64,000 nt of DNA from contig JBBKVO010000040.1 of assembly GCA_037968475.1 (NCBI GenBank), forward strand, positions 3,126 through 67,125. Direction: 5' to 3'. Position 1 is the first letter of the stretch; the number at the start of each line of letters is the position of its first letter. This DNA is from Bacteroidia bacterium. GTDB lineage: Bacteria > Bacteroidota > Bacteroidia > UBA8524. The notes beneath the pieces were generated by a model. The model made no database searches. It was not told the DNA's origin and was given only the letters and a program-made list of their open reading frames with translations. The position numbers and the translations under genes are program-made. Below, in pieces: positions 1-64,000 of this stretch.

Positions 1-1240
1 TGAAGTAATAAGAATGCCCAAAATGAGCGACACCATGGAAGAAGGTGTTATTGTGGAATGGCTTAAGAAAGAGGGAGATACCGTTAAATCAGGCGATATA
101 TTAGCAGAAGTAGAAACCGACAAAGCCACAATGGAGTTGGAAAACTACGTTAAAGGTACACTACTGCATATTGGTGTACAAAAAGGTGATGCCGTACCTG
201 TAGATGGTATTATAGCTATAGTTGGCGAACCCGGTGAAGATATAAAAGCACTTTTGGCAGAGGCATCTACCAAAAAAGAAGCGCCAAAAGAAGAAGTTGC
301 CGAAAGCAGTGCGCCTGCACCACAAGCCACTCCATCTGCACCCGCAGCACCTGTCGCAAATAATAACAAAGTTGCCGTTACTACTGATGATGGCCGTATA
401 AAAGCCTCTCCCCTTGCCCGCAAAATGGCCGAGGATAAAGGTTTAAACATTGCAAGCATACACGGTTCTGGCGAAAATGGCCGTATAGTGCGCCGCGATA
501 TAGAAAACTATAAAGAAAGCGCAGCCTCAGTGCCAGCAGCACCCGTATATACAGGGCAAGAAAGTTTTACAGAAGTTCCTGTGAGCCAAATGCGCAAAAC
601 TATTGCCCGCCGATTGGCCGATAGTAAATTTACCGCACCTCACTTCTACCTTACCATGGAAATAAACATGGATAAAGCAGTAGAAGCCCGTGGAGCAATG
701 AACGAATATTCACCCGTGAAATTATCGTATAACGATATGGTGATAAAAGCCGCAGCCATTGCACTACGTCAGCACCCCCAAGTAAACTCATCGTGGATGG
801 GAGATAAAATACGCACCAATCAACATATACACGTTGGTGTAGCCGTAGCGGTTGATGATGGACTTTTAGTTCCTGTTGTTCGCTTTGCCGATAACAAGAC
901 CCTCTCACAAATTAGTGCTGAGGTGAAAGACCTTGCCGATAGAGCAAAAACCAAAAAACTACAACCTGCTGAGTGGGAAGGCAATACCTTTTCAATTAGC
1001 AATTTGGGTATGTATGGTATTGATGAATTTACAGCCATTATCAACCCACCAAATGCTTGTATACTTGCTATTGGCGGCATGAAAGAAACCGTAATAGTGA
1101 AAAACGGCGAGATGCGCCCGGGTCATATAATGAAAGTTACCCTAAGCTGCGACCATCGCGTAGTAGATGGCGTAGTAGGTTCAAAATTCTTACAAACCTT
1201 TAAAAACTTGCTTGAAGAACCTGTACGTTTATTGGTATAA
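1..1240 (+). CDS. pdhC: Pyruvate dehydrogenase E2, dihydrolipoamide acetyltransferase (first few codons upstream of window)
   Basis: Lipoyl motif AEVETDKAT, E3-binding ASPLARKMA, catalytic DHRVVDG. The frame is open to the window edge (EVIR before MPKM), so the true start lies just outside. Confidence 0.95.
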   Translation, partial: EVIRMPKMSDTMEEGVIVEWLKKEGDTVKSGDILAEVETDKATMELENYVKGTLLHIGVQKGDAVPVDGIIAIVGEPGEDIKALLAEASTKKEAPKEEVAESSAPAPQATPSAPAAPVANNNKVAVTTDDGRIKASPLARKMAEDKGLNIASIHGSGENGRIVRRDIENYKESAASVPAAPVYTGQESFTEVPVSQMRKTIARRLADSKFTAPHFYLTMEINMDKAVEARGAMNEYSPVKLSYNDMVIKAAAIALRQHPQVNSSWMGDKIRTNQHIHVGVAVAVDDGLLVPVVRFADNKTLSQISAEVKDLADRAKTKKLQPAEWEGNTFSISNLGMYGIDEFTAIINPPNACILAIGGMKETVIVKNGEMRPGHIMKVTLSCDHRVVDGVVGSKFLQTFKNLLEEPVRLLV

Positions 1241-1371
1241 AAAGTTTTCGACGAAAAAAATACCCGTAAACATCCTGATAGTCAGGTAAATACGAAAAAC
1301 AGCTCAGATATTCCATTCACTATTTAGTGTTATGTGATGTATTTGAGCTATTTTTTTGCTCACAAAATCAT

Positions 1372-4300
1372 ATGAAAAATTCTTTATTTATTGCTTTCCT
1401 CTTATTTTTTAGCATTTCTGCTTTTGCACAATCTGACGCTAATACATTTGTTTTTTTAGAAAATAAAGGACAAATAACTGACAGTTTAGGGAACCCTTGT
1501 GAAAACATACTTTTTACAACACAAAAGGGTGATGTTAAAATGCTACTAAGCAAAACAGGCATACACTATTTATGGAATAGATATTATAACGTGCCTAGCA
1601 ACAGCCCCAAAGAAAATATAAAAGCATATAAAGAAGAATTACAAAATATTACAAAAGAAACATACAGGCTAAATGTAGAACTGGTAGACGCAAATCCTAA
1701 TCCAATAATACAAAAATTAAATCCCTCTTCAGAATATATTAATTATTATAACGGATTTAACAATGGCATCACAAATATTAAACAATATTCAAAAATTGTA
1801 TATAAAGATGTTTACGAAGGAATAGATTGGGTTTGGTACGATAATAATGGCACAATAAAATATGATTTTATTGTGCACGCGGGTGCTGATTATAGAAAAA
1901 TTAAATTCAAAGTTTCGGGTGCCACAAAAAATGAAATTACCAAAACAGGGGGATTAAAAATACAAACTCCCTTTGGTGAAATAAACGAAGCCCCTCCTAT
2001 TTCTTTTCTTGGCAAAGAACAAATACCCACATATTTTTCTATGGAGGGCGATGTAGTATCGTTTAGAATAGAAGAAAATATTGGAAATAAAACCCTTATA
2101 ATAGACCCTGTGTTAATTTGGAGCACTTATTATGGAGGAAGCGACTACGATAAGGCAAATGGCGTTGCTGTATCAAATACCGATGATGTTTTTTTAGTCG
2201 GGCTTACAGATAGCGACAATAATATTTTTTTTAACGGGCATCAAAATAAGACAACCAACTTTAAACGCAGCAGCTTTGTAGCTAAGTTTGATCAATATGG
2301 AAAGAGAATATGGGCTACTTATTTTGGAGGTTATGATTTATCAGGTACAGGAAGATGTTTTGCTTCATCAGTAGCTGTTGATGATTTGGGCAATGCGTAT
2401 GTTGTTGGCAATACAAACGTTGCCGATTCTATAGCTAAAAGCGGCCATCAAAATACATTAGGCGGTAAAGACGATGCTTATTTGGCCAAATTCTCGGCCT
2501 CGGGTAGTTTACTTTGGGCAACCTATTATGGAGGCACTGAGGATGAAGATGGAGTTTGTGTTAAAGTTACCTCAAATAAGGTTCTTTTAGGAGGAAATAC
2601 TCGTAGTTCTAATGCTATTGCTAAAACAAATGGAACGCTAAATAGCCTTCAAGGCGGCCAAGATGTTTTTTTAGCAGCATTTGATACAGCCGGCACAAGG
2701 CAATGGGGAGTGTACTACGGCGGGCCGAATAATGAAAGTTTAAGCGATTTTGACCTAGACGCAAAAAATGATGTCGCTTTTACGGGTTCAACAAATAGCT
2801 ACACCGGTATTTTCAAACTGGGTTCAGCCACATATGGGGGCGGTATAAGTGATGCCTTTGTAGCAAAACTTCTTGGGGGAGATAACCTTAATTGGGGAAC
2901 ATATTTTGGTAGCACAGGTGATGACAATGGGGTAAGTATAGTTGTTGACAAAGTTAGTTATGCTATTTTTTTACTTGGAAAAACCCATTTATCAACAACT
3001 AAAATTGCCTCAACAGGCAGCCATAAACCTAATTTAACAGGGCAATCAGACGCTTTTTTAGTAAAATTTAACCCTGGGGGCTTAAGAGTATGGAGTACTT
3101 ATGTTGGTGGCGATAATGAAGAAGAAGCTGCCAGTATTGCTATAAACTCTAACAACGACATTTTTATTGCAGGAACAACTTCAAGTACGAATGGAATATT
3201 TTTAAACGGCATGAAGCAAAAATCGGCAGCTGAATGGGATATCTTTATTTGCAAATTTGATAAAGACGGAGTGCAAAAATGGGGCACATATTATGGTGAT
3301 TCTGCATCAAACGCTGTATCTAGTTTAAAAACTACACCTAGCAATATGCTTTATTTTGCAGGTGTTACAAATTCAAAAACCTCATACGGAAGAGGCGGTC
3401 ACCAAAACTCTTTTGGTGGTGGCTTGGCCGATGCATTTTTAAGTAAAATATCTGACACTGCTTTATTTCCACTTTTTTCAAACGTTGGCCCATTTTGCGG
3501 AGAGCTAGACTATGATCACATAGTAAAAAAACCATCAAGCTTGTTTGAAGTAAAATGGTATCAAAAACAAACAGACTCTATTCCCTTTTTTATTGGCGAT
3601 ACGTTAACTAGATTAATTGATAAAACCGATACTCTTTGGCTTTGTATACATTCTACTGAATACTCAAGCTCTAAAGAACCACTTATAACAACCATTTTGC
3701 CTTCACCAAAACTTAAATTTAGTGTAAGCGATACCATCATGTGTGAAAAAGGCAATCAATTTGTTTTTTCAGCACTAAATATAGATACCTTGGCTATATA
3801 TAAATGGGATTTTGGAGATGGCTTTCTTTCTTCAAAATTATTAGATACGCACAGGTATGTTAATCACGGCACCTTTGTTCCATCATTATCAGGTCGTTAC
3901 AAAACCGGCAGTTGCAATTCCACAAAATCTATAGTTCTTAAAGTTTTAGAAATCCCTACAGGCCAACAGATTACTGGTACTCGATCTGCGCCAGCAGGAT
4001 CTATAGAGGCCTACAACGCCAATAATGTAATTGGGTCAACTTACAAATGGATAATTACTGGGGGTAAGCAGTTAACAGGAGGAAACAGTTCTTCTATAAC
4101 AGTTCAATGGGATAGTACAGGAACCTCAGTAGGCGAAGTGAGGGTAGCAGAAATTAATAATCTTAACTGTGAAGGTTTTGAAGTAGCAATAAATATTTTC
4201 TTAAGTGGATTATCAACAAAAAATATATCTAAAAATTTTGTTGATGTTTACCCAAACCCCGCAAGTAACTTTCTTATTATCTCTTCCCCTTTAAGTAAAA

Positions 4301-4467
4301 TTGACTACATCTTATTTGATTTAACAGGGAGAGCCCTATACACAGGTGTAGTGCACGAAAACTCGAAAGAAGAGATTAATTTAAGTGAAATTTCTGCCGG
4401 CACTTATTATCTGAAATGCCAAACCGAAAGTGGTTTACAGAGCCTTAAAAAAGTTTTGGTCAAATAA
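1372..4467 (+). CDS. T9SS-sorted surface protein with SBBP/beta-propeller-type repeats and a PKD domain
   Basis: Signal peptide MKNSLFIAFLLFFSISAFA, FLENKGQ N-domain, many W(S/A/G)TY(Y/F)GG repeats, PKD WDFGDG, C-terminal VYPNPAS...GTYYLK sorting domain. Start moved to ATG 1372. Confidence 0.85.
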   Translation: MKNSLFIAFLLFFSISAFAQSDANTFVFLENKGQITDSLGNPCENILFTTQKGDVKMLLSKTGIHYLWNRYYNVPSNSPKENIKAYKEELQNITKETYRLNVELVDANPNPIIQKLNPSSEYINYYNGFNNGITNIKQYSKIVYKDVYEGIDWVWYDNNGTIKYDFIVHAGADYRKIKFKVSGATKNEITKTGGLKIQTPFGEINEAPPISFLGKEQIPTYFSMEGDVVSFRIEENIGNKTLIIDPVLIWSTYYGGSDYDKANGVAVSNTDDVFLVGLTDSDNNIFFNGHQNKTTNFKRSSFVAKFDQYGKRIWATYFGGYDLSGTGRCFASSVAVDDLGNAYVVGNTNVADSIAKSGHQNTLGGKDDAYLAKFSASGSLLWATYYGGTEDEDGVCVKVTSNKVLLGGNTRSSNAIAKTNGTLNSLQGGQDVFLAAFDTAGTRQWGVYYGGPNNESLSDFDLDAKNDVAFTGSTNSYTGIFKLGSATYGGGISDAFVAKLLGGDNLNWGTYFGSTGDDNGVSIVVDKVSYAIFLLGKTHLSTTKIASTGSHKPNLTGQSDAFLVKFNPGGLRVWSTYVGGDNEEEAASIAINSNNDIFIAGTTSSTNGIFLNGMKQKSAAEWDIFICKFDKDGVQKWGTYYGDSASNAVSSLKTTPSNMLYFAGVTNSKTSYGRGGHQNSFGGGLADAFLSKISDTALFPLFSNVGPFCGELDYDHIVKKPSSLFEVKWYQKQTDSIPFFIGDTLTRLIDKTDTLWLCIHSTEYSSSKEPLITTILPSPKLKFSVSDTIMCEKGNQFVFSALNIDTLAIYKWDFGDGFLSSKLLDTHRYVNHGTFVPSLSGRYKTGSCNSTKSIVLKVLEIPTGQQITGTRSAPAGSIEAYNANNVIGSTYKWIITGGKQLTGGNSSSITVQWDSTGTSVGEVRVAEINNLNCEGFEVAINIFLSGLSTKNISKNFVDVYPNPASNFLIISSPLSKIDYILFDLTGRALYTGVVHENSKEEINLSEISAGTYYLKCQTESGLQSLKKVLVK

Positions 4468-4649
4468 TCATTTTATCTTCATGTTAAAAAACAGCTTGCA
4501 CAATACATGTTAAGCCTGTATTATTGCAATAGGATAATCTATCCTGCTTTGTCGTTTATCAATTTTTATAAACCCAAACTTTTTACAACTTTTTTTGAGA
4601 AACGAACTGAACCTATAGCGTTCTAAATAATACTTTGTAAACACACCAC

Positions 4650-6386
4650 ATGTACGACATCCTGACGTTGAACGATTTGCTCTTATCTGAGCTTAGAGAA
4701 ATAGCCCGTAAATTTAATATCAAAGGCTACGAACAATTAAAAAAACAAGACCTTATATATAAAGTGCTTGAGCATCAAGCGGTGAGCACACCTGCCCAAG
4801 AAGACGATGATGATAAACCCCGCCGAGGTCGTAAAAAACCAGAGAAAAGGGAAGAAAAGGTAGAGGTGAAGGCAGAAGTGAGAACAACCCCTAAAGCTGA
4901 AGTAAAAACTCAACCCAAAGTGGAAGTGAAAACCGAAGCAAAACAAGAAGTTGTTGCAGAGAAGAACTCGGATCTTAAAAAACGTGGACGTAAGAAAAGA
5001 GACGACGACGAAAACGACAATACTAACGAAAGAGAGCCCCAAGAAACCCGCCAAAGGCCTGAACCTAGGGTAAAAGCTGAAACACCAAGAAAAGAGCCTG
5101 AAGATACTGCTCTGACAGATATACTTAGCGACCCCGCTCTTACATCAGAAGAAGAAGTAGCACCAGCGCCTGAAAAGCCCAACCATCAACACAAACAACG
5201 CAACCAACGTAACGACGATAGAAACCGCCACAGTCCTGCTGTTGATGCGTTTATAAACTATGCCGAAGTTGAAGGTGTTGTTAGTTCGCAAGGTGTGCTT
5301 GAAATAGTGCAAGATGGTGGTTACGGTTTCCTACGCTCTAGCGATTACAACTATATGCCATCGCCCGATGATGTATATGTATCACCATCACAAGTAAAGT
5401 CATTAGGGTTAAAAACAGGCGATACCATTAAAGGTACTGTGCGCCCACCCAAAGAAGGCGAAAAATATTTTGCCCTTATAAAAGTAGAAAAAATTAACGG
5501 TAAAGAACCTGCCGATGTTCGCGACCGTGTAGGCTTTGAACACCTTACTCCGCTTTTCCCTGATGAGAAGCTAAACTTGGTGTACGATGCAAAAAACTAC
5601 AGCACACGTATTATAGATTTAATCTCGCCTATTGGTAAAGGTCAACGTGGTTTGATAGTGGCACAACCTAAAACGGGTAAAACCACTTTATTAAAAGATA
5701 TTGCTAATGCTATAGCCGCCAATCACCCAGAGGTATACCTTATTGTGCTTTTGATTGACGAACGCCCTGAAGAGGTTACCGATATGGCACGTAGCGTACG
5801 TGGCGAAGTAATAAGCAGCACATTTGATGAGCCTGCTGAAAAACACGTAAAACTAGCCAACATAGTGCTTGAAAAAGCAAAACGTATGGTTGAGTGCGGA
5901 CACGATGTGGTGATAGTGTTAGATTCTATTACTCGTTTAGCACGTGCATACAATACGGTACAACCTGCATCGGGTAAAATACTTTCGGGTGGTGTTGATG
6001 CTAATGCACTGCACAAACCCAAACGCTTTTTTGGTGCTGCCCGTAAAATAGAAAACGGAGGCTCGCTTACCATTATAGCTACTGCCTTGATAGATACAGG
6101 TAGTAAAATGGATGAGGTGATTTTTGAAGAGTTTAAAGGTACGGGTAACATGGAGTTACAACTAGACCGTAAACTATCGAACAAACGTATTTACCCTGCT
6201 ATTGATATACTTTCATCGAGCACCCGCCGCGAGGATTTGCTGCTTGATAAAGCTGTATTGCAAAAAATATGGGTATTGCGCAACCACCTTGCCGATATGA
6301 ACCCCGAAGAGGCTATGAATACCTTGCTTAAATATATGCACGGCACACGTACCCACGAAGAATTCCTTATTTCGATGAACGGATAG
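4650..6386 (+). CDS. rho: Transcription termination factor Rho with long N-terminal low-complexity insert
   Basis: GYGFLR RNA-binding motif, PIGKGQR, Walker [36 protein letters not shown]. Confidence 0.98.
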
Positions 6387-6422
6387 TAAGTTTATCTGTT
6401 TGATAATCAAAAAACTATAACG

Positions 6423-6446
6423 AAGGGGCTTAATAGCCCCTTTTTT
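6423..6446 (+). terminator. Intrinsic terminator after rho
   Basis: AAGGGGCT-TAAT-AGCCCCTT hairpin running into a T tract. Confidence 0.8.
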
Positions 6447-6492
6447 GTTGCCTGCAATTAGCGTAGTTTCAACCCAAAATGGATATTTGTTG

Positions 6493-7056
6493 ATGTCGAA
6501 AGCATTTGTTTTAGTTTGGATTGTTTTTTTGATACAAGGTTGTTGCCAGCCTGATGAAAAAATTGAAGATCCTTGCGGGCAAGCCTGCTTACTTGATGAA
6601 AAATGCGATAATGGCAGGTGTGTTTGTGAGAATGATGGAATAAGAATTGGTAATCGCTGCATTGAAGTAACCGATAGAATTTACTATGCAAAAACCACTA
6701 ATTGTAATTGTATTGATGAAATTCTTTTAAATGTATTTAAGCAGAATCAATCAGAACAGTTCACCTATGTGGGTGCAAATATCAATTTCTCCAAAGATTA
6801 TTCTTATATCCCTTCATGGGGGCACTATTACAATGATTTTAATGGAGTTGGATATGATAGTATAGTATTATTTGATATTGTTAGACCTCGTTGTGAAATT
6901 AACGGCAAAGCATACTCTGCTTTATTAGCGGGTAGATTTGTGGGGCAAGACAGCATTGATGCTTGGATAAAATGGTATGAGCCTGTCGCTTTTCCAAATC
7001 CTTTACCCCCAATAGTTGATAGCTGCCATCTATATTTGGTTAAGCCAAAATTGTAA
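6493..7056 (+). CDS. Cys-rich (EGF-like N-module) putative lipoprotein, paralog 1 of 3
   Basis: Hydrophobic leader with IQG-C lipobox-like site and 12 Cys conserved in all three copies. Start moved to ATG 6493. Confidence 0.75.
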   Translation: MSKAFVLVWIVFLIQGCCQPDEKIEDPCGQACLLDEKCDNGRCVCENDGIRIGNRCIEVTDRIYYAKTTNCNCIDEILLNVFKQNQSEQFTYVGANINFSKDYSYIPSWGHYYNDFNGVGYDSIVLFDIVRPRCEINGKAYSALLAGRFVGQDSIDAWIKWYEPVAFPNPLPPIVDSCHLYLVKPKL

Positions 7057-7057
7057 C

Positions 7058-7627
7058 ATGAAGCATATAGGGTTCAATATATTTTTTCTTCTGATAGCTG
7101 TTTTTTTGTTAATACAAGGTTGCTGCCAACCCGATGAAAAAATAGAAGATCCTTGCGGACAAGCCTGTCCCCCATTTCTTAAGTGCGATAACGGGAAATG
7201 TGTTTGTGATGCAGGTAAATTAAAAGTTGGAGATTATTGTGTGCCTATTTCTAATTACGATTATTATGCAAAAATTAAGGGGTGCAACTGCATAACAGAA
7301 ATTTTACTTACAGCACACAAGCAGAATTTTAATTCTATATACGATTATGATGTTGTTTTAGGCTTTAACTCGGGCTATTGGGAAAATGCTTTCTATTCGA
7401 ACTACTTTCATAATCCTAATGGACAAGATAGTATTGTTTTGTTTGATATTATTAGTCCCTTATGTAAAATAGGAGGTAAAAGTTATTCTGCCTTGTTAGC
7501 AGGTAAGTTTGTTGGGCAAGACAGTATTGATGCGTGGATAAAATGGTATCCACCTGTTGCTTTCCCCGATTCTATACCACCCATAGTAGATAGTTGCCAT
7601 TTATATTTAGTCAAGCCAAAATTGTAA
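7058..7627 (+). CDS. Cys-rich putative lipoprotein, paralog 2 of 3
   Basis: ATG 1 bp after the paralog 1 stop. Same IQGCCQPDEKIEDPCGQAC and GQDSIDAWIKWY motifs. Confidence 0.8.
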   Translation: MKHIGFNIFFLLIAVFLLIQGCCQPDEKIEDPCGQACPPFLKCDNGKCVCDAGKLKVGDYCVPISNYDYYAKIKGCNCITEILLTAHKQNFNSIYDYDVVLGFNSGYWENAFYSNYFHNPNGQDSIVLFDIISPLCKIGGKSYSALLAGKFVGQDSIDAWIKWYPPVAFPDSIPPIVDSCHLYLVKPKL

Positions 7628-7628
7628 T

Positions 7629-8204
7629 ATGGAGCATATAGGGTTCAATATCTTTTTTCTTCTGGTAGCTGTTTTTTTGTTAATACAAGGGTGTTGCCAA
7701 TCCGATGAAAAAATAGAAGACCCTTGTGGGCAAGCGTGTTTATTTGATGAAAAATGCGATAATGGCAGGTGCGTATGTGCAAATGGAGGGATAAAAATGG
7801 GAGATTATTGTGTTGAAATAACCGACAAGCACTATTATGCAAAAACAAATGGTTGCAATTGCATTAATGAAATTTTAGTCCATATGTTTAGACAAAATCA
7901 AACCATATTAGGTACTTATAGTGCAAACATGAATTTCTCACTAGGGTACTCTGATAATTCTGATTATGGCTACTATTATAAAGATTTTAATGGTAGCGGT
8001 TATGACAGTATTGTTTTATTAGATATTATTAGACCTCGTTGTGAAATTAACGGCAAAGCATACTCTGCCTTATTAGCGGGTAGATTAATGGGACAAGACA
8101 GTATAGATGCATGGATAAAATGGTATCCTTCAACTGATTTCCCTGACCCTTTACCTCCAATGGTTGATAGTTGTCATTTTTATTTAGTGAGACCTAAACG
8201 TTAA
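7629..8204 (+). CDS. Cys-rich putative lipoprotein, paralog 3 of 3
   Basis: ATG 1 bp after the paralog 2 stop, with the same conserved motifs. Confidence 0.8.
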   Translation: MEHIGFNIFFLLVAVFLLIQGCCQSDEKIEDPCGQACLFDEKCDNGRCVCANGGIKMGDYCVEITDKHYYAKTNGCNCINEILVHMFRQNQTILGTYSANMNFSLGYSDNSDYGYYYKDFNGSGYDSIVLLDIIRPRCEINGKAYSALLAGRLMGQDSIDAWIKWYPSTDFPDPLPPMVDSCHFYLVRPKR

Positions 8205-8213
8205 GAATACAGA

Positions 8214-9026
8214 ATGCAAAAAACACTTATAATTGTCTTTTTACTTATTTGTTGCTTTACTGCTAACGGACAGTTACTGCTTAGCTTTCAGTTGGGCAAA
8301 AGCATTTCGTTTTCGCAACGCACAGGCGGAGTAAATGACGCTGATATCATTAAAGTTGTTCCTTTTTATGATAATACATTGGCTTTAGGTGTTGGGTATA
8401 AAATCAACCAAAAAACGACGCTAATGTATAACCTAGCATTTAACAGCCACGGTTGGGAAGTTAAAATGCGTGAAGCAGGAGCAACATCATACAAAAGCAG
8501 CAAAAACGAATTTAGTTTTGAATACAACAAAACCAGATGGCTATACGAGAACAAAATAGGCATATTATACACTGCTTGGCAAAAGGGAAATTATAAAGTA
8601 AATATATCAGGCGGTGTAGGAATATATTGCACCAGATGCTCATCAAAAGGGTGGACGGGCGAACGCAGGATATACACCACATCAACATTAGACACCACAA
8701 ATGCCGATAGCTATATTTTGGTAAACAAAAGAGACGCAAAAATGTACACCTTTTTTAATACTATGGTATATGCAGGAGGTGAGTTCTCTTATCAACTTAA
8801 AAAATCAGAACTAGGCTTATTTTGTGAGATTGAAACTGCTTTTGGAAAAAACTTTGAGCATACCGTTACTTTTAAAAGGGGACAAGAAACGGGTAGCATT
8901 TCTATTAAAAACAGTGGGCTTTCACTTAGGGTAGGATTGTTTTTCCGCCCCAACTTAAATCTTAGTTTTGTTAAACCGAAACCGAAAACACCCGCTCAAA
9001 CACCTCACCCGCAGCAAGGGCAATAA
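8214..9026 (+). CDS. Putative outer-membrane beta-barrel protein
   Basis: Signal peptide and amphipathic beta-strand patterns (LALGVGYK, VYAGGEFSY, LSLRVGLFF). The 3' end overlaps the convergent gene by 56 bp. Confidence 0.6.
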   Translation: MQKTLIIVFLLICCFTANGQLLLSFQLGKSISFSQRTGGVNDADIIKVVPFYDNTLALGVGYKINQKTTLMYNLAFNSHGWEVKMREAGATSYKSSKNEFSFEYNKTRWLYENKIGILYTAWQKGNYKVNISGGVGIYCTRCSSKGWTGERRIYTTSTLDTTNADSYILVNKRDAKMYTFFNTMVYAGGEFSYQLKKSELGLFCEIETAFGKNFEHTVTFKRGQETGSISIKNSGLSLRVGLFFRPNLNLSFVKPKPKTPAQTPHPQQGQ

Positions 9027-9828
9027 CACCTTCTTTGTCTTTAAACTCCCCTTTAAAATTGGCATTATCGGCTAGGCCGCACCAAGGCTCAAGGCAAATA
9101 AATTGCTCGCAGTTGGGTTTTGTCCAAATACCAAAATAAGGAAAACCTTCAAAATCCATTTTCACAGTATAATCGCCTGTTTTGCTTTTTAGTGCCATCC
9201 AGTTTGATTGCATATTTTTAAATACAATGGCATCTTTTTCAAATAGCTGGGTTTGTAACTCCAATCTGTTGCTATTTTTCACAACTTCCTCCGTTTCACC
9301 TGAAAATAAGTTATCGACCAACAAGTGTCGATGAAGAGTTTCGGGTCGTTCAAACTCAATATAATAATCGGTAATATTAGCCGTAGGCAAATTAAATGCA
9401 GGGTGTGCCCCCACTGAAAAATATAGGGTATTAATTCCCAAATTTTCAGCAATAAAAAAAGTGTGTATTTTTTTTCCTTCTAAAGTATACTTAACCGAAA
9501 ATTTAAAATCAAACGGAAATACTTTTTTAGTTTCAGCAGTACTTTCCAGTGTAAAAGTTGCACTGTTTTCACTTTGTTGAGTAACCGTAAACATACTGTC
9601 TCGGGCAAAGCCGTGTCGGTTTAGGGCATATTGTTCGCCATTTACAATAATGGTGTTGTTTTTTACTTCGCCAACAATAGGAAAAAGAATGGGCGCACTT
9701 CGGTTCCAATAGGCAGAGTCGGCTTGCCAAATATATTCGGTATTGTTTTCTTTATTAATAAGGCTTTTCAATTCAGCCCCATAAGGGTTTATACTTGCTG
9801 ATACAAATTGATTGTTTAGGGTAATCAT
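8971..9828 (-). CDS. Aldose 1-epimerase family protein (LacX-like)
   Basis: GAELKS, APILFPIVG, RHGFARD, GAHPAF, FICLEPW motifs. Confidence 0.9.
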   Translation of the reverse strand: MITLNNQFVSASINPYGAELKSLINKENNTEYIWQADSAYWNRSAPILFPIVGEVKNNTIIVNGEQYALNRHGFARDSMFTVTQQSENSATFTLESTAETKKVFPFDFKFSVKYTLEGKKIHTFFIAENLGINTLYFSVGAHPAFNLPTANITDYYIEFERPETLHRHLLVDNLFSGETEEVVKNSNRLELQTQLFEKDAIVFKNMQSNWMALKSKTGDYTVKMDFEGFPYFGIWTKPNCEQFICLEPWCGLADNANFKGEFKDKEGVIALAAGEVFERVFSVSV

Positions 9829-9853
9829 ATCCCCAATATCACATTATTTTTTG

Positions 9854-10744
9854 TTAACCTGTAATAATATTTAACGGCACAGGGTGTTTTTTAATTTCAA
9901 AGCTATTGCCATAAAACAACTCTCCATCAATATGTCCCGCTACTATTTGCGGGGTTTTTATGGTTATTTTATCGGCAGTAAAATAGTTCACCATTGGTAA
10001 ATGCAAATGGCGACCGTGTTCAACCTTTTTTAGATATAGAGGTCGTTTTAATACGGGCACAGCACTAATTGCGCAAACATCCAACAGCCCATCGTTTATT
10101 TGGGCTTTGGGGGTAATTTTAAACCCTCCACCAAAGGTGGTGCTGTTGCCTATGGTTATCATAAAGCCGTCAAAAGTGGTTTTTGTGCCGTTAGCTTCAA
10201 GCACAAACTCTTTTTCGCGATAGCGCAACAGTTGGCCTATCACATGGTAGTAGTAGCCTAAAAAGCCCTTTAAAAGAGTTTTGCGTTTTATCATGCTTTC
10301 TACCACTTGCCCATCAAAGCCAATGCCTAGGCCGTGAATAAACAATAGATTGTTGCATTGCCATACATCGCACGCGGTTAGTGTGCCGCTAAGGGCTGCT
10401 TGCAAGGCATTATTTAGCGAGGGTTTAGCGAGGTAGTTTTTTATAAAATCGTTACCGCTGCCTGTAGGCAAAACGGCTACGGGCAAGTGCCACATACCAT
10501 CAGGTAACGAGTTAAGTAAAAGATATAGTGTTCCATCGCCGCCGCTTACCCAAATTTCGGTGGGGTTAAACTCATCAAAGGCTTTTTGTAGTGCAATGCG
10601 ATTATCATCAGCATTTACAAGGGTTTCTATCACATAGCTTTGTATTTTTTCTATATGCAGCAATACGTTTATTTTGGCTAAACCTACGCGGCTTTTCCCT
10701 TTATTGGCAAAGGTATTGTGAAATATAAGTATGCGGCGAGCCAA
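9854..10744 (-). CDS. Diacylglycerol/lipid kinase family protein (YegS/DAGK-like)
   Basis: GGDGT, LPTGSGNDF, GIGFDG, FGGGF, DGLLDV, HIDGE. Confidence 0.9.
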   Translation of the reverse strand: MARRILIFHNTFANKGKSRVGLAKINVLLHIEKIQSYVIETLVNADDNRIALQKAFDEFNPTEIWVSGGDGTLYLLLNSLPDGMWHLPVAVLPTGSGNDFIKNYLAKPSLNNALQAALSGTLTACDVWQCNNLLFIHGLGIGFDGQVVESMIKRKTLLKGFLGYYYHVIGQLLRYREKEFVLEANGTKTTFDGFMITIGNSTTFGGGFKITPKAQINDGLLDVCAISAVPVLKRPLYLKKVEHGRHLHLPMVNYFTADKITIKTPQIVAGHIDGELFYGNSFEIKKHPVPLNIITG

Positions 10745-10747
10745 AGG

Positions 10748-11245
10748 TTAATTGTTTTTTTGCTTTAATTTTTCTGAAATCAAATCGAAAACATCTTGCC
10801 TAAAAGGAATATTAGTAGTTTGGTTGTTTTTATAGATAAAATCATAATCTACTTTTTGAGGGATTATTTTACTTACATATATTTTTGGAAGCCCTTTTTT
10901 ACTTCCGTGTATATCTTCAATTTCAGTTACTACACCAAACTGGTTTATAGCAAGCCCTGCCGTTTTTATTTCATCCCAACTAAAATGTTTCTCTTTATGA
11001 AATAATCCGTATGTTTTTATGCCTAAATCGGAAATTTCGACAACATTTAATGATAGGTAAATAAACACTAAAACATAGCCAAGTGTGAAGAGGCCAAAAT
11101 TGATATAGTTTTTCACCTGTATGGCATCAAAAAAATATTGGTATACAGTAATCAGAGCAAAGAAAATTACTAAAGCAATGATAAGTTTACCTAGTCTGTT
11201 TTTCCATTGTAATCCAAAGTGTGTATACACCTTCTTTTCCATCAC
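10748..11245 (-). CDS. Hypothetical two-TM membrane protein (PH-like soluble C-domain possible)
   Basis: Two hydrophobic segments followed by ISDLGIK...FSWDEIK. AT-rich, and overlaps the rnhB stop by 4 bp. Confidence 0.7.
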   Translation of the reverse strand: MMEKKVYTHFGLQWKNRLGKLIIALVIFFALITVYQYFFDAIQVKNYINFGLFTLGYVLVFIYLSLNVVEISDLGIKTYGLFHKEKHFSWDEIKTAGLAINQFGVVTEIEDIHGSKKGLPKIYVSKIIPQKVDYDFIYKNNQTTNIPFRQDVFDLISEKLKQKNN

Positions 11246-11844
11246 TTAAAAATATTTAATTGAGTTTCTTTTAGTTTAAAACTTTTGCGGTGATAGGGCG
11301 TTGCGCCTTCGCCAATCAATAACTCGCGGTGGGCTTTAGTGCCATACCCTTTGTTTTGCTGCCAGTTAAATTGAGGATATTCGGTAGCAATTTTTTTCAT
11401 GTACTCATCGCGGTGGGTTTTTGCCAGTATTGATGCCGCCGCAATATTCATGTATGTACCGTCGCCTTTTATTACCGTTTGGTGCGGTATGGTTTTATAG
11501 GGTTTAAACCTATTGCCATCTACCGCTATGTATTCGGCTTGGGGTTGCAACTGTTCTAATGCCCTGTGCATTGCTTTTATCGAGGCATTTAAAATATTTA
11601 TGGTGTCAATCTCTTCAACAGTGCAAATGCCCACTGCCCATGCAATGGCTTCTTTTTCAATAATTATACGCAGTTGGTCGCGGTGGGTTTCGCTCAGTTG
11701 TTTAGAGTCGTTTAGTAATGCGTTTTTAAATTTTGGAGGCAAAATAACTGCGGCAGCGTATACATCGCCCACCAAGCATCCCCTCCCTGCTTCGTCGCAG
11801 CCAGCCTCTAATAGTTTTTTTTGTATGCTGAGTTTAAGAGCCAT
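11242..11844 (-). CDS. rnhB: Ribonuclease HII
   Basis: GCDEAGRG, NDSKQL, VDGN, KGD, IAAASILAK, KGYGT, HRKSF. Confidence 0.97.
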   Translation of the reverse strand: MALKLSIQKKLLEAGCDEAGRGCLVGDVYAAAVILPPKFKNALLNDSKQLSETHRDQLRIIIEKEAIAWAVGICTVEEIDTINILNASIKAMHRALEQLQPQAEYIAVDGNRFKPYKTIPHQTVIKGDGTYMNIAAASILAKTHRDEYMKKIATEYPQFNWQQNKGYGTKAHRELLIGEGATPYHRKSFKLKETQLNIFK

Positions 11845-12964
11845 GCACCGTTTTTTCTATACTATCCCACAGCAAATTAGCAGTTTTTTGCCAAGTAAAC
11901 ACATCGCTGCGCTCAATAGCCTTTTGTGTGAGGGTTTGCCGTAATACATCGTCATTAGCCAGTGTTTGCATGGCGTTGGTAATGCTTTCTATTGAAGTAG
12001 GATTAACCAAAAGTCCCGCATCGCCCAATACTTCGGGCATTGATGATACGTTGGAGGTGATAACAGGTGTATGGCACTTAAAGGCTTCTATAATGGGCAA
12101 TCCAAATCCCTCGAAAAAGGGGACGTATACTAAACCGAGAGCGGCGGCTATGGTTGCCGAAAGGTCTTCATCACTCAATCGGCCGGTAAATACCACGTCG
12201 GCTTTATGTTGCATGGCCTCAAAAGTGCTGTCCATATCATCGGTTTGCCATGCTTTACGGCCTACTATTACCAGTTTTGTGCCTTTTGTATCTCTTTGCT
12301 TAAAGCTATCAAAGGCTTTTAGCAAATTCACTATGTTTTTGCGGGGCTGCAATGCGCCTACAAATACAAAATAGGAAGCTCCATTGGTTATTTTTTGACG
12401 TATAGCTTTTTTTTCATCCTCGCTAACAGAAGTAAATGCACAGCTAACTCCGTTGTACACTACATCAATTTTATCAGGAGCAATAGTGTATTGCTGCACT
12501 ATATCTTGTTTTGAAAACTCTGAAACGGTGGCTATGCGTGCCGCTTTGTGCGCGAATTTGGGGAAATAATGGGTGTAGTATTTACGAACTAACCCGCCAA
12601 TATCATCAGGACGGTGTATAAAGGCCAAATCGTGCATAACAGGCAGTTGGGGCACATTGGTGCGCAGGCTTAAATACCCATCGGGCGAAAGAAATATATC
12701 GGGGTTGTATTTTTTTAACACTTGGGGTATGCTCCACTCAAACCACAAATACCACAAAATAGGGTGTCGCGATTGTGGCGGAATAACCACAGGGGTGATG
12801 TTGTTGCTAAAAATAAAACTATCGTCGTAGGCACGGTCAAAAACAAAAATAAACTCGTGTTCGGGGTGGTTTTGTGTAAGTAGTTTGCAGGTTTCATAAG
12901 TAAACCTGCCTATCCCTTCCAGCTTATCTTTTAGTAAAAAACGTGTATTAACTACTATGCGCAC
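11834..12964 (-). CDS. Glycosyltransferase family 4 (GT-B)
   Basis: HDLAF, TVSEFSK, VGALQPRKN, EGFGLPIIEA. Confidence 0.92.
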   Translation of the reverse strand: MRIVVNTRFLLKDKLEGIGRFTYETCKLLTQNHPEHEFIFVFDRAYDDSFIFSNNITPVVIPPQSRHPILWYLWFEWSIPQVLKKYNPDIFLSPDGYLSLRTNVPQLPVMHDLAFIHRPDDIGGLVRKYYTHYFPKFAHKAARIATVSEFSKQDIVQQYTIAPDKIDVVYNGVSCAFTSVSEDEKKAIRQKITNGASYFVFVGALQPRKNIVNLLKAFDSFKQRDTKGTKLVIVGRKAWQTDDMDSTFEAMQHKADVVFTGRLSDEDLSATIAAALGLVYVPFFEGFGLPIIEAFKCHTPVITSNVSSMPEVLGDAGLLVNPTSIESITNAMQTLANDDVLRQTLTQKAIERSDVFTWQKTANLLWDSIEKTVHGS

Positions 12965-12979
12965 GGCTTGTGTTTAGGG

Positions 12980-12987
12980 CAAATGTA
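12980..12987 (-). promoter_or_regulatory. Bacteroidota -7 promoter box (TACATTTG) for the GT4-rnhB operon
   Basis: Matches TAnnTTTG 15 bp upstream of the start. Confidence 0.6.
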
Positions 12988-13046
12988 GCAAACCTATACG
13001 GTATTGCACCACTCTTGATTGGTCGTTTTTTACTTTTTGATTGGTC

Positions 13047-13093
13047 AAGCGGACGCTTTTTTATTTTTGGCACGAGCGGACGCTCGAGCCAGC
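13047..13093 (+). repeat. 47-bp REP-like double-hairpin repeat, copy 1 of 5
   Basis: AAGCGGACGCTTTTTTATTTTTGGCACGAGCGGACGCTCGAGCCAGC. Confidence 0.9.
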
Positions 13094-13102
13094 TTTGGAT
13101 GG

Positions 13103-13648
13103 TTATTCGCTGTCGCTATTTTTGGGTATGTTTTGCTTTTTGTGCAAAAGCAATATTCTGGCAGTAATTCGGCTGGCATTAGTGATGGTTAGAACAAAAA
13201 GTAATATTTGTGCTGATTGTGAAATAAAATATGTAGCATCTTTTCGTTGGTCAAGTAGGCTTAATAAACCCCCGCCATTATTTTCGCGAATACCCATAAT
13301 AAGCTCGGTTAAGAATTGGGGGACAGTTGTAACCAAGCCAAACAATGAAGCTATTACTATGGAAAAAAATACCCCATTTTTTCTATTAATGGTAATATTA
13401 ATCTCTTGCTCATCTTCTTTTTCTTTATAAATCTTGTCAATGATAACTTCAGTCTTAAAAATCATATAATAGATAACCAAAATATACAAGATGACTGAAA
13501 TTACAAGCGGCCAAGGTATACTTGAGTTTGAATCAGTAACAAACATCGAGCTTATATATAGAGTTTGCGGAGTTGTAATAATTGCAGGAAGAATTATAAT
13601 AATTCCGGTAATCTTTAGAGCAATTACAAGTAGTGATTTGGTTTTCAT
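13103..13648 (-). CDS. Hypothetical four-TM membrane protein
   Basis: 181-aa AT-rich ORF with about 4 hydrophobic segments, co-oriented with its neighbours. Confidence 0.7.
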   Translation of the reverse strand: MKTKSLLVIALKITGIIIILPAIITTPQTLYISSMFVTDSNSSIPWPLVISVILYILVIYYMIFKTEVIIDKIYKEKEDEQEINITINRKNGVFFSIVIASLFGLVTTVPQFLTELIMGIRENNGGGLLSLLDQRKDATYFISQSAQILLFVLTITNASRITARILLLHKKQNIPKNSDSE

Positions 13649-13715
13649 AGGCGTATATAAACTTTAAAAATAAAGAATAGATTTTAAAGCCTGTAAGAAA
13701 TTCGATAGAGAGAAA

Positions 13716-14090
13716 CTAAACTAAGTAGGGCACAAACACTAAAAGACCAATAACAAGGGCGCAAATTGAGGCTAAAAGCACCGCACCTGCGGCTACATCT
13801 TTTATCCAACCTGCATTGGTATTTTTTTGTGGAGATACCATATCAACCAATTTTTCTATGGCTGTGTTTAAGGCTTCGGCGGTTATTACTAGACCTATGG
13901 CTAGTACTACAAAAAGCCACTCGGTAATAGTGATGTTTAGGATAAAACCCAGTGAAACTACTAAAATGGCTGCAAGTGTATGAAAACGAAAGTTACGCTC
14001 GGCTAGAAACACCTTTTTTATGCCTGAAAAGGCATAACCAAATGAGCGAATGTATTTACTAGCTAATGAGTTTGGGTCGCGCTTAAACAT
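13716..14090 (-). CDS. dgkA: Diacylglycerol/undecaprenol kinase
   Basis: SFGYAFSGI, ERNFRFH, EALNTAIEKLVD, KDVAAGAVL. Confidence 0.92.
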   Translation of the reverse strand: MFKRDPNSLASKYIRSFGYAFSGIKKVFLAERNFRFHTLAAILVVSLGFILNITITEWLFVVLAIGLVITAEALNTAIEKLVDMVSPQKNTNAGWIKDVAAGAVLLASICALVIGLLVFVPYLV

Positions 14091-14571
14091 TTTCTTTCAA
14101 TGCAAGCATTTGCAGTGCGGTAACGGCGGCTTCAATACCTTTGTTGCCGTGTTTTCCTCCTGCGCGGTCTAGTGCCTGCTCTTGGTTTTCAGTGGTTAGT
14201 ACTCCAAATATAACAGGTTTGTTATACTTAAGTCCCACATTCATAATACCATTAGCGGCTGCATCGCAAATAAAATCAAAATGGCGGGTTTCGCCTTGTA
14301 TCACACAGCCTAGTGTGATAACAGCATCAATTCCGTCGGCTTGGGCGGTATATTGCGCGCCCAAAGCCAGCTCGAAAGTGCCGGGTACATAGTGGGTGCT
14401 AATGTTTTTTTCGGGCATGCCTGCTTGTTGCAGGGCTTCTACCGCACCACTATATAAAGCGCCCGTAACCTCTTCGTTCCACCTAGAAACTACTATGGCT
14501 ATATTAAATGCGCTAGCATTGGGCAATTGCACATTGCCAAAACTCGAAAGATTTTTATGGCCGGTTGCCAT
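14083..14571 (-). CDS. ribH: 6,7-dimethyl-8-ribityllumazine synthase
   Basis: VPGTFEL, GCVIQGETRHFDFI, PVIFGVLT, GNKG. Confidence 0.97.
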   Translation of the reverse strand: MATGHKNLSSFGNVQLPNASAFNIAIVVSRWNEEVTGALYSGAVEALQQAGMPEKNISTHYVPGTFELALGAQYTAQADGIDAVITLGCVIQGETRHFDFICDAAANGIMNVGLKYNKPVIFGVLTTENQEQALDRAGGKHGNKGIEAAVTALQMLALKENV

Positions 14572-14585
14572 AGGTTATGTGGTTT

Positions 14586-15287
14586 TTAGTTATCGAAACT
14601 GCTAGCACCAGCTTTGGCATTGGCACGAGCTATATATTTTTCTATATCGCGAGCTTGGTCGCTTTCAGAAAACTCTTTTTTAATACGTTGGTAGTTTTTT
14701 GCTGCCTGCTCGTTTTTGCCTAAGTTTTCTTGCACTAAGCCTAATTTTTTAAGGTATAGCGGAGCTGTAAGCGGGTTTTTAGAGTAGTTAGCAGCATCTT
14801 TAAAATAGCCTTCGGCTTTATCTACATCGCCAAGTTCTACATTGCAATCGCCTATCATGCCTATAGCGTGTGCACGTACCAACTCATCGCTTAGCTTAAA
14901 TTTCTCAAGGTATTCTATAGCAGTGCTATAATCACCTATGCTCATATAAGCACGACCGGCTATATATGCCGCTTTTTGTGCTGATGGTGTACCGCTATAT
15001 TCATTTACAAAATCAACAGCATTAATAAAATCAGGATCAGCAGGGTCGCCATTCAAAATCTTGTTAAAAGAATCTAACTCAAAATAGTATTCTATTTTAA
15101 ACAAGCTTTTTTGAGCTTCTTTTTCTTTTTCGCTATTTGCATAGCTCATGTATATAAAGCCAAGAACAGCCACCAATACAATAGCACCGCCTATTTGTAT
15201 TACCTTTTTGTTTTTGTTATAAAACGCTTCGGTTTTACTTAGGCTACCGCCTAGTTGTTCGTCAAGGGTCTCTTTTATTTCGCTCAT
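14586..15287 (-). CDS. Membrane-anchored tetratricopeptide repeat protein (YfgM-like)
   Basis: N-terminal TM followed by TPR-like helices, located upstream of ribH. Confidence 0.8.
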   Translation of the reverse strand: MSEIKETLDEQLGGSLSKTEAFYNKNKKVIQIGGAIVLVAVLGFIYMSYANSEKEKEAQKSLFKIEYYFELDSFNKILNGDPADPDFINAVDFVNEYSGTPSAQKAAYIAGRAYMSIGDYSTAIEYLEKFKLSDELVRAHAIGMIGDCNVELGDVDKAEGYFKDAANYSKNPLTAPLYLKKLGLVQENLGKNEQAAKNYQRIKKEFSESDQARDIEKYIARANAKAGASSFDN

Positions 15288-15318
15288 TTCAGTTAATAGT
15301 CGTTATAGGTAATAAGGC

Positions 15319-16323
15319 TTAATCCATTATAAAAGGATAGTCCGCTTCTGCGTAAACATCGTTGTAAATTTCGTCGGGGCTAGGTAGTGGCGAGTTTTCA
15401 GCAAACTCAACACTTTCAGCAACAGTCGCTTCAATTTTTTCTTCTATCTCATCCAATTGTTTTTCGGTAAGCCATTTATTTTTCAAAATGGTGTTTTTTA
15501 CCTTTTCAATAGGGTCTTGGTTTTTATATCCTTCTACCTCTTCTTTGGTACGGTATTTTGCAGGGTCGCTCATACTGTGTCCACGAAAGCGGTAGGTACG
15601 TATTTCAAGAAAAGTAGGGCCGTCGCCTTTTCGGGCACGTTTCACAGCTTCATCAATAGCATCGTGTACCGCTTCAACCGTCATACCATCAACAGCGGCA
15701 TTGGGCATATCAAATGCTAGGCCTATTTTGTGTATATCCAGTACGTTGGTAGTACGCTCTACTGATGTACCCATGGCGTAACCGTTGTTTTCGCAAACAA
15801 AAATTACGGGTAGTTTCCAAAGCATGGCCATATTAAAGGCTTCGTTTAGTGCGCCTTGGCGCACTGCACCATCGCCCATATAGCAAACACAAACATTGCC
15901 TGTGCCGTTATACTGCTCGGCAAAAGCAATACCTGCACCCAAAGGTATTTGACCGCCTACTATACCGTGGCCGCCAAAAAAGTTATGCTCTTTGCTAAAC
16001 ATGTGCATACTGCCGCCTTTGCCCTTGCTACAACCGTCAATTTTACCGAAAAGTTCGGCCATAACAGCGTTTGGGCTAATGCCGCAACCTAATGCGTGCG
16101 CGTGGTCGCGGTAAGCAGTAATTATTTTATCGTCTTTGGTAACAGCACTCATAGTACCTGCTACCACAGCTTCTTGTCCGATGTATAGATGGCAGAAACC
16201 TTTTATCTTTTGCTGCCCATATAATTGTGCCGATTTTTCTTCGAAACGGCGCATCAACAACATCTCTTCATACCATTTCTGGTAAGTTTCTTTGGTAAAC
16301 TTTTGTTGTGCTTTTTTAGCCAT
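15319..16323 (-). CDS. pdhA: Pyruvate dehydrogenase E1 alpha subunit
   Basis: GFCHLYIGQEA, GKGGSMH, GDGA...NN TPP motif, GHSMSDP. Start moved to MAKK. Confidence 0.97.
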   Translation of the reverse strand: MAKKAQQKFTKETYQKWYEEMLLMRRFEEKSAQLYGQQKIKGFCHLYIGQEAVVAGTMSAVTKDDKIITAYRDHAHALGCGISPNAVMAELFGKIDGCSKGKGGSMHMFSKEHNFFGGHGIVGGQIPLGAGIAFAEQYNGTGNVCVCYMGDGAVRQGALNEAFNMAMLWKLPVIFVCENNGYAMGTSVERTTNVLDIHKIGLAFDMPNAAVDGMTVEAVHDAIDEAVKRARKGDGPTFLEIRTYRFRGHSMSDPAKYRTKEEVEGYKNQDPIEKVKNTILKNKWLTEKQLDEIEEKIEATVAESVEFAENSPLPSPDEIYNDVYAEADYPFIMD

Positions 16324-16342
16324 TGTAATTTTTAAAGAATTG

Positions 16343-16350
16343 CAAAAATA
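16343..16350 (-). promoter_or_regulatory. -7 promoter box (TATTTTTG) for pdhA
   Basis: TAnnTTTG about 20 bp upstream of the ATG. Confidence 0.6.
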
Positions 16351-16577
16351 GACTTTTTTATACATTACAAAAAACCCCTTTGTGGGGTATAAAGTATAAT
16401 TTTTAATGTGCTGCTACTCTGCTTTTTAAAAAACAACAATAGGCTAAAAAAAATTTGCTTTGTAAATACTGTGTTTCTGCGCGTTACTGTTTGATTAACA
16501 AAATTTTACACGCTACGACTTGTTTTATTTTGTAGCTTTACAGTAGCTCTAGCTATCCTTAAAAAAACTATACTGAC

Positions 16578-17309
16578 ATGAAAAAAATTTTACTACTACT
16601 GTGTTTTGGTCTAATCTGCGGCACAAACTCTCTTTTAGCGCAAAAGAAAACCACTACCACAGCAACACCCCAACCTGAAAAGCAAACTCAAAAAAAACCA
16701 CCTCCTTACGTGTACAAGACTGACTATGACGTAAAAATGAAGGAAGTAGATGCTAAAGTAAACTCGGCTGTGGGCACTGCCCAAACGCTAAAACGCGAGC
16801 TAAGTGGGAAGCTGGATAAGGTAAACGAGCTGGATGCCAAAATGCAGGAAGTGGAGGAAATACTAAACTCGGCTAATTTTAAAATCGGTCTTACCAATGA
16901 TTCGTTAGCAAAAACCCGTTTTTCTATTGATGAGTTTAAGGCGGATACTGATAAAAAAACCGACACCTTGTTTGCCGAAGCGGAGATGCATAAAAACCTT
17001 ATATGGGGGGCGATGGCTCTTGCAGTTCTGTTATTTATCATTCTCTTTATAATGATGAACAGTCGTTTGCAGAAACTAAAAAAAGCCATGCACTTGCAAA
17101 CTGAACAACAAACGGACTTGCTTAACGAGCGATTAGAAGAACAAAGGAAAAACATAACAGATGAATTAACCCAGTTTAAAAATCGTATGCAAGATGATAC
17201 TTTACGAATGCGTACCGAAATACGTTCGGGAAATGATAAAACAACAGCCCAATTGGCTTCTATTATGGAGAAGCTGGATGCCTTAGATAATGCCGATAAA
17301 ACAGAATAG
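16578..17309 (+). CDS. Hypothetical protein: signal peptide, coiled coil, TM helix, coiled coil
   Basis: MKKILLLLCFG leader, heptad-like helices, TM LIWGAMALAVLLFIILFIMM. Confidence 0.75.
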   Translation: MKKILLLLCFGLICGTNSLLAQKKTTTTATPQPEKQTQKKPPPYVYKTDYDVKMKEVDAKVNSAVGTAQTLKRELSGKLDKVNELDAKMQEVEEILNSANFKIGLTNDSLAKTRFSIDEFKADTDKKTDTLFAEAEMHKNLIWGAMALAVLLFIILFIMMNSRLQKLKKAMHLQTEQQTDLLNERLEEQRKNITDELTQFKNRMQDDTLRMRTEIRSGNDKTTAQLASIMEKLDALDNADKTE

Positions 17310-17341
17310 ACAACAAATAGGGTTGAAAACCTATTCTGTCA

Positions 17342-17391
17342 AAAATTACAGCCCACAATGGGACTTAAGTCCCATTGTGGGCTGTAATTTT
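17342..17391. repeat. Perfect 50-bp palindrome
   Basis: AAAATTACAGCCCACAATGGGACTT followed directly by its exact reverse complement. Confidence 0.95.
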
Positions 17392-17477
17392 AAAAAGCGG
17401 TGGATTTTAATCCGCTGCAAATGATTGAAAACGTGAGTTTGGGAGAAGAAAATTATCAAGAACTCAATGAATACTGG

Positions 17478-17580
17478 GTGCGGCGGGAACGTCATTCTCT
17501 CAAAAGAGGGAATCCGCGCGTAGGGCAACACTTTTTTAGTCTCCCAACCACACAGATTCCCATTTAAAATGGGAATGACT
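17478..17580. repeat. GTCATT..GGAATC / GATTCC..GGAATGAC inverted REP pair (REPIN/MITE-like)
   Basis: Same architecture as 45423-45590 and 48961-49111. Confidence 0.7.
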
Positions 17581-17807
17581 ACTTTTTAGATTTAGCTTTT
17601 TTCCATCGGTTTGAAAACCGATGCTATTGATACCTATCGGCAATCCCGAAAGGGTATAAATAGTGGCAGGTTTTAACCTGTCGGAGAAGAAGAAGCAAAG
17701 TGTATTTCTGTTTAATTCACCCAAAAACAAAAGAATCCGATGTATATCACGTCGCTTCTCTATTACAAAGAGAGAGATGAAAAAACAATCAATTACACCA
17801 CATTGCC

Positions 17808-17854
17808 GAGCGGACGCTCTATTATTTTTGGCACGAGCGGACGCACGCGCCAGC
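17808..17854 (+). repeat. 47-bp REP-like repeat, copy 2 of 5
   Basis: GAGCGGACGCTCTATTATTTTTGGCACGAGCGGACGCACGCGCCAGC. Confidence 0.9.
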
Positions 17855-17890
17855 TTAGATACGTTAAAACAGTATTGAATTACCTGTTAT

Positions 17891-18529
17891 CTACTCAAAA
17901 GTGTCATCATAACGATAAATGGGGTCTATTGTATCGCCTGGTTTAATGTTTACAAGACTACGAAGCAAACCATCTTCGAGGTGATATACCCAACCGTGCA
18001 GTTCGGGGCCATTATTATTTTTCCATGATTTTTGTATGATGGATGTTTTTGATAGGTTGTGTACCTGTTCCATCACATTTACCTCTACCAGCTTGTTCAC
18101 CTTTTGGCTTTCATCACTTATAGCATCAATCTCATCACGATGAAAACGGTAAACATCTTTAATGTTTCGTATCCATTTGTTTATTAACCCATGATGTTTG
18201 TTTGATAGCGCAGCTTTTACACCTCCACAACCGTAATGGCCGCATACTATTACGTGTTTCACGCCCAATTCTTCTACTGCATACTGCAAACCGCTAAGCA
18301 AATTCATATCGGTATTCACCACCATATTGGCTATATTACGATGAACGAATATTTGACCCGAGCGGGTATTGGTTATCTCGTTGGCAGGCACACGACTATC
18401 TGAGCAGCCTATCCAAAAAAACTCAGGAGATTGGCCTTCACTTAAGCTATTAAAAAAACTTGGGTCGTCTTCTGTTTTTTCTTTAGCCCAAGCCTTATTT
18501 TGAAGAAAAACTTTTTCAATTATATTCAT
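17891..18529 (-). CDS. can: Beta-carbonic anhydrase
   Basis: GCSDSRVP, FVHRNIAN, CGHYGCGG zinc ligands. Confidence 0.95.
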   Translation of the reverse strand: MNIIEKVFLQNKAWAKEKTEDDPSFFNSLSEGQSPEFFWIGCSDSRVPANEITNTRSGQIFVHRNIANMVVNTDMNLLSGLQYAVEELGVKHVIVCGHYGCGGVKAALSNKHHGLINKWIRNIKDVYRFHRDEIDAISDESQKVNKLVEVNVMEQVHNLSKTSIIQKSWKNNNGPELHGWVYHLEDGLLRSLVNIKPGDTIDPIYRYDDTFE

Positions 18530-18541
18530 ACGGGTTGTTTT

Positions 18542-20077
18542 TTATACTTGTTGGTTGCGCAATTGTCCCACTAATTCTACTCCAATATTTCTTTTATCAG
18601 CTACCGATAAAAAGTCCTCTATCAATTCAGCCACATCAGGGTCTATAAATCGTGCTTTTGAAACATCAATAAGAACACTAGCGTTATCGGGTATTTGTGC
18701 TAAACAGTCTTTTACGTTTTTAACATATAAAAAGGGAATGTCTTTAGTAAAACGAATAAGATAGTTGTTGTTGTGTTGGGTGAAACTAACCAAAGGTTGT
18801 TTGTTTGATTTGATAGTGTAGAACAAGCCTACCATTATACCTATAATAATTCCATACAGCAAATCGGTAAACAGTATGGCTATAATAGTTACCAAAAAGG
18901 GTATAAACTGAGAAGCTCCATTTTTTGATATTGATTTGAAAATAGTGGGCGAGGTGAGTTTAAATCCCACAAAAAATAAAATACCTGCAAGCGCGGCTAA
19001 AGGTATAAGGTTTAGCACGGGTGCAATAAATACCACACATACCAATAGCAATATACCATGCAAAATGGTCGAAAGTTTGGTTTTTCCACCTGCATTTAGG
19101 TTGGCCGAGCTACGTACTATAACTGCTGTAACAGGTAAACCACCAAACAAAGCCGAGACAATATTACCTGCGCCTTGTGCTTTTAACTCTTGATTTTTTG
19201 GGGTGATGCTTTTTGCTGGGTCAATTTTATCTACCGCCTCTACACTTAGTAGCGATTCTAAACTGGCTATCAATGTTATGGTGATAGCTATTTGCCAAAC
19301 GGCAAGGTTACCTATTTGAGAAAAATCGGGAAAGTGAAGATTATTTCCAAAGGACGAAAATGAACCTGTAATGGGTATTTTAGCTAGATGATTTCCTCCC
19401 AGTGCAAATTTTTCGCCCAATGTGGGAAACCAATAATGGTTTAATACTACTGAGGCAACAACGGCAACCAATGCGCCGGGCACTATTTGGAAAAAGGTTA
19501 ATTTTTTTAGCGGTTTCAACTCCCAAATTACCATTAACCCAACAGAAACTACCGCGATAATAGCCGCCGCAGGTCTAAAGGTGCGCAGGGCAAACCAAAT
19601 GGTACTAAAGGTATTGCTTCCATCAGGCTGCGAAAAACTTTCATCACCTTCATAGTCGGCATCATAGCCCAATGCGTGGGGTATTTGTTTAAGGATTAGA
19701 ATAATGCCTATAGCTGCCAACATACCTTTTATAACAGGCGATGGCACATAGTTGCCTATAGCACCTGCCTTTAAAAAGCCAAGTATTAACTGAAAAACGC
19801 CTGCAATAAGCACGGCGACTAAAAAAACTTCAAAAGTTTTTAGCTCGTCTAACGAGCTAACTACTATGGCGGTTAAACCTGCGGCAGGGCCGCTAACGCT
19901 TAGGCTTGATTTACTTAAAAATCCTACAACTATACCGCCTACTATGCCCGCTATAATACCCGACATTAGGGGCGCTTTTGATGCCAGTGCAATACCCATA
20001 CACAGGGGCAATGCCACCAAAAATACTACTAGTGAGGCAGGGAGATCGTTTTTTAGGTTTTTTATGAAATTAGTCAT
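18542..20077 (-). CDS. SulP family anion (bicarbonate) transporter
   Basis: ALPLCMGIA, VSGPAAG, VIVRSSAN and many TMs, in an operon with can. Confidence 0.93.
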   Translation of the reverse strand: MTNFIKNLKNDLPASLVVFLVALPLCMGIALASKAPLMSGIIAGIVGGIVVGFLSKSSLSVSGPAAGLTAIVVSSLDELKTFEVFLVAVLIAGVFQLILGFLKAGAIGNYVPSPVIKGMLAAIGIILILKQIPHALGYDADYEGDESFSQPDGSNTFSTIWFALRTFRPAAAIIAVVSVGLMVIWELKPLKKLTFFQIVPGALVAVVASVVLNHYWFPTLGEKFALGGNHLAKIPITGSFSSFGNNLHFPDFSQIGNLAVWQIAITITLIASLESLLSVEAVDKIDPAKSITPKNQELKAQGAGNIVSALFGGLPVTAVIVRSSANLNAGGKTKLSTILHGILLLVCVVFIAPVLNLIPLAALAGILFFVGFKLTSPTIFKSISKNGASQFIPFLVTIIAILFTDLLYGIIIGIMVGLFYTIKSNKQPLVSFTQHNNNYLIRFTKDIPFLYVKNVKDCLAQIPDNASVLIDVSKARFIDPDVAELIEDFLSVADKRNIGVELVGQLRNQQV

Positions 20078-20218
20078 TAAGGGCTAGTATGCTTTTGTGA
20101 AAATATAATTAAAAGCTGCTCGTAATACAACTATTATTCCATTTTTGGTGTTTCTAGGCAGGTTTTAACATTTTCTTATTCACAAACACCAATTTATTTT
20201 TCATCACATTATTAAACG

Positions 20219-20226
20219 TATTTTTG
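20219..20226 (+). promoter_or_regulatory. -7 promoter box (TATTTTTG) for the flippase
   Basis: TAnnTTTG 10 bp before the ATG. Confidence 0.55.
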
Positions 20227-20236
20227 CCGCTAACCC

Positions 20237-21682
20237 ATGCAGCAAAAATTTTTATCCAACTTTAGCCTGCTTATCTCGCTTAACTTATTTGTGAAGCTGT
20301 TTTGGGTATTTGGCATTGATATAACTGTACAAAACACGCTGGGCAGCGCTGTATACGGCGATTATTTTGCCTTGTTTAATCTTGCCCTTATAGGCGCTAT
20401 AATTGCTGATGTGGGCGTAAACAATTATAACAACCGTGTGATTGCCGCCGACCCTGATAAACTATCGCATTACCTAGCCAATATACTAACTTTAAAAAGT
20501 GTGCTGTTTGTAGTTTATATGCTGGCACTAATGCTTATAGGCTGGGTGCTGGGCTATAACCAACAGCAAATGGGTTTGTTGTTTATAGTGGGGCTTAACC
20601 AAGGGCTGATAACATTTTATAATTATCTACGCTCAAACGTATCGGCACTGCATCTTTTTAAAACAGAAAGCTTTTTATCAGTAAGTGATAAACTGGTAAT
20701 GATAGTGCTGTGCGGTTTGCTACTGTGGGTAAACCCTTTTGACGGCACATTTACCATATATACTTTTGCTTGGGTGCAGGTGGTTGGCTTGGCAGCAGGG
20801 GTTACTATATCGTTTTTTGTATTGTATCGTTTTATAAAACGCAGCGAGTTTAAGGTTGATTTTGGGGTGATGAAAAGCATCTTAAAAAAAGCATACCCTT
20901 ATGCTATACTTATTACTTTAATGAGTTTTTATACCCGCTTGGATGCGGTGATGATAGAGCGCTTGCTTCCCGACGGGGCAAACGAGGCGGGTATATATGC
21001 CTCCGGTTTTCGCCTGCTCGATTCGCTAATAATGTTTGCTGTTTTAATGGCTAATATGTTGCTGCCTATGTTTGGCCGGCTGATACACCGGCGACAAAAT
21101 GTAACTACTTTGGTAAAACAAAGTTTTGCTATAATGCTATTGCCCGCCGTTGGCGTGCCTTTGCTGGCTTGGTTCTATCGCGATGATTTGTATACGCTTA
21201 TCTACCCCGATTTGTATACGCCTTATGGTGCGGTTGTTTTTGCTTGGGTACTCACGGCCTTTATCCCTATTAGCATGGGGTATATATTTGGCACGTTGCT
21301 AACTGCCAATGGTAGTTTGCGCCAACTAAATATTATATCGGTATTGGGCTTGGTGGCCAACTTTGCCCTAAACTGGATATTAATACCCCAATACAAAGCT
21401 ATGGGCGCGTGTGTGGCAACAATTATTACGCAAAGTTTGGTGGTAGGTCTAACGGTAGTATATTGCCGCAAGTTTTTTAGCTTTAAAGTTTCAACGGCGT
21501 TTATTCGCTCAATACTTTTGTTTGTTACAACCACAGGGGGTGTTTTTTATGTCTTAACTTTTGTACAATGGGAGTGGAAGACGGAAGTCCTTACCGCTAT
21601 GGTGTTTATTGCCCTTTTGGCCTTAATAACCGGAGTGGTGAAAATAAAAGATTTGATAGCTTCGTTTAAACCAAGTGAATAG
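20237..21682 (+). CDS. wzx: Polysaccharide flippase (Wzx/MOP family)
   Basis: About 14 TMs, LG...YGDY, YTRLDAVM, AGIYA, LNWILIP.Y.AMGA. Confidence 0.85.
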   Translation: MQQKFLSNFSLLISLNLFVKLFWVFGIDITVQNTLGSAVYGDYFALFNLALIGAIIADVGVNNYNNRVIAADPDKLSHYLANILTLKSVLFVVYMLALMLIGWVLGYNQQQMGLLFIVGLNQGLITFYNYLRSNVSALHLFKTESFLSVSDKLVMIVLCGLLLWVNPFDGTFTIYTFAWVQVVGLAAGVTISFFVLYRFIKRSEFKVDFGVMKSILKKAYPYAILITLMSFYTRLDAVMIERLLPDGANEAGIYASGFRLLDSLIMFAVLMANMLLPMFGRLIHRRQNVTTLVKQSFAIMLLPAVGVPLLAWFYRDDLYTLIYPDLYTPYGAVVFAWVLTAFIPISMGYIFGTLLTANGSLRQLNIISVLGLVANFALNWILIPQYKAMGACVATIITQSLVVGLTVVYCRKFFSFKVSTAFIRSILLFVTTTGGVFYVLTFVQWEWKTEVLTAMVFIALLALITGVVKIKDLIASFKPSE

Positions 21683-21734
21683 AAAGCCCTAAATACCAAC
21701 GATATTTTTATTTTTGTCGCAAATACCTAACCCG

Positions 21735-22745
21735 ATGTCTGAAACAAAGACCGATTACCAATTTAATACTTTAGAGATTATTCGCCTGATACTGCGCCGC
21801 AAATGGCCTATAATAATAGTAACCGCAGTGGCTTTGGTAGCTTCTATTATATTTTCAGGGCCGTCGTTCATCACCCCAAAGTATGAGTCGAACGTTATTT
21901 TTTATCCCTCAAAAAACAACTCTGTTTCTGGTGGGATATTAGAAGACGCAACAGCACGTGATGTTGATGCTTCTGAATTTGGTGAAGAAGAAAATGCCGA
22001 ACAGGCTTTGCAAATCTTAGGCTCGTCGCAACTTATGGGGCGTGTTGTACAACGTTTTGATTTGATGAACCACTACCATATTGACCCTAATGGTTCTATG
22101 CCTTACACCAAATTGGCTAACAAAATAAAATCGAATATTAAGTTTAACCGTACCGAATTTCTTTCTATTGAGATTGTGGTTTTGGATGAAGACCCACACA
22201 TGGCGGCTACAATAGCCAACGGTATATCGCAGATATACGATAGCGTGCGTACCGAAATACAAAGGCAAGTAAGTAGTAAAGCCTACGAAATTATTGAAAA
22301 CGAATACAATGCTAAGGTGAAAGAGGTTGAAACGTTGCAACAGCAGGTAAACGACCTTTCGAGCGGAAAAGGAATTGATATGAGTTCTCTTTCGGGTGGA
22401 AAAAACGAAGGCACAGGCCAAATGATGGAGCGCCAACAAAAAATGGCAAAAAGCGGTGCCGAAGTGGGTACGCTTATCCGCCTTACCGAATCGCTTAGTC
22501 AATCGGTTGAGCAAATGAACCATTTGAAAGAAAAATTCCGTAAGGCCAATGCTGATATGGTAGAGTATATACCACACAAGTTTGAAATTAGCCCTGCATA
22601 CGCCGCCGAACAAAAAGCATATCCCCGTCGTAGCATAATAGTATTGTTAGCCACCTTTGGTGCTTTCTTTCTTTCGGTATTAATGATGATACTTTTAGAG
22701 CGTTTTGCTTATTTCCGTGCACAACTGAACGAAGACAAGGCTTAG
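21735..22745 (+). CDS. wzz: Polysaccharide chain-length determinant (Wzz family)
   Basis: N-terminal TM plus PKYES, periplasmic coiled coil, C-terminal PA...KAYPRR plus TM. Confidence 0.8.
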   Translation: MSETKTDYQFNTLEIIRLILRRKWPIIIVTAVALVASIIFSGPSFITPKYESNVIFYPSKNNSVSGGILEDATARDVDASEFGEEENAEQALQILGSSQLMGRVVQRFDLMNHYHIDPNGSMPYTKLANKIKSNIKFNRTEFLSIEIVVLDEDPHMAATIANGISQIYDSVRTEIQRQVSSKAYEIIENEYNAKVKEVETLQQQVNDLSSGKGIDMSSLSGGKNEGTGQMMERQQKMAKSGAEVGTLIRLTESLSQSVEQMNHLKEKFRKANADMVEYIPHKFEISPAYAAEQKAYPRRSIIVLLATFGAFFLSVLMMILLERFAYFRAQLNEDKA

Positions 22746-22752
22746 GGAAACA

Positions 22753-24210
22753 ATGCTCACCCAAAAGCAAATACTAAGTTTTTATATCATTAGTGGCTTG
22801 TTTATAGCCGCCAATGTGGTTGCCGTTATATTTGATTTTTACCTCGTGTCGTTGCTGCCCGTAGCTTTTTTGGTAGTATTGCTGGCACTTTTCGCATCAG
22901 ATAAGTTGGTATATTTGGTTACGGGGCTTGTTCCCTTTTCCATTCCTGTGTGGCATTTGCTGGGCGATTTTGGTCTTATACTTCCTACCGAGCCTATTAT
23001 TATCACATTAATGCTTATAGGCATATTAAAGTTTGCCTATGGCAGCCAAACGGCCTATAAAAGCCTTTTGCGACACCCGCTTACCATTGCTATTCTTATA
23101 AATATAGGTTGGTTACTACTCACCTCGGCCACCAGCAGTATGCCGTTGGTATCGTTTAAGTACACTATTTCGCGTATTTGGTACATAGCGGTGTTTTACT
23201 TTATGGCCTACCAAATTTTTACTGATTATAAACGTATCGAGCGGTTTTTGTGGTGGTTTACCATTCCTTTAGTACTTGTGGTTATGTATGTAATGGTGCG
23301 CCACTTTCAGCACGGTTTTGTGCGTGAGGTGTTTCCGTACATGATACAACCTTTCTTTTGGGTACATGGCGTATATAGTGCCACAGTGGCTATTGTAACC
23401 CCCATGCTTTTTGTGTTTTTTATACGTGCCAAAAAAATGGGATTTAGCACCCTTACGCGTGGGTTTATAGGGTTTTTGGCAGTGCTGTTTTTGCTGGCCA
23501 TCACCTACTCGTACACCCGTGCGGCATGGGTTAGCCTTATGGCTGCCTTTGGCGCATTAATAGTGTTTTATCTTAAAGTACCTATACGGTATATTTTTGG
23601 TTCGGTAATAGTGGCATTATTGGTAGTATTTTCCTTTCAAAAATCTATACTGTTAAAACTAAGCGAGAACGAGCAAGGCTCATCACGCAAAAACGATTTG
23701 GGCGAGCACCTGCAATCGGTATCAAACATAAAAAACGACCCTAGTAACCTTGAACGCATTAACCGTTGGAATTGCGCTGTGCGAATGTTTGAAGAACGAC
23801 CCATTTTGGGTTGGGGGCCCGGCACTTATGCTTTCCAGTATGCGCCTTTTCAGCGTAGTAAAGATATAACAGTAATAAGCACCAACTTTGGCGATGTGGG
23901 TCATGCCCACAGCGAATATCTTGGGCCTTTGGCCGAAGGCGGTTTTATAGGTATGCTTAGCTGGCTGGTGGTTTTTTTGCTAAGTGTATACAAAGGCATG
24001 ATGCTGTTTTATCACGGCATACACGAAAAAACGCGCACCATAGCATTGGCCGTTGTGTTGGGATTAATTACCTACTATGCACACGGGGTGCTAAACAGCT
24101 ATATCGATTACGATAAAATTGCTGTTCCCTTATGGGGCTTTTGCGCCATTTTGGTAGCACTGGAGGTGATTGATAAAAAGCCTGTGGCTGACGTTGAAGA
24201 TACTATTTGA
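22753..24210 (+). CDS. O-antigen ligase/polymerase family protein
   Basis: SYTRAAW, ERINRW...PILGWGPG, HAHSEYL...AEGG, multiple TMs. Confidence 0.85.
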   Translation: MLTQKQILSFYIISGLFIAANVVAVIFDFYLVSLLPVAFLVVLLALFASDKLVYLVTGLVPFSIPVWHLLGDFGLILPTEPIIITLMLIGILKFAYGSQTAYKSLLRHPLTIAILINIGWLLLTSATSSMPLVSFKYTISRIWYIAVFYFMAYQIFTDYKRIERFLWWFTIPLVLVVMYVMVRHFQHGFVREVFPYMIQPFFWVHGVYSATVAIVTPMLFVFFIRAKKMGFSTLTRGFIGFLAVLFLLAITYSYTRAAWVSLMAAFGALIVFYLKVPIRYIFGSVIVALLVVFSFQKSILLKLSENEQGSSRKNDLGEHLQSVSNIKNDPSNLERINRWNCAVRMFEERPILGWGPGTYAFQYAPFQRSKDITVISTNFGDVGHAHSEYLGPLAEGGFIGMLSWLVVFLLSVYKGMMLFYHGIHEKTRTIALAVVLGLITYYAHGVLNSYIDYDKIAVPLWGFCAILVALEVIDKKPVADVEDTI

Positions 24211-24243
24211 CAAATTTTAAAAATTTGTCAAATAGTATCTTCA
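24195..24243. repeat. Perfect 24-bp-arm inverted repeat overlapping the gene end (TTTGACAAA..TTTGTCAAA core)
   Basis: TGAAGATACTATTTGACAAATTTT-A-AAAATTTGTCAAATAGTATCTTCA. Confidence 0.95.
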
Positions 24244-24280
24244 GGATATGAAAATCATAAAATCAATAGGCAACTTCTAC

Positions 24281-24477
24281 CACCCTCAATCCCTCCTTTA
24301 CCCACGCTTCTATCCTTCGACTTCGCTCAGGATGACAGTGCAGGGAGGGAAGCCACGCCACTACCCTTTGGAATTCGTGTATTTTGCTAAAAATATAGCA
24401 CTGCCTTGTCCCCCTTGCGGGCTGTCATCCTGGCTCTCGAAGGAGTGCGAAGGGGGCAGGGGAAAGGTCTCTCAACT
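24281..24477. repeat. Composite/nested REP-like elements (CCCT..AGGG shells containing GTCATCC/GGATGAC units)
   Basis: ATCCTTCGACTTCGCTCAGGATGACAG at about 24312-24338, and CCCCTTGCGGGCTGTCATCC...GAAGGGGGCAGGGG at about 24410-24472. Confidence 0.6.
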
Positions 24478-24487
24478 ACCTAACACC

Positions 24488-24534
24488 GAGCGGACGCTCT
24501 ATTATTTTCGGCACGAGCGGACGCTCGAGCCAGC
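24488..24534 (+). repeat. 47-bp REP-like repeat, copy 3 of 5
   Basis: GAGCGGACGCTCTATTATTTTCGGCACGAGCGGACGCTCGAGCCAGC. Confidence 0.9.
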
Positions 24535-24590
24535 TTTTGCTCAAATAAAAAGTTAGAAAAAGACGGGTATGTGTGGACTGATTAGCCTTC

Positions 24591-25037
24591 TTACTTCTTC
24601 ATATAGCGCAACAGATAATGCAAGGCAAGGCGGTAGCCGTTTAGCCCCATACCTGTAATAATACCTGCACATTTTGATGCAGTTATCATAGTATGGCGGT
24701 ATTCTTCGCGGGCATGAACATTACTTATGTGTACCTCTATAACTGGTGTGTTTATAGCCGCAATAGCATCGGCAATGGCAACTGACGTATGGGCATATCC
24801 ACCAGGGTTTAGTATTATACCCTTGCAATTTTGCCCAAACTGGTGTAGTTGGTCAATTATTTCACCCTCGCTATTGCTTTGAAAATATTCTATGTCAGTA
24901 TGGCTGTGTTTATCTCGTAGTATTTCTAAATAATCTTCAAATGATTCTTTACCGTAGATCGCTGTCTCTCGTTGGCCTAATAGGTTCAAATTGGGGCCGT
25001 TTATAATAGCTACTTTGTACGTTTCTTCATTACCCAT
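24591..25037 (-). CDS. aroQ: Type II 3-dehydroquinate dehydratase
   Basis: INGPNLNLLGQRE, QSNSEG, NPGGYAHTSVAIADA, IEVHISNVHARE. Start moved to MGNEE, downstream of a TAGCTTTG box at 25061-25068. Confidence 0.96.
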   Translation of the reverse strand: MGNEETYKVAIINGPNLNLLGQRETAIYGKESFEDYLEILRDKHSHTDIEYFQSNSEGEIIDQLHQFGQNCKGIILNPGGYAHTSVAIADAIAAINTPVIEVHISNVHAREEYRHTMITASKCAGIITGMGLNGYRLALHYLLRYMKK

Positions 25038-25122
25038 AATATTGGCACAATACCTGTACACAAAGCTAATACAAAACCCAAACTAAAGCAGGTATATTAC
25101 TTCTTACCCGTTTTAAAAGTAG

Positions 25123-25130
25123 TATATTTG
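25123..25130 (+). promoter_or_regulatory. -7 promoter box (TATATTTG) for purF
   Basis: TAnnTTTG 16 bp before the ATG. Confidence 0.55.
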
Positions 25131-25146
25131 GCGCTTCTTCATCACC

Positions 25147-27030
25147 ATGACTGACGACATTAAACACGAGTGCGGCGTAGCATTCATCAGGCTACTAAAG
25201 CCTTTGGAGTATTACAAACAAAAGTATGGTACTGCTGCTTACGGACTAGAAAAACTCTCTATGCTTATGATTAAGCAAAAAAATAGAGGGCAAAACGGCG
25301 CAGGCGTTGCAAGTATAAAATTGGATATCCCTGAGGGGCATCAATACATACACCGCTATCGTACAGCATCAAAAAACTATCTGGCCGATACCATTGGCCA
25401 TGTTACAGGACACTACAAAGCTCTTACTCAAGAGCAAAAAGAGGATGTTGACTACCTAAGAATTAATACTCCTTACATAGGCGAATTATTATTAGGGCAC
25501 TTACGCTACGGAACATACTCGCGCAATACCGATGATTTGTGCCACCCTTTTTACAGGCGTAACAACTGGATGAGCCGAAACCTTGTTTTGGCGGGCAACT
25601 TTAATATTACCAATGTTGATGATTTATTTAATCAACTGGTAGAGTTGGGGCAACACCCTAACGAAAAGGCCGATACTATTTTGATGCTTGAAAAAATCGG
25701 GCACTTTTTAGATGATGAAGTTGGTGAAATTTACCACCGCTATAAAGACAAACTAACGCACCGCCAAATATCTGATAAGATACGCGAGGAAATAAGTATC
25801 CCCCAAATACTAAAACGCTCGTTCAAAGCTATTGACGGCGGGTTTACTATGGTAGGTATGATTGGGCACGGTGATGCTTTTATACTGCGCGACCCTGCGG
25901 GCATTCGCCCTGCCTTTTACTATATTGATGATGAAGTATGTGTGGCCGCTAGTGAACGCTCGGCTATACAAACTGTATTTAATGCCCCTATTGACGAGGT
26001 AAAAGAAATAACCCCCGGTAGTGCGCTTATAGTGCGCAAAAACGGTGAGGTGAAAGAAGAAGAGATTTTAGCCCGTGTAGAACAGCTTTCGTGCACTTTC
26101 GAGCGTATTTACTTTTCGAAAGGTAACGATAGGGATATTTATAAAGAACGTAAAAGCCTTGGACATCAAGTAGCTGAGAAAGTATTGCGTAAGGTGAATT
26201 ATGACTTTAACAACACTATTTTTAGTTATATACCCAACACTGCCGCTACCAGTTTTTATGGTATGATGGACGGTGTGAATGATTACCTAAGCTGGTTTAA
26301 AAAACAGCAAATATTAGCTAACCGCAGCATGACTGAGGATGAGTTGGATACTTTGTTGAAATTGCAACCCCGTAGGGATAAGATTGTGCATAAGGACGAG
26401 AAGCTGCGCACTTTTATTACTGAAGACAGTAACCGAGAGGATTTGATAGGCCAAGTATACGATATTACGTATGGTTTGGTAACAGGTAAAGATACTCTTG
26501 TAGTGGTTGACGACTCAATTGTGAGAGGCAATACTTTGAAGATGAGTATTTTGAGGATTTTAGACCGATTAGGCCCCAAAAAAATCATAATAGTATCATC
26601 GGCTCCGCAAATACGCTACCCCGATTGTTATGGTATAGATATGTCGAAACTAAAAGACTTTGTGGCCTTTAAAGCCATGATAGAGCTGATAGAAGAAAAC
26701 AATTTAACCCATAAACTAGACGAGGTATATGCTAAGGCTTTAGAAGAAATGAAAAAGCCTGCCGAAGAGATGGTGAATGTGGCGAAAGAATTATACGCAC
26801 TGTTTACTACCGACCAAATAACCGATAGGATAGTAAAAATACTAACTCCTGCTGATATTAATGCAGAAGTAGATATTATATATCAATCTATAAGCAACCT
26901 ACACACAGCTTGCCCCAACCACAAAGGCGATTGGTATTTTACAGGTAACTACCCCACCCCCGGTGGCACAAGGGTAGCTAACAAAGCATTTATAAACTAT
27001 TACAGTGGTAGCAGCGAAAGAGCTTACTAA
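25147..27030 (+). CDS. purF: Amidophosphoribosyltransferase (Bacteroidota type)
   Basis: KHECG Ntn nucleophile, GHLRYGT, RDPAGIRP, CTFERIYFS, PRPP motif VVVDDSIVRGNT, YGIDM. Confidence 0.92.
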   Translation: MTDDIKHECGVAFIRLLKPLEYYKQKYGTAAYGLEKLSMLMIKQKNRGQNGAGVASIKLDIPEGHQYIHRYRTASKNYLADTIGHVTGHYKALTQEQKEDVDYLRINTPYIGELLLGHLRYGTYSRNTDDLCHPFYRRNNWMSRNLVLAGNFNITNVDDLFNQLVELGQHPNEKADTILMLEKIGHFLDDEVGEIYHRYKDKLTHRQISDKIREEISIPQILKRSFKAIDGGFTMVGMIGHGDAFILRDPAGIRPAFYYIDDEVCVAASERSAIQTVFNAPIDEVKEITPGSALIVRKNGEVKEEEILARVEQLSCTFERIYFSKGNDRDIYKERKSLGHQVAEKVLRKVNYDFNNTIFSYIPNTAATSFYGMMDGVNDYLSWFKKQQILANRSMTEDELDTLLKLQPRRDKIVHKDEKLRTFITEDSNREDLIGQVYDITYGLVTGKDTLVVVDDSIVRGNTLKMSILRILDRLGPKKIIIVSSAPQIRYPDCYGIDMSKLKDFVAFKAMIELIEENNLTHKLDEVYAKALEEMKKPAEEMVNVAKELYALFTTDQITDRIVKILTPADINAEVDIIYQSISNLHTACPNHKGDWYFTGNYPTPGGTRVANKAFINYYSGSSERAY

Positions 27031-27065
27031 GCCTCTACCTGCACTTATCAAAAAAATAATACTAT

Positions 27066-27101
27066 AAAAAGCTCTGTACGAATATCGTACAGAGCTTTTT
27101 T
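27066..27101 (+). terminator. Intrinsic terminator after purF
   Basis: AAAAAGCTCTGTACGA-ATA-TCGTACAGAGCTTTTTT. Confidence 0.85.
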
Positions 27102-27227
27102 GTTTTCTAACCCAATACTTTTGCAATTGTTACAATCCCATTATAAGTGAAGTTAAAGAGAGTGAGGTAGATAAAGAGAACAATTGTTTTCAGCCGCTCA
27201 CATCCATTTAAAATGAATAACAAACCC

Positions 27228-27235
27228 TAACTTTG
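27228..27235 (+). promoter_or_regulatory. -7 promoter box (TAACTTTG)
   Basis: TAnnTTTG 23 bp before ATG 27259. Confidence 0.55.
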
Positions 27236-27258
27236 CCCCTACTTTAAAAAAGGCATAC

Positions 27259-27738
27259 ATGAAACACGAAACCAGCACCATAAAAGCCGAAATGCGCAAA
27301 ACCATTTTTGCAGCCGAAGAGCATTTGGCAATAACTATAAACGATGAGTTGCTGGATGTGTTTATTGATGAGTTTTATCCTGATGAAGAATACTTAGGGC
27401 TAATACCCACCTATTTGCCCGCTTTTGATAACGAAGACGAGTACGATTTGGTAATGGAGCGTGCTGTACCCGAAGAAGGAAAAACAACGTTACTACCCAT
27501 ACTAATGTGCCCCGAAGATTTAGATTTGGTATGCACCGTAATAGTAGCACAAGCCAAAACACAAGGCGATTATATAATTTGGGAGCGATTGGGAGTTGAT
27601 AAAAGCGAACCCAACAATCACCCACAAAGTGTAGGCACACAAGTACAATGGCTTACCCATATAAATAAACCACTATACTTTAAAAAGAGCGAATACATAG
27701 AGTGCCTAAACGAATTTAAAAAACTGGCCGAATTATAG
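27259..27738 (+). CDS. Conserved hypothetical acidic protein
   Basis: 159 aa with host-like codons and an LPILMCPEDLDLVCTVIVA motif; function not recognised. Confidence 0.75.
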   Translation: MKHETSTIKAEMRKTIFAAEEHLAITINDELLDVFIDEFYPDEEYLGLIPTYLPAFDNEDEYDLVMERAVPEEGKTTLLPILMCPEDLDLVCTVIVAQAKTQGDYIIWERLGVDKSEPNNHPQSVGTQVQWLTHINKPLYFKKSEYIECLNEFKKLAEL

Positions 27739-27747
27739 TAGAGCATT

Positions 27748-27773
27748 TGTCATGCTGAATTTAGTTCAGCATC
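27748..27773. repeat. Short REP-like palindrome
   Basis: TGTCATGCTGAATTTAGTTCAGCATC; GTCA-headed like other elements in the window. Confidence 0.55.
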
Positions 27774-27812
27774 TCATTGCCAAAGAATATTAAAATAACA
27801 AACAACCAAAAA

Positions 27813-28541
27813 ATGAAATACCTGTACCTGCTGCTCAACTTAGGCACATTCATATTTCCGTTTGCGTTGTCATTCGATAAAAAAGTAGCCTTTTATAAAA
27901 AGTGGAAATACCTTACTCCCGCTATACTTTTTGTTGCCCTGCTATTTTTGGTATGGGATTTCTTGTTTACCGATATAGGCATTTGGAGTTTTAACGATGA
28001 ATATATTACAGGAATTAAATTTTTTGGACTACCCATTGAAGAAATTTTATTCTTTTTCACAGTACCCTACGCCTGTGTATTTCTGTACGAGTGCATTATC
28101 GTTTACTTCCCAAAAGATTATCTAAAAAAATACGCTGTTGCTATTACCATAGTTATAATGGTGGGTGATGCTGTTTTGCTGTTTTTTAATTACGATAAAC
28201 TATATACAGCCTCTACACTTGCTGTTTTAGGCGCATATATGATGCAGCTTTTGGTTGTAACCCGTGCCCAATGGCTTGGTAGATTCTATTTGGGCTATAT
28301 TGCCTCTCTCGTTCCGTTTCTTATTATCAATGGGGTGCTTACAGCAATGCCTGTGGTGATGTATAACAATAGTGAAAACCTAAATATACGCTTGGGTAGT
28401 ATACCTGTGGAGGATATGCTATACATGATGTTGTTACTGCTAATGAACATAGGTATTTACGAGCGATTGCAAAAACGCTTTGTACGTATACCAAAAGAAG
28501 AAACACCCACAGAAGTATTCGACGCGCCTATAGAAATATGA
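27813..28541 (+). CDS. Lycopene cyclase domain-containing membrane protein (CrtYcd-type)
   Basis: Two repeated halves (WD...GIWSFN...G.PIEE and NG.LT...YN...GSIPVED), translationally coupled to the desaturase. Confidence 0.85.
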   Translation: MKYLYLLLNLGTFIFPFALSFDKKVAFYKKWKYLTPAILFVALLFLVWDFLFTDIGIWSFNDEYITGIKFFGLPIEEILFFFTVPYACVFLYECIIVYFPKDYLKKYAVAITIVIMVGDAVLLFFNYDKLYTASTLAVLGAYMMQLLVVTRAQWLGRFYLGYIASLVPFLIINGVLTAMPVVMYNNSENLNIRLGSIPVEDMLYMMLLLLMNIGIYERLQKRFVRIPKEETPTEVFDAPIEI

Positions 28542-30040
28542 AAGTAGCCGTTATAGGTGCAGGTTTGGGAGGGCTAGCCGTAGCCATCCGATTGGCAAAA
28601 GCAGGGCACACGGTTGATATTTACGAAGCAAACCCATACGCAGGGGGCAAAGCCACAGAACATGAATTTGATGGTTTTAGGTTTGATGCAGGCCCATCAC
28701 TGTTTACAATGCCACAATATGTTGAAGACCTTTTTACTCTTTGTGGTGAAGATATACAGGCACATTTCCCCTACCAGCGACTAAACCATATTTGTAATTA
28801 TTATTTTGAAGATGGTACTGAGATAACTGCCCATGCCGATAAGGCCAAGTTTGCTGCCGAAATAGAAAACAAAACTACCGACAAGGCAAGCAATGTGCTT
28901 AAATTCCTTCAAAAATCACAAAAAATATACGCGGTTACAAAAGGTTTGTTTCTTGAGAAATCGCTACACAAAATAAGCACCTATTTTAGTAAAGCAGCTT
29001 TTAAAGGGTATGCCCATTTGCACCAAATTGATGCCTTTACTACTATGGGCAATGTGGTAGATAAATACTTTAAAGACAGTCGCACCCAACGTTTATTTAA
29101 ACGTTATGCTACCTACAATGGCTCTAACCCTTACCAAGCACCAGCCACATTAAATATAATACCCCATTTAGAGTATGGTATTGGTGCATATTTCCCCAAA
29201 AATGGTATACACGGTATTACCCAAGCCCTATTGTATTTGTGTGAGAAAGCAGGCGTAAAAATTCACCTGAACACTAAAGTAGAGAAGATTGTACATGAAG
29301 GGGAAAGCATTAAAGCTATTAGCCTTTTGCCTTTAGCTGTTGGCAATGAAAAACTTAAAACAGAAGACTTAAAACAGGAAACTGATATAGTTGTAAGCAA
29401 CTCAGATGTATACTTTACTTACAAGCATTTATTGGCTGATGTGTCGTTTCCTTCAAAGGTGCTTAATCAACCGCGTTCGTCATCAGCACTACTATTTTAT
29501 TGGGGAATAAATAAGCAATTTCCCAAACTCGATTTGCACAACATACTGTTTAGTGAAGATTACGAAACCGAGTTCGACTATCTTTTCAATAAAAAAGAAG
29601 TGTATGCCGATCCTACGGTGTATATAAACATTACCGGTAAATACAAACCCGATGATGCTCCGCAAGGTTGCGAAAACTGGTTTGTGATGATAAACGCTCC
29701 GCATATAAATGGGCAAAACTGGGATGAATTAATGGCGACAGCCCGATTGAATATTATTGATAAAATAAACCGTGTACTAAAAACGGATATTGAAAAACAC
29801 ATTGTAGCTGAAAAAACACTTGACCCCCGTGGGATTGAAAGTGTAACCCAAAGCTATTTAGGCTCGCTATACGGCACCAGTAGCAACAACCGTATGGCTG
29901 CTTTCTATCGCCATCCAAATTTCTCTAAAAAAATAAAAGGCTTATACTTTGTCGGAGGTAGCGTGCACCCCGGTGGAGGCATACCCCTTGTGCTTTCATC
30001 GGCTAAAATTGTAGCCGATATGGTGGGCAATGCCCGCTAG
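28538..30040 (+). CDS. crtD: Phytoene desaturase family, likely 1-hydroxycarotenoid 3,4-desaturase
   Basis: GAGLGG FAD motif, FDAGPSLFTMP, RYATYNGSNPY, GSLYGTSSN, GGSVHPGGGIPL. Confidence 0.8.
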   Translation: MKVAVIGAGLGGLAVAIRLAKAGHTVDIYEANPYAGGKATEHEFDGFRFDAGPSLFTMPQYVEDLFTLCGEDIQAHFPYQRLNHICNYYFEDGTEITAHADKAKFAAEIENKTTDKASNVLKFLQKSQKIYAVTKGLFLEKSLHKISTYFSKAAFKGYAHLHQIDAFTTMGNVVDKYFKDSRTQRLFKRYATYNGSNPYQAPATLNIIPHLEYGIGAYFPKNGIHGITQALLYLCEKAGVKIHLNTKVEKIVHEGESIKAISLLPLAVGNEKLKTEDLKQETDIVVSNSDVYFTYKHLLADVSFPSKVLNQPRSSSALLFYWGINKQFPKLDLHNILFSEDYETEFDYLFNKKEVYADPTVYINITGKYKPDDAPQGCENWFVMINAPHINGQNWDELMATARLNIIDKINRVLKTDIEKHIVAEKTLDPRGIESVTQSYLGSLYGTSSNNRMAAFYRHPNFSKKIKGLYFVGGSVHPGGGIPLVLSSAKIVADMVGNAR

Positions 30041-30077
30041 ATTTGACAAACTTTAAAAATTTGTCAAATCTAGCGGG
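30033..30077. repeat. 18-bp-arm inverted repeat overlapping the crtD stop (same core as 24195)
   Basis: CCCGCTAGATTTGACAAA-CTTTAAAAA-TTTGTCAAATCTAGCGGG. Confidence 0.92.
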
Positions 30078-30153
30078 AAGGGATAAAATAAACTTCCCAC
30101 CCAACCCTTTTGTAATGGCGTGCGTACTTACAATTAACAACGCATAATCAATT

Positions 30154-32661
30154 ATGAAAAAAATACTATTCACTTTTATTGCAGCAGCCTTAATGGTGTT
30201 GGGTACAAAAGCCCAAACCACCATTATAATAAAAGGCTCAACAAGTAATCCCGTTGCAGGTCAAACTGTTTGGATAAACTATTGGGGGATACCTTCTACT
30301 TGTAATGTTCATGATACCACCACCACCGATTCGGCAGGTAATTTTTTATATACTTTAAATCTTGCCAGTGGCTGCAACTTTGGTTATGTGGTTACCAACA
30401 TCATTGGTTGCCAAAACCAATACGATACACTTGCAGCTTCTTTTACACACGATTCAACCATAAAAAATAACGATACCGCCTATATGAATATGGTGTATTG
30501 CGATAGTTGTAAGTATAAAAAAGCCGCGTTTAGTGTAACCAGTAATGGCACAAGTTTATTGGCATCGTTCACCAATCTATCGACACCCAACTTTAATACG
30601 TTTTTGTGGCGATTTAGTGATGGTACTACATCAACAGCACAAAATCCTACCCACACTTATGGTAGTGTAGGAAATTATACTGTGTGGCTAGTAGCTACTG
30701 ATACGGTATGGGGCTGTGTAGACAGCGTACAGCGGTATGTGTATATTGATACTTGCGGGGGCTTTAACGATAGTTTTGAGCATATTATAAGCGGTTACAC
30801 AGCAAACTTTTTTCCTAATTTAAAAGCATATCCTTTCCAGTATAAACTTACGTGGATTTTTGGCGACGGAACATCTTTAACAAATAACTATCCTTCGGCT
30901 ACACATACATACGGTGCAGCAGGAACCTATACTGTATGCCTTATAACCCAAGATACGGTGAATGGTTGTAGCGATTCGGTATGTAAAACTATAACCACAG
31001 CATCTCAAAATTGTAGTGGTTTCACCGCTAATTTTACACCAACAGCCAGCGGTATGTCGGGTAATTTTACAAGCACATCATCATCAAACGCCAATTTATT
31101 TATTTGGAACTTTGGCGATAGCACCACCACTATCGATACTTCAAAATTTGCCAGCCACATCTATACCACAGCAGGCACATATACAGTATGTTTAATAGCA
31201 CTTGATACCGTATCAAATTGTACCGATACAATATGCAAAACCATTACAGTGGGTAATAATTGCAGCGGGCACAACGCCAATTTCAATTTTTCAGTATCGG
31301 GCACGGGTGTTAATTTCACCAATACATCATCTCGCCCATGGGGCACAACAGCAATATATTTTTGGAGTTTTGGTGATAGTACTATAGATTCTACTTATAA
31401 TAAATCACATACCTATTCAAGCCCTGGTGTATACCAAGTGTGCTTAACTTCATACCTAACCAATGGCTGTATATCAACAATATGTAAAAACGTTACTGTA
31501 TCTGGCGGAACTTGTTTAGGCTTTACTGCCGATTTTAAAACTGCCGATTCTTGCGGTACTGTATTTTTCTTCAGCTCATCATCACTTAATGCCAATATGT
31601 TTAGCTGGACTTTTGGAAATGGGCTATCATCAACAACAGAAAATCCTGTAACCACCTATTCATCATCGGGCACATACACTGCTTGCCTAATAGCAAAAGA
31701 TACCCTGCTGGGCTGTACTGATACTATTTGTCAATCGGTTACATCAACAAGCCAACTTTCAGGTATAATTTATAGAGATAGTGGACAAGTAGCCGATTCG
31801 GGCTGGGTGTACTTAATAGAAATGAGTATAGACAGTATAACGGGCGACACCTCTCTTACTGCGGTAGATTCTACCCTATTCTTTTATGGCGGATATTATA
31901 GCTTTTGGAATATACCCTCAGGCAATTATCTGATAAAAGCAGCACTTGCACCCGGTGCGGCATATTATGGCAACAGGCTGCCTACCTACTACACCCAATC
32001 ATCATTGTGGAGTAGTGCTACATCGGTAAACGTAAATGGGTGCGCATATATCAATATTACCCTGCTATCGGGTACAAACCCAGGAGGATCGGGCTTTATA
32101 GGAGGACTAGTCTCACAAGGAGCGAACAAAGTAGGCGACCCATTGGAAGATGTACACGTTGTATTGTTTACCGCTGACGGAAAAACAGTTGCATGGCAGT
32201 ATACTGATGATAACGGTAACTACAAGTTTGATAATCTTGCCTACGGCGATTATAAAGTAGTAGTGGATGTATTGGGTAAACGTAGCGAAGAGTACTTGGT
32301 AACCCTTAGCGAAGCCCAGCCCAGCAATAGCGATGGCAATTTTGATGTAAATACTACAAGTGTAGTAGTGGTTAAAAAATCAGCCACAGGCATTGCTCCC
32401 ATTGCCACCAAACAATTACAACTTTATCCTAACCCTGCTACACAGCAAGTAAATCTAATGTTTGAGGCAACGGAAGAAGCCATTACAAGCATCAACATAA
32501 TGGATATAAGCGGCAGGCTAGTACAACAACAAAATATACAAACCACTAAAGGTAGCAATACCGCACTGCTTGATGTGAGCAATTTGCAAAGCGGAATGTA
32601 TTTAGTAAACATAAAAGTTGGCGATAGAAACTATATTAGCCGTTTAAGTGTACACAGATAA
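30154..32661 (+). CDS. T9SS-sorted multi-PKD-domain protein (Cys-rich, adhesin-like)
   Basis: Signal peptide, five W.FGD/FSD/FGN...HTY...G.Y.VCL...C...C repeats, SdrD/carboxypeptidase-regulatory-like TDDNGNYKF, CTD LYPNPA...SGMYLV. Confidence 0.88.
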   Translation: MKKILFTFIAAALMVLGTKAQTTIIIKGSTSNPVAGQTVWINYWGIPSTCNVHDTTTTDSAGNFLYTLNLASGCNFGYVVTNIIGCQNQYDTLAASFTHDSTIKNNDTAYMNMVYCDSCKYKKAAFSVTSNGTSLLASFTNLSTPNFNTFLWRFSDGTTSTAQNPTHTYGSVGNYTVWLVATDTVWGCVDSVQRYVYIDTCGGFNDSFEHIISGYTANFFPNLKAYPFQYKLTWIFGDGTSLTNNYPSATHTYGAAGTYTVCLITQDTVNGCSDSVCKTITTASQNCSGFTANFTPTASGMSGNFTSTSSSNANLFIWNFGDSTTTIDTSKFASHIYTTAGTYTVCLIALDTVSNCTDTICKTITVGNNCSGHNANFNFSVSGTGVNFTNTSSRPWGTTAIYFWSFGDSTIDSTYNKSHTYSSPGVYQVCLTSYLTNGCISTICKNVTVSGGTCLGFTADFKTADSCGTVFFFSSSSLNANMFSWTFGNGLSSTTENPVTTYSSSGTYTACLIAKDTLLGCTDTICQSVTSTSQLSGIIYRDSGQVADSGWVYLIEMSIDSITGDTSLTAVDSTLFFYGGYYSFWNIPSGNYLIKAALAPGAAYYGNRLPTYYTQSSLWSSATSVNVNGCAYINITLLSGTNPGGSGFIGGLVSQGANKVGDPLEDVHVVLFTADGKTVAWQYTDDNGNYKFDNLAYGDYKVVVDVLGKRSEEYLVTLSEAQPSNSDGNFDVNTTSVVVVKKSATGIAPIATKQLQLYPNPATQQVNLMFEATEEAITSINIMDISGRLVQQQNIQTTKGSNTALLDVSNLQSGMYLVNIKVGDRNYISRLSVHR

Positions 32662-32680
32662 AAATTGGTATAAATAATCT

Positions 32681-32717
32681 GTGATAAGCAAAGCTCGGTA
32701 AGGGCTTTGCTTATCAC
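32681..32717 (+). terminator. Hairpin between the PKD gene and the ECF sigma gene
   Basis: GTGATAAGCAAAGCTC-GGTAA-GGGCTTTGCTTATCAC followed by TATTTT. Confidence 0.55.
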
Positions 32718-32745
32718 TATTTTAAAATTAGTATGTAAGCCCTTG

Positions 32746-33327
32746 ATGTTCATATCGAAAGAACTTATACAGCAATGTATCGATAATGACAGAAAAGCCC
32801 AATTGGAGCTTTATAAGGCTTGCTATTCCTTCATCATGCGTATCTGCTACCGTTATCATACCTCAAAAGATGATGTATTGGCGGCGCACAACGAAAGCTT
32901 TTTAAAAATCGTATTAAACCTTAAAAGCTATAAAGCGGATGCCCCTTTTGAAGTATGGGCGAGAAGGGTAACTGTAAATACCATTATTGACGGTTACAGA
33001 AAAAATAAAAAGTTAAAAGAAACCATAGAGTATATTGACACAACTTCGCCTGATTATATAGAAGAACCTATTGATGAGGGTAACGAAGTAGAGATGAAAC
33101 TGGAGGCAGACGACCTGTATAAGCTAATATACCAACTGCCACCCATGTGCCAAAAAGTATTTAATCTGTATGTAGTAGATGGATATAACCATAGAGAGAT
33201 AGGCGAATTATTAGGGATTAATGAGGGAACTTCAAAATCGCAATTGTTTGATGCACGTAGAAAACTGCAACAAATGTTAAAAAATTACCACACGCCAAAA
33301 GCAGCAAGTAATGAACCGGCTAAGTAA
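32746..33327 (+). CDS. ECF RNA polymerase sigma-70 factor
   Basis: Region 2 (ESFLKI...FEVWARRVTVNTIID) and region 4 (LP...VFNLYVVDGYNHREIGELLGINEGTSKSQL). Confidence 0.93.
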   Translation: MFISKELIQQCIDNDRKAQLELYKACYSFIMRICYRYHTSKDDVLAAHNESFLKIVLNLKSYKADAPFEVWARRVTVNTIIDGYRKNKKLKETIEYIDTTSPDYIEEPIDEGNEVEMKLEADDLYKLIYQLPPMCQKVFNLYVVDGYNHREIGELLGINEGTSKSQLFDARRKLQQMLKNYHTPKAASNEPAK

Positions 33328-34879
33328 AAACGAAGAACACATAAAAAAGACGCTAAACGAGCAAGAGTTTAGTTTCGAGCCTGCCCATTGGGAAGGAGCC
33401 GAAACCATGCTTGATAGTGTTTTACCTGTTGAACCCAAAAAGAAAAAAAGAAAATTTGGATTTTTTTGGTTGATGTTTACCTTTTTGGTGGCATCAGGCG
33501 GAGTTTTTTGGTGGGTATATTCACACGATTTTTTTACAACCCCTACTTCTCACCAACAGTGGTCAGCCGATACTGCAACTAATCAAGAAACAGAAAACGA
33601 AGGATTTATTACAGCACCTCAAACAGATAACCAATACACACAAGAAGAGTATAACAACAATCAATCTCAGAATACAGCACATGGCAGCTCTGAACAGTAT
33701 AACCCACAAGTAGGAGGGCCTACTACGTTAATGGCCGCCCAATATAGCAGTGCCGAACAAGAGTGGAGTGAACAAACTAAAAGCGAGACTTCGGCAGGTG
33801 CAGCAGGTCAAACAAGTATACCTACACTGGCAGATAAAAACACCAAACAAACTAAAGGAGAAGGCAATCCTAACAATACGCCAATAGCTGAAACAGTACA
33901 GCCTAAAAACAATAACCCTGAGAAGCCTTTGCAAGCTGATAATGGAAACAGAAAAGGTAATGAAGATAACGGTAATAGCACCAATGGAGAGGATAACAAC
34001 AGTGGAGGTAATGATTTAGGTAAAACCACACCACCCCAAGGCAAAGGAGTAGACCAAAACAATAGTACACCGCCTGCAACACCTGATAATACACAAGGGG
34101 GACAACAAGAAAAAGGCACACAAAACAGTACATCACCCAATACTCCTGCACAAGCAAGTACCTCAACCGATACAGGAACTCCTGCTGATGATGCATTGGC
34201 AAAAGACGAGGAGAAAGACGCAGAAAAAGAAAAAAACAAAAAAGGGGATGGTAATAAACAGGTATTGCTGAAAAACAGCATTTCTCCCGTTTTTGGCAGC
34301 AACTATACCCGTTTGCTGCAACCTAGTGGCAACCAATACAACAACCGTTTATACTTTGGGTTGTTATACAACTACTATTTTAATACCCGATGGCAAATGG
34401 CCGCAGGGTTAGGCTATAGTACAGTTGGTGTTAATGGCTTTATTAAACAATATACCCAACAAACCTATTCGTTTGGGATAAATACCCAGCAAACTACTAT
34501 TAGCACGCAAAAACTACACTATATAGAAGCCCCCGTTTTGGTACGATATGCTTTGGGGCAAAATATTAGCTTTGTAGGTGGAGCAAATATTAACTATTTG
34601 ATTAATACCGATAATAGCCTAAGCCAATACAGTTTTGCCAGCCTTAGTGGAGAAACAAACTCAAGTAGTTCAGCTACTGCATATATGCGCGGTTTAAACC
34701 GTTGGGATGTGCAACTGCAATTAGGTATTGAAGCCAATTTTTGGCAACGTATGCACCTAGGGCTTTTAGCTAATAGCGGGCTTATGGATGTGGGTATAAA
34801 TAATTATTACAACAATACTGTTTTAGACCGCAACAGGCGATTACAGTTATATATTAGGTATGATATTTTTAGGTTTTAA
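33311..34879 (+). CDS. Putative dual-membrane-spanning anti-sigma factor (N-terminal cytoplasmic domain, TM, disordered linker, C-terminal beta-barrel)
   Basis: Overlaps the ECF stop. AHWEGAETMLD, KKKKRK plus TM, roughly 250 aa N/G/T/Q/P-rich linker, PorT-like barrel LHYIEAPVLVRY...YIRYDIFRF. Confidence 0.72.
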   Translation: MNRLSKNEEHIKKTLNEQEFSFEPAHWEGAETMLDSVLPVEPKKKKRKFGFFWLMFTFLVASGGVFWWVYSHDFFTTPTSHQQWSADTATNQETENEGFITAPQTDNQYTQEEYNNNQSQNTAHGSSEQYNPQVGGPTTLMAAQYSSAEQEWSEQTKSETSAGAAGQTSIPTLADKNTKQTKGEGNPNNTPIAETVQPKNNNPEKPLQADNGNRKGNEDNGNSTNGEDNNSGGNDLGKTTPPQGKGVDQNNSTPPATPDNTQGGQQEKGTQNSTSPNTPAQASTSTDTGTPADDALAKDEEKDAEKEKNKKGDGNKQVLLKNSISPVFGSNYTRLLQPSGNQYNNRLYFGLLYNYYFNTRWQMAAGLGYSTVGVNGFIKQYTQQTYSFGINTQQTTISTQKLHYIEAPVLVRYALGQNISFVGGANINYLINTDNSLSQYSFASLSGETNSSSSATAYMRGLNRWDVQLQLGIEANFWQRMHLGLLANSGLMDVGINNYYNNTVLDRNRRLQLYIRYDIFRF

Positions 34880-36020
34880 AAAATATAGTATTGTAGCCGC
34901 GCTGCTGGCTACAAGTCTTTTGTTTGTAGCCAACTGCAAGCCAAAAGATGAGCCTTTTGACGAAGGCAAGGGCTCGCCTGTGTTTTTTATTAGCGGAGGT
35001 ATAGACGGAAAACCAACACAGTACATAGCTGGTGTAGATAGCTACTATATGTACTCGCGATACAGGTACTCGGCAGCCGATAGTTTATATTGGTTTGAGG
35101 CTGAACTTAAAAAAACAAATTGTACTACTTGCCCCAAAAGTATACTAATAAGCATTGCTGATGCCGAAGTTTCGGGTGGTACAAGCCCGGTAAATATTAA
35201 CAAAATAGTTCAGCCCGATTCATTTATATATCTTTCTCCTTCGGGCGGTACAACCATTACACACAGCTACAAATTGGATTTTATTGCTGAAGATACAGGC
35301 TATAAAAACCCTTCATACGTATGGGATTTTGGTGGCGCAGGCACATCAACACTAAAAAACCCCTCCTTTACTTTTACCGATTCACAAATACGTAATGTAT
35401 GCCTCACTATTACCGATTTAACTTCGTCGTGCAAAAACACAGCATGCAATATTATTCAGCCTCAAGTAGCAAGTTCTGATACTTGCTCACCAAGGTTTAG
35501 CTATGTAACATTGGGTGATACAGCCGTGCAGTTTATCAATCAATCAACGGGAGGAAGTTATCTTTGGGATTTTGGTGATGGGCTCTTCTCAAATCAACAG
35601 TCTCCCCTAAAAAAATATAGTAAAAAAGACACCTATAAAGTTTGCCTTACTGTAAGCACATCAACTTGTACACAAACAATTTGTAAATCAGTAGTACTTG
35701 CCGATGCTAGTTTTACCTGCGGGGCAAGTTTTTACGTTGGGGGTGCTAAGGCTGATAGTGTAGTAACTAATACCTCCCAAACATCATCAATAATGGTTAG
35801 CTATATTGATGAAAACGGTGTGTTATACCAAAGTAATCTGCAAAATCAGCCTGTGGGCTCAAATTTTATTAAAGTATCTACTCGAAATTACACCCCTAAC
35901 GAAAAGGGAGAGAAAACCCAGTTGCTAAATGTAACCTTCAAGTGCAGGGTATATAGCAGCGGAGGTGCTTTTAAAGATATAGTAGTTACCAATGGGATAA
36001 TAGCTGTAGCCTACCCATAG
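34860..36020 (+). CDS. PKD-domain lipoprotein
   Basis: Leader ending FVAN-C-KPKDE, two WDFG PKD repeats, overlaps the upstream gene. Confidence 0.75.
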   Translation: MIFLGFKKYSIVAALLATSLLFVANCKPKDEPFDEGKGSPVFFISGGIDGKPTQYIAGVDSYYMYSRYRYSAADSLYWFEAELKKTNCTTCPKSILISIADAEVSGGTSPVNINKIVQPDSFIYLSPSGGTTITHSYKLDFIAEDTGYKNPSYVWDFGGAGTSTLKNPSFTFTDSQIRNVCLTITDLTSSCKNTACNIIQPQVASSDTCSPRFSYVTLGDTAVQFINQSTGGSYLWDFGDGLFSNQQSPLKKYSKKDTYKVCLTVSTSTCTQTICKSVVLADASFTCGASFYVGGAKADSVVTNTSQTSSIMVSYIDENGVLYQSNLQNQPVGSNFIKVSTRNYTPNEKGEKTQLLNVTFKCRVYSSGGAFKDIVVTNGIIAVAYP

Positions 36021-36032
36021 GAAAAGTTTTTT

Positions 36033-37172
36033 TTAATTCCCTTTTCTGATGATTTTTAGCTTTTGATTAGGGTAAATGGTATAACCTTTAATATTATTCC
36101 ATTTACGTAAGTCGTCCACCTTCACGCCATATTTTTGGGCTATTATACCCAAGCCTTGCCCCCTTACTACAGTGTGTATAACAATAGTGCCTTCGCCCGT
36201 TTGCACATCATCACCTTTGGGTTTGGGTAGGTTTTTATCGGCCAACTCGGGTACCTCATCAATATAGGGGTTACTGTTATAAGGCTCAAACTTCAAATTA
36301 TCAATATCAGCATACCAAGGCCTGCTGCTTTTGGGCAGTTTTAGTATATAGTTTTGTACAGAGTAGGGAACTATGCCTTTTTTAAATATCGGGTTTAGGC
36401 TTTGCAAAGTAGCCACCGTTGTGTGCAGCGCAGGCGCAAGTACCTCAAACGACATCCACTTAGTTATCCTCACTGTATCGTAGCTAATAGCATTGTAGGG
36501 TTTGGGGGTTATGCCGTGTTCGCCACTATAATTGTATATGTACATAGCACCTATAAAGGCAGGTACAATATTTTGTGCTACGGTGGGTAAACTATCGTAC
36601 ATCACCCAATAATCAAACGTATTGCCGCTTTTGCGTATAAATTTGTTTATAGTAAGGGTATTGGTGGTAAAAGCAGCCATAACCATAGGCCAGCTATTGT
36701 ATATTAAATGAAGTTCTTTTAAGTATTTGCCTGCTAATAGCGTAGTGCTCTCAAAATCCATACGTTCATCAACGTAAGTATTCATTTTTAGGCCATACAT
36801 ACGTGCCACCCTAAATTGCAATGCCCAAGGGCCACAATTACCGCTTTCGTCATCTTTATAAAAAAAATCGATACCCGAAGCCGCAAGTGCATATAAACCT
36901 ACCTGAGTAGGTATGTTATAGCTACGCATCACCGAGTCTAAAAAAGGTTTGTAGTATTGGTACCTGCCCAGTGCCTCGGCGGTAGCTTTCGGATCGCTTA
37001 AATACTCGGCAATAATTTCGCTAACAAAAGGGTGATAGCCCATGTTTAAACTATCAACTTTTTTTAGTCTCTTAGCATACAGCGAGTCGTTATTGATTGC
37101 AAACGCTGTTTGCACAACACAAAAAAGAAGAAGTAGGGTAAAAAATGTATTTCTGTAAAACCTCATTAGCAT
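36033..37172 (-). CDS. MltD-like SLT + LysM protein, catalytic motifs degenerate
   Basis: YGLKMNTYVDERMD, YLKELH, LQSLNP, C-terminal LysM HTVVRGQGL..IA.KYGV...WN. Lacks the ES and WQF motifs. Confidence 0.8.
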   Translation of the reverse strand: MLMRFYRNTFFTLLLLFCVVQTAFAINNDSLYAKRLKKVDSLNMGYHPFVSEIIAEYLSDPKATAEALGRYQYYKPFLDSVMRSYNIPTQVGLYALAASGIDFFYKDDESGNCGPWALQFRVARMYGLKMNTYVDERMDFESTTLLAGKYLKELHLIYNSWPMVMAAFTTNTLTINKFIRKSGNTFDYWVMYDSLPTVAQNIVPAFIGAMYIYNYSGEHGITPKPYNAISYDTVRITKWMSFEVLAPALHTTVATLQSLNPIFKKGIVPYSVQNYILKLPKSSRPWYADIDNLKFEPYNSNPYIDEVPELADKNLPKPKGDDVQTGEGTIVIHTVVRGQGLGIIAQKYGVKVDDLRKWNNIKGYTIYPNQKLKIIRKGN

Positions 37173-37233
37173 ATCTATTGCAGAATTAATACCTAAACGC
37201 CAAATAAGGTAAAATATTTGCCCACAAAAATTT

Positions 37234-38649
37234 TTATAGGGTATCAGCAAATGCCAATAATTGGGCATCGGCATTTTTGGCTGCCATTAATTGCACTCCC
37301 CAAGGCATTCCATCAGTATCAACACCTGCGGGTATTGATATGGCGGGTATACCTGCCAATGGAGCTTGCACAGTAAAAATATCGGCAAGATACATGGCCA
37401 CTGGGTCGGCGGCTTTGTCGCCTATTTTAAACGCAGGGGTAGGAGTTGTGGGTGAAAGTATAAAATCGTAGTTGCTTAAAATCTCATTGGTTTTTTGTTG
37501 CACCACCCTACGCACTTTTTGTGCTTTGGTATAGTAGGCATCGTAGTAACCTGATGACAGTACAAACGTACCCAGCATTATACGGCGTTGTACTTCTTTG
37601 CCAAAACCTTCGGCTCTCGATTTTTTAAAGGTGCTTTCCAAATCGGTAGCATTTGGGCTGCGGTAGCCATATTGCAAACCTTGGTAGCGCGATAGGTTGC
37701 TGCTTGCCTCGGCCGTAGTTAGTACATAGTAACAAGGCACCATGTGGTCTATCAATGGAAAATCAACAGCATCAACCGTATGTCCTTCGGCTTTTAGTTT
37801 TTCTATCAAAGCCAAAGTACCGTTTTTTATATCGGGGCTTACGCCTTCGGCAAAAATGGTTTCGTTTATGTAGGCAATACGTTTTTTGCCCGTATCAGTA
37901 GCAATGTTAAAATTTGGGGCAGAGTGCTGCATCATTGTAGCATCATTTTCATCAGGCCCTGCAATTACATTCATTATAGCCTGCATATCGGCTATAGTAT
38001 TGGTAAAAGGGCTTATTTGATCAAAAGATGATGCGTAGGCCAACAACCCCCAGCGCGATACCATGCCGTAGGTGGGCTTGTAGCCATATAAACCAGTAAA
38101 TGCTGCGGGTTGGCGAACCGAACCACCCGTATCGCTACCCAAAGCAGCCAAGCACATATCGGCTTGCACGGCAACTGCCGAGCCTCCTGATGAACCGCCT
38201 GAAACTCGGGTATTGTCTACATCGTTTAATACAGTTCCGTAAGCACTGTTTTCGTTACTGGCACCCATAGCAAACTCATCGCAATTGGTGCGACCAATAA
38301 GTATACAGTCTTGCGCCAATAAACGTTCGGTAACGGTTGATGAATATAGCGAGATAAAGCCTTCAAGTATTTTACTGCTAGCACTTACTTTGTGCCCTTT
38401 GTAGCAAATATTGTCTTTTAGGGCTATTACCATGCCCGCTAGTGCACCTGCTGTACCGTTTTTTATTTTTTCGTCAATTAAGGCAGCACGCTCAAGGGCT
38501 TCATCACCCCATACTTCTAAAAAAGCATTAAGGTGTTTTTTCTCCTCTATCTTGCCTAGGTAATAGCGCACAACATCAACACAGGTAGTATTACCTGCAT
38601 TTATTTCAGCACGTACCTGTGCCAACGATTGAAATTTCTTCAAAGCCAC
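37234..38649 (-). CDS. gatA: Asp/Glu-tRNA amidotransferase subunit A
   Basis: KDNI, TNCDEFAMG, GGSSGGSA, LGSDTGGSVRQPAA, EVQRRIMLG, MYLADIFTV. Confidence 0.96.
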   Translation of the reverse strand: MALKKFQSLAQVRAEINAGNTTCVDVVRYYLGKIEEKKHLNAFLEVWGDEALERAALIDEKIKNGTAGALAGMVIALKDNICYKGHKVSASSKILEGFISLYSSTVTERLLAQDCILIGRTNCDEFAMGASNENSAYGTVLNDVDNTRVSGGSSGGSAVAVQADMCLAALGSDTGGSVRQPAAFTGLYGYKPTYGMVSRWGLLAYASSFDQISPFTNTIADMQAIMNVIAGPDENDATMMQHSAPNFNIATDTGKKRIAYINETIFAEGVSPDIKNGTLALIEKLKAEGHTVDAVDFPLIDHMVPCYYVLTTAEASSNLSRYQGLQYGYRSPNATDLESTFKKSRAEGFGKEVQRRIMLGTFVLSSGYYDAYYTKAQKVRRVVQQKTNEILSNYDFILSPTTPTPAFKIGDKAADPVAMYLADIFTVQAPLAGIPAISIPAGVDTDGMPWGVQLMAAKNADAQLLAFADTL

Positions 38650-38678
38650 TGTGTTAGAAAATGCCCCTTTCGATTGGG

Positions 38679-38909
38679 TTATTTGGTTTCTTTTTCCTTT
38701 TCTTTCTCTACAGGTGGTGGTGTTTTCATACCTTCCTGTATTTCATCCTTCACTTTGCTTTTAGCGTCGTTAAACTCGCGGATACCGCTGCCTAAACCAC
38801 GCATAAGTTCAGGTATTTTTTTGCCGCCAAACAGTAAAAGGGCAATAACCAAAATTAAGATCCATTCAGACCCTCCGGGCATACCGAATAAAAGAATACT
38901 TAGTGTCAT
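38679..38909 (-). CDS. tatA: Twin-arginine translocase TatA/E
   Basis: [35 protein letters not shown]. Confidence 0.95.
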
Positions 38910-38926
38910 TTCTTTAATATAGACTG

Positions 38927-38934
38927 CAAAGTTA
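38927..38934 (-). promoter_or_regulatory. -7 promoter box (TAACTTTG) for tatA-gatA
   Basis: TAnnTTTG 17 bp upstream of the ATG. Confidence 0.6.
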
Positions 38935-39115
38935 CCAAAAATTTAACAGTTGCTGTCTTTTAGGCAATATTTGTTTTGATAAGTTGTACTGCCTTCTTCA
39001 CTAAATGTTTCTGAGGTAAGAATGAAGTGCTAATTTTAAAATTTGTTGTTAAAGTTTAAAATATTGTGCATTTTTGATGCTTTCTCTATCATTTAATTTA
39101 CTTAACTAACTAAAA

Positions 39116-40594
39116 ATGGAAAACACTATCAGTGCACAAGCATCAAGTTCTGATGCGCCTACCCTAACGGGAGCAGATTTAATGGGACGGATTTACAATG
39201 TACGATACGGTCGCATTGCTCGTTCGTCGTCAGTAAAAACCACACAACTTTTTGATTTTAGTGATGAAACCCACGCCGTTGATATTGGTTCGCTAGGCGA
39301 GTTTTATTTGTCAGAAGATTTGCTTGTTGATGTAACTTTAGAAGACCAAATGGGCGAAGCCACCAGCGAGGTTTTTTATTCAGAAGATGTAAATAACTCT
39401 TTTTCAGTCAATGTAGGTGTAAGTGGGTCAACAGGTTCTTTTTCGGGAGAAATGAGCGACTGTTATTCGCAAACCACCGAAAACTATTACGAAAGCTCTA
39501 TGGCTCTTGCCAAGCAATTTTCGCAGTATTCCATCTACAAAATAATGATGAAGGGTGATGCCGAGTACTGGAGAAGTTTGATGCTATCATCAGTTAATGC
39601 TGATATAAACGGCACCATGGCGGCCAGTGAGGTAGTAAGTAAATACGGTACTCACTTTTTGGCATCGGGTTATTTTGGCGGCGTATGGATGTACGCGCAA
39701 AGTATTTCAAAATACTCATCTACAACCAGTATAGATGTTACCAATACCCTTAGTGCATCAGCAGAGTATGAAGGGGTTGCCATTGACAGCTCTACAACCA
39801 ATGAAAGCAGTACCACTACAACTGAAAGTACTAGCCAAACCGAATTGTTTTTAAATACTATTGGTGGCACCACTACCAGTAGTTACGATGCTTGGCAGGC
39901 ATCAGTTAACGAAGGGAACTGGAATTTAGTGGCCTTTGATAACATAACCAATGTTTCACTACAACCCTTATCGGTATTGGTAGATCCTTCAAATCAGGCA
40001 CGTATTGATGAAATAGATGCCGCTATAAAAGCTGTGCTTACACCATATTCTTTCCAAACACTGTATTGGGAGTCGGATGGTAGCCGCGAAACCATCAATT
40101 CAGGTACGATAGAAAAATCGTTTATTTTAGACCCTGCTACTGAATCGCAAAAAGTAATTATTGGTATAGGGTTAAGTGTTGATGATAGTAATGTATCAGA
40201 ACTTACGGTTAAACTTTTAGATATGCTTACGGGTACTTCCGATTGGTATACGCAAAATTCTGACGGGACACACAAACTTGTTTATAGCGATACCACTGAA
40301 ACGGAAACCGTTTGTGATAATGGTTTTGTTGTTACGGGTATGGGGCTTAATGCCGGCGACCATGAAATGTACCAAAGTGTGCTTTACGGACAGGCTTTTG
40401 ATGTAATGGATGTAGACAAGAATAATTATTTAGGTACACAGATTTATGCCTTTGGGCAAAGCGATGCCGAAACTACTTATAAACCGTCTACTGGTAATGA
40501 TAGGATTATAACTGGTATAGAAATAGGTGTTTACAAAGGAGATGTAGGCGCATTGTATTTATACTTCGGAAAATTTGGCAAAACTGCTGTTTAG
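39116..40594 (+). CDS. MACPF-domain (perforin-like) protein with a threefold-repeat C-terminal domain
   Basis: MACPF signature YGTHF-x6-GG (YGTHFLASGYFGG), MGRIYN, IGG...W..SV, LQPLSVLV. No signal peptide. Confidence 0.85.
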   Translation: MENTISAQASSSDAPTLTGADLMGRIYNVRYGRIARSSSVKTTQLFDFSDETHAVDIGSLGEFYLSEDLLVDVTLEDQMGEATSEVFYSEDVNNSFSVNVGVSGSTGSFSGEMSDCYSQTTENYYESSMALAKQFSQYSIYKIMMKGDAEYWRSLMLSSVNADINGTMAASEVVSKYGTHFLASGYFGGVWMYAQSISKYSSTTSIDVTNTLSASAEYEGVAIDSSTTNESSTTTTESTSQTELFLNTIGGTTTSSYDAWQASVNEGNWNLVAFDNITNVSLQPLSVLVDPSNQARIDEIDAAIKAVLTPYSFQTLYWESDGSRETINSGTIEKSFILDPATESQKVIIGIGLSVDDSNVSELTVKLLDMLTGTSDWYTQNSDGTHKLVYSDTTETETVCDNGFVVTGMGLNAGDHEMYQSVLYGQAFDVMDVDKNNYLGTQIYAFGQSDAETTYKPSTGNDRIITGIEIGVYKGDVGALYLYFGKFGKTAV

Positions 40595-40611
40595 CCTTTA
40601 ATTGAATACTT

Positions 40612-40650
40612 AAAAAACTCCGTGTTGATAGCTCAACACGGAGTTTTTTT
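40612..40650. terminator. Bidirectional intrinsic terminator
   Basis: AAAAAACTCCGTGTTGA-TAGC-TCAACACGGAGTTTTTTT between convergent genes. Confidence 0.88.
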
Positions 40651-40753
40651 ATATTAATTATTGTTTATAATGTCTTACCTCAATTACCTGTGTATTGGCA
40701 GCCCTGTCGCCCAGTCTTCTGCCGTCTTTATCAACCAAAACTAATTTGGTGTA

Positions 40754-41260
40754 TTATGCCTTTGTTTTTAATTTGTTAGTAGTTGCCATTTCTATCAGTC
40801 GTTCCAAATCACCCTCGTTTTTAAAAGCAGTTTTGGGTATAAAATTACCCATGTTTTGTGCTTTCCACAATATTACCCAGTTTTTGGTTTGCTTCACCGC
40901 CACATAGTCTTTCCAAGGGTTTTTCTCTTTTACGGTTTTGCCTTTTATCACTATTTGTTTTTCATCAATAGTATAGTGCAAACGCTCGTGCAAAAGTGGT
41001 AATGTGTTGTATAGGGTGCGTACGCGGTAAAACAAAATTATCGGCAAAGCCAATAATACATACGCAAATACAAGCAACGCAATAATATATATGGGTGATG
41101 AAAACAGCGTATCAGCAGTTAAATTACCCGTAATTATACTTACCAAAAGCATAACAATGGCAGCTGCTAATACTATAATCAAAGCGGGATTGCGGTATAC
41201 AAGAGCATAGTTTAGCTTTATGTATTCTATACCGTTTATTTCAACATCAAGTTCTATCAT
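40754..41260 (-). CDS. YcxB-like membrane protein
   Basis: Two TMs followed by YTIDEKQIVI...W......TKNWVIL......FIPKTAF. Confidence 0.75.
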   Translation of the reverse strand: MIELDVEINGIEYIKLNYALVYRNPALIIVLAAAIVMLLVSIITGNLTADTLFSSPIYIIALLVFAYVLLALPIILFYRVRTLYNTLPLLHERLHYTIDEKQIVIKGKTVKEKNPWKDYVAVKQTKNWVILWKAQNMGNFIPKTAFKNEGDLERLIEMATTNKLKTKA

Positions 41261-41329
41261 AATATTTAAGGGTTTAAATATATGCAAAGCACTATTTAGC
41301 ACAAACACACAGCCTATAAAAGTTTATAC

Positions 41330-41337
41330 TATTTTTG
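41330..41337 (+). promoter_or_regulatory. -7 promoter box (TATTTTTG) for metF
   Basis: TAnnTTTG 20 bp before the ATG. Confidence 0.55.
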
Positions 41338-41357
41338 CATTTCTTTAAACCCAGCTG

Positions 41358-42314
41358 ATGAAAATTGTTGACCATATAAAAAATGCTAAAGGTAAAACCC
41401 TTTTTTCGTTCGAGATACTTCCTCCATTAAAAGGTAAGGGCATTGAAAGTATATACGAGGGTATTGACCCTTTGCTTGAATTTAAGCCCAAGTTTGTTGA
41501 TGTAACCTACCACCGTGAGGAGTACATAGAGAAAAAACTGGCGGATGGAAGTTACCGCAAAATAACCACTAAAAAACGTCCCGGTACGGTGGCTATTTGC
41601 GCAGCTATAATGAATAAATACCATGTTGATGCTGTGCCGCACCTTATTTGTGGTGGTTTTAGCAAAGAAGAAACAGAGAATGCCCTAATAGACCTTGCAT
41701 TTTTGGGCATTGATAATGTTTTGGCTTTGCGTGGTGATAATGCTAAAGGCGAAAAAACATTTACGCCTGATGCTAATGGAAACAAAAACGCACTAGAATT
41801 GCTTGAGCAAATACAAAACATGAACAATGGGGCATATATGGATGAAGAATTATCGGATGCTTTCCCAACAAAGTTTTGTGCAGGTGTAGCCGGTTATCCT
41901 GAGAAACACCAAGATGCACCCAATATAAAAAGCGATTTAAACTTTTTGAAAAGGAAGGTTGATGCGGGTGCAGAATTTATTGTTACTCAAATGTTTTATG
42001 ATAACAGTAAGTACTTTGAGTTTGTAGATAAATGCAGAGAAGCGGGCATAAACGTACCCATAATACCAGGGCTTAAACCACTTACTACCAAAAAGCAACT
42101 GTTTATACTGCCCAATCTGTTCCACATGGATATTCCCGAAGAGTTATCAGAAGCGGTAGAGACTTGCAAAGACAATAATCAAGTAACGCAAGTGGGTATA
42201 GAGTGGGCCATACAACAATCGAAAGAATTAAAAGAAAAAGGTGCGCCCGTACTGCATTATTACACCATGGGTAGAAGCGAAGCCACTTATAAAATTGCCA
42301 AAGAAGTATTTTAA
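41358..42314 (+). CDS. metF: 5,10-methylenetetrahydrofolate reductase
   Basis: FSFEILPP, VPHLIC, LALRGD, VAGYPEKH, KVDAGAEFIVTQMF, LHYYTM. Confidence 0.96.
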   Translation: MKIVDHIKNAKGKTLFSFEILPPLKGKGIESIYEGIDPLLEFKPKFVDVTYHREEYIEKKLADGSYRKITTKKRPGTVAICAAIMNKYHVDAVPHLICGGFSKEETENALIDLAFLGIDNVLALRGDNAKGEKTFTPDANGNKNALELLEQIQNMNNGAYMDEELSDAFPTKFCAGVAGYPEKHQDAPNIKSDLNFLKRKVDAGAEFIVTQMFYDNSKYFEFVDKCREAGINVPIIPGLKPLTTKKQLFILPNLFHMDIPEELSEAVETCKDNNQVTQVGIEWAIQQSKELKEKGAPVLHYYTMGRSEATYKIAKEVF

Positions 42315-42398
42315 AATCGATTTTATGTTTAAAGTTTTACGTTTTCGGTTAAATGCCAAAAAGTAACTTAAAACAGTAGACTGGAAACTGGAAACTAA

Positions 42399-43322
42399 AT
42401 GCAAGCCATTATTACCAAATCAACAGGCAGTTGGTACGATGCCAAAGATACCACGGGTAAATTGTGGCGCGCTCGTATTAAAGGTAAATTCAGGCTACAA
42501 GGTATTAAAAGCACCAACCCCATAGCAGTGGGCGATGTGGTAGAAATAGAACCTGAGGGAAATGAAGACGACCTTGCGCTGATAGATAAGCTATACGAAC
42601 GCAAAAACTACATTATTCGCAAAAGCAATAATTTAAGCAAACAAACCCAAATAATAGCCTCTAATATTGATTTAGCGGCATTGGTAGTAACCCTTGCACT
42701 TCCGCGTACATCGCAGGGGTTTATAGATAGGTTTTTGGTAACCGCCGAAGCTTACCGCATACCTGCTATATTGGTATTTAACAAAACCGATATATATGCT
42801 GAAGAAGGCGAGGACTTATTAAGCTATTACGAGAAAATGTTTGAGCCACTGGGTTACCAATGTTTTAGAGTATCAGCCTTGCAAGGCGAGAACCTTGATG
42901 TATTGCGTAATTATTTAAAAGGTAAAACCACCCTTGTATCAGGGCATTCAGGAGTTGGTAAATCAACTTTATTAAATGCTTTGTGGGAGGGAATAGGGCA
43001 AAAAACAGGCATTATTTCCGATTTCTCGAGCAAAGGAAAACATACCACTACTTTTGCCGAAATGTTTGAGCCTGAAGAAGGCACACGCATAATAGACACT
43101 CCGGGTATAAAAAACTTAGGTTTGGTAGATATGGAGCAAGAAATGGTATCACATTATTTTCCTGAAATGAGATCGTTGATACAAAATTGCCGATTTAATA
43201 ATTGTATACACACCAACGAGCCTGATTGTGCTATTAAAAATGCCGTTGAGGATGGAAGTATAAGTGCTGAGCGTTATTTTAGCTACCTAAGCATATTAAG
43301 CAATGAGGATATTTATAATTAG
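42399..43322 (+). CDS. rsgA: Small ribosomal subunit biogenesis GTPase
   Basis: NKTD, GHSGVGKS, GKHTTT, DTPG, CRFNNCIHTNEPDC. Confidence 0.96.
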   Translation: MQAIITKSTGSWYDAKDTTGKLWRARIKGKFRLQGIKSTNPIAVGDVVEIEPEGNEDDLALIDKLYERKNYIIRKSNNLSKQTQIIASNIDLAALVVTLALPRTSQGFIDRFLVTAEAYRIPAILVFNKTDIYAEEGEDLLSYYEKMFEPLGYQCFRVSALQGENLDVLRNYLKGKTTLVSGHSGVGKSTLLNALWEGIGQKTGIISDFSSKGKHTTTFAEMFEPEEGTRIIDTPGIKNLGLVDMEQEMVSHYFPEMRSLIQNCRFNNCIHTNEPDCAIKNAVEDGSISAERYFSYLSILSNEDIYN

Positions 43323-43505
43323 CCCAATTATTAGTAATTCTGTTTATCATGCAAATTTACCACTTGGGTAGTTTATAGCTCTTGTAGTTTGTTTCTTGTT
43401 AACATAGAATTAATTTCTCCTGTTTTGGTTTTTTGTCAATTTTAACCTTACTTTGAGTATTGCATAAAACTATCAAACATGCACTATCAATTTTCTTAAA
43501 GAATC

Positions 43506-45284
43506 ATGAAAAAACTCCTACTTATTGTTTTGGCGCTAACAGGGTTAGCGGCAAATGGACAGTATTTCCAACACATTTACGGAACTACTGACGGCGAAAA
43601 ACTATCATCAGGTGTCAACACCAATGTATTAGGCTTAGGCCATTTTTTAGTTGGTCATGCAGGTCAAAACGGTCTTGCAGTATCACGTACTGATGTAAAT
43701 GGCGATGTTACAGGCGCACCTTATTTTAATGGTTGGTATCAAATAGCCAGCTCAATTACCGGTGCCATTGTTAATGTTTCAGAATCAAAATGTTTTGAGA
43801 TGGACAATGGGGCAGGCTTCGGTATTGTGGGTCAGTTTACCGATATAAGTATCGGCTCGCCCAATACAGGTATTTTTTATTTACAACTAGACCCTATGGG
43901 TAATGTAGTAAATATATTTACATACCTACCTGCAGGCGGTGTTGCGGTTAATGTACGCAATGTTAGCAGTGTAGCAGAATCAGTAATTAGCGGCGGAAAC
44001 GAGGTGTATGTAACGGGTTCAACTCACGATGCGGGCAGTACACGTTTAGATGCATTTGCTATGAAACTGGATATGAATTCTGGTGCACTTATTTGGTCGG
44101 CAGTTTATGATATTAACTTAAACTTTGGATCAGGTCTTACCAGTGCCTGGGATATTATAGAAAGTCCTTATATGCCTGCGGGAGTTGATGAGGTAGTAAT
44201 AGTTGGTGGTATTAGAGAACCGATTGCCGGTGCACGTTTAGATGGATTTACTTTACGTGTTGACGCTAACACTGGTAACCCTGTGGCTAATGTAGACCTT
44301 TATGGAACGACTGCATCAACTGATGAGTTTTTCTCAATCTCAGTAGCTAACAGCACTACAGGTGGTAGTGATGGTTTTATTTTGGGTGGACGCAGCAATT
44401 TTAATGGCAGCATTGATGCTTGGGTGATGAAAACTGATCAAGTTTTGATGACTCTTTGGGCTAATGTATTTGATTATAACGCTATACCCGGGGTGGAGAA
44501 TGTATGCAACGATATTATAGAAAGACTTAATACATCAGGAGTGTATGAATACTATGCTGCTGGCTATGTAAACGGTGGTGTATTTGGTAACTATGATATG
44601 GTGGTAGAAAAAATGGACGATAACGGAACAGGCCTTGCCCTTGGTGAGTTTACCTATGGTGATGCTCGTTTGGATTATGGTATTGCTATTGACCAATACA
44701 ACAATACAGGATCTGACGGTATTAGCTTTTTTGGTTTCCGTGAAGGAGCAGCACCACCAATAATTAATGGTAACTACGATATGTTTTTGGTAAAAGCATA
44801 TTTTAACGGTGTAACCGCTTGTAATTATAAACTTACAGATGCTAAAGACCAACCGGGTCCAAAATATTATAATTCAGTGGGTGTAGGTGTTGTAGATATG
44901 ATAAATCCTGATGTAACATTTAACTGGAATGTAGCCGGAGCACACGATTTTAAAGTATGTTTCAGCACAGCAGTTTCAAGCGGCAGTAACGCACGTGTAG
45001 CACCAGTAGAAACAGGTGATAAACAAGCCGTTGTATCGCCTAACCCTATGCAGGCAGGTAGTAATGCTATTGATATAACTATTGAAAGCGAAACTGCCAC
45101 CACTGCTAGTGTAGCCATATACGATATGCTAGGCAGAGAGTATTATAATGGCACTATAAACCTTGCCAAAGGTGCTAATACTATGCCTATTGATATTAGC
45201 AAAGCTAATATGAGCGCAGGTACATACACGGTGCGCTTAAACATAAACAATGAAAACAAAACTATGTTGCTAATGGTGAAATAG
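43506..45284 (+). CDS. T9SS-sorted protein with beta-propeller-like repeats
   Basis: Signal peptide, repeated DAF.MK.D..G..IW motifs, CTD VSPNP...IYDMLGR...AGTYTVRL. Confidence 0.82.
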   Translation: MKKLLLIVLALTGLAANGQYFQHIYGTTDGEKLSSGVNTNVLGLGHFLVGHAGQNGLAVSRTDVNGDVTGAPYFNGWYQIASSITGAIVNVSESKCFEMDNGAGFGIVGQFTDISIGSPNTGIFYLQLDPMGNVVNIFTYLPAGGVAVNVRNVSSVAESVISGGNEVYVTGSTHDAGSTRLDAFAMKLDMNSGALIWSAVYDINLNFGSGLTSAWDIIESPYMPAGVDEVVIVGGIREPIAGARLDGFTLRVDANTGNPVANVDLYGTTASTDEFFSISVANSTTGGSDGFILGGRSNFNGSIDAWVMKTDQVLMTLWANVFDYNAIPGVENVCNDIIERLNTSGVYEYYAAGYVNGGVFGNYDMVVEKMDDNGTGLALGEFTYGDARLDYGIAIDQYNNTGSDGISFFGFREGAAPPIINGNYDMFLVKAYFNGVTACNYKLTDAKDQPGPKYYNSVGVGVVDMINPDVTFNWNVAGAHDFKVCFSTAVSSGSNARVAPVETGDKQAVVSPNPMQAGSNAIDITIESETATTASVAIYDMLGREYYNGTINLAKGANTMPIDISKANMSAGTYTVRLNINNENKTMLLMVK

Positions 45285-45309
45285 CAACGAGCAAATATTT
45301 TGGTACTTT

Positions 45310-45339
45310 AAAAGGTCGGCTATAAGCCGACCTTTTTTT
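45310..45339 (+). terminator. Intrinsic terminator
   Basis: AAAAGGTCGGCT-ATA-AGCCGACCTTTTTTT. Confidence 0.88.
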
Positions 45340-45361
45340 GTTTTTAGGGATTGAATTAGGG

Positions 45362-45404
45362 GCTCGATATTTGTCAAATTTTGAAAATTTGACAAATATC
45401 GAGC
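45362..45404. repeat. Perfect 21-bp-arm inverted repeat (TTTGTCAAA..TTTGACAAA core)
   Basis: GCTCGATATTTGTCAAATTTT-G-AAAATTTGACAAATATCGAGC. Confidence 0.93.
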
Positions 45405-45422
45405 GGCAGCGAACGAGGGCGG

Positions 45423-45590
45423 GTGTGCGATTGCTGTCATACTAGCGCAGTCGAAGTACTGTGCAGTGCGGCTGCCCGTCATTCCCTTGTAAAAGGGAAT
45501 CCGTGCGGAGGGACAGGGCTAAAAAGCATCGCCTATCACACATCCCGAATACATTCGGGACTCCTTCGCAGGAATGACCGCCCACCGCAC
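45423..45590 (+). repeat. Composite REP/MITE-like element, left of the RM gene
   Basis: GTCA..GTCGAAG unit plus GTGCGG-GTCATTCC..GGAATC ... GCAGGAATGAC-CCGCAC, colinear with 48961-49111. Confidence 0.75.
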
Positions 45591-45763
45591 TATACTGCCA
45601 TGTAAATAGGTACTTGCAATTCACCACAAAAAAAGGTCGAGGCTACTCGCCCCAACCTTTTTTGTTTTTTAAAGTGTGCATATATACTTTACAAATTTGT
45701 AAAATGTCATTACATATTTGTAAAATGTAATAACATTGTGGTTATTACTTAGATCAATTTAAA

Positions 45764-48700
45764 TTGACCGATACATTACTAAAACATATAAGCGCATATT
45801 ATAATACGGTAAAGCAAGCACAAAGCGAAGCCGCTAAGAAAGAGGCTTTAAAAGATTTGCTAAATCGACAATATAGCAATAGCCCTGAAGTGCTAAAGCA
45901 GATTGACCGTATTACATTAGGAGCTGAAAAAGTAGTATTTAATATTCCCAAAGCAGGGAATAAAAAAACAGGTAGGGCAGATACGCTTTACAACAATATT
46001 ATTATTGAGTTTGAAAAAGACCTGCGCCGTTCGGGCGAACACGCAAAAGAACAACTTGCCGAATATTTTTTGGGTTCATACCACAGTGGAAAAGAATATA
46101 ATCTCACCTTAATAATTACCGATTGTATTACATGGCGGGTGTATGTGCCCTCATTAGAAACTTTTGAAAAGATAGAAACAGTTCAGCCCCACGAGGTTGT
46201 TCTGGATGAATTAAAAGGGGGTGATTTTACCTTAACCGAACACAATGGCAAGGATTTTTTCTATTATATCGACCGTTTTTTGTTTCGTAGTCAAAAGCAA
46301 AAAGCTACCCTTGCTTATATAGAACAAGATTTTGGGTTACAATCACAAGTATTTATAAACACATTTAATGCATTAAAATTACATTTTAATGATGTTAAAC
46401 AATTGGGCGAATTGCAAGTATCGTTTGAGCAATGGCGAAAGTTTTTACACATTGCCTATGGTATAAAAGATTTACCCGCTGATATTTTTCTTATCCATAC
46501 CTATTTAAGTGTATTTGCTAAACTATTGGCATATACAGTACTTACCGATGATGATTTTATTGACGATAAAGAGCTAGAACAAATAGTACATGGCGATATT
46601 TTTGAAACCCTAAACGTAAAAAACCTTACCGATAACGATTTTTTTTACTGGGTAAAAAGCCCGCGCAGTTTTCCAGTGCTTAAAGCAGCATTTAGGGAAA
46701 TAGCCCACCAATTGGGCAACTATACTTTTAAAGATGTTGATGAGGATGTACTAAAGGGTGTTTACCAAGAATTAATTGATTTGGATACCCGCCACGCACT
46801 GGGTGAGTATTATACACCCGATTGGTTGTGCCAGAAAGTAGTAGCAGAACTGCCCATTAAACAAAACCAAAAAGTGCTTGACCCATCGTGCGGTAGTGGC
46901 TCGTTTTTACGTACGGTGGTGGATAAACTAAAGGCTGAAAACCCTGCAATAACTGCCGAGCAACTGGCTACACAAGTATATGGTATAGATATACACCCCC
47001 TAAGTGTGCAAATAGCTAAAACTACTTTACTGGTGGCTATTGGCAAAAACCTTATACGCAATGCCCGTAAGCCCATATCGTTAAACGTTTTTTTATCCAA
47101 CACTATACTTGTGCCTGATGGTGTAGATAATTTATTTGGGGGCGATTTTAAAGTAAGTATTGATAGCGAGAAGCATATAGTAAGCACCAATGTACTAAAC
47201 GATATGCAAATGTTTGATGAGGCCATGAACGTGGCCGACACATTGGCTGATTTGGTGATAGGCAAGCAAGCGCACAATACAGAAACGTTTTTTAATAATC
47301 TGAAAAAAAGCTACCCACAAGGGGCTTTTACCAATGCTGATATTGAAAGTTTTTATAAAATATACCTAGCACTTAAAAAAGTAAAAGAAGCGGGGCGCGA
47401 TAGTATTTGGAAGTTTATACTGCAAAATACCTACAAACCCTATTTTTTGCGTGAGCAGTTTGATTTTGTGGTAGGCAACCCCCCGTGGTTTACTTACAGC
47501 AGTGTAAAAAACGAAGAATACCAAAACGAGTTATATCAATTGGCTGATAAATACGAGGTATTGCCCGGTAGCCGTGCCAATATGCCCCACCTTGAAATTG
47601 CGGCTATTTTTCTTGCCCATGCCTCAGCATATTTTTTAAAGCAAGGCGGGCAACTGGCTTTTGTATTGCCCCGTAGTTTTATGAGTGCCGACCAACACGA
47701 AAATACCCGCAGCGGCAAAGCTAAGGGTTTCACCATTACCCAAATATGGGATATGCAGGGGGTTAACAACCTTTTTAGAGTGCCTTGCTGTGTATTTTTT
47801 ACCCAACGCAACGGCAAAAGCGATTATAAAAAAGGAATTGCAGGCCAATTGCTTAGTGGTAATATTAAAAAACACAACAGCAGCTATGCCGAGGTGATGC
47901 AAGGCAGCGGGCTTAAAAGCCAAGCAACAACGTTTTATTATGCCACTTTGGGAAAATCGAGTGCGTTTAGTATTACTGAGCAAAAGGGAAAAAACAAAGT
48001 AAGCCACTATAAAAAACTGTTTAAGCAAGGGGCTACCATAGTGCCCCGCAATTTTTATTTTGTTGAGCTGGCGCAAGATGCACCGCCCGACTGGGACGAA
48101 CGCCTGATAAGCGTGAAAACCAGTGCCGAAAGCATAGCACAGGCAAAAAAACCTTGGAAAGAAATAGAAATGCACGGAGCTATTGATAGCCGCTTTTTTT
48201 TCCGTACGGCCATAGCAAAAAACATATTGCCTTTTGCACTGCACCACCCCGAACTTATTGTGTTGCCTGCCGAAGTAGATATAAACAACCGCCTGCAACT
48301 GCTAACCCACGAAGAAATTTTGAGGCAAGGATATTATCATAGTGCTAAATGGTTTAGTGAGGTAGAAAATTATTGGAATACTTATAAAACCGAAAAGAAT
48401 AAAAAAATTAATAGTGTCGATTATGTCAATTGGCAAAACAAACTTACTGTTCAGGATTTAGATAAAAATCATTTAGTTTTATATAACTCGTCTGCTAAAG
48501 ATGCTAATGCAACAGTTGTTAATAGAGAAGATATTGACCTTACTTTTATTATTGAAAGCACAACCTATTGGATTGCAACAAATAATTTAAACGAGGCTAA
48601 TTATTTAACAGTCATTCTTAACTCTGACAAAACCAACGAGATAATAAAATCATTTCAAGCAAAAGGTTTATTTGGAGAACGTCATGTTCACAAAAAAATA

Positions 48701-48925
48701 TTAGATGTGCCTTTTCCTCGCTATGCTGAAAGTAATAAAACCCACCAGCAATTGGCTGCACTGGGGCAAAGCTGTCACCAGCTTACCCAAGAGTTTTTGG
48801 CAACACAAAACTTACCTGCTCACCTAAACCCCCGTGATTTGGGTAGGTTGCGTACCCAGATAAAAAAGCACCTGCAACCTCAATTAACCGAAATTGACGA
48901 ATGTGTAGGGAAGATTTTAAAATAA
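45764..48925 (+). CDS. Type IIG-like restriction endonuclease/N6-adenine methyltransferase fusion
   Basis: N-terminal RAD...IIEFEK PD-(D/E)xK-like nuclease, GEYYTP, VLDPSCGSGSFL (motif I), VGNPPW (motif IV), C-terminal TRD-like region. TTG start. Confidence 0.85.
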   Translation: MTDTLLKHISAYYNTVKQAQSEAAKKEALKDLLNRQYSNSPEVLKQIDRITLGAEKVVFNIPKAGNKKTGRADTLYNNIIIEFEKDLRRSGEHAKEQLAEYFLGSYHSGKEYNLTLIITDCITWRVYVPSLETFEKIETVQPHEVVLDELKGGDFTLTEHNGKDFFYYIDRFLFRSQKQKATLAYIEQDFGLQSQVFINTFNALKLHFNDVKQLGELQVSFEQWRKFLHIAYGIKDLPADIFLIHTYLSVFAKLLAYTVLTDDDFIDDKELEQIVHGDIFETLNVKNLTDNDFFYWVKSPRSFPVLKAAFREIAHQLGNYTFKDVDEDVLKGVYQELIDLDTRHALGEYYTPDWLCQKVVAELPIKQNQKVLDPSCGSGSFLRTVVDKLKAENPAITAEQLATQVYGIDIHPLSVQIAKTTLLVAIGKNLIRNARKPISLNVFLSNTILVPDGVDNLFGGDFKVSIDSEKHIVSTNVLNDMQMFDEAMNVADTLADLVIGKQAHNTETFFNNLKKSYPQGAFTNADIESFYKIYLALKKVKEAGRDSIWKFILQNTYKPYFLREQFDFVVGNPPWFTYSSVKNEEYQNELYQLADKYEVLPGSRANMPHLEIAAIFLAHASAYFLKQGGQLAFVLPRSFMSADQHENTRSGKAKGFTITQIWDMQGVNNLFRVPCCVFFTQRNGKSDYKKGIAGQLLSGNIKKHNSSYAEVMQGSGLKSQATTFYYATLGKSSAFSITEQKGKNKVSHYKKLFKQGATIVPRNFYFVELAQDAPPDWDERLISVKTSAESIAQAKKPWKEIEMHGAIDSRFFFRTAIAKNILPFALHHPELIVLPAEVDINNRLQLLTHEEILRQGYYHSAKWFSEVENYWNTYKTEKNKKINSVDYVNWQNKLTVQDLDKNHLVLYNSSAKDANATVVNREDIDLTFIIESTTYWIATNNLNEANYLTVILNSDKTNEIIKSFQAKGLFGERHVHKKILDVPFPRYAESNKTHQQLAALGQSCHQLTQEFLATQNLPAHLNPRDLGRLRTQIKKHLQPQLTEIDECVGKILK

Positions 48926-48960
48926 CCCCTCAAAGTACATTTAGTACTGTACACAATTTA

Positions 48961-49111
48961 TGTGCGGCTGTCACTCTGAGTGGAGTCGAAGAGTGTGCTG
49001 TGCGGTTGCCCGTCATTTCCATTTAAAATGGGAATCTGTGCGGAGGATGTAGTTAAAAGAGATGCCTTACGCACAAATTCCTGCCTTCGCAGGAATGACA
49101 GCCTACCGCAC
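48961..49111 (+). repeat. Composite REP/MITE-like element, right of the RM gene
   Basis: Same order of sub-elements as 45423-45590, in direct orientation. Confidence 0.75.
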
Positions 49112-49340
49112 ACAGGCGTATAGTTTGCCCCAATCAATAAAAACTCCAATTACTTTTCTATACGAACGTTCTTTGAATGAGTGGGGTGTACAGTGGCTAT
49201 TTATTTTTGGCAAAACCGCGCAAGCCCTTGTGCAGCACGTAACAAAAATAACACTGTAACAGCGTAACACTGTAACAAGGTTGTTCTTGTATTAGTATAA
49301 CCCCCTAAAGTGGCTATTGTTAAATGCTAAATGAGAAATG

Positions 49341-51569
49341 TTAAATGGCTACCGCAGTGCCTTCAACTTGCTTCTCTATAGAAGTATCGTAGGTTTCTTT
49401 AAACTCGGCAGTCATACCATAAAACTCACCATCAACCAATACTTTACCATCGTTTACTTTACCTATAATGCTATAGGCTTGGTTTGCGGCTTTCAAATCG
49501 GCCTCAATAGCAGCAAGGTCTTGCGGGCGGCAGCTAATAGCTACACGGCTTTGTCCTTCGCCAAACAAGGCTGCATCTTTGCGTAGGTTAGTATCAGTAG
49601 TAAGCTCAAAGCCCAAGTTGTTTTGCATGGCACTTTCAAGCAAGCTAATAAACAAACCACCTTCGGCAATATCGTGTGCCGATTGTACTTTGCCCGTTTG
49701 TATCAGTTTGCGCAGCGTGTTTTGCATTGCATACTCCTCGTCCAAATCGAAATAAGGGGCAGGCGAAAAGTTTTGTTTGTGCCAGTAGGCCAAGTATTGC
49801 GATGATGAAATATCGTTGTGGTTTTTGCCCAACAACACTATCGTATCGCCATCGTTTTTAAAATCAAGCGTCATTTGGCTTTCGCCTTTTTCTATAATAC
49901 CCACCATACCAATAGTTGGGGTAGGGTATACCGCCGTACCATCAATGGTTGACTGGTTGTAGAAACTTACATTACCGCCCGTTACAGGGGTTTTAAACTT
50001 GCGGCAAGCTGCACCCATACCTTTTATCGAGCCTACAAACTGCCAGTATACCTCGGGGTTGTAGGGGTTGCCAAAATTAAGGCAATTGGTTATTGCACTG
50101 GGTGTGCCGCCCGTACAGGTAATATTACGCGCAGCTTCGGCAACGGCTATGGCTGCACCCTTTTCAGGGTCGGCAAATACAAAGCGGCTGTTACAATCAA
50201 CCGTCAACGCCAGTGATTTTTCAGTGCCTTTTATTTTTACCACAGCAGCATCGCTAACGCGGTTAGTGCTTTTGTTTACCGTACCCACCATACTATCGTA
50301 TTGGTTGTATACCCAGCGTTTGCTGGCTATATTGGGGTGGCCAGCTAAAAAGAAGGCGACTTCGGTAAGGTTTTCAGGTTGTTCAACCTTGTCTATACTA
50401 TAATCAGCTATTTTAGCTAGATAAGTAGGTTCTTTATACTCGCGGTGGTATACAGGTGTGCCACCTCCCAATGCCAACGATTTGGCGGGAATATCAGCAC
50501 ACAAATCACCATCCATATAATACTGCACACGGCCTGTATCGGTTACTTCGCCAATTTGGGCAAAGGTAATATCCCATTTCTCCAACACTTTCTCCACTAC
50601 TGCTTCCATGCCTTTTTTCACAATCACCAGCATACGCTCTTGCGATTCTGAAAGAAGTATCTCCCAGTCTTTCATGCCTTGTTGGCGCATGGGTACTTTA
50701 TCCAATTCGATACGCATACCCGTGCCCGATTTCGCGCTCATTTCGGCAGTGCTACAGGTAATACCTGCTGCACCCATATCTTGCATACCTATAACTGCAT
50801 CCGTTTTTAGCAGTTCCATAGTGGCTTCAAGTATTAGTTTTTCCCAAAAAGGGTCGCCTACTTGCACGCTGGGCAAATCGTCAATAGAATCTTCTGAAAT
50901 ATCTTTTGATGCAAACGCAGCACCGTGTATACCGTCTTTACCCGTTGCCGAGCCGTATATATACACTGGGTTGCCTTTACCTTCGGCAATGGCCGAAACA
51001 GTTTTACCCACCTCAGCTATACCTACCGACATAGCGTTTACCAAGTTGTTGGTGTGGTAGCACTCGTCAAAATAAACCTCGCCGCCCACGGTGGGTATAC
51101 CAAAGGCGTTGCCATAGTTGCTAATGCCTTTTACTACGCCTTTTAGCAGCCATTTGGTGCGGTCTTCTTTAAGATTACCAAAACGCAACGAGTTGAGCTG
51201 CGCAATGGGGCGTGCGCCCATGCTAAATATATCGCGGTTAATACCGCCTACACCTGTTGCAGCACCTTGATAAGGTTCTATTGCGCTAGGGTGGTTATGA
51301 CTTTCTATTTTGAAACAAACGGCCAATCCGTCGCCAATATCAACAAGGCCTGCGTTTTCTTCGCCGGCTTCGGCAAGCATGGCAGGGCCTTCTTTGGGAA
51401 GGGTTTTTAGCCACACTATGCTGTTTTTGTAACTACAGTGTTCGCTCCACATCACACTATACACGCTTAGCTCTGTAAAGTTGGGGGTGCGACCCAGTAT
51501 TTCTTTTATCTTGTCGAACTCTTCAGGCAGTATGCCCAGTTTTTTGGCGGTTTCTACGGTAACTTCCAT
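49341..51569 (-). CDS. purL: Phosphoribosylformylglycinamidine synthase subunit PurL
   Basis: MWSEHCSYK, KIESHNHPS, QDMGAAG, LSESQERM, NCLNFGNP, GGNVSFYN. Start moved to MEVT. Confidence 0.97.
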   Translation of the reverse strand: MEVTVETAKKLGILPEEFDKIKEILGRTPNFTELSVYSVMWSEHCSYKNSIVWLKTLPKEGPAMLAEAGEENAGLVDIGDGLAVCFKIESHNHPSAIEPYQGAATGVGGINRDIFSMGARPIAQLNSLRFGNLKEDRTKWLLKGVVKGISNYGNAFGIPTVGGEVYFDECYHTNNLVNAMSVGIAEVGKTVSAIAEGKGNPVYIYGSATGKDGIHGAAFASKDISEDSIDDLPSVQVGDPFWEKLILEATMELLKTDAVIGMQDMGAAGITCSTAEMSAKSGTGMRIELDKVPMRQQGMKDWEILLSESQERMLVIVKKGMEAVVEKVLEKWDITFAQIGEVTDTGRVQYYMDGDLCADIPAKSLALGGGTPVYHREYKEPTYLAKIADYSIDKVEQPENLTEVAFFLAGHPNIASKRWVYNQYDSMVGTVNKSTNRVSDAAVVKIKGTEKSLALTVDCNSRFVFADPEKGAAIAVAEAARNITCTGGTPSAITNCLNFGNPYNPEVYWQFVGSIKGMGAACRKFKTPVTGGNVSFYNQSTIDGTAVYPTPTIGMVGIIEKGESQMTLDFKNDGDTIVLLGKNHNDISSSQYLAYWHKQNFSPAPYFDLDEEYAMQNTLRKLIQTGKVQSAHDIAEGGLFISLLESAMQNNLGFELTTDTNLRKDAALFGEGQSRVAISCRPQDLAAIEADLKAANQAYSIIGKVNDGKVLVDGEFYGMTAEFKETYDTSIEKQVEGTAVAI

Positions 51570-51590
51570 ACGGTGGTTTTTGGAAAGCTG

Positions 51591-51598
51591 CAAAGGTA
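51591..51598 (-). promoter_or_regulatory. -7 promoter box (TACCTTTG) for purL
   Basis: TAnnTTTG 21 bp upstream of ATG 51569. Confidence 0.6.
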
Positions 51599-51851
51599 GT
51601 TATTTTGTTTTTCAACTGTGGTGTTTTGCTATATGTATATCACTAATCAAAAGTAGAAACATAACTTCGTCAAGGATATAAAATTAATAAAAAACGTTAC
51701 TTAAATCTTGGTAGTAATGCTGATTGGATATTAAGGGATGAACAGGGATGGTTACCAAAACCTGAGCCTATAAAATTTGATACGAAGAAAAGATTTTTAC
51801 AATTGGTTGAACAGTAAATCAATTACAGGAATTTAGATTAATAAATTAAAA

Positions 51852-52358
51852 ATGATGAAAAAAGTTTATTTAATTATGACCGCTGTTTTCTTTTCAAGTT
51901 GCGAGCTTTTATTCCTACTTAAAGATGGGAAACCTGAAAAATCAGATTTTCAACTTTATCAAGAAGGATTTGTTAATACAACCAATATTCCTAAATTCAA
52001 TGGAATATACATTATGGAGGATAAGTGGGATGGTGAAATCTTTTACAGGTATTACAAATTTTATGATAGTGGTCAAGTGTTATATGGTAACTTTGATTTA
52101 CATAGTGATTCAGTTTCAGTTAATTTAAAGTTTTCTCAAAAAGGCTATTATCAAATGATAAAAAAGGATTTTTTAAAATTAGAGATGTTTGCTAATGGTT
52201 ATCGATTTTACTATTTTTTGGATGTAGACATAAATTCATCAGCGGACACAATCACTCTTAGAAAACAAACTATGCGTGATGGTTCAAAACAAGAGAGGCT
52301 TAATAAAAAATATGTTTTTATTAATAAAACCCTTTTAGGGGATTACCCGACGTGGTAG
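51852..52358 (+). CDS. AT-rich orphan putative lipoprotein (immunity-like)
   Basis: Lipobox FSS-C, FNGIYI...YYKFYDSGQV, markedly AT-rich. Confidence 0.72.
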   Translation: MMKKVYLIMTAVFFSSCELLFLLKDGKPEKSDFQLYQEGFVNTTNIPKFNGIYIMEDKWDGEIFYRYYKFYDSGQVLYGNFDLHSDSVSVNLKFSQKGYYQMIKKDFLKLEMFANGYRFYYFLDVDINSSADTITLRKQTMRDGSKQERLNKKYVFINKTLLGDYPTW

Positions 52359-52381
52359 GCAATGGTCAAAAATGGTCGCTA

Positions 52382-52648
52382 CCCTTGCGGGCTGTCACCC
52401 TGAGTGAAATAGGAGGGTAAGCGCGTAAGAGGAAGGAGTATGAAATATTCAATCAGAGCGGACGCTCTATTATTTTTGGCACGAGCGGACGCTCGAGCCA
52501 GCTTTAAAGCTTTATTTCAGCCTAAAGGCTTCTATTTCTTTATCAAGCGTGGTCAGTTGTGCCGCTATTTCTTTTTCAGCATTGTGTACTACGGGTATAA
52601 AAGCCAGTGTTTGTATCCCGTTTAGTTCGGGCTGTTTGGCGCGGGTTA
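52382..52648 (+). repeat. About 270-bp direct repeat, copy A (contains 47-bp repeat copy 4 at 52456-52502)
   Basis: Colinear with 53183-53455. Confidence 0.9.
52512..52648 (-). pseudogene. Duplicated 3' fragment (about 45 codons) of the AcpH-like gene
   Basis: 126/137 nt identical to 53319-53455 by manual alignment, no indels; encodes TRAKQPELNGIQTLAFIPVVHNAEKEIAAQLTTLDKEIEAFRLK*. Confidence 0.9.
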
Positions 52649-52752
52649 ATCAATAATAACAGAAGGCGGCTGAACATAAATTTTTAGCAAAAAATTAAAA
52701 AACAATGTTAGTGTTGTAAATATAACAAACCAATAATCAAAACATATATGCT

Positions 52753-53040
52753 ATGAATGATTTAAATGAACTGTTATCAAAAATTCGATTGAGATTGTCA
52801 GAATATCGGTTTCACAAAATAGGTGAAGTTACAAGTATTCATATAAATGCCATTGAAATTGCTGTTTGCTTAACAGAGTATGCATTAGAGGTTAAAAGAC
52901 CTATTAATAAGGATGAGAAAAGGTGGTTTGATGCATTATGGCAAATAACACATGTTCTTGAAAATAGTGATTGGGAAGACTTAATAGATTTATATATAAA
53001 ATTAGTTGATGAAGTCGAAAAAAATAAATTTTTCAGATAG
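52753..53040 (+). CDS. AT-rich small helical orphan protein (immunity-like)
   Basis: 95-aa ATG-started ORF, AT-rich, lying between the direct repeats. Confidence 0.68.
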   Translation: MNDLNELLSKIRLRLSEYRFHKIGEVTSIHINAIEIAVCLTEYALEVKRPINKDEKRWFDALWQITHVLENSDWEDLIDLYIKLVDEVEKNKFFR

Positions 53041-53182
53041 CCTAGTAGGTCGTGTAGCAAATTATCTCCTTAGCATAAAAATGTAAAAGAAGTTCAGAGA
53101 AATTGGAGTCTAATACTTTAACCTTATTGTTTCTTACTTTCTATTTTCAACATCAGCTTCTTATCTTTCGCCTTGAATTATC

Positions 53183-53455
53183 CCCTTGAGGGCTGTCATC
53201 CAAAGGGGATGAAGGTCGAAGGATAAGAGTGTAAGAGGAAGGAGTATGAAATATTCAATTAGAGCGGACGCTCTTTTATTTTCGGCACGAGCGGACGCTC
53301 GAGCCAGCCTTCAACATTTTATTTCAGCCTAAAGGCTTCTATTTCTTTCTCAAGTGTGGGCAGTTGCGCAGCTATTTCTTTTTCGGCATTGTGTACTACG
53401 GGTATAAAAGCCAGTGCTTGTGCCTCGTTTAGTTCGGGCTGTTTGGCACGGGTTA
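53183..53455 (+). repeat. About 270-bp direct repeat, copy B (contains 47-bp repeat copy 5 at 53262-53308)
   Basis: Colinear with 52382-52648 and includes the true 3' end of the AcpH-like gene. Confidence 0.9.
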
Positions 53456-53996
53456 CTACTCGGTTTATAGAGTATAGTAGTTTTTCGTCTATCAGATAGT
53501 ATTGAAGATACTGTGCTTCTAAAAAGCCGTTCCAAAATTTGCTAAACCTATCGCTACCATCTTTTCCGCTAAGGGCTAAAAAATCGACTACGGTTTTTAA
53601 GCTGCATTGGCGCAGGGCAGTGTAAAAATCATCCAATTTTTGCGGGTGTTGTTGTATCAATACCCTATCCAATATCAGCTCAAACAAAATATGACTTAAA
53701 AACCAAAACCGTTGTCCGTCTTTAGGGAAATTGTGTTTTACAAATAAGTCTTCTATAAAGTGGGTGCAATGACCAAAAAATGGGGTGTTATGAAAAAAGC
53801 CATCGGTAGCGTAATGTTGTTTGCTCCCTTCGTTTAGATTAAAGAAATCAGGGTTTACATCACTTCTGTGGTTTAGCGATATGTTTATGTGCTTATTTCC
53901 AGCGGCACTGCGTGCAAAATCGGGCAATACCAAGCCTGCATTGTAGTAGGGGTTATCCTTTTTATGGTCGAAATAGTAGTGGGCGAAGTAATTCAA
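53319..53996 (-). CDS. ACP phosphodiesterase (AcpH)-like protein
   Basis: MNYFAH, GLVLPDF, G.KQH..TD.FFH, HILFELILD. Confidence 0.72.
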   Translation of the reverse strand: MNYFAHYYFDHKKDNPYYNAGLVLPDFARSAAGNKHINISLNHRSDVNPDFFNLNEGSKQHYATDGFFHNTPFFGHCTHFIEDLFVKHNFPKDGQRFWFLSHILFELILDRVLIQQHPQKLDDFYTALRQCSLKTVVDFLALSGKDGSDRFSKFWNGFLEAQYLQYYLIDEKLLYSINRVVTRAKQPELNEAQALAFIPVVHNAEKEIAAQLPTLEKEIEAFRLK

Positions 53997-54088
53997 TTTT
54001 TCTTGTATAAAGTATTTAAGTAAAAAGTATAAAGTAAAGAAAACGTTTACTTCTCTTTACTTTATACCTTCTACTTTATACAGGTATC

Positions 54089-55321
54089 TTACGCTGTAGC
54101 TGTAAGTTTTTTGCGCAAGTTGGTATCCAACAGGTTCAAAAAGTCTTCGGTATACAGGTAGTTTTCAGGTTTAAGGTCTTTACCGTATATGCAAAGGGCA
54201 AGGTCTTTGGTCATGTGGCCGGCCTCTACAGTTTCAACACATACTTGCTCAAGGGCGTGGCAAAAGTTCACCAAAGCCTCGTTACCGTCCAATTTACCTC
54301 TAAATTCCAAACCACGAGTCCAAGCAAAAATACTTGCAATGGGGTTGGTGCTGGTTTTGTTTCCTTTTTGGTGTTCGCGGTAGTGGCGGGTAACTGTACC
54401 GTGGGCAGCTTCGGCTTCCATTGTTTTACCATCGGGGGTAACCAATACACTGGTCATTAAACCCAGTGAGCCAAAACCTTGTGCTACGGTATCGCTTTGT
54501 ACATCGCCATCGTAGTTTTTGCAAGCCCATACAAAATTGCCGTGCCATTTTAGCGCGCTAGCCACCATATCATCAATCAGACGGTGCTCGTAGGTAATAC
54601 CTGCTGCTTCAAACTTAGTTTTGTAGTCTGCTTGGTATATTTCTTCAAAAATATCTTTAAACCTACCGTCGTATTTTTTAAGAATGGTGTTTTTTGTGCT
54701 TAGGTATAAAGGCCAGCCTTTGGTGAGCGCTTGATTGAAGCACGAGTGTGCAAAACCGCGTATCGATTCATCGGTATTGTACATAGCCAATGCTACTCCG
54801 TCGCCTTTAAAATCGTATACATCATAGCTTTGTGGCTCGCCATTTTCAGGCGTGTAGGTAATGGTAAGTTTGCCTTTTCCTTTGGTTAAGAAATCAACTG
54901 CACGGTATTGATCGCCAAAACCATGACGGCCTACACATATAGGGGCAGTCCAGTTTGGTACCAAACGAGGTACGTTTGTACAAACTATCGGCTCGCGGAA
55001 AATAGTTCCACCCAAAATATTGCGTATAGTACCGTTAGGCGATTTCCACATACTTTTTAGGTTAAATTCCGTCATACGCTCTTCGTCAGGCGTAATGGTG
55101 GCACATTTTATACCTACGTTGTATTTGTTTACGGCGTTAGCCGCATCAATAGTTATTTGGTCGTTAGTTTCATCACGACTGGTTACGCTTAAATCGTAAT
55201 ATTTAATATCAAGGTCTAAATAGGGAAGTATTAATTTGTCTTTGATGAATGTCCAAATAATACGGGTCATTTCATCGCCATCCATTTCTACTACGGGGTT
55301 GGCTACTTTTATTTTCTCCAT
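54089..55321 (-). CDS. icd: NADP-dependent isocitrate dehydrogenase
   Basis: [52 protein letters not shown]. Confidence 0.98.
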
Positions 55322-55372
55322 ACTGTGCAGATAAATTTAAGTTGAGTGAGTTGTTTCTAAAAAATCGTTGCG

Positions 55373-55380
55373 CAAACTTA
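55373..55380 (-). promoter_or_regulatory. -7 promoter box (TAAGTTTG) for icd
   Basis: TAnnTTTG about 50 bp upstream of the ATG. Confidence 0.55.
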
Positions 55381-55529
55381 GGCTAATATGCAATTAATTC
55401 AAATAGTAACTCGTAATGAGCGTATAGGCATAAATGCCTATCTTAATTCATACAAGAAAGGTGAAAAATACTCTATTTTACCTTTAGGTATGATTAGGGT
55501 CGGGTTTCAACCCGATATTAAAATATAAT

Positions 55530-56093
55530 TTACTCCCCCGCTTCGCTATCAAAAGCTATGCGCACGCCGTTTTCTTTGGCCACTATCCACGCATCTTTAA
55601 AGCCCATTTCACGCACATCAGCCAAAAAATCTTTAGCAGTGTTTAGGTTGGTAAATCGGCCTAGGGTTAGCTTATCCGTTCCGTCAATAGTTGTTTCAGC
55701 GTGTAGTTCCTTTAGTCCGCGTTGGTATTTTTCAAGGTCAAAGTTTTTAAACGCACCTATTTGTATTTCGTAGTATATACCTGTGTTGTCGTTACTGCTT
55801 TCAATCAATAAGGTGTTTAGTCTTTGCAAGCTGTCGTTAACGCTTACAAGACTATCAAAAGCTTGTTGGTTAGCGCCTTGCTTTAAGAATGAGCTATCCA
55901 TAGATGGTGCGCCATTCATAGTAATTTTTTTAAGCGCAGGGAAACTGTCTTGCAGAAAGGGGAAATACCATATACCACCTACCACTATAATAACAAAAAC
56001 GAAAAGGAAGAAACGCCCGTTAATGCTTCTTTTCGCTTTGTTTTCGCTGCCGCCCTCAATTTCGCCGGCTATTTCAAATTTTTGCTCGCTCAT
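55530..56093 (-). CDS. Membrane-anchored SPOR-like domain protein
   Basis: N-terminal TM, YEIQIGAF...LGRF....A......REMGFKDAWIV. Confidence 0.72.
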   Translation of the reverse strand: MSEQKFEIAGEIEGGSENKAKRSINGRFFLFVFVIIVVGGIWYFPFLQDSFPALKKITMNGAPSMDSSFLKQGANQQAFDSLVSVNDSLQRLNTLLIESSNDNTGIYYEIQIGAFKNFDLEKYQRGLKELHAETTIDGTDKLTLGRFTNLNTAKDFLADVREMGFKDAWIVAKENGVRIAFDSEAGE

Positions 56094-56241
56094 AGTGCTA
56101 TTCAAACCTACGTGGTTTTGTTTTAAAAGCAAATGCCTGCTCTCCACCGTTTTGGTGCTTGTATTGTTGAAAACCTATTTACTATATTGCTAAATTATAC
56201 ACTACAATTAGTGGAACAGTTTTTGAACATTTGTTGTAACA

Positions 56242-56733
56242 ATGAAATTTTCAGCTAAAATAATAGCACTTACGCTTGTAGCCCTTGGGGCTGTGTCTTT
56301 TACGTATAAAAGTGCACCTGCCGAAGAGTTGGCTTGGCAAAATTGGAATGATGGATATAATTTGGTGAAAAAGGAAGGTAAAATTGGTCTTATAGATGTG
56401 TATACCGATTGGTGCGGATGGTGTAAAAGAATGGACAGGGATACCTACGCCAAAAAAGAGATTATTGATAAAATAAATAAAAATTTTGTTCCTATTAAAT
56501 TTAACCCCGAAAAACAAGGGGTATATTATATAGATAGTACTGCATACAGCGGCCCGCAATTGTATGCCATGCTATCAAACAGTAAATCTACAGGTTATCC
56601 AACCACTTTTTTCTTAATACCAAAAGGCGATGTAATGCACGTGCGAAGTGTGGCCGGCTACCAAGCTGCCGAAACTTTTAGCTCATCTTTGGATAAGATA
56701 ATGCAATACGCTGCCGAACTTCCCGAACGTTAA
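56242..56733 (+). CDS. Exported thioredoxin-family protein
   Basis: Signal peptide, YTDWCGWCKRMD, GYPTT. Confidence 0.88.
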   Translation: MKFSAKIIALTLVALGAVSFTYKSAPAEELAWQNWNDGYNLVKKEGKIGLIDVYTDWCGWCKRMDRDTYAKKEIIDKINKNFVPIKFNPEKQGVYYIDSTAYSGPQLYAMLSNSKSTGYPTTFFLIPKGDVMHVRSVAGYQAAETFSSSLDKIMQYAAELPER

Positions 56734-56769
56734 AATAAGTTTATCCTCTCCCCTTCTTTTTCTTTTAAG

Positions 56770-56777
56770 TATTTTTG
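56770..56777 (+). promoter_or_regulatory. -7 promoter box (TATTTTTG) for rlmD
   Basis: TAnnTTTG 25 bp before the start. Confidence 0.5.
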
Positions 56778-56802
56778 CGCCCATAAAAACTGTTGTCTGA
56801 TT

Positions 56803-58203
56803 TTGGGAGCGAATAAAATTCAATTTATAGAAAATTTAGAAATACTAACGGCAGGTGCCGAAGGTAATTGTATAGCCCGCCACGAGGATAAAGTGGTGTT
56901 TGTGCGCAACGCCGTACCCGGCGATGTAGTAAACGTGCGCATTGTAGGCAAAAAGAAACGCTTTTTAGAAGCCGAAATTACCGAGATAATTACCCCCTCA
57001 CCACAACGTATACAGCCCTTTTGCCAACACTTTGGTGCGTGTGGCGGTTGCAAGTGGCAACAAATGGACTATGCCACACAACTGCACTATAAAAACCAAG
57101 TAGTTGTTGATGCGCTAGAACGTATAGGTAAAATAGAAGTTGGGGAAGCTTTGCCCATAGCTGGCTGCGAAGAAAACAGGTTTTACCGCAACCGTATGGA
57201 CTATGCTTTTAGCAACAAACGCTGGCTTGACAAAAGCGAGATGGAGGATGAGGACAAAGGCGAAATGAATGCTTTAGGCTTTCACGTATCGGGTAGGTTT
57301 GATAAGGTGCTGGATATTGAAAAATGCTGGCTGCAAGATGATTTTGGCAATACCTTGCGCAATGGCATAAAGCAATTTGCGCTGGATAACGGTATTACTT
57401 TTTTTGATTTAAAGGAACAACATGGCGTGCTTCGCTCGCTGATAATACGTTGTAGCACACAAGGCGAGTGGATGGTGATTGTAATGTTTCACGGTAGCGA
57501 TAAAGAAGCTATGGATAGTGTGATGCAGTATATAGAAACTACTTTTCCGCAAATTACCTCGCTGTTATACGTTATTAACAACAAACGCAACGATACTATA
57601 TACGACCAAGATATATTGGTATGGAAGGGTAAAGACCACATGCTGGAAAAGTTGGGTGAGCTTACGTTTAAAATTCGCCCGAAATCATTCTTTCAAACCA
57701 ATACCCGCCAAGCAGAAACACTGTACAACATTACCAAAGATTTTGCAGGACTAACAGGCGATGAGGTAGTGTACGATTTGTATACAGGCACAGGCAGTAT
57801 AGCCAATTACCTTGCCCGCACTGCTAAAAAAGTAGTGGGTGTGGAATATGTAGAACAAGCTATTGACGATGCCCGCGAAAATGCGGAGCTAAACAATATT
57901 ACCAATACTGTTTTTTATGCCGGTGATATGAAAGACGTGCTGAACGATGATTTTATTGCCGCCAATGGCAAGCCCGACATTGTAATTACCGACCCACCAC
58001 GTGCAGGTATGCACGCTGATGTAGTGAAAAAAATATGCGAAATGGCTGCGCCTCGTGTGGTATATGTTAGCTGCAATGCTGCCACACAAGCCCGTGATTT
58101 GGATATGATGCGTGATGTATATCGTGTGGTGAAAATACAACCCGTAGATATGTTTCCGCACACTGCCCACGTAGAAAACGTGGCTTTACTAGAATTGATT
58201 TAG
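56803..58203 (+). CDS. rlmD: 23S rRNA (uracil-1939-C5)-methyltransferase
   Basis: TRAM domain, CQHFGACGGC, SFFQTN, DLYTGTG, DPPRAG, YVSCN, DMFPHTAHVE. Confidence 0.94.
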   Translation: MGANKIQFIENLEILTAGAEGNCIARHEDKVVFVRNAVPGDVVNVRIVGKKKRFLEAEITEIITPSPQRIQPFCQHFGACGGCKWQQMDYATQLHYKNQVVVDALERIGKIEVGEALPIAGCEENRFYRNRMDYAFSNKRWLDKSEMEDEDKGEMNALGFHVSGRFDKVLDIEKCWLQDDFGNTLRNGIKQFALDNGITFFDLKEQHGVLRSLIIRCSTQGEWMVIVMFHGSDKEAMDSVMQYIETTFPQITSLLYVINNKRNDTIYDQDILVWKGKDHMLEKLGELTFKIRPKSFFQTNTRQAETLYNITKDFAGLTGDEVVYDLYTGTGSIANYLARTAKKVVGVEYVEQAIDDARENAELNNITNTVFYAGDMKDVLNDDFIAANGKPDIVITDPPRAGMHADVVKKICEMAAPRVVYVSCNAATQARDLDMMRDVYRVVKIQPVDMFPHTAHVENVALLELI

Positions 58204-58230
58204 TACTATTAATCTTCCCACTTTATAAAC

Positions 58231-58272
58231 ATTCAGCCCATAAACGAACTAAAGTTCGTTTGTGGGCTGAAT
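58231..58272. repeat. Long hairpin between convergent genes (related to the 17342 palindrome)
   Basis: ATTCAGCCCATAAACGAACT-AA-AGTTCGTTTGTGGGCTGAAT; shares CAGCCCA/TGGGCTG arms and an ACT(A/T)AAGT centre with 17342-17391. Confidence 0.75.
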
Positions 58273-58301
58273 ACTTTCAGAGTATAATCTTATTCGTTTT
58301 T

Positions 58302-58910
58302 TTAGAAAGAAACTCCCAAAGAAAGTCCTGCCTTTGGGTTAATGCTGCGTTTGTATGGGTTTACAACATCAAGGTTTATATTTTCTCCATTTCCACCTCC
58401 TATGGGTAGTGTTGGCCCTCCCCCTATAAAATAATCTATAAAAAAATTATCAATAATATAATTACGCATACCTACCATTAGTCCAAAACTTAAAGCACTC
58501 CCTCTCAAGGTTTCGTAATTTTTTAGTGTTGGGCTAATCTTATGATCAATTTTAATAGTTTTAAGAACAACAAAACCACCTACATAGTAACGTGCAGTTC
58601 TATCAATAGGCTTGGTAAATAATCGTTGAAACTCAAAACGTGCACCTTCCATATTTTTAAAATCATCGCCATAAGGAGTGGCATCTTCAGAAAAATAGTA
58701 GCCTGCATATCCTCTAGAAATGCGGGTGTTTTCTTTGTTCGTTACCCCATACCCCATTTCAAAACCGCCTACAAAAAAAGAAAAAGGGTTTAGCAATACC
58801 TCTTTATGGCTGTTGTTTAAAATAGAATCTTTTTGACGCTGTGCGCAGACACTAACAGAGGCAAATAAAAAAAATAGCGGAAAAATAATTCTGAAATGGC
58901 TCTTAATCAT
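58302..58910 (-). CDS. Small outer-membrane beta-barrel protein, paralog B
   Basis: Signal peptide, amphipathic strands, terminal GLSLGVSF. Confidence 0.75.
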   Translation of the reverse strand: MIKSHFRIIFPLFFLFASVSVCAQRQKDSILNNSHKEVLLNPFSFFVGGFEMGYGVTNKENTRISRGYAGYYFSEDATPYGDDFKNMEGARFEFQRLFTKPIDRTARYYVGGFVVLKTIKIDHKISPTLKNYETLRGSALSFGLMVGMRNYIIDNFFIDYFIGGGPTLPIGGGNGENINLDVVNPYKRSINPKAGLSLGVSF

Positions 58911-58943
58911 TTTGGTAATTTTTTATAAAGATAATAACTATCA

Positions 58944-59600
58944 CTAGAAAGCATAGCCTATTGTTACCCCTAGTCTTGGGTTTATACTTCTTTTATAGGG
59001 GTTTAATACATCCAAATGCACATCATCAATATTAGAACCACTAAATGGTATAGTAATACCGCCCCCAAGATAATAATCAACAAAAAAGTTATCCGTTAAA
59101 TAGGTTCTTAAACCCATTAATACCCCAAAACTTCCTGATGTTCCTTTAGCAGTATAGTTAACCGTTTGTGTAACTGTTGATGATGACTTATCAACCCTAG
59201 ATACATCCATACTAATGGTTTTAAATATAGCATAGGGGCCAAAGTATAACCTAATATCTCCATCGGTAGGTCTCATAAAAAGGTATTGTCCTTCAAGCCT
59301 GAAACCTTCCATATTTCTATAAGTAACGGTGGTAGTAGTATTTGTTGTGCCATTATTACCTTCTTCATCATTATAATAGCCTGGATTATCAGAATAGTAA
59401 TAGCCTGCAAAAATACGATGATTGCGTTGTTTTGCATTAATTTGACCATACCCTATCTCAAACCCTCCGACGAAAAATGGTAATGGATTTAGCAAAAATT
59501 CTTGCTTGTATGAGTTTCGTACGCTATCTCTTAAACGTTGTTGTCCGAACGAGGAGAAAACAACAGTAAATAAAATAGCAAAAAAGAGATACCTTTTCAT
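58944..59600 (-). CDS. Small outer-membrane beta-barrel protein, paralog A
   Basis: Shares LLNP..FFVGGFE.GYG, NMEG.R.E and LDV.NPYKRSINP with paralog B; terminal GVTIGYAF. Confidence 0.75.
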   Translation of the reverse strand: MKRYLFFAILFTVVFSSFGQQRLRDSVRNSYKQEFLLNPLPFFVGGFEIGYGQINAKQRNHRIFAGYYYSDNPGYYNDEEGNNGTTNTTTTVTYRNMEGFRLEGQYLFMRPTDGDIRLYFGPYAIFKTISMDVSRVDKSSSTVTQTVNYTAKGTSGSFGVLMGLRTYLTDNFFVDYYLGGGITIPFSGSNIDDVHLDVLNPYKRSINPRLGVTIGYAF

Positions 59601-59664
59601 AGTTTAATGTTTGGTTTTATAAATATACAATAAAACCAAACACTACCCCCAAGTATACGTTATT

Positions 59665-60762
59665 TTATTGTTGCAAAAATGGCATTTTGCGTACAGTGGC
59701 CTTGATGGCTTTATCACGAATATTGATAAAGATGTCGGTACCTGCTTTTGCAAATTCGGTTTTTACATAGCCCATGCCAATGGCTTTTGAAAGGCTTGGC
59801 GATTGTGTGCCCGATGTTACTTCGCCTATTTCGTTGCCTTGGGCATCTTGTATTTTATAGTGTTGGCGTGGTATACCTCTGTCTATCATTTCAAAACCAA
59901 CCAATTTTTTGGTAGCACCGTTTTCTTTAATGGCTTTGTGATAATCAGCTTTTATAAAGTCTTTAGTAAACTTGGTTATCCAGCCCAAACCTGCTTCTAT
60001 TGGCGAGGTCGTATCATCAATATCATTTCCGTACAAGCAAAAACCCATTTCAAGGCGAAGGGTATCGCGTGCGCCCAAACCTACGGGCATTATATCATAC
60101 TCTTTACCTGCTTCAAACAATGCTTTCCAAAGTTTTTCAGCATCATCATTCATCACGTATAATTCAAAACCACCTGCACCAGTATAGCCTGTGTTTGATA
60201 TAATAACGTCTTCTAGCCCTGCAACACTACCTACTTTAAAAGTATAGTAAGGCATTTCGGCAAGGTTGGTATCAGTTAGTTTTTGTATGGTGTGTATGGC
60301 ATTAGGACCTTGTACTGCCAATAGGCTATATTGGTCGCTAAGGTTTTGCATTTCTATACCAAAAGTATTTTGGCTGCTTATCCAGTTCCAGTCTTTTTCA
60401 ATATTACTGGCGTTTACTACAAGGTAGTACTCGTTTTCTTTAAAACGGTACACCAAAAGGTCATCAACAATACCTCCTTTATCGTTGGGCAGGCAACTGT
60501 ATTGTACTTTGCCATCCACCAGAGTTGCGGCATCGTTGCTGGTTACTTTTTGTATAAGGTCAAGTGCTTTTTCACCTTTCAAATAAAACTCGCCCATGTG
60601 CGATACATCAAACACACCTACCGATTTGCGCACTTGCAAATGCTCTTGTATAAGGTTGGTATACTGTACAGGCATATTATACCCTGCAAAGGGTACCATT
60701 TTAGCACCAAGCGAAATATGTAAATTGGTAAGGGCAGTGTTTTTAAGGGCTAGTGTATCCAT
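59665..60762 (-). CDS. gcvT: Glycine cleavage system aminomethyltransferase T
   Basis: [51 protein letters not shown]. Confidence 0.97.
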
Positions 60763-60870
60763 AGTGTGCGGTGTTTTTTATTGTAACTGTGGCGCGAAAA
60801 TAGCAAATTTATTTGGGCAATTGTTTAGACTGCCACACACAAGTAGGTTTATGAATAAAAAGGGAGTGGG

Positions 60871-61533
60871 CTATTGCGAAATATGGCCTGTCATATCAAA
60901 TTTTAGCCATTTTAGCTCATAGCCGTTTTTCTTGCTAAAAACAGCCTCAAATTTGTATAAGTACCCTGTGTCTATTGAAAAACTACCCCAAACACATAGT
61001 ACTTTGCGTTTATCTTTAAACTCTGAAAAATATATTGATTTAGAAAAGATAACATCCTCAATCAATACCCTTATCTCTTCTTTATCTTTATTGCTAAGTT
61101 CTTGTTTTACCTTTTTCTTTTTGGGCGATTTAACTTCTTTTTGAGGAACTGAGGAGGGCTTAACTGTATCAATAGCTGCTGTATCTGCAATGTGTAGCGA
61201 TGCTGTATCTAACTCTTGCATCAGCTTAACATTTAGTGCCATATCCTTACGTATCTCAAACTTAACAACGCTTGAATCGTAGCCGTCAGCCCAAATAATA
61301 AGATTGTTGGTGCCGGGTATCAGTTGTTCTATTTTGTATGTGCCTTTATCATTACTAACTGCTTTGTAGCTAGTGCCGGCTACAACAACGGTTGCGTTTT
61401 TTACAGGCAGTGCAGTAATAGAATCGTATACCTGCCCAGTGAGGGTATATTTTCGGCTTTGAGCGTGTAAGCTGTCAGGCAGTGCTAAAAGCAGCAACAC
61501 CATAAGTAAAACAGCATTTCCAAAATACTTCAT
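60871..61533 (-). CDS. Exported carboxypeptidase-regulatory-like domain protein
   Basis: Signal peptide, LTGQVYDS.T..PV..ATV......SNDKG.Y.I. Confidence 0.72.
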   Translation of the reverse strand: MKYFGNAVLLMVLLLLALPDSLHAQSRKYTLTGQVYDSITALPVKNATVVVAGTSYKAVSNDKGTYKIEQLIPGTNNLIIWADGYDSSVVKFEIRKDMALNVKLMQELDTASLHIADTAAIDTVKPSSVPQKEVKSPKKKKVKQELSNKDKEEIRVLIEDVIFSKSIYFSEFKDKRKVLCVWGSFSIDTGYLYKFEAVFSKKNGYELKWLKFDMTGHISQ

Positions 61534-61660
61534 TATCAACAAAGTTAAACAAACACAATAAAAAATGGGTGTTACTTATGCCGATTTTAATTAGGACACA
61601 ATTATTTATCCTATAAAGGGTTGATAAGCCCTTTTACGGGTGTCTTAAAATAGCGACGGG

Positions 61661-62857
61661 TTATTCGTCTGTTTCAGGCTCTTCGCGTTGCAATTGAGGG
61701 TTTACAGTAAAGTTAATACTGCTACTATTTTCAAGGTCAGACTTCAGCTTTAATGTCGAGCGATAATTACCATCGTAGTAAGCCACTTCGTAAGTATTGG
61801 GAGGTATACTACCCAAGTTTAAGGCGTGTATTACCAAGTTGTTTCCTCCGATAGGATTTAGGTCAACTGTAAAACAAGTTTCAGCACGACCTAATGATAC
61901 AGCCCTAGCTATCTCTACCCCATTTAGTTCTACTAAAATGCTATCACCATCAACCGTTTGGTCGTCTCTAAAACAAATATCAATACGAGCATTTTTTACT
62001 ACTATTTCTACAGGCATTTTTTTAATTCGCTGCGGAATGGTGGCGTAAGGGTCAAAAATAACAGGTTCTTTGTGTTTTTTGTGTTGGCGTTCTCTTTGTT
62101 TCACTTTTATACTGCCTGATGCAAAAAACCATTTTATATTAAGACGAAAGTGCGAACCGTTGGATAGTATTTTTATATAACTATCGGTTTGATAATTTAG
62201 GGCATAATAGCGGTGGTCTATAACATTTTTAAACCCGTGATGGTACTCAATACCATACGTAAAGGGGCCTTTTGATTGCAGGTAGGCAATTTCAGTTCCA
62301 ATAAAAACAGTAGGATAAAATGTAGGGTCTTTTTTAATATCTAAAACATCAAAGGTAAATTTAGGTACTGATGCAGCTCTATTTATAGCCGCGCCCACAT
62401 GGTTGCGCCACCGCCAATAGCTACCCAAACGTGAGGTATGAGTATAAAATAAAGGGATATTAATATTGCGATACATAACAATATAATCGTCGCTTTGGTC
62501 GCTGCGTATACCATATCCACGTGCACCAATTTCAAAACCTGTACTTATAGAGTGTTGGCGGGCTAAAATCAACTCAAAAAACAAGCTGTAATTAAACTTT
62601 CGGGCAAAATTTTGCAGCGGAGTATATTGTGGGTTGGGTCGTCCCCATAGTATCGAAAATAAAGGGTATAAATAGTGTGTGCCAGTAATATTTGGTGTTG
62701 CAGCAACAGTACTGCCATTCTCAAATCGTGCTCCTGTGCTCACACTGGGGCTAAGGCTAAAATGTAGGCGGTAATTGAGCAAACGATGCTGACTTTTAAG
62801 GCTTGTGGCCGAAAAAAGTAATAATAGCAGGGTAGTGTATAGTAAACGTTTGCGCAT
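61661..62857 (-). CDS. Putative outer-membrane beta-barrel protein with C-terminal soluble domain
   Basis: Signal peptide, strand patterns (INIPLFY, IEYHHG, FRLNIKWF), then a DDQTVDGDSI...ALNLGSIPPNT domain. Confidence 0.65.
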   Translation of the reverse strand: MRKRLLYTTLLLLLFSATSLKSQHRLLNYRLHFSLSPSVSTGARFENGSTVAATPNITGTHYLYPLFSILWGRPNPQYTPLQNFARKFNYSLFFELILARQHSISTGFEIGARGYGIRSDQSDDYIVMYRNINIPLFYTHTSRLGSYWRWRNHVGAAINRAASVPKFTFDVLDIKKDPTFYPTVFIGTEIAYLQSKGPFTYGIEYHHGFKNVIDHRYYALNYQTDSYIKILSNGSHFRLNIKWFFASGSIKVKQRERQHKKHKEPVIFDPYATIPQRIKKMPVEIVVKNARIDICFRDDQTVDGDSILVELNGVEIARAVSLGRAETCFTVDLNPIGGNNLVIHALNLGSIPPNTYEVAYYDGNYRSTLKLKSDLENSSSINFTVNPQLQREEPETDE

Positions 62858-62917
62858 ATTTACAGCTGTTGAAATAGTAAACGCAAATTAGCCAAAAAAG
62901 GTTGTAGTGCGACGCGA

Positions 62918-63019
62918 GTTTTAGGTTTTAGGTCTCTGGTTTTTTGTTTCCTATTTCCAGTCTTTAGTTTCCTATTTTTAGGCTTCAGTCTTTATACTTT
63001 ATACCTCTTACTCCGTACT
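62918..63019. repeat. Degenerate heptamer tandem tract
   Basis: TTTTAGG TTTTAGG TCTCTGG TTTTTTG TTTCCTA TTTCCAG TCTTTAG TTTCCTA ... 7-bp periodicity. Confidence 0.65.
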
Positions 63020-63029
63020 GTTCACGCCA

Positions 63030-64000
63030 CTAGCTAACGCCTAGTTTTTGAAGCTCAAACAATTCTTTATATAAACCTTCGGTGTGAAGTAACTCAGTAT
63101 GCGTGCCTACTTGCACTATGCGGCCTTTTTGTACCACCACAATTTTATCCGCATTTTTTATGGTGCTTAGTCGGTGGGCAATAACAATACTGGTGCGGTT
63201 TTGCATTAATCGGTTTAGGGCTTCTTGCACCAATTTTTCACTAGTAGTATCCAATGCACTGGTAGCCTCATCCAGTATCAAAATATCAGGATTTTTTAGT
63301 ACAGCGCGGGCAATGGCTATACGCTGGCGTTGACCCCCGCTAAGTTTGCCGCCACGTTCACCAATATTAGTTTGATAGCCTTTTTCAAGTTGGGCTATAA
63401 ATTCGTGGGCATTGGCTACACGCGCAGCATCTTCAACATCTTGTGCGCTAACGTGGTTGTTGCCAAAAGCAATGTTATTAAACAGTGTATCGTTAAACAA
63501 GATGGATTCTTGCGTAACAATGCCTATTATACTGCGTAGCGACGCCATTTTGTAATCGCGTATATCAATACCGTCAATGCTAATGCTGCCAGCCGTTACA
63601 TCATAAAAACGGGGGAGTAAATCGGCCAAAGTACTTTTACCTCCTCCCGATGGCCCCACAAGGGCTACCATTTCGCCTTTTTTTATACTGAGTGATACAT
63701 CGCTAAGCACATTCTCTTTGTCGTAGGCAAAGCTCACAGTGCTGTACTCAATGCTATTAGTAAATGCGTTTATTAGTTGCGCGTCTTTCTTTTCGGTTAT
63801 CTTTTCATCTATCACAAAAACCTCTTCTAAGCGGTCTTTGGCCGCAAGCCCTTTTTGCACGCTATAAAAAGCTGATGAAAACGATTTTGCAGGAGCTATA
63901 AGCATACCAAACAGCATAAGGTAAAGTATAAATCCTGAGCCATCAAGCCCTGCATTTTGACTAAACACAAGCGTACCACCAATAAATAATATTAGTGCGG
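63030..64000 (-). CDS. MsbA-like ABC exporter (5' part outside window)
   Basis: GPSGGGKST, LSGGQRQRIAIARA, ILDEATSALD, AHRLST. The frame is open to the window end. Confidence 0.92.
   Translation of the reverse strand, partial: ALILFIGGTLVFSQNAGLDGSGFILYLMLFGMLIAPAKSFSSAFYSVQKGLAAKDRLEEVFVIDEKITEKKDAQLINAFTNSIEYSTVSFAYDKENVLSDVSLSIKKGEMVALVGPSGGGKSTLADLLPRFYDVTAGSISIDGIDIRDYKMASLRSIIGIVTQESILFNDTLFNNIAFGNNHVSAQDVEDAARVANAHEFIAQLEKGYQTNIGERGGKLSGGQRQRIAIARAVLKNPDILILDEATSALDTTSEKLVQEALNRLMQNRTSIVIAHRLSTIKNADKIVVVQKGRIVQVGTHTELLHTEGLYKELFELQKLGVS

Follow-up and report, generated by a model that had tools for sequence, protein, structure and literature searches.

How two small AT-rich genes, each followed by the same hairpin repeat, came to lie between housekeeping genes and beside a partial copy of one neighbour's 3' end is the question raised by this locus. 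An earlier note on the 64,000-nt stretch of DNA analysed here (the window) had answered it with an integrase-free, repeat-anchored site at which such genes are captured. Our analysis gives a plainer answer: between purL and the AcpH-like gene lies an islet, particular to this lineage, that consists of two small accessory genes rich in AT, and the locus does not constitute a new capture system but belongs with known kinds.

Organization of the purL/AcpH-like interval

The interval and its flanks comprise the following elements (coordinates in the window; G000 is the focal genome, G005 its sister genome, and X7 one of three runs with contigs from relatives):

49341..51593, minus strand: purL-like gene, 750 aa (ORF list); the conserved left flank
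51628..52381, plus strand: insert unit S1, 29.0% G+C, specific to G000, carrying ORF168
51852..52358, plus strand: ORF168, lipoprotein-like, a probable orphan immunity protein
52382..52455, plus strand: 5' module of the composite element, copy A (BLAST and alignment of 11 composite copies)
52456..52504, plus strand: REP copy A, two GAGCGGACGCTC hairpins (nhmmer census)
52512..52656, minus strand: relic copy of the end of the AcpH-like gene, 45 codons and stop, ~138 nt (alignments)
52657..53182, plus strand: insert unit S2, 28.5% G+C, carrying ORF95 and bracketed by the duplication
52753..53040, plus strand: ORF95, encoding a small helical bundle; its family is sparse and uncharacterised
53183..53261, plus strand: 5' module of the composite element, copy B (alignments)
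53262..53310, plus strand: REP copy B, orthologous to the single-hairpin REP beside the gene in G005 and X7
53319..53996, minus strand: intact AcpH-like gene, 225 aa, the anchor (ORF list)
54089-55321, minus strand: icd, adjoining the AcpH-like gene throughout the genus

The repeats, duplicated gene end and ORFs that the earlier note described are all recovered by repeat search, self-BLAST and global alignment. The sequence at 52382-52656 recurs in direct orientation at 53183-53456 (88% identity, offsets of 801-807 nt). Each copy comprises the composite repeat, the double hairpin of 47-49 nt and, from the AcpH-like gene, its final ~138 nt; the AT-rich ORF95 sits between the copies and the AT-rich ORF168 to the left of both. 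The repeat search returns three direct repeat families: 52502-52648/53309-53455 (147 nt, 90%, spacing 807), 52414-52513/53220-53319 (100 nt, 90%, spacing 806) and 52382-52400/53183-53201 (spacing 801). Self-BLAST merges these into one 273-nt pair of 87.5% identity, and global alignment of the two copies has 237 matching positions, with 31 mismatches and 13 gap columns. Taken part by part, the composite 5' module shows 61 matches, 13 mismatches and 5 gap columns between copies A and B, the REP is identical at 46 of 49 positions, and the coding part at 126 of 138 with no indels. The duplication is well above chance expectation, and the view stands that a ~0.8-kb unit was gained and the anchor duplicated with it. 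The locus had also been called a cassette array: two units are indeed present, but 'array' rests on these two, since the duplication brackets only one of them and leaves ORF168 outside. As a separate observation, in both copies the left edge of the duplication comes within a few nt of the outer limit of the composite REP element; such an edge would also suit a role for that element.

The reading frames of ORF168, ORF95 and the 225-aa AcpH-like gene are all open in the ORF list. The insert units (29.0% and 28.5% G+C) compare with a genome at 38.6% and flanks at 40-47%. The statement that no recombinase is present nearby agrees with our searches: none of the four tyrosine recombinase (PF00589) matches and none of the six Y1 transposase (PF01797) matches in G000 is on the focal contig (C40), the ORF list has no integron-integrase in 47000-57000, and there are no Rfam matches in 51400-54200.

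Relatives and assembly support

The whole 1.66 kb is missing from G005, in which about 330 nt separate purL from the AcpH-like gene and a single-hairpin REP lies at the gene's stop. In G005 and in the contigs of relatives from the three runs X2, X3 and X7, the match to the focal sequence ends at 51627 and resumes at 53247 or 53279. These runs cover only the flanks and the REP, and the absence counts in X2, whose contig alone is joined across (it bridges 51627 and 53247 with 185 nt between); the X3 and X7 contigs end at the same points as the G005 match. The islet being absent from G005 and from these contigs, the interval is strain-variable, as predicted. The companion prediction of variable cassettes at a constant repeat and anchor is not supported, in that no alternative cassette is seen at the purL/AcpH-like site in the four relatives. 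Between G000 and G005 there is no step in divergence that would mark an imported block: identity is 92.6% over purL (49317-51627), 90.1% over the AcpH-like gene and icd, and 91.8% over the next block.

Run X1 holds 0.95 of the sampled words and is probably the source sample; because this best-holding run is a sediment metagenome, the focal genome is probably a MAG. The Logan contigs of X1 cover purL to REP-A, and REP-A into the relic gene end (fragment A). A further contig (52580-53305, 0 mismatches) links fragment A, ORF95 and REP-B, and another covers 53387 onward, all at similar depths (69-89). With respect to a chimeric assembly, which had been named as a possible undoing of the layout, the contigs fit the layout with their 0 mismatches and even depths, but are interrupted, solely at the REP; the joins were checked with contigs, not reads, and contigs alone leave some chance of mis-threading through this 49-nt element.

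The anchor gene and its displaced 3' end

The name 'AcpH-like' is weakly based and serves here as a label for this hydrolase-like gene. The protein scores 14.6 bits (E 0.036) on Pfam ACP_PD (PF04336) against a cut-off of 27, which does not reach the family score; it scores 18.5 bits on PF00882, below the cut-off of 26.8, and has no NCBIfam match. A metagenome scan with it gave 85 pattern matches and no relatives.

We polarised the substitutions in the duplicated gene end with G005 as the third sequence (13 sites, so that the counts are small). Within the homology, eight changes are private to the fragment, two synonymous and six non-synonymous, altering five residues; three are private to the intact copy, all synonymous and at third positions; and two are private to G005. 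Since the fragment's own changes are mostly non-synonymous and those of the intact gene all synonymous, the fragment looks like a decaying relic rather than the diverged functional allele for which it had been taken. The earlier figure of 11 mismatches, 5 of them synonymous, is right as a count, but mixes two lineages that differ once polarised. The displaced fragment (52512-52656) is kept together with the older downstream part, namely REP-A and then ORF168.

The two accessory genes

ORF168 probably encodes an orphan immunity protein directed against an Rhs/Ntox23-type toxin, as judged from the position of its homolog, which occupies the immunity slot after such a toxin. This 174-aa homolog (G001/L054, 65-68% aa identity) overlaps the 3' end of an Rhs-core ORF with TIGR03696 and Ntox23 (27.5-27.7 bits, cut-off 26.2), and so lies directly downstream of a polymorphic toxin, as had been anticipated. 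The Rhs array of G001 has four ORFs above the TIGR03696 cut-off, with a small ORF after each. The toxin context of the family amounts to this one genomic context: a scan of the genome collection with the ORF168 alignment returned solely the G001 contig, and a metagenome scan gave 293 matches and no relatives. The family numbers 6 proteins in 5.8 billion; no Pfam, NCBIfam or ESM Atlas family was found for it, and AlphaFold2 models ORF168 poorly (pLDDT 52). Ntox23 was not found in G000, and a 51-codon open frame upstream of ORF168, considered as a possible toxin remnant, has no homolog in that genome. G000 and G005 each have a 28%-identical paralog that occurs singly, next to housekeeping genes. 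The table of the 2012 toxin catalogue, in the part available to us, gives no immunity family for Ntox23 (PMC3482391), and the ORF168 family is a candidate partner for this toxin domain.

ORF95 has relatives in 61 representative clusters (E<=0.001), and among 401 genomes of the class its family turns up in 4. Its AlphaFold2 model is confident (pLDDT 96.1), with no Pfam, NCBIfam or ESM Atlas family and no Foldseek match in the PDB at E<=0.001. In VIA-align its best match is the T6SS immunity protein Tsi6 (4zuy_A, Z 9.3, rmsd 2.2, 85 residues), a score that ties with those of unrelated helical bundles (Z 8.4-8.9) and is below the ~13 advised for such folds. The expectation that its homologs would lie near toxins is not borne out: toxin linkage is seen in 0 of 3 other contexts, which are unrelated ones. 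A tblastn search of G000 with the islet ORFs found only the ORFs themselves and no source copy of the inserts.

The hairpin is an ordinary genome-wide REP

The 47-bp repeat had been read as a dedicated cassette site. It is instead an ordinary genome-wide REP with its own RAYT: an nhmmer census of G000 finds 146 copies (36 per Mb), 141 of them outside any ORF of at least 150 aa; of the 127 copies with two neighbours, 70 are between convergent ORFs, and 16 of the 146 are within 400 nt of a contig end. The unit consists of two identical hairpins in direct order (47-49 nt; fold z-score -2.7), often after a ~75-nt module, and the resulting composite element has about 10 further dispersed copies in the genome. 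The RAYT (REP-associated tyrosine transposase) is a 184-aa ORF (G000:C52:26754-27308) that reaches 103.3 bits against NCBIfam NF047646, where the cut-off is 80, and 44.9 bits against PF01797; REPs of the focal family lie on either side of it in inverted orientation, at 26698-26745 (-) and 27465-27513 (+). Both features by which REP/RAYT systems are recognised, an extragenic high-copy palindrome and a RAYT with inverted REPs of its own family, are thus present. The five other Y1 genes in G000 have no REP of the focal family within 3 kb. Among 149 local direct-repeat pairs that we screened, five have a REP in both copies, and a long gene extension (144 nt) is seen at the focal locus only. In the part of the literature available, REPs are recorded as targets of IS elements (PMC1525189); they are not known as gene capture sites.

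The same footprint at other loci

Comparable architecture is found elsewhere in G000. On C21, a 323-nt duplicate of an ORF 3' end and terminator surrounds a 928-nt insert (31% G+C) that carries TM2 and DUF2752 genes; on C5, a 187-nt duplication across a gene junction surrounds an 808-nt insert (32% G+C). Both loci are REP-less and have an empty site in G005. On C24, a 217-nt duplicate of the 3' end of a phosphopantetheinyl-transferase gene lies beside a lipoprotein ORF, in place of which G005 has a different ORF. Seven other candidate loci were compared with G005, with a clean empty site in two; four (on C45, C43 and C30, and a second C5 locus, C5:219973) had no interpretable empty site. The inserts of the footprint loci have no sequence in common, insert ends included. 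The combination of insert and anchor duplication is not tied to the REP, since just one of the five REP pairs has this architecture and REP-less loci show the footprint.

Proposed route of insertion and its rivals

We lean towards the view that the ORF95 unit was inserted by single-crossover integration of a circle or by homology-facilitated illegitimate recombination (HFIR), with no special repeat-based capture. The 3' end of the AcpH-like gene, with the REP beside it, would merely have provided homology for general RecA-type recombination. By one route, circular DNA bearing that gene-end/REP stretch would have integrated through a single (Campbell-type) crossover; by the other, HFIR would have pushed the old 3' end downstream ('3'-end displacement'). 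Either would leave the gene intact and, beyond the insert, a redundant 3' fragment together with a REP; the fragment would then decay neutrally. The REP would be a pre-existing RAYT-dependent extragenic repeat and not the capture agent. The two routes appear to fit the sequence equally well; Campbell-type integration, HFIR and template switching yield an identical end structure and are indistinguishable at the locus. The donor and the route of recombination are inferred, as are the immunity function and the sequence in which the two inserts arrived. No donor sequence or circular form was seen. Ku was not found in G000 (97.7% complete), and ComEC was found there as in 10 of 14 control genomes.

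Replication template switching of the MMBIR/FoSTeS kind, which would produce duplicate, insert and duplicate in one step, is improbable as the origin of the islet, while accounting for several details. The fork would stall past a hairpin, copy ~0.5-0.9 kb of foreign or ectopic DNA and re-anneal 140-300 nt upstream. Accordant with this, the duplicated block ends just past a hairpin both at the focal locus (the REP composite) and on C21 (a terminator-like GACCACTATCGCGGCC stem), although no hairpin is evident in the unfolded sequence at the end of the C5 duplication. Further, the C21 copies have G000-specific states in common, as expected if templated in situ, the C5 duplication crosses a gene junction with both genes intact, and decay of the fragment is compatible with copies that were initially identical. 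Yet tblastn recovers no second copy of any insert in G000 that could have been the source, and the inserts are unlike one another in sequence; they are, moreover, foreign-looking at 29-32% G+C, and template switching would therefore need incoming DNA as its template.

The footprint with an empty sister site occurs at no fewer than three loci (at least three), without integrase, transposase ends or shared insert sequence. This raises the doubtful prospect that the lineage has a recurrent, undescribed way of gaining small AT-rich genes, immunity-like ones among them, beside gene ends, with ~190-320-nt target duplication. Possible mechanisms would be RecA-only, homology-tagged circles that re-excise between the duplicates, or hairpin-stalled template switching; the purL/AcpH-like site would then be one instance that incidentally contains a REP.

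It is unlikely that the islet is the remnant of a site-specific integrative element that entered the 3' end of the AcpH-like gene, brought a replacement 3' end and later lost its integrase and most of the island. Such elements are classically recognised by a duplicated gene 3' end next to foreign, AT-rich sequence, accretion of integrase-less elements has been described (in the accessible parts of PMC5704250 and PMC3146451), and four tyrosine recombinases are encoded elsewhere in G000. Against this, 51628-53182 holds no integrase or remnant of one, none of the four PF00589 genes is on the focal contig, and the 275-nt duplicate is diverged throughout, its longest identical runs being ~31 nt, with no identity core. 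As the three footprint loci also lack a common insert-end sequence, a single integrase/att system cannot account for all three.

The dedicated, integrase-free and REP-anchored capture site of the earlier proposal, at which nicking of the REP hairpin (e.g. by the RAYT) would start tandem addition of ORF, REP and anchor, we hold to be very unlikely. It draws on the composite REP that ends each unit, the presence of a RAYT specific to the focal REP family, the coincidence of the left edge of the duplication with that of the composite element, the immunity-like nature of one cargo gene and the match of ORF95 to Tsi6 (Z 9.3, tied with unrelated helical bundles). Yet the architecture is seen at 1 of 146 REP copies and the same footprint at REP-less loci; the REP and anchor occur without a cassette in the four relatives, none of which has a different one; the 138 nt of duplicated coding sequence would be needless for a hairpin-directed reaction; and the homologs of ORF95 lie in unrelated contexts.

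Lastly, an assembly artefact, in which wrong threading through the 49-nt REP or a merge of two strains created a tandem layout present in no cell, has the probable MAG status and sediment origin of the genome, the interruption of Logan contigs at both REPs and the 16 of 146 REP copies within 400 nt of contig ends in its favour, but is very improbable, given that the fragment is joined to ORF95 DNA in a 0-mismatch contig with overlapping A-type and flank contigs at depths of 69-89, that a fragment which gives way to unique DNA after ~145 nt cannot be the full allele of a second strain, and that the 5' modules differ (13 mismatches, 5 gap columns), so that reads spanning the 49-nt REP can place the copies.

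With insertion by circle integration or HFIR as the favoured reading, the locus offers a concrete example of tiny accessory genes settling between housekeeping genes without mobile-element machinery, the scar of such a gain being a decaying duplicate of the end of the adjacent gene. If the footprint proves frequent in the clade, it would serve as a marker for dating and counting small gene gains and hint at an under-appreciated recombination route.

Comparison with known systems

The repeat itself compares with the REP/REPIN sequences and RAYTs described by Bertels and Rainey (2011; PMC3116915), as far as the accessible part of that paper goes. Like these, it is a short extragenic palindrome in high copy, mostly after gene ends, with one RAYT accompanied by inverted REPs; it differs in that the unit consists of two direct, identical hairpins, often preceded by a ~75-nt module. 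Integrons are unlike the locus in two respects: there is no adjacent integron-integrase (a tyrosine recombinase), and no attC-type cassette sites, the bounding repeat being a dispersed REP (146 copies, 141 intergenic).

The rAID-1 clusters of the Bacteroidales (Ross et al. 2019, bioRxiv 10.1101/471110), as set out in the available portion of the preprint, have a 5' XerD-like recombinase as their first criterion, up to 31 genes and a cluster-specific motif, whereas the focal locus has no such recombinase, two genes and a genome-wide REP as its repeat. Both are runs of low-G+C, co-directional small genes in Bacteroidota with repetitive intergenic sequence, and in both at least one gene is related to the cognate immunity gene of a polymorphic toxin. 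ORF168 and ORF95, both on the plus strand, make up the arrangement of at least two co-directional genes at 41% G+C or less with repetitive intergenic sequence by which such clusters are defined.

Elements that bring a replacement 3' end of their target gene include e14 and phage 21, which integrate in icd, and ICESt/CIME, which accrete at fda. These and Campbell-type insertion-duplications share with the focal locus a direct-order arrangement of intact gene, foreign insert and displaced partial copy of the 3' end. They differ from it in that the locus has no integrase or attachment core and an insert of only 0.5 kb.

Finally, there are the displacement arrays, among them the Rhs 'C-terminal displacement' that Jackson et al. 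reportedly described in 2009. For the immunity-gene arrays of the Vibrio cholerae T6SS, an HFIR model is given in the available part of Kirchberger et al. (2017; PMC5361080). The focal locus departs from the T6SS and Rhs arrays in having a housekeeping-type AcpH-like gene as anchor in place of a toxin/effector gene, and in comprising two units, with one displaced fragment and one cargo gene lacking a toxin link. With the Vibrio cholerae arrays it shares a homology anchor in a conserved gene, retention downstream of the old 3' end and the gene beyond it, and a pile-up of orphan immunity genes without a site-specific recombinase, for which HFIR has been proposed. The mark of a displacement-type array, a displaced anchor 3' fragment together with an older downstream gene, is found at the focal locus.

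Layout of the islet and its duplicated gene end

In the genome under study (G000; 4.05 Mb in 53 contigs, 38.6% G+C) the window corresponds to C40:3126-67125. It carries an islet of two AT-rich units and two copies of a gene end, with the following arrangement in window coordinates:

49341-51593, minus strand: purL, the conserved left flank
51628-52381, plus strand: unit S1 (29.0% G+C), carrying ORF168 (51852-52358)
52382-52656: duplicate A
52657-53182, plus strand: unit S2 (28.5% G+C), carrying ORF95 (52753-53040)
53183-53456: duplicate B, which continues into the intact AcpH-like gene
53319-53996, minus strand: AcpH-like gene, 225 aa, the anchor
54089-55321, minus strand: icd

The duplicates appear as three direct repeat families (offsets 801, 806 and 807 nt) in a repeat search of the window, as a single 273-nt pair of 87.5% identity in self-BLAST, and as 237 matches, 31 mismatches and 13 gap columns in a global alignment; by all three the layout and counts of the earlier note are right. 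Within each the order is: a module of ~75 nt (61 matches, 13 mismatches and 5 gap columns between A and B), a 49-nt double hairpin, the REP (46/49 identical), a short spacer, and the final 138 nt of the AcpH-like gene (126/138 identical, zero indels). The name 'AcpH-like' is weak: Pfam ACP_PD reaches 14.6 bits where the cut-off is 27, and no NCBIfam family matched.

The 11 mismatches counted in the gene end, 5 of them synonymous, had been taken to mark a diverged functional allele. The count is right, but it sums two G000 lineages that differ once split with the sister genome G005 as third sequence over 45 shared codons. The fragment (copy A) has eight changes, two synonymous and six non-synonymous nucleotide changes (E>G, A>I, A>T, P>T, E>D); the intact gene (copy B) has three, every one a synonymous third position; and the G005 branch has two. 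Small as these numbers are, they show the intact gene under constraint and the fragment, a relic, changing much as unconstrained sequence should. The ratio of changes is compatible with a native or nearly native stretch having been duplicated at about the time of the divergence from G005 or later; no diverged functional allele is needed.

A 51-codon open frame (51665-51817, plus strand) stops 35 nt 5' of ORF168 and ends in ...DWILRDEQGWLPKPEPIKFDTKKRFLQLVEQ*; it has no homolog in G000 and may be all that is left of an upstream gene's end, e.g. that of a toxin. A second G000-specific insertion, missing in G005, lies just past the purL 3' end (45664-49316), bracketed by 169-nt copies (72% identical) of a different dispersed repeat family. 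Its 1053-aa ORF (45764-48925) has N6_Mtase, Eco57I and MmeI_Mtase domains, which suggests a type IIG/IIL-like restriction-modification enzyme.

The islet in related genomes

G005 is collinear with window positions 29.2-58.2 kb at 81-93% identity, and there just ~330 nt separate purL from the AcpH-like gene. Its homology ends at 51627 and restarts within the REP, which in G005 has a single-hairpin form and abuts the stop of the AcpH-like gene. Contigs from three sequencing runs (X2, X3 and X7), representing relatives 92-95% identical, likewise end at 51627 and restart at 53247 or 53279; one X2 contig bridges both points with 185 nt in between. Since the islet is missing in G005 and these three relatives, only one of the five lineages seen, that of G000, has the 1.66 kb. 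To this extent the expected strain-variability of the interval was borne out, but none of the relatives examined (G005 and the three runs) has another cassette at the purL/AcpH-like site. In five more distant species of the genus the AcpH-like gene adjoins icd throughout, while its 3' neighbour varies from species to species and the fetched 7-kb stretches showed no REP core motif (GAGCGGACGCTC); these species are therefore unable to polarise the event.

The two orphan genes

The ORF168 family is tiny, with six proteins in a 5.8-billion-protein collection. Among 61 relatives' genomes 4 gave a match, which in two was weak. The one close genomic homolog, in genome G001 (about 68% identity), overlaps at its start the end of an ORF with a TIGR03696 Rhs-associated core and, C-terminally, Ntox23 (27.5-27.7 bits, cut-off 26.2). 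Four such ORFs, with an Rhs core and a C-terminal toxin, lie on the G001 contig (positions 1-7991), and a small ORF comes after each (130, 174, 188 and 166 aa); only one of the four toxin tips, Ntox23, has a Pfam name. A search of 21 genomes found Ntox23 in G001 alone, and not in G000. A table in the 2012 catalogue of polymorphic toxins describes it as all-beta, Bacteroidetes and RHS-linked, with no immunity family given (PMC3482391). Because its homolog directly follows the Rhs/Ntox23 ORF, ORF168 is best read, from this one genomic context, as a putative orphan immunity gene, in line with the suggested link to Rhs/polymorphic toxins. In G000 as in G005, a paralog (28% identical) occurs as a solitary gene next to housekeeping genes.

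For ORF95 the same suggestion found no support. The family is real but sparse, comprising 61 representative clusters (E<=0.001) and occurring in 4 of 401 genomes searched from the class. Its homologs lie in three unrelated contexts, none a toxin locus: by eye reading of translations, one between glycosyltransferase-like ORFs and one between a murB-like and a transposase-like ORF; and a pseudogene. The predicted structure is a helical bundle (pLDDT 96.1), whose top structural match, the T6SS immunity protein Tsi6 (Z 9.3), is not clear of unrelated bundles; a Foldseek search returned nothing significant.

The hairpin is a REP with its own RAYT

By iterated nhmmer the double hairpin occurs 146 times in G000 (36 per Mb), 141 of these outside ORFs of at least 150 aa, though such ORFs make up 84% of the genome. 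Among the 127 copies having two long neighbours, 70 lie between convergent ORFs; 16 of the 146 are no more than 400 nt from where a contig ends. The composite of module and REP has ~10 more dispersed copies with unrelated flanks, and G005 shares the REP family with dozens of matches. One of six Y1-transposase genes in G000, a 184-aa ORF on contig C52 (26754-27308), has inverted copies of the same REP on both sides (26698-26745, minus; 27465-27513, plus) and scores 103.3 bits (cut-off 80) on NCBIfam NF047646, 'REP-associated tyrosine transposase' (RAYT). The remaining five have no copy of this REP within 3 kb; two of these contain internal stop codons. The repeat is thus an ordinary REP with its own RAYT, the pair being a regular member of its kind. 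That no recombinase is present holds for the focal contig, C40 (0/4 PF00589 and 0/6 PF01797 matches), but the hairpin is not an orphan motif, its RAYT being on C52.

Elsewhere, at C5:189727-193872, a tyrosine recombinase gene adjoins a tandem row of six paralogs, each 125-143 aa long with a signal peptide. The four upstream ones repeat as a 472-nt unit at 84-87% identity, and the last two are ~590 nt apart.

Long gene-end duplications elsewhere in the genome

G000 is very repeat-rich: local direct-repeat pairs within 6 kb number 304, many intergenic with a 180-350-nt period. Our screen covered 149 pairs with a spacing of 400-4000 nt and a length of at least 90 nt. Five have a REP in both copies; of these, the focal pair alone encloses low-G+C DNA and reaches deep into a gene (144 nt). 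Small AT-rich ORFs are also enclosed by several repeats of 100-320 nt that have two copies and are otherwise unique. Comparison with G005 took in seven loci of this type, of which C45, C43, C30 and C5:219973 were uninterpretable; the others are:

C21:47065-48633: REP-less; 323-nt duplication around an AT-rich insert
C5:104577-105752: REP-less; 187-nt duplication, copies at 104577 and 105566
C24:98571-100468: 217-nt copy of a phosphopantetheinyl-transferase 3' end

At the C21 locus G005 has a single, insert-free copy of the 323-nt stretch (an ORF 3' end plus terminator); the two G000 copies flank 928 nt (31% G+C) that encode TM2 and DUF2752 proteins. Two indels mark the distal copy, and G000-specific states are common to both. 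At the C5 locus the 187-nt stretch spans a gene junction, single and empty in G005; in G000 two copies surround an 808-nt insert (32% G+C) with a 213-aa ORF, and both flanking genes are intact. At C24 two distinct small lipoprotein ORFs, both starting MRKLKALV, come after the transferase gene, and the 217-nt copy separates them; in G005 the site is occupied by another ORF, a 129-aa membrane protein. The inserts, compared with one another, have no common sequence. An insert with a long gene-end duplication therefore recurs without REP, shared ends or a nearby recombinase. Of all the observations, this recurrent footprint most deserves further work.

Possible origins and known systems

In the final structure an intact gene comes first, then an insert, then a redundant 3' fragment and, with it, the DNA that formerly lay downstream. 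This exact outcome is produced by either of two routes: insertion-duplication, in which a circle with a homologous stretch enters the chromosome by one crossover, or homology-facilitated illegitimate recombination (HFIR), anchored in the gene, with an illegitimate join ~145 nt before the old stop. We lean towards such generic recombination by either route. HFIR is the published model for orphan immunity gene arrays and Rhs 3' displacement (PMC5361080). Ku was not found in G000, which speaks against end-joining capture; ComEC is present and uninformative on the insertion route.

Template switching at a hairpin-stalled fork, which is favoured by duplicates ending just past hairpins at two loci, appears unlikely, and a remnant of an integrase-borne island rather more so. 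The earlier note's REP-anchored capture system is quite improbable: one of five REP pairs has the architecture, REP-less loci carry the same footprint, and the REP is genome-wide. An assembly artefact is very unlikely. Run X1, a sediment metagenome with 0.95 of sampled words present, is probably the source sample, and G000 therefore probably a MAG; its contigs (depths 69-89) cover 50800-52474, an A-type piece from REP into fragment, 52580-53305 (0 mismatches) and 53387 onward, breaking at the REP only.

The finding is real and the earlier reading partly good, but the claim of a dedicated system is not supported; the islet is of known kinds. An integron was rejected, as was, against the published criteria, a rAID-1 cluster: there is no recombinase at the site and the repeat is a genome-wide REP. 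In a limited search of the literature for links between REPs and gene capture, which leaves absence unproven, REPs appeared only as IS targets (PMC1525189). Closest in working would be the T6SS/Rhs displacement arrays, although the G000 anchor is a housekeeping-type gene.
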